From a virus (taxonomy: Duplodnaviria > Heunggongvirae > Uroviricota > Caudoviricetes): a stretch of DNA of 13,689 nucleotides. The DNA is taken from the IMG/VR virus record IMGVR_UViG_3300042898_001927. One strand, given 5' to 3'. Positions 1 through 13,689 of the stretch are shown in pieces. Positions within the stretch are counted from its first letter, which is position 1, and the number at the start of each line of letters is the position of its first letter. The notes below the pieces were generated by a model, which was not told the origin of the DNA, searched no databases, and saw nothing but the letters and a program-made list of their open reading frames with translations. The position numbers were made by a program, and so were the translations under genes.

Positions 1-1740
1 CGGTGCATCAACAGTCAAGGTAAATGTTCTGCTTGCTGTTTGAGGAATACTGTCAGTTACTGTAACTGTATAAGTGGTCTGTACTAATGTAGTAGTTGCT
101 GTGCCTGAAATAGCTCCAGTAGCTGTGTTAAATGTTAATCCAGAAGGCAATGCAGGACTTAACGCATAACTTAGTGTTCCAAATCCTCCGCTTGCTGAAA
201 TGGGGGTAAATGTTGAAGCAGCAATAAACTGTGTTAAAACCCTACCAACAAAATTTTGAGTTAGTACAATTGGGCCTGCATTGACTGTAAAGTTAAATGT
301 CTGACTGCTACTTTGTAGTGCTGAATCATTTACAGTTATAGTATATGCTTGTGTTCCACTGATAACAGTTGGAGTACCCGATATTTGTCCAGTAGTTGTA
401 CTAAATGCAACGCCTGCCGGCAATGCGGGCGCGATCGAATATGATATAGGAGCAACACCACCACTAGCTGTAACTGGAATAAATGCTGAAATAGCAGTAC
501 CCTGTGTTGCAGAATGACTTGGTACTGCTAATGTAGTTGTTAGTGCAGGAGGATCGTTTACAACTAATGTAAATGTTTTGCTGCTAGTTTGTGCTGCGGT
601 ATCTGTTACAGTAACTGTAAAAATTGTAGATTCAATAGATGCAGTCGGAGTACCTGTAATTGCACCAGTCGTGCTGTTAAAAGTTAATCCAGAAGGTAAG
701 CTAGGACTAATAGAGTATGTTAAAGGAGTGACGCCGCCGCTGGCAGTAACTGGAGTAAATGCACTAGCAGCAACATTTTTAGTTAATGTTCTACTGCTTA
801 CTGCCTGTGTTGTTGTAATGACAGGATAAATGACATTTAAACTAAATGTACTGTTGGCTGTCTGCCCCAATGTGTCGTTTACAGTTACTGTGTAGGTTGT
901 AACTGAACTAATTCCCGAAGGTGTTCCTGTAATTGCACCAGTTGTGGTACTATAAGTTAATCCAGTTGGCAATGATGGACTTACACTATAGGTCAATGTG
1001 CCCTGTCCGCCAGTAGCCGTGACAGGAGTAAATGATGTTGCTGCTGTGCCTTGAGTTAATGTTGTAGTAGGAACTGCTTGTGTTAGGCTAATTGCAGTAG
1101 GAGCATTAACCCGTAATGTAAAAGATGCGCTACCTGTTTGTCCAAGACTATCTGTTACAACAACACTGTATGTCGTTAACGGACTTGTCGTAGTCGGTGT
1201 TCCTGTAATTTGCCCGGTGCTGCTGTTAATAGTTAACCCTGCAGGAAGATCTGGGCTCACGCTATAAGTTAACGGAGCGGCACCTCCACTAGCTGTTACT
1301 GGTGTAAATGGTGTTACTGCAAAGTTTAATAATGCTGTAGTACTTGCAACTACAGTAGTAGCTGTTGGAGCAGAGACTCCAGACGGAACAGTTAGCGTAA
1401 ATGTAGCAACAGAATTTTGTCCAGCAGCATCAGTAAATGTAACAGTATAAACGGTTGTTGCTGAAAATGCAGTTGGAGTTCCAGTTAATGATAACTGTAC
1501 GTTGTTATGTTTAACAGTTGTTCCATCTGTGTTTACAAAATTAACAACTGATTTAACTGTGCTAAATGCTAGCCCGGCAGGCAATGCAGGACTAACTGCA
1601 ATATTTAATACAGGAGTTACACCAGGATTAGCTAAACTTGTACCACCAGTAGGAACTATAGCTGCGCCGCCCCTGGCATTTAAAATAATTGAATTAAAAG
1701 GTTGATTTAAGTTAGCAGTTAACGTACCATTAACTGTAAT
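1..1740 (-). repeat. Six tandem ~92-aa (~276-nt) Ig-like domain repeats
   Basis: Approximate unit boundaries are 1-273, 274-549, 550-822, 823-1098, 1099-1377 and 1378-1740 (the last unit is longer). Units end in TVDAP, TVNAG, VVNDP, NVIYP, RVNAP and TVPSG. They are diverged at the nucleotide level. Confidence 0.85.
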
Positions 1741-1938
1741 AGGAGTAATAGCAGGACAAATTACAGGTGGTACTATTCCTGTAGCTTTTGGATAAAGCAG
1801 TCTGCCCGCTGACAAGCCAGTTCCAGCTGTTGCAACAGTAATAGACCCGTTTTGGTTAACATAGAAATTGCCAACTGCAAATCTATAATCGTTAGATAGT
1901 GGTTGTGTTGCGGGATTAGGGGAGTAAAATACAGTCAC
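1..1938 (-). CDS. Tandem putative Ig-like (He_PIG/cadherin-like) repeat protein, probable virion surface/fibre protein; 3'-partial (runs off the window start)
   Basis: Manual translation gives 646 stop-free codons from GTG at 1938 (MTVFYSPNPATQPLSNDYRF...) to position 1. An in-frame TAG at 1945-1947 bounds it upstream. It contains six Thr/Ser-rich repeats with the He_PIG-type signature SGG..P(L/I)(T/S)YS.SP.LP.GL.F...TG.I(T/S)GTP....T.Y.VTV.D...Q....F.L.V. TAAATA lies 7 nt upstream. It is absent from the ORF track because it has no stop codon in the window. Confidence 0.9.
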   Translation of the reverse strand, partial: MTVFYSPNPATQPLSNDYRFAVGNFYVNQNGSITVATAGTGLSAGRLLYPKATGIVPPVICPAITPITVNGTLTANLNQPFNSIILNARGGAAIVPTGGTSLANPGVTPVLNIAVSPALPAGLAFSTVKSVVNFVNTDGTTVKHNNVQLSLTGTPTAFSATTVYTVTFTDAAGQNSVATFTLTVPSGVSAPTATTVVASTTALLNFAVTPFTPVTASGGAAPLTYSVSPDLPAGLTINSSTGQITGTPTTTSPLTTYSVVVTDSLGQTGSASFTLRVNAPTAISLTQAVPTTTLTQGTAATSFTPVTATGGQGTLTYSVSPSLPTGLTYSTTTGAITGTPSGISSVTTYTVTVNDTLGQTANSTFSLNVIYPVITTTQAVSSRTLTKNVAASAFTPVTASGGVTPLTYSISPSLPSGLTFNSTTGAITGTPTASIESTIFTVTVTDTAAQTSSKTFTLVVNDPPALTTTLAVPSHSATQGTAISAFIPVTASGGVAPISYSIAPALPAGVAFSTTTGQISGTPTVISGTQAYTITVNDSALQSSSQTFNFTVNAGPIVLTQNFVGRVLTQFIAASTFTPISASGGFGTLSYALSPALPSGLTFNTATGAISGTATTTLVQTTYTVTVTDSIPQTASRTFTLTVDAP

Positions 1939-1945
1939 GATATGC

Positions 1946-1951
1946 TATTTA
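1946..1951 (-). promoter_or_regulatory. Putative phage late promoter core TAAATA (T4 gp55-type TATAAATA-like)
   Basis: Minus strand reads TAAATA-GCATATC-GTG, 7 nt from the start codon. The same motif precedes other gene starts. Confidence 0.65.
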
Positions 1952-1953
1952 TT

Positions 1954-4900
1954 TTATGCGCGGACCGTTAGATCTAGCAGATAACCTGCTTCAACAAGAA
2001 TAAAAATACTTTGACTTCCGTCGTCCCAATAGAAGTCTCCAGGTAACATATCAGAAATTGACAACCCTAATGCAACATCTGCATTGGTAAAAAATCTAGG
2101 GGCTTTTGTGAATTGCTGTGTACTATCCCCAAATGTAATGCTACCATTAGGACCTAGTACTATACTGGCAAATGTAACGGTACTAGCAGAGTCAACTGGT
2201 TGCCCGATGGCTATAACAGATGTTGTGCCTGACCCAGTTGTTATTGTTACACCTAACCCCGGAACAAGGCTAGCAGTGTTACCCGCACTTCCAGTAAATC
2301 CTAAAGATCCGGTAAAACCTGCACTACCTGTAAAGCCATCCCCTGCACTACCTACATAACCAACACTACCTGTAAATCCAGTACTGCCTGTATAGCCAAC
2401 ACTGCCCGTATATCCTTCTGATCCAGTATAGCCAGTTGAACCAGTATAACCGGCTGATCCAGTATATCCATCATTACCTGCACTACCGGTATAACCAATG
2501 ATCTGACCTACATCATCCCAGGCGGCACCGTCCCATATCCATAGGTGCCCGTCATTCTGTGCAATGAAGCCATCACCGACGTCACCTGCATAGCTAGGAT
2601 TTAATCCTGCAGAGTTAGCTACACTGCCTACAATTTTAACAGACGTACCGGCTATACCTTGATCACCTTTAGATCCAGTATATCCTTGACCGCCAGCAGC
2701 ACCTTCGCTACCAGCGAAGCCAGCACTACCGCTAAATCCCGTAGCACCTATACTACCTGTAAATCCTGCTGATCCAGTCCATCCTATAACACCCTGCGAG
2801 CCAGTAAATCCCTGACTTCCAGTAAAACCCTGACTACCGGTGAAACCTTGACTACCAGAGTAACCCTCACTACCAGTATATCCCTGTGAGCCAGTAAAGC
2901 CTTCGCTGCCTGCATACCCGCTACTACCAGTAAAACCTTCGCTACCGGTATAACCTAAGCTACCAGTAAAACCGACACTACCTGTATATCCAGTTGAACC
3001 AGTATATCCAAGGTCGCCCTTCGATCCAGTGTAACCCAAACTACCAGTGTAACCTAAGCTACCTGTATATCCTTCACTACCAGTATAACCGGCACTACCT
3101 GCATATCCAAGACTACCTGCATATCCAAGACTACCGGTAAAGCCTTCACTGCCAGTGTAACCTAAGCTACCTGTATATCCTTCACTACCAGTAAAACCTA
3201 AACTACCAGTAAAACCTGCGCTACCTACAAATCCCGTTGCGCCTGCAATACCTTCGCTACCAGTATAGCCTACACCTTCACTACCAGTAAAACCTTGACT
3301 ACCAACGTAGCCTAAACTACCTGTATAACCCAAGGCTCCTGCTGATCCAGTATATCCTATGATTCTGCCAACGCTAGACCAACTACTACCTGACCAGATC
3401 CATAGATCGCCGGTATCATCTACAATATATCCGTCGCCGACTGCACCTGCATAACTAGGATTTAAATTAGCGGATGTGGCTACGCTGCCGACAATAGCTA
3501 CACTTGTACCGGGAGTACCTGTATCTCCCTTGCTACCTACAAAACCAACGTCACCTTGTGATCCAGTGTAACCATCTGTACCTGCACTACCAGTAAATCC
3601 TGTGCTACCTGCATAGCCCGTGTCACCTTGTGATCCAGTATAACCTTGATCACCTTGACTACCTACAAATCCAGTGTCACCTTGACTACCAGTAAATCCT
3701 TGACTTCCAGCGTAACCTTCGCTACCTACGTAACCGACATCGCCCTGACTACCTGTAAATCCTTGAAGGCCTTGTGATCCTGTGTAGCCAGCGCTACCTG
3801 TATAACCTTCACTGCCTGCATAACCAGCACTACCAGTAAAACCTTCGCTACCTGTGTAGCCATCAACACCGGCAGATCCGGTGAATCCAGCAAAGCCCTG
3901 GCTACCAGTAAATCCTGTATCGCCCTGGCTACCAGTATAGCCTTCAGAGCCATCATATCCGTTAATGCCTTGGCTACCAGTAAATCCTGTATCGCCCTGG
4001 CTACCAGTATAGCCTTCTGAGCCATCATATCCGTTAATGCCCTGACTACCTGTAAATCCTTGTAATCCTTGTGACCCTGTGTAACCATCTATCCCCGCAC
4101 TGCCAACAAATCCAGCATCGCCTTGACTTCCTGTATAGCCAACACCTTGACTACCAGTGTAACCCTTATCGCCTTGACTTCCTGTATAGCCCTGACTACC
4201 TGTGTATCCAATAACGGTTCCGACATCGTTCCAGATTGCTCCGGTCCATATCCAAAGATGCCCAGTATTAGCTGCAATGTATCCGTCACCTATTGATCCC
4301 AAATAGGGTGTTGGCAATAAGGTAGAATTCGAAACTGTTCCTACGATAACAACACTTGTACCCGGGGTTCCCTGTTCGCCTTGGCTACCAGTATAACCTT
4401 CGCTGCCGGCGTATCCAGTGTCGCCCTGACTGCCAGAATATCCCTGTGATCCAGTGTAACCTTCACTTCCGTGATAGCCTTGTGATCCAGTGTAACCTTC
4501 ACTTCCGGTGTATCCAATATCGCCTTGACTGCCAGTATAGCCGCCTATACCAGAACTGCCAGTATAACCTTGATCTCCTTGACTACCAGTGTATCCGTCA
4601 GTACCTGCACTGCCCACATAACCGGTATCACCCTGACTGCCAGTGTATCCAACTGAGCCTGCATATCCTTGCGAGCCAGTGTGTCCATGATCACCTCGAC
4701 TACCGACATAACCAGTATCTCCCTGTGATCCGGTATAGCCAACACTTCCGTCATATCCTCGATCCCCGGCACTACCCGCATACCCGATATCACCTTGACT
4801 ACCAGTGTAGCCAGCGCTGCCATCGTAACCTTGTGATCCAGCGTAACCTTGACTACCGGAATACCCCTGACTACCAGTGTAGCCAACACTGCCGTCGTAT

Positions 4901-5319
4901 CCCTGTGAGCCGGTGTAACCCTGACTACCGGTGTAACCTTCACTGCCTACATAGCCTGCGCCTGCACTACCAGTAAATCCTGCGCTGCCAGTATATCCTA
5001 TAGGTCCCTGTATTCTGCCTACGTTTATCCAACTAGAGCCGTTCCATACCCATAAGTCACCGGTATCTTCTGCAATAAAACCGTCGCCCGTAGCACCTGC
5101 GTAGATGGGATTTAGTAGGCTAGAATCAGCAACACTGCCTACAATAGTAACGCCGCCGCCAGATCCGCCAAATTGCAGAAGTCTGCCACCGGGTGTTACA
5201 TCGTCACCTATGCGTAAATCACCTAGTACTTCGTCGTACCAAATTGTACCGGTTGGACCAACCCATGTCGAGGACTCAACAGTTATTATTCTACCGGCTT
5301 GGATTTTATAGATTGGCAT
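1954..5319 (-). CDS. Collagen-like (Gly-X-Y) fibre protein, probable tail/whisker fibre, 1121 aa
   Basis: The N-terminal G..G.IWYD...GDLRIGD.VTPGG motif resembles phage fibre attachment domains (Mtd N-terminal-like). There are four Gly-X-Y tracts dominated by G(Y/F)T-GS(Q/A/E/L). Four copies of a ~48-aa domain containing GDG(Y/F)I....G.LW.W.G..W..VG.I interrupt the tracts. A short C-terminal globular region follows. ATG is preceded by TAAATA and the gene ends in TAA. Confidence 0.9.
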   Translation of the reverse strand: MPIYKIQAGRIITVESSTWVGPTGTIWYDEVLGDLRIGDDVTPGGRLLQFGGSGGGVTIVGSVADSSLLNPIYAGATGDGFIAEDTGDLWVWNGSSWINVGRIQGPIGYTGSAGFTGSAGAGYVGSEGYTGSQGYTGSQGYDGSVGYTGSQGYSGSQGYAGSQGYDGSAGYTGSQGDIGYAGSAGDRGYDGSVGYTGSQGDTGYVGSRGDHGHTGSQGYAGSVGYTGSQGDTGYVGSAGTDGYTGSQGDQGYTGSSGIGGYTGSQGDIGYTGSEGYTGSQGYHGSEGYTGSQGYSGSQGDTGYAGSEGYTGSQGEQGTPGTSVVIVGTVSNSTLLPTPYLGSIGDGYIAANTGHLWIWTGAIWNDVGTVIGYTGSQGYTGSQGDKGYTGSQGVGYTGSQGDAGFVGSAGIDGYTGSQGLQGFTGSQGINGYDGSEGYTGSQGDTGFTGSQGINGYDGSEGYTGSQGDTGFTGSQGFAGFTGSAGVDGYTGSEGFTGSAGYAGSEGYTGSAGYTGSQGLQGFTGSQGDVGYVGSEGYAGSQGFTGSQGDTGFVGSQGDQGYTGSQGDTGYAGSTGFTGSAGTDGYTGSQGDVGFVGSKGDTGTPGTSVAIVGSVATSANLNPSYAGAVGDGYIVDDTGDLWIWSGSSWSSVGRIIGYTGSAGALGYTGSLGYVGSQGFTGSEGVGYTGSEGIAGATGFVGSAGFTGSLGFTGSEGYTGSLGYTGSEGFTGSLGYAGSLGYAGSAGYTGSEGYTGSLGYTGSLGYTGSKGDLGYTGSTGYTGSVGFTGSLGYTGSEGFTGSSGYAGSEGFTGSQGYTGSEGYSGSQGFTGSQGFTGSQGFTGSQGVIGWTGSAGFTGSIGATGFSGSAGFAGSEGAAGGQGYTGSKGDQGIAGTSVKIVGSVANSAGLNPSYAGDVGDGFIAQNDGHLWIWDGAAWDDVGQIIGYTGSAGNDGYTGSAGYTGSTGYTGSEGYTGSVGYTGSTGFTGSVGYVGSAGDGFTGSAGFTGSLGFTGSAGNTASLVPGLGVTITTGSGTTSVIAIGQPVDSASTVTFASIVLGPNGSITFGDSTQQFTKAPRFFTNADVALGLSISDMLPGDFYWDDGSQSIFILVEAGYLLDLTVRA
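2280..5007 (-). repeat. Four Gly-X-Y tracts (approx. 4360-5007, 3508-4209, 2647-3357, 2280-2496)
   Basis: Hand count gives about 72, 78, 79 and 24 triplets. Gly occupies every third position except at one Gly-X-Gly step in each tract. Confidence 0.9.
2497..5151 (-). repeat. Four dispersed copies of a ~48-aa Trp-containing collagen-interrupting domain (approx. 5008-5151, 4210-4359, 3358-3507, 2497-2646)
   Basis: The copies read VTIVGSVADSSLLNPIYAGATGDGFIAEDTGDLWVWNGSSWINVGRIQ, VVIVGTVSNSTLLPTPYLGSIGDGYIAANTGHLWIWTGAIWNDVGTVI, VAIVGSVATSANLNPSYAGAVGDGYIVDDTGDLWIWSGSSWSSVGRII and VKIVGSVANSAGLNPSYAGDVGDGFIAQNDGHLWIWDGAAWDDVGQII. Confidence 0.9.
3899..4042. repeat. Near-perfect 72-nt tandem duplication within the collagen gene
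   Basis: 3899-3970 and 3971-4042 are identical at 70 of 72 positions. The duplication encodes QGINGYDGSEGYTGSQGDTGFTGS twice. Confidence 0.9.
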
Positions 5320-5324
5320 ACCAG

Positions 5325-5330
5325 TATTTA
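5325..5330 (-). promoter_or_regulatory. Putative late promoter core TAAATA
   Basis: Minus strand reads TAAATA-CTGGT-ATG, 5 nt before the collagen gene start at 5319. Confidence 0.7.
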
Positions 5331-5340
5331 CCGTATGCCG

Positions 5341-5628
5341 TTATCTTGACATTAATGCTCTTAGTTGTTGTATAATGTCGTTTTGCTCAGGAGGTTCTTC
5401 GCCCACTGTTTCCTGTCCAGTTAGTTTGTCTATAACAGGGCTATCTTTGCCCGCTTCGGCTTTAGCAAGTTCTAATTCTTGCTGTTGTGGGCTGATCATT
5501 ACAGGATTTTGCTGTAATTCTGTGTCAGCTTCGGGCTCTGTTTGCCCAGCAGCATTGACTACAGGATCTTCATCACCATTAATTGTAATGGTAATAGGTA
5601 CATTAATGGTGAATTCTTTTGCTCTCAT
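5341..5628 (-). CDS. Small acidic hypothetical protein (95 aa), possibly virion-internal
   Basis: ATG lies 4 nt after TAAATA, the gene ends in TAA, and it fits the gap between neighbours without overlap. It is Glu/Asp/Gln/Pro-rich and begins MRAKEFT. No domain is recognised. Confidence 0.75.
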   Translation of the reverse strand: MRAKEFTINVPITITINGDEDPVVNAAGQTEPEADTELQQNPVMISPQQQELELAKAEAGKDSPVIDKLTGQETVGEEPPEQNDIIQQLRALMSR

Positions 5629-5632
5629 GATG

Positions 5633-5638
5633 TATTTA
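5633..5638 (-). promoter_or_regulatory. Putative late promoter core TAAATA
   Basis: Minus strand reads TAAATA-CATC-ATG, 4 nt before the start at 5628. Confidence 0.7.
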
Positions 5639-5676
5639 GTGCCAGTTACTTTATCTGGCAGCTGAATTTATTATGG

Positions 5677-5761
5677 CTCAGCAGTGTAATTACGCCGGCA
5701 ATTTACGTTTGCTAGACGGACGCCTGCCCGGTGGGCTAACCGTTACGACAACGGCCCTAAG
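5677..5761 (-). ncRNA. Candidate structured RNA of unassigned family (multi-way junction)
   Basis: It sits in the only long intergenic gap. Four back-to-back hairpins (5738-5756, 5726-5736, 5714-5725, 5698-5712) are enclosed by a possible 5-bp closing stem CUUAG/CUGAG. Several pairs are G-U and form only on the minus strand. It was folded by eye only. Confidence 0.45.
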
Positions 5762-5775
5762 GTTAGGATTCTGTT

Positions 5776-6219
5776 TTATTGGCACCAACTTTGTTTTGCA
5801 TCGCCGTAATATTCACGTGCTAAACCGTTGGCAATTAATCCTTGACGAATGCTCTGTCCATTGACCAAGATATCTCCTAGAATACGACCACCAAACTTGT
5901 CCCAACCGTAGATGATAACTTGGTGTTTAGGATGGGATTGAATGGCCTGAGTGGTGAATTTGCTGGCCACTAATGCTCGCTCGTTTTCTTGCGGGCATTG
6001 TGCTCTGTGTCCTTTTTCCGGAGTATCAACTCCGAATATACGAACTGCCAGTTCTGGCTTGAGTGGAGCAGGGAGGAATGGTGCTGCGATAACAATGGTG
6101 TCACCATCACTTACACGGATGATTTTAGCGTCATATGTTGCCGAGTTTTTTGGCATCTTTTGTGCTAGGGCAGGTACTGCTGCGGCAGCAATTAATAGGG
6201 TTAATAATAGTTTTTTCAT
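5776..6219 (-). CDS. Staphylococcal nuclease-like (SNase/thermonuclease) protein with N-terminal Sec signal peptide
   Basis: SNase catalytic motifs are present: VSDGDTI (Asp19/Asp21 equivalents), VRIFGVDTPE (Arg35/Asp40/Glu43) and DKFGGRIL (Asp83/Arg87 region). The N-terminus MKK-LLLTLLIAAAAVP-ALA has a basic start, a hydrophobic core and an A-X-A cleavage site (6163-6219). Confidence 0.9.
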   Translation of the reverse strand: MKKLLLTLLIAAAAVPALAQKMPKNSATYDAKIIRVSDGDTIVIAAPFLPAPLKPELAVRIFGVDTPEKGHRAQCPQENERALVASKFTTQAIQSHPKHQVIIYGWDKFGGRILGDILVNGQSIRQGLIANGLAREYYGDAKQSWCQ

Positions 6220-6224
6220 ATATG

Positions 6225-6232
6225 TACTTATA
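6225..6232 (-). promoter_or_regulatory. Putative late promoter variant TATAAGTA
   Basis: Minus strand reads TATAAGTA-CATAT-ATG. This is one mismatch from T4 TATAAATA and lies 5 nt before the start at 6219. Confidence 0.55.
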
Positions 6233-6239
6233 GTTATTT

Positions 6240-7043
6240 TTAAGGTACTGCTGGATAGTTAGTTGTCTTTACGTATGTGCTGGTTACTTTAGCGGCTGTA
6301 TATGAACCAGTCCAAGTGGCTTGCCAAGGATATTGACCCAGGCCACCGCCGGTGGCAATTACGCCTGTTAAGTTTTCATAAACCCACACTGTACCATCAA
6401 AGCGTACAGTTTCACTACCGTAAGTATAAGTGTCAGCCGGATATGGCGGAGATGCCGACCACGGGGAGTATCCAATCGGAGCTAACTTGCGCCAACTTTG
6501 GCCGGCGTAGAAACCGTACTCATCACCATACGGGCCATCCATCAGCACCCAAGCAGTGGCTTCGGGCTCTGCGATATTGGCAGGATCATCCATACCAAGA
6601 ACTGGTGGCCACGGGCGACCGATAGATAATGTGCTGGTAGTTCCTACAGTGCTGGTATTACTGGTGTATTTGTCCGCCAGTAAATCTATGTCATAGACGT
6701 TGCGAATTCTGTAAAAAGTAGAACTAGTATCCCCGCCCGCTTGTCTGCGTAACTGTGCAAGCTCTAACTTGGCTAACTGCCTGTCTACTTTGCTAGTAGC
6801 TGTTGATATGGTATTACTACTGTAAATTGTAGTAGCAGTAGTGATGCCATAAGATCCTAATGTACCACTGACTAACGCTGTAGAAGTTGTGGAAGGATTT
6901 AAAATGTAAAACTGCATAGTAGATGTGCTAACACCTTCTAAGACATTTACCAATGTTTTTAATTGTGCAACTGTGGTTGCTGTAGTAGCAGTGGTAGACA
7001 ACTTTGTAGCACTGTTGAGGAAACTTTGAACTAGGATAGGCAT
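6240..7043 (-). CDS. Hypothetical protein (267 aa), apparently bipartite, probably virion-associated
   Basis: ATG lies 6 nt after TAAATA and the gene ends in TAA. It has a Thr/Ser-rich N-terminus, a central helical RQLAKLELAQLRRQ...YDI..L..KY..N...GRPW segment, and an aromatic/Pro/Gly-rich C-terminal domain. No family is confidently recognised. Confidence 0.8.
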   Translation of the reverse strand: MPILVQSFLNSATKLSTTATTATTVAQLKTLVNVLEGVSTSTMQFYILNPSTTSTALVSGTLGSYGITTATTIYSSNTISTATSKVDRQLAKLELAQLRRQAGGDTSSTFYRIRNVYDIDLLADKYTSNTSTVGTTSTLSIGRPWPPVLGMDDPANIAEPEATAWVLMDGPYGDEYGFYAGQSWRKLAPIGYSPWSASPPYPADTYTYGSETVRFDGTVWVYENLTGVIATGGGLGQYPWQATWTGSYTAAKVTSTYVKTTNYPAVP

Positions 7044-7049
7044 AGTATA

Positions 7050-7055
7050 TATTTA
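7050..7055 (-). promoter_or_regulatory. Putative late promoter core TAAATA overlapping the desaturase stop codon
   Basis: Minus strand reads TAA(stop)ATA-TATACT-ATG. The TAA at 7053-7055 serves as both the desaturase stop and the first half of TAAATA, 6 nt before the start at 7043. Confidence 0.65.
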
Positions 7056-7757
7056 ACTCTTTAACTTGGCTAAACCTAAAAACTCTAGCCCTTTAATGTA
7101 CATCCAACCTATGTCAAATTCCCACCACTTCTGACTAAACTTAGGATTTGCGATATCTGCATGGTGATTGTTGTGCAATTCTTCCCCGCCTATCCATATG
7201 CCCCACGGCATTAGATTTTTACTCTTATCTTTGGTGTCAGTGTTGCGATATCCCCACCAATGGCCCATTCCGTTGATAAAACCAGCAGCCCAGAATGGAA
7301 TCCATATCATCTGAACACCCCACACTAGAAATCCCCACCAACCGAATAACAATACGTCTATAACCAACATTACGAGAATACCCAGTCGATGATGTGGTGT
7401 ATAAAGTTTACGTTCAATCCAATCTTTGGGAGTACCCATACCGTATTTCATAACCATGTCAGCATCACTGCCTGCACGATTGTAATACTTAACACCACCA
7501 AATACCAAGTTCCATATGCCGTATACATGTGGACTATGCGGGTCGCCTTCAACGTCTGTATTCTGATGATGCTTTCGATGGATGGCCACCCATTGCTTAG
7601 TAGTCATACCTGTAGTGAGCCATAGCCAAAAACGCATAGCGTGTGCTAATACTGGGTGAAACTCAACACCCCTATGACTTTGACTACGATGTAGATATAG
7701 TGTTACTGACACTATGGTCAAGTGTGTTGCTATGAGTATGAATAAGATTTCCGTCAT
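7053..7757 (-). CDS. desA: Membrane-bound delta-9-type fatty acid (acyl-lipid/acyl-CoA) desaturase, proteobacterial DesA-like, compact 234-aa form
   Basis: All three histidine boxes are present: HRSQSH (23-28), HRKHH (60-64) and HNNHH (195-199). It also carries NGMGH, DPHSP, GGEELHNNHH and KWWEFDIGW motifs and hydrophobic membrane segments. The symbol follows the Pseudomonas/proteobacterial usage of desA. Confidence 0.93.
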   Translation of the reverse strand: MTEILFILIATHLTIVSVTLYLHRSQSHRGVEFHPVLAHAMRFWLWLTTGMTTKQWVAIHRKHHQNTDVEGDPHSPHVYGIWNLVFGGVKYYNRAGSDADMVMKYGMGTPKDWIERKLYTPHHRLGILVMLVIDVLLFGWWGFLVWGVQMIWIPFWAAGFINGMGHWWGYRNTDTKDKSKNLMPWGIWIGGEELHNNHHADIANPKFSQKWWEFDIGWMYIKGLEFLGLAKLKS

Positions 7758-7760
7758 TGG

Positions 7761-9035
7761 TTACCAAATAAATGTATGGGTTTCGCCGGCAGTAAAGCTA
7801 TTCGAGCCTCCTACAACAAAAAACCAGTTGCCATCGAGATCTGCCTGTACTACAGTGTTCGCTAAAAATCTACCAGTGACTGATGATATAATACGTGCTC
7901 CTTGAGGAACAGATGCGACCCAAGCATTGTTAGTAGGATTGTTCTCTATGTGAACGTTGCTAGATCCTTGATTACCTGCCGGATGAGTAGCAGTATATCT
8001 ATTGACAAATGTTGTGCTGGCAGTTACACCTGTGTTAGTAATAGTGTGGGTGCTAGAACTGATATCAACTAACGGAGTGTTTGAGTCTAAGAACAGTTTA
8101 GTATTTGCGTCAACACCATAAGTTACTGTAGGTGTAAATGCCGCGGAATACTTAGCTGAGTTGCTGATTCTAACCATGGCCATTTTACCGTTTAAGGTGC
8201 CACCGTTTGGCGGACTCAAGCGGCCAATACGTAATGGGTCTGTAGAGTTGGTATAACTGGCTGTGCCCACATTACCACTGACTCTGGTCTGTTCAAAGCC
8301 GTTGTAAAATACTTTCTGTGTGCCTGCGTTATTAGCAATGGCCACATGAGTCCATTGACCCGGTGTAGGTTCTGTATATCTCACATCGTCGTTGGCGTTA
8401 TTGGCCACTGACAAGAATACCAGTTTATTATCACTCAATGCTACAACTACGCTGTTGGTAGCACCCCATCCACCTTGGTTGAGTAATCCCCAGATGCCGC
8501 CGCCTGCCGTTGATGATGCAGCATTGGCGTTGAGCCAAAACTCTATAGTCCAAGTTGTGCCCAAGTTGAAATCTGAACTGGCCGCTACTAATAAGTTATC
8601 GTTTTGATTTTCAACAAATTCTAGGCTGAATGGTGGCTCAGGTGCTAGGCTTGTATCAGTAATAGTCAATGTCTCATTGAGTAAATTGTTGCCGCCCAAC
8701 GTCGTGCCTACTTGTAACAGATAATTTTGGTTGCCTTCAGTGGTGAGATCCTCTGTGGTGGTCCAACTAAAACTAGTACTACCAGTACCACTTATTTGGA
8801 AATTTCCGAGCTGTGCGCCACCGGGCTCATCAGCGATAAAGTCATCGTTAGATGTGCCATCATTCACAATCTGCCAATATATGGTAGTTGACGGATAGTT
8901 TTCGTAGTCCACAGTTACGGTATTGGTTGATCCTTCATTCATCGACGATACCCAACCGTAGATGTTGATAGCAGGACTTCCGCCACCTAAACCACTGCTG
9001 GCAATGGCTCCTATTAATGCTTGAACAATACTCAT
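7761..9035 (-). CDS. Virion/tail-associated protein with Calx-beta-like domain and LamG/concanavalin-A-like jelly-roll (424 aa)
   Basis: The N-terminal S.NEGST.TVTV......TIYW.I...T...DF...EDLTTEG...L.V....TITDTS pattern is Calx-beta-like. The central DFNLGTTWTIEFW...GQWTHVAI......KVFYNG...LRIG....NGKM..VRISN..KY...FTP....NTKL pattern is Laminin_G_3-like. A ~80-aa C-terminal extra domain follows. An AGGA SD lies 6 nt upstream. Confidence 0.85.
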   Translation of the reverse strand: MSIVQALIGAIASSGLGGGSPAINIYGWVSSMNEGSTNTVTVDYENYPSTTIYWQIVNDGTSNDDFIADEPGGAQLGNFQISGTGSTSFSWTTTEDLTTEGNQNYLLQVGTTLGGNNLLNETLTITDTSLAPEPPFSLEFVENQNDNLLVAASSDFNLGTTWTIEFWLNANAASSTAGGGIWGLLNQGGWGATNSVVVALSDNKLVFLSVANNANDDVRYTEPTPGQWTHVAIANNAGTQKVFYNGFEQTRVSGNVGTASYTNSTDPLRIGRLSPPNGGTLNGKMAMVRISNSAKYSAAFTPTVTYGVDANTKLFLDSNTPLVDISSSTHTITNTGVTASTTFVNRYTATHPAGNQGSSNVHIENNPTNNAWVASVPQGARIISSVTGRFLANTVVQADLDGNWFFVVGGSNSFTAGETHTFIW

Positions 9036-9041
9036 TGTTGG

Positions 9042-9045
9042 TCCT
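9042..9045 (-). promoter_or_regulatory. Shine-Dalgarno site (AGGA) overlapping the upstream stop codon
   Basis: Minus strand reads TAAGGA-CCAACA-ATG(9035). This is the only clear SD among the gene starts visible in the window. Confidence 0.65.
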
Positions 9046-12000
9046 TAAGGGTTGTTGACGGAAATGTCAGCACCAGCTACCATCCAGATATCACCGTGGT
9101 CGTCAGCATCATCTGACTCAGTGCCTTCTTTGATCTTAATCAAGGTAATCATTTGTCCACTACCGTTGTCAGCAAAACTAATATTAGCAGTTTTGTCATC
9201 ACCACCTGAGAACCACATTTGACCTTCAAGGTTGTCACTTGATTCACAGGTCACATAAGCATCATTGCCACTGATGTTGACGATAGTTACAGTATACCCA
9301 ACTGGTAGTGAGACTTTTTGCCAGTTAGGAATAATCACCTCATAGTTGCTGTCTTCAATAAGAATATGTCTGCCTGAGTCTTCTGGTTTCAGTGTATAAC
9401 CACCAGCACTGATCCGCACCTGTGGCACAATGGCTGTGCTGAATGTCTGACGACTACCATCAGCAAACTCAATGGCACCGCCCTCATTGCTCAGGATGGT
9501 CTGTGGATAGAATGTGAATTCTTCGTTAGGATAGTCAGTGTAGTAATGTTTGATGTTGTCCACCGCAGTAATACTGCTAGACTGAACTGTGGCAGTAAAT
9601 GTGGTTGCTGTGTTACCACTTAGACGCCAAACTTTGATTCGGTCATCGTTGGGTTCCACATACTTCCATAGGCCGTGCTCTCCCAGTCCTGTGCCGTCTA
9701 ATGGCAGTGTAACTATAAACGCATTGTCCGTGTCATCATCTGGAGCATCAGTGTAGCCTACCAATGTAAACTGGTCGCCATGTATGCTCAGCGCCCGGTT
9801 GCCATTGCTTTCATAACACATCTGAGTGTCGCTTTCGTAAACACCCCACATACGCTTCCATATGAATTCACCGTCAGTGTCTAACTTGACAATCGCAATG
9901 GCCTGATCATCAAAAAACTCAAAGTCATCGTCGAATTCCCACGCAATTACTATCTCATCTGTGGCAGGATCAACTGCTACACTGATGTTGCTTTCTGGAC
10001 TATACCAACTGCCACCATTGCTGGATCCAATACCAATAAACTGTTGCCATATGATGTTTAAGTTGCTGTCCAACTTGGTGACTAATACTTCGTCAGTCTC
10101 ATCTCTTCCATCGTTATACATTTCATGAACTACAACAATACTGTCGTTAGCCATCAGAGCCACTGCACCGCTGTAGGCGTTGTTCTCACCCATGTTGTTG
10201 TTGACAAACTTGCTGGCCACGATTGTGCCTGTGCTGGAATACTTGACTACTAGGGCTTGGTCATAGTTGACTTCATATTGTCCTTGACCCACGGCATACA
10301 AGTGTGTGCCAGCGGCATTCCACGCTACTCCACTGAATTGGTCATTGCTTGCGCCGCCAATAACTGGCGTCATGTCTGGTGTCCAAACAAATGCCTCACC
10401 ACCCAAGTTCTGTTTGATGGCAAATGTTGTGCCGGTTGCGGCATAGTCAACAGTGTCATTGGTTGCTATCTGTAGGTGTGTTGTTGAATGTGTACCACTA
10501 AAGTTTAAAGTCTCTAATGCTGTACCGCTCACAGAACTGGCTGTAACAATGAGGTTGTTGGTAGATGTTGTTCCACCAGCAAAATTTGTTCCCAGAATAG
10601 TAATGACATCACCCACTACATAGTTTGTTCCAGCACTAGACCAACTGCCGTTATCAACAGCACCAGTAGTAGCATCAAAGTATATAAAAAATACTGCTCC
10701 ACTACCTGTATTGTAGTTTGTGCCTGATACCGCAGTAGCAGTAGCACTAGAGATTCCAGTGGCTGTTCCTACATTGCTTACACTGCTAATAACACCTGCT
10801 TCTACAGCATCTACTGTAATGATGATGTCGTTGGCTGGTGTTGCTCCAGTACCGTAAGTGCCATCGCTCACAGTAATACTGTAGAGGCTTGTACCGCTAG
10901 TTCCAAAGAAACTAAGATCACCAACCTCATACAGTGCGTTCCCTTCAAATTCTCCAACAGTAACCACACTAGTTGATGTAGTCATACCACCGTACACAAG
11001 TGTAAGCGTTGTTCCTGTGGTTATTAATGATATAATACTTGTAAGTGCGGAGTCAACGCCTACATACCAAGGAGCAAAAATACCACCGGTACCAGCAAAA
11101 TTTACTTGTCCAGCTGTATATTCAGCACCCTCAGTAAATGTGGTAGTATTCTCAGCACCAGTTAAACTTGTACCTAAAATCTTGATCTTGTGTCCTGGTA
11201 GATAGTTGGTATTGGCCGACGCGGTCAAGCCAACACTATAAGTTCCATTACCGTTGTTGATGATGTTAAACGTAGCACCACTACCTTGTTGTAATGTGCC
11301 AGTTAGACCTTCATAATAGTTTACACTCGTAACCTGTGCTTGGTCAGTGATACCAGTGCCGATAATCCACCAGTCACCACTACTGCTGCCGCCCGGAATA
11401 CTTTCGCCTGGGAAGTGTTCAGTGTCGATGTCTGCCTTGGTAACCCATAGTTTATCTACCGCACTGCCCGCCAATGGAGTAATAGTACCGTATTCTGCGT
11501 ATTCGTTAAACTTTTCACCAACTACAGCAATCTTACCAGTTGAACTGATGTCAATATCATAAGCGTAGATATCTCCCTCGTCTTGTAAGGTAGTTGTGCT
11601 GACCACTGTGCCTGACCCCGAATCAATGGTCAGTATCACTGTTTCTGTCCAGCCACTGTCAAGACTATCACCCATTGACGTTGGAGTTGTAACAACCACA
11701 ACAATGTTGCCAGACACAGGATTGTAGGCCATTGACCTTATTTCGCAATCTGCGTTGTCATTAAAGTCTTGAACAGTGGTATATGTATCTGAAAGGCCGG
11801 TCGCACCTACACCGCTCACAATGGTAACTGTGTCCACTTCTCCAACATAGTCAGTGCCATTGAGTATAGAGGCCACTTCTAACACTAATGTATTGCTGGC
11901 ATTGCCTCCAAGATCGTCTCCGTCAATAAGTATCCTATCACCTACTTTATAGCCATTGCCGCCGTTGGTCACTGTGGGAGTAGCATAAGTGCCGGTAGTG

Positions 12001-13688
12001 ACAACAACAGTAAACTGTGCCCCGTCGCCACTAAATAGTTCTCGCTGCCATACTACTGCACCTTCTGGTGTGAATTTGTAAATGTGAGCACGATTGCCTT
12101 CCCAGTCGTCACTACCTATAACATAGGCAAATCCTTCTGCGTCGTGACATACACTTTCAAACCAAATGTCCTCGCTATCGTTAGGGAACAAGCCATACAT
12201 TGTGGCATAACCCAACTGACGTTGTTGCAGGCGAATGTCAGCATCTGCTGGTGCTGTAAATGTGCCGTCTTTGCCAAATGTCCAAGTGTTAACCTTGCTG
12301 GATGTGCGTCTTACGCTGATACCCACTGCCTGTGTGACAATGCCAGCTGAGCCTTCTTCGGTCATGGCAATATCAGTTTGTAATGCTGTTGGACCGTTGA
12401 CTGCCACTAACGTGTTGGTCAATCTACCCGGAATACGGCTTGTTGACAGTGACCAACCTTCTGCTGACCACGCTGTGGCCGCAGTATCAAACTGTGCTAG
12501 GAAGCCTTGAGTAAAATAATCTTCATCGGTGCCAGGTGTTTCGTCTACAATGTCTGGGCCACTTGCTCCCAGTCTAACCGCGCCACCAATAAGTATCTTG
12601 TCTCCCTGCACTGATATATTATCGGCCACACTGTCATTCCAAGGAGCATCATTGACATCACCTGGAATTTCTTGTGAGTTGGGATTGTCAAAATAACTCT
12701 GCCATACCACAGCACCTGTGGTTTTGTTGTATCGGGCTAGAGCCAATGTAGCATTCCAATATCCTAAACTTGAATCTGCTTGACCTGCTGATTTTCTTTG
12801 ATAAGTGCTGGCCAACAGGTATAAGTCGCCATCGTCACCTACCGCTGTGCTGACACCTACCCAATCACATTGTCCCGGACCAACTCTACGATCCCACACT
12901 ATCGCACCCAGTGTGGTCATTTTGAATAAGAAAACAGCATTGCTTTTCTTGGAGTTGGGGCCGCCACCGCTGAAACTATCTGATTCTGCGTTGTCAACAT
13001 AGTAGGTGCCAGTAACATAACTGTTGCCCACGCTGTCAAGGCTGACATTAAAAGCACCGCCTTGAGGTGTTTCGCTGTCAAGTCTCACTGACTTTTGCCA
13101 ACTCGATCCGCCCGACGCAGTGATTTTTGCCACTAATATTTCTGAATCAGTTTCTGTGGCACCGTTGACTGTGTGTTCAACTTCTGCGCCACCTACCGCA
13201 ATGATGTCGTTGTTAAAATCAACTGCCACTGAAGCAATGGCTGAGAAGCCGCTGTCAACTGTCAAGGACTTTTGCCAAGTGATGTCAGTGGCAGTGGGGT
13301 TCAATTTGGCCACAAACCCTGTGGTTTCGCCGCTGCTAGGAAAGAAAAAATCACCACCAATGATGATGTTGTTGTTGCTGTCAACTGCCATAGCTCTAAT
13401 ATTAAAATCTTCAGTAAACGCTAATTCTTCACTGAATATAACAGCGCCGGTACTACCATTGATTTTGACAATATTTTTAAGTTGTGTATCATCTGGATTC
13501 ACAGCAAGTAAGATGTTGTCATCACTGTCAACCACAGCATTGCTTTCTGGATAGCGGCTATTGTCAACAGCACCTATGCTCTTCTTCCAAACTAATTCGC
13601 CTGCGGATGTGAACTTGGCAACTACTACTCCATCATCGCTATAGAGTTCAATTCGACCAACAACAATGGCATTGCCCTCACTGTCGTA
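9045..13688 (-). CDS. Very large beta-propeller-repeat virion/tail-fibre-like protein; 5'-partial (>1548 aa)
   Basis: The frame stays open beyond the ORF-track GTG at 13535 to the window edge (YDSEGNAIVVGRIELYSDDGVVVAKFTSAGELVWKKSIG...), so the true start lies outside the window. Blade motifs recur ((D/N)SxGN..V.G and (V/L)xK(F/L)...G...W(Q/K)(R/K)). There are three (G/T)NxYxxG(D/H)xIxIxGxxLxG....N.(L/I)...V modules. The C-terminal YTL.PEDSGRHILI....IIP....V.LPVGY.VTIVN...W.VAG domain is of a type common at phage fibre ends. Confidence 0.88.
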   Translation of the reverse strand, partial: YDSEGNAIVVGRIELYSDDGVVVAKFTSAGELVWKKSIGAVDNSRYPESNAVVDSDDNILLAVNPDDTQLKNIVKINGSTGAVIFSEELAFTEDFNIRAMAVDSNNNIIIGGDFFFPSSGETTGFVAKLNPTATDITWQKSLTVDSGFSAIASVAVDFNNDIIAVGGAEVEHTVNGATETDSEILVAKITASGGSSWQKSVRLDSETPQGGAFNVSLDSVGNSYVTGTYYVDNAESDSFSGGGPNSKKSNAVFLFKMTTLGAIVWDRRVGPGQCDWVGVSTAVGDDGDLYLLASTYQRKSAGQADSSLGYWNATLALARYNKTTGAVVWQSYFDNPNSQEIPGDVNDAPWNDSVADNISVQGDKILIGGAVRLGASGPDIVDETPGTDEDYFTQGFLAQFDTAATAWSAEGWSLSTSRIPGRLTNTLVAVNGPTALQTDIAMTEEGSAGIVTQAVGISVRRTSSKVNTWTFGKDGTFTAPADADIRLQQRQLGYATMYGLFPNDSEDIWFESVCHDAEGFAYVIGSDDWEGNRAHIYKFTPEGAVVWQRELFSGDGAQFTVVVTTGTYATPTVTNGGNGYKVGDRILIDGDDLGGNASNTLVLEVASILNGTDYVGEVDTVTIVSGVGATGLSDTYTTVQDFNDNADCEIRSMAYNPVSGNIVVVVTTPTSMGDSLDSGWTETVILTIDSGSGTVVSTTTLQDEGDIYAYDIDISSTGKIAVVGEKFNEYAEYGTITPLAGSAVDKLWVTKADIDTEHFPGESIPGGSSSGDWWIIGTGITDQAQVTSVNYYEGLTGTLQQGSGATFNIINNGNGTYSVGLTASANTNYLPGHKIKILGTSLTGAENTTTFTEGAEYTAGQVNFAGTGGIFAPWYVGVDSALTSIISLITTGTTLTLVYGGMTTSTSVVTVGEFEGNALYEVGDLSFFGTSGTSLYSITVSDGTYGTGATPANDIIITVDAVEAGVISSVSNVGTATGISSATATAVSGTNYNTGSGAVFFIYFDATTGAVDNGSWSSAGTNYVVGDVITILGTNFAGGTTSTNNLIVTASSVSGTALETLNFSGTHSTTHLQIATNDTVDYAATGTTFAIKQNLGGEAFVWTPDMTPVIGGASNDQFSGVAWNAAGTHLYAVGQGQYEVNYDQALVVKYSSTGTIVASKFVNNNMGENNAYSGAVALMANDSIVVVHEMYNDGRDETDEVLVTKLDSNLNIIWQQFIGIGSSNGGSWYSPESNISVAVDPATDEIVIAWEFDDDFEFFDDQAIAIVKLDTDGEFIWKRMWGVYESDTQMCYESNGNRALSIHGDQFTLVGYTDAPDDDTDNAFIVTLPLDGTGLGEHGLWKYVEPNDDRIKVWRLSGNTATTFTATVQSSSITAVDNIKHYYTDYPNEEFTFYPQTILSNEGGAIEFADGSRQTFSTAIVPQVRISAGGYTLKPEDSGRHILIEDSNYEVIIPNWQKVSLPVGYTVTIVNISGNDAYVTCESSDNLEGQMWFSGGDDKTANISFADNGSGQMITLIKIKEGTESDDADDHGDIWMVAGADISVNNP

Positions 13689-13689
13689 G

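Follow-up and report, generated by a model that had tools for sequence, protein, structure and literature searches.

A single-copy phage RNA family with complementarity to the helix 69 region of 23S rRNA

Downstream of the tRNA genes of bacteriophage T4 are the genes for two stable RNAs to which no function has been assigned (PMC3014915; PMC9697503), and these have been classed as late RNAs (PMC9697503). RNA D of T4 (species 2 RNA; AF158101, 71053-71171) begins one base after tRNA-Arg, and its homologues detected by blastn were found in the Tevenvirinae only. The CopA/CopT system of plasmid R1 and the RNA I/RNA II system of ColE1 work with loop-presenting antisense RNAs, and trans-acting small RNAs carry a 5' seed. 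Guide RNAs complementary to rRNA occur in eukaryotes and archaea as the C/D and H/ACA snoRNAs. To our knowledge, bacteria have no guide system of the C/D or H/ACA type, and we know of no phage or bacterial RNA that works through pairing with rRNA.

The RNA described here is encoded in a 13,689-nt stretch of phage DNA (the window; IMG/VR record IMGVR_UViG_3300042898_001927). Like CopA and RNA I, it has a short conserved complement in a hairpin loop with a YUNR-like turn, and further complementarity is hidden in stems and could zip up after contact. One subtype of the family ends in a hairpin and a U-run, as antisense and small RNAs do. Unlike CopA and RNA I, the presumed target is rRNA and not an mRNA or a replication primer, and the RNA is carried by many phage lineages. 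Complementarity of 10-20 nt to a conserved, central and heavily modified rRNA site is shared with the snoRNA guides, from which the family differs in that it lacks conserved boxes of the C/D or H/ACA type; only a few subtype C members contain UGAUGA-like words. The literature was searched for phage RNAs with complementarity to 23S rRNA or helix 69 without a relevant result, and neither Rfam nor the literature searched contains the family. A catalogue of 10,006 covarying candidate RNAs from IMG/VR includes some upstream of capsid and terminase genes (PMC10690425). Its text names no rRNA link, and the family may be among its unnamed candidates.

The locus and the RNA family

The long ORFs of the window are all encoded on the minus strand. 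Between the main ones the gaps measure 3-21 nt, apart from one of 147 nt between an SNase-like nuclease ORF (5776-6219; Pfam SNase, E 4e-9) and a 95-aa ORF (5341-5628). The first-pass annotation of the window, made from its letters alone, had noted that this gap stood out from others of 21 nt or shorter, and had proposed a compact RNA with a multi-way junction at 5677-5761; the gap lengths were borne out, and the sequence and coordinates were correct on re-check. The closest relatives of the window are fragments that CheckV rates as 18% (64 kb) and 58% (208 kb) complete, from which its phage has a genome of about 350 kb and is a jumbo phage. Elsewhere in the window, collagen triple-helix repeats make up about 8 segments of a 1121-aa protein (1954-5319, minus strand; Pfam Collagen, E 6e-104), which matches many PHROG tail-fibre families. 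A fatty-acid desaturase is encoded at 7053-7757 on the minus strand (Pfam FA_desaturase, E 3e-11), and in two related phages (L084, L086) the desaturase gene is immediately downstream of the RNA. The ORF at 9045-13688 on the minus strand, longer than 1547 aa and cut by the edge of the window, had no Pfam or PHROG match. Several gene starts in the window have TAAATA 4-7 nt ahead of the start codon, without a Shine-Dalgarno sequence.

No Rfam 15 model matched the window at the gathering score, and at E ≤ 10 the region 5500-5900 gave two noise matches only, to a snoRNA and a lncRNA. ARAGORN found neither a tRNA nor a tmRNA in the window, and a tRNA-like gene was rejected on this ground. HDV-like, hammerhead, twister and pistol ribozymes were ruled out by eye and by Rfam. 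The group I intron model RF00028 did not match the element even at E 10; the same model identified real introns elsewhere in two related loci (L113 and L120). These searches agree with the earlier statement that the sequence fits no riboswitch, ribozyme or tRNA consensus, and the accompanying idea of a ribozyme gained no supporting evidence. An intrinsic terminator or simple 3'-UTR hairpin was rejected as well, as no hairpin of the window element is followed by a U-run. A 1-kb region around the element had no blastn match among cultured phages.

Relatives were retrieved from IMG/VR in several ways. The nuclease has hundreds of relatives there, and of 80 such loci compared, two had the same intergenic sequence. 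A 24-mer of the element was present without mismatch in 12 viral contigs with at least five unrelated pairs of flanks, which share a block of ~135 nt. A degenerate 17-mer search yielded 81 loci of which ~71 were true members, and 19 and 4 more came from two anchors at other places in the RNA. The family thus comprises at least 90 IMG/VR contigs with 64 distinct versions, together with two cultured phages, Limnohabitans phage DC31 (PQ492658; 52 bits with the family model R1) and Curvibacter phage P26059A (KY981271). In DC31 the RNA is located after the last gene of an array of five tRNAs and before a small-terminase-like gene. The DC31 and L113 versions gave the same outcome with Rfam as the window, and no ribozyme or intron model matched them even at E 10. 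Among the 80 matches listed from a pattern search of bacterial genomes there was no clear family member. The versions share the 5' module AAGAACCC-ACCUUAGG-N(1-3)-CCGUU-GUCG(C)UA-AACGG-UUAG-(variable hairpin)-AGGCGUC. The 3' part differs between subtypes A to E, the window belonging to type A.

Each of the 28 true carrier records examined with R1 held one copy. The records range from ~30 kb to 355 kb and include complete genomes of 79, 163 and 355 kb. The element lies on the strand of the flanking ORFs and starts 4-25 nt past a stop codon or, in four versions, no more than 10 nt from a tRNA 3' end; a distance limit of 30 nt from a tRNA likewise takes in only 4 of the 64 versions. A gene on the same strand begins 10-80 nt after it, and this gene varies: a 95-aa ORF, a fatty-acid desaturase, a ferredoxin-NADP reductase-like protein, Hsp20, a nuclease, a small-terminase-like protein or a T7-like major capsid protein. 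One role suggested for the window element, control of the nuclease from its 3'-UTR, is unlikely because the same RNA adjoins quite different genes in other phages. The single copy and the changing neighbours favour a gene-like RNA over a repeated promoter or a general leader. Being abundant, single-copy and spread over very different phages, many of them from freshwater, the family probably has a general role. Even if the rRNA reading discussed below should fail, this is a well-supported RNA family that current annotation has missed.

Promoter-like identities were rejected. The string AACCC..TTA-GGG resembles the T3 promoter, but there is one copy per genome and no coding-strand excess of the motif; CCTTAGG has a single site in the window, not above chance. 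A repeated promoter or regulatory cassette, such as a phage RNA-polymerase promoter or a T4-type PeSL, does not agree with one R1 match per whole record. As for a sigma-70 promoter of its own, a weak A/T preference was seen upstream, without a -35 element and without a consistent -35/-10 pair.

Borders, fold and covariation

Conservation across unrelated flanks placed the borders of the RNA at ~5771 and ~5641. The shared block of ~130 nt is ~85-100% identical in at least 6 different flanking contexts, and R1 matched its 5' part (5719-5774) with 57 bits (E 3e-17). The RNA is therefore longer than the segment first proposed, and the extension adds two hairpins, P4 and P5. RNAalifold on 12 type A sequences gave six helices, P0 to P5, arranged as a row of hairpins. 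The features are as follows, all on the minus strand.

5641..5771, minus strand: whole conserved RNA of the window subtype ('type A'), ~130 nt, delimited by conservation across unrelated flanks
5755..5766, minus strand: P0, small 5' hairpin whose loop presents ACCUU(A); the stem covaries
5740..5754, minus strand: P1, hairpin CCGUU-GUCGU-AACGG ('anti-helix-69'); in other subtypes the stem is kept through changes of U-A to G-U, A-U and C-G
5726..5736, minus strand: P2, hairpin GCCC-ACC-GGGC; relatives have a variable hairpin at the same place
5693..5722, minus strand: P3, long hairpin with an internal loop (base GCG-U-CCG/CGG-CGU; tip GCAA/UUGC); the tip covaries
5686..5693, minus strand: GUAAUUAC, self-complementary 8-mer in the linker after P3
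5661..5682, minus strand: P4, hairpin GCUGA ... UCAGC; 3 of 5 pairs changed on both sides, 98% of cells pair
5641..5659, minus strand: P5, hairpin GCCAG-AUAAAGUAA-CUGGC; 3 of 5 pairs changed on both sides, 100% of cells pair

When the 12 type A relatives were scored on this fold, 97.3% of cells could pair and 11 pairs had changed on both sides, a number reached by none of 500 shuffles; slid controls dropped to 16-40% paired. The same count for the fold proposed earlier gave 92.3% and 4 two-sided changes. The window sequence folded alone was no better than its dinucleotide shuffles (minus strand, z -1.13; plus strand, z -1.47), so the support for the fold comes from relatives and not from folding energy. 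Both kinds of evidence had been named in the first-pass annotation as checks of its RNA: the comparison of folding energy with shuffles lent it no support, and homologues with covarying stems were found. Its central claim, an undescribed structured phage RNA on the sense strand, is thus upheld by covariation and by the lack of Rfam, tRNA and ribozyme matches.

The hairpins of the earlier fold that correspond to P1, P2 and the distal part of P3 were supported by relatives. The other elements of that fold were replaced. Its closing helix, CUUAG (5761-5757) with CUGAG (5681-5677), had no two-sided change, and three cells were unpaired in relatives that vary there; its 3' strand covaries instead with 5665-5661 to form P4, with which the closing helix is incompatible. 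The short hairpin AGGC/GUCU paired in 81% of cells without covariation, and its bases belong to the longer base of P3. Instead of a closed multi-way junction, the architecture is consequently one of hairpins in a row. The suggested pseudoknots (CGGC with GUCG, UUAC with GUAA) received no support, as the bases involved barely vary.

The P0 stem pair is C-G in 33, A-U in 4 and U-A in 3 versions across the family (C-G in 9 and A-U in 3 within type A), and in the window the stem has a one-base shift (CCU/AGG). The P1 loop GUCG is near-invariant, but the first search pattern imposed it; one member retrieved by another anchor has GAUGUC. At the P2 position the sequence and length vary in other members, a GNRA loop is frequent, and short subtypes have no P2. 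At the tip of P3 both partners have changed in 3 pairs (GCAA/UUGC to GUUGC/GCAAC and GUACC/GGUAC); the base of P3 never breaks and has one-sided changes only. Three type A members have GAAAUUUC in place of GUAAUUAC, which is likewise self-complementary; this palindromic linker might let the RNA dimerise or, at the DNA level, might be bound by a dimeric protein. The P5 loop (..GUAAC) is conserved in types A, C and E. P5 ends 12 nt ahead of the ATG at 5628, and ACUAAAUACAUC (5629-5640) fills the space between P5 and the start of the 95-aa ORF. In the alignment 17 G-U cells would be A-C mismatches on the opposite strand, and GNRA loops (GAAA, GUAA, GCAA) cap P2 in relatives. The G-U pairs, which had already been used to argue for the minus strand, and the GNRA loops show that the RNA strand is the sense strand of the flanking genes.

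Complementarity to 23S rRNA

Because the same bases are fixed in phages with differing translation start signals, the RNA was compared with rRNA, using E. coli rrnH as the reference and blastn-short against the E. coli rRNAs. This brought out a complementarity that the first-pass annotation had missed. The stretches of the element that are antisense to 23S rRNA are the following, the 8-mer being part of seed 1.

5756..5763, minus strand: ACCUUAGG, near-universal 8-mer, complement of 23S 1924-1931, supported by independently anchored members
5750..5763, minus strand: seed 1, ACCUUAGGGCCGUU, antisense to 23S 1918-1931 (3' strand of helix 69 and linker to helix 70), with 13 Watson-Crick pairs and one G-U pair
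5719..5733, minus strand: seed 2, CACCGGGCAGGCGUC, perfect 15-nt antisense to 23S 1828-1842 (blastn-short E 5e-4)

Some of the invariance seen at first was built into the initial search pattern, and only independently anchored samples were therefore relied on. In samples whose search anchor excluded its bases, ACCUUAGG was invariant. In two members, L094 and P26059A, the 8-mer begins with U and not A; the P1 loop of P26059A also differs. In the window the ungapped complementarity extends through the whole of P1 and corresponds to 23S 1906-1931, with a score of 47 against 29 ± 3 for shuffles, none of which reached it (0/150). An rRNA match as long as the 15-mer occurred in 4 of 6060 control tiles of phage DNA. 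The 15-mer itself is present in 7 of the 64 family versions, and the rest keep 7-9 nt of it (AGGCGUC). The two 23S matches are colinear in antisense. The 5' 45 nt of the window element approximate the reverse complement of 23S 1828-1931 minus helix 68, with P1 opposite helix 69 (1906-1924). Both target stretches are identical letter for letter in alpha- and gammaproteobacterial 23S genes. Within the RNA, part of each seed pairs with a short sequence that copies the seed's own target, so that the seeds are self-masked; for example, the 3' strand of P1, AACGGUU, resembles AACGGUC of 23S.

The family consensus has a longest perfect match that is typically the 8-mer plus 7-9 nt, and its complementarity score was reached by 5 of 150 shuffles. 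The spacer from ACCUUAGG to CCGUU is 1-3 nt long, and its variable base tracks the P0 partner and not U1923 of 23S. RNAduplex against the whole 23S rRNA gave unrealistically long duplexes, for which the z of about -3.9 is crude. Matches to 16S rRNA, of the subtype B loop with the 530 loop and of GUCGUAAC with 1494-1501, were within chance length and were rejected. The hairpin concerned, CAGGC-GGCUGCU-GCCUG, is conserved at L106 (~1531-1545, minus strand) and other subtype B loci, and includes a 10-nt complement of 16S 519-528 (530 loop) and a 9-nt complement of 349-357, both of chance-level length.

Proposed function and alternative explanations

From these comparisons we infer, with middling confidence, that the family consists of self-masked antisense RNAs whose pairing partner is the 23S rRNA of the host. 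The RNA, of which each genome encodes one copy, would be transcribed together with its neighbouring genes, on their sense strand. ACCUUAGG and the 5' strand of P1 would target domain IV of 23S rRNA at helix 69 and the linker to helix 70 (1914-1931), and AGGCGUC, extended to 15 nt in the window clade, would target 1828-1842 at the foot of helices 67/68. These antisense stretches are predicted to be masked in P0, P1 and P2/P3, with ACCUU(A) displayed in the loop of P0; its CUUA agrees with YUNR, the U-turn motif by which antisense loops are recognised. First contact with host 23S rRNA, nascent or in free 50S subunits, would be made via this exposed loop; the hairpins would then open and pairing would spread. 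Occupation of the helix 69 region may alter ribosome assembly or subunit joining late in infection. Helix 69 is the central intersubunit bridge and touches tRNAs and the release and recycling factors. If the proposal is true, an RNA aimed at helix 69 would be a new viral route to translation control, and the two laboratory-grown carriers, DC31 and P26059A, make it directly testable.

Several observations count against pairing with 23S rRNA. The complementarity of the consensus is modest, the spacer base follows P0 rather than 23S, the 8-mer begins with U in L094 and P26059A, the latter with a different P1 loop, and the seeds are mostly base-paired within the RNA. The target is structured in mature ribosomes, and helix 69 is pseudouridylated (23S 1911, 1915 and 1917). 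The match could also be a relic of rDNA descent. In addition, the terminator-like hairpin of one subtype, right before the next start codon, looks like part of a cis leader.

A cis-acting 5' leader or attenuator, which would sense a metabolite, temperature, a protein or the ribosome and control the downstream gene, would account for the same-strand gene that always follows the element within 10-80 nt. In subtype B a short hairpin and a U-run lie 10-20 nt ahead of the start codon and leave no room for another promoter, and CCUUA could pair with a downstream UAAGG Shine-Dalgarno sequence in some members. The gene downstream in the window, however, has no Shine-Dalgarno sequence to mask. With one copy per genome, unrelated downstream genes, a 3' 'platform' that is wholly different between subtypes and no match to any riboswitch model, we regard a leader as unlikely. 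A DNA-level signal, such as a packaging site, an origin, or a homing-endonuclease site or decoy resembling the I-CeuI region of 23S rDNA, would fit an element that is single-copy and intergenic and that in subtype C immediately precedes the gene for the small terminase; homing endonucleases and introns are known to cluster in the part of 23S to which the element is similar. Yet covariation keeps the helices via G-U pairs, which are A-C on the other strand, GNRA loops are present, and the same sequence occurs away from genome ends in phages with unrelated terminases and genome sizes, which makes a DNA signal very improbable. That the element is a self-cleaving ribozyme or a group I intron remnant is barely credible. 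The 5' bases may resemble an internal guide sequence for 23S 1917, with G opposite U1917, and group I introns occur elsewhere in two related loci, but a group I core would not fit into an RNA of this size, a conserved catalytic core was not apparent, and no Rfam ribozyme or intron model matched even at E 10.

The RNA might instead be a stable small RNA with another role, for example protein binding like T4 RNA C or RNA D, its likeness to 23S being a relic of captured inverted rDNA. The plus strand of 5719-5763 approximates a miniature 23S 1828-1931 with helix 68 deleted, and in a hand alignment 19 of 26 bases were identical to the helix 69 region, which suggests descent. A relic would be expected to decay; the antisense bases are the best-kept part of the RNA across very different phages, and the window clade keeps a perfect 15-mer, so that we think this explanation improbable too. 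The comparison with T4 bears on it from both sides. RNA D, like the family, has a 5' AAGAA and a hairpin with the 7-nt loop GUCGCUA, followed by UAAG and GUCGUC; GUCGUC pairs with a 3' CGGCG, and UCGCUACC is the complement of 23S 1929-1936. It is a small stable RNA and, like subtype C, is encoded directly after a tRNA. It differs in lacking P0 and ACCUUAGG as well as P2, and in ending with CACCA. With default filters R1 gave no candidates over the T4 genome. With filters off it matched the 5' end of RNA D at 7.5 bits, the fourth of 9 matches in 100 kb of T4. A second 8-mer of RNA D complementary to 23S (AAGGAAUU) was not conserved among its homologues and was attributed to chance. The link to RNA D is only suggestive, a lead and not membership; if it holds, it would be the first clue to an RNA unexplained for 50 years.

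Returning to the antisense RNA, we put forward a wider proposal tentatively. Many unrelated aquatic phages, from T7-like to 355-kb jumbo phages, may carry one self-masked RNA gene directed against helices 69-70, in the window clade also against 1828-1842, that would act directly on ribosome assembly or subunit joining, and T4 RNA D could be a reduced relative of it.

Some copies of the element have other RNA features nearby. In the complete 162,860-bp genome of IMGVR_UViG_3300027673_000001 (L127), a permuted two-piece tmRNA (936-1237, minus strand; RF04321 90 bits, alpha_tmRNA 66 bits) lies ~300 nt upstream of the RNA. In L113 a group I intron (1890-2501, plus strand; RF00028, 74 bits), located 330 nt downstream of the element, splits the gene for the T7-like major capsid protein.
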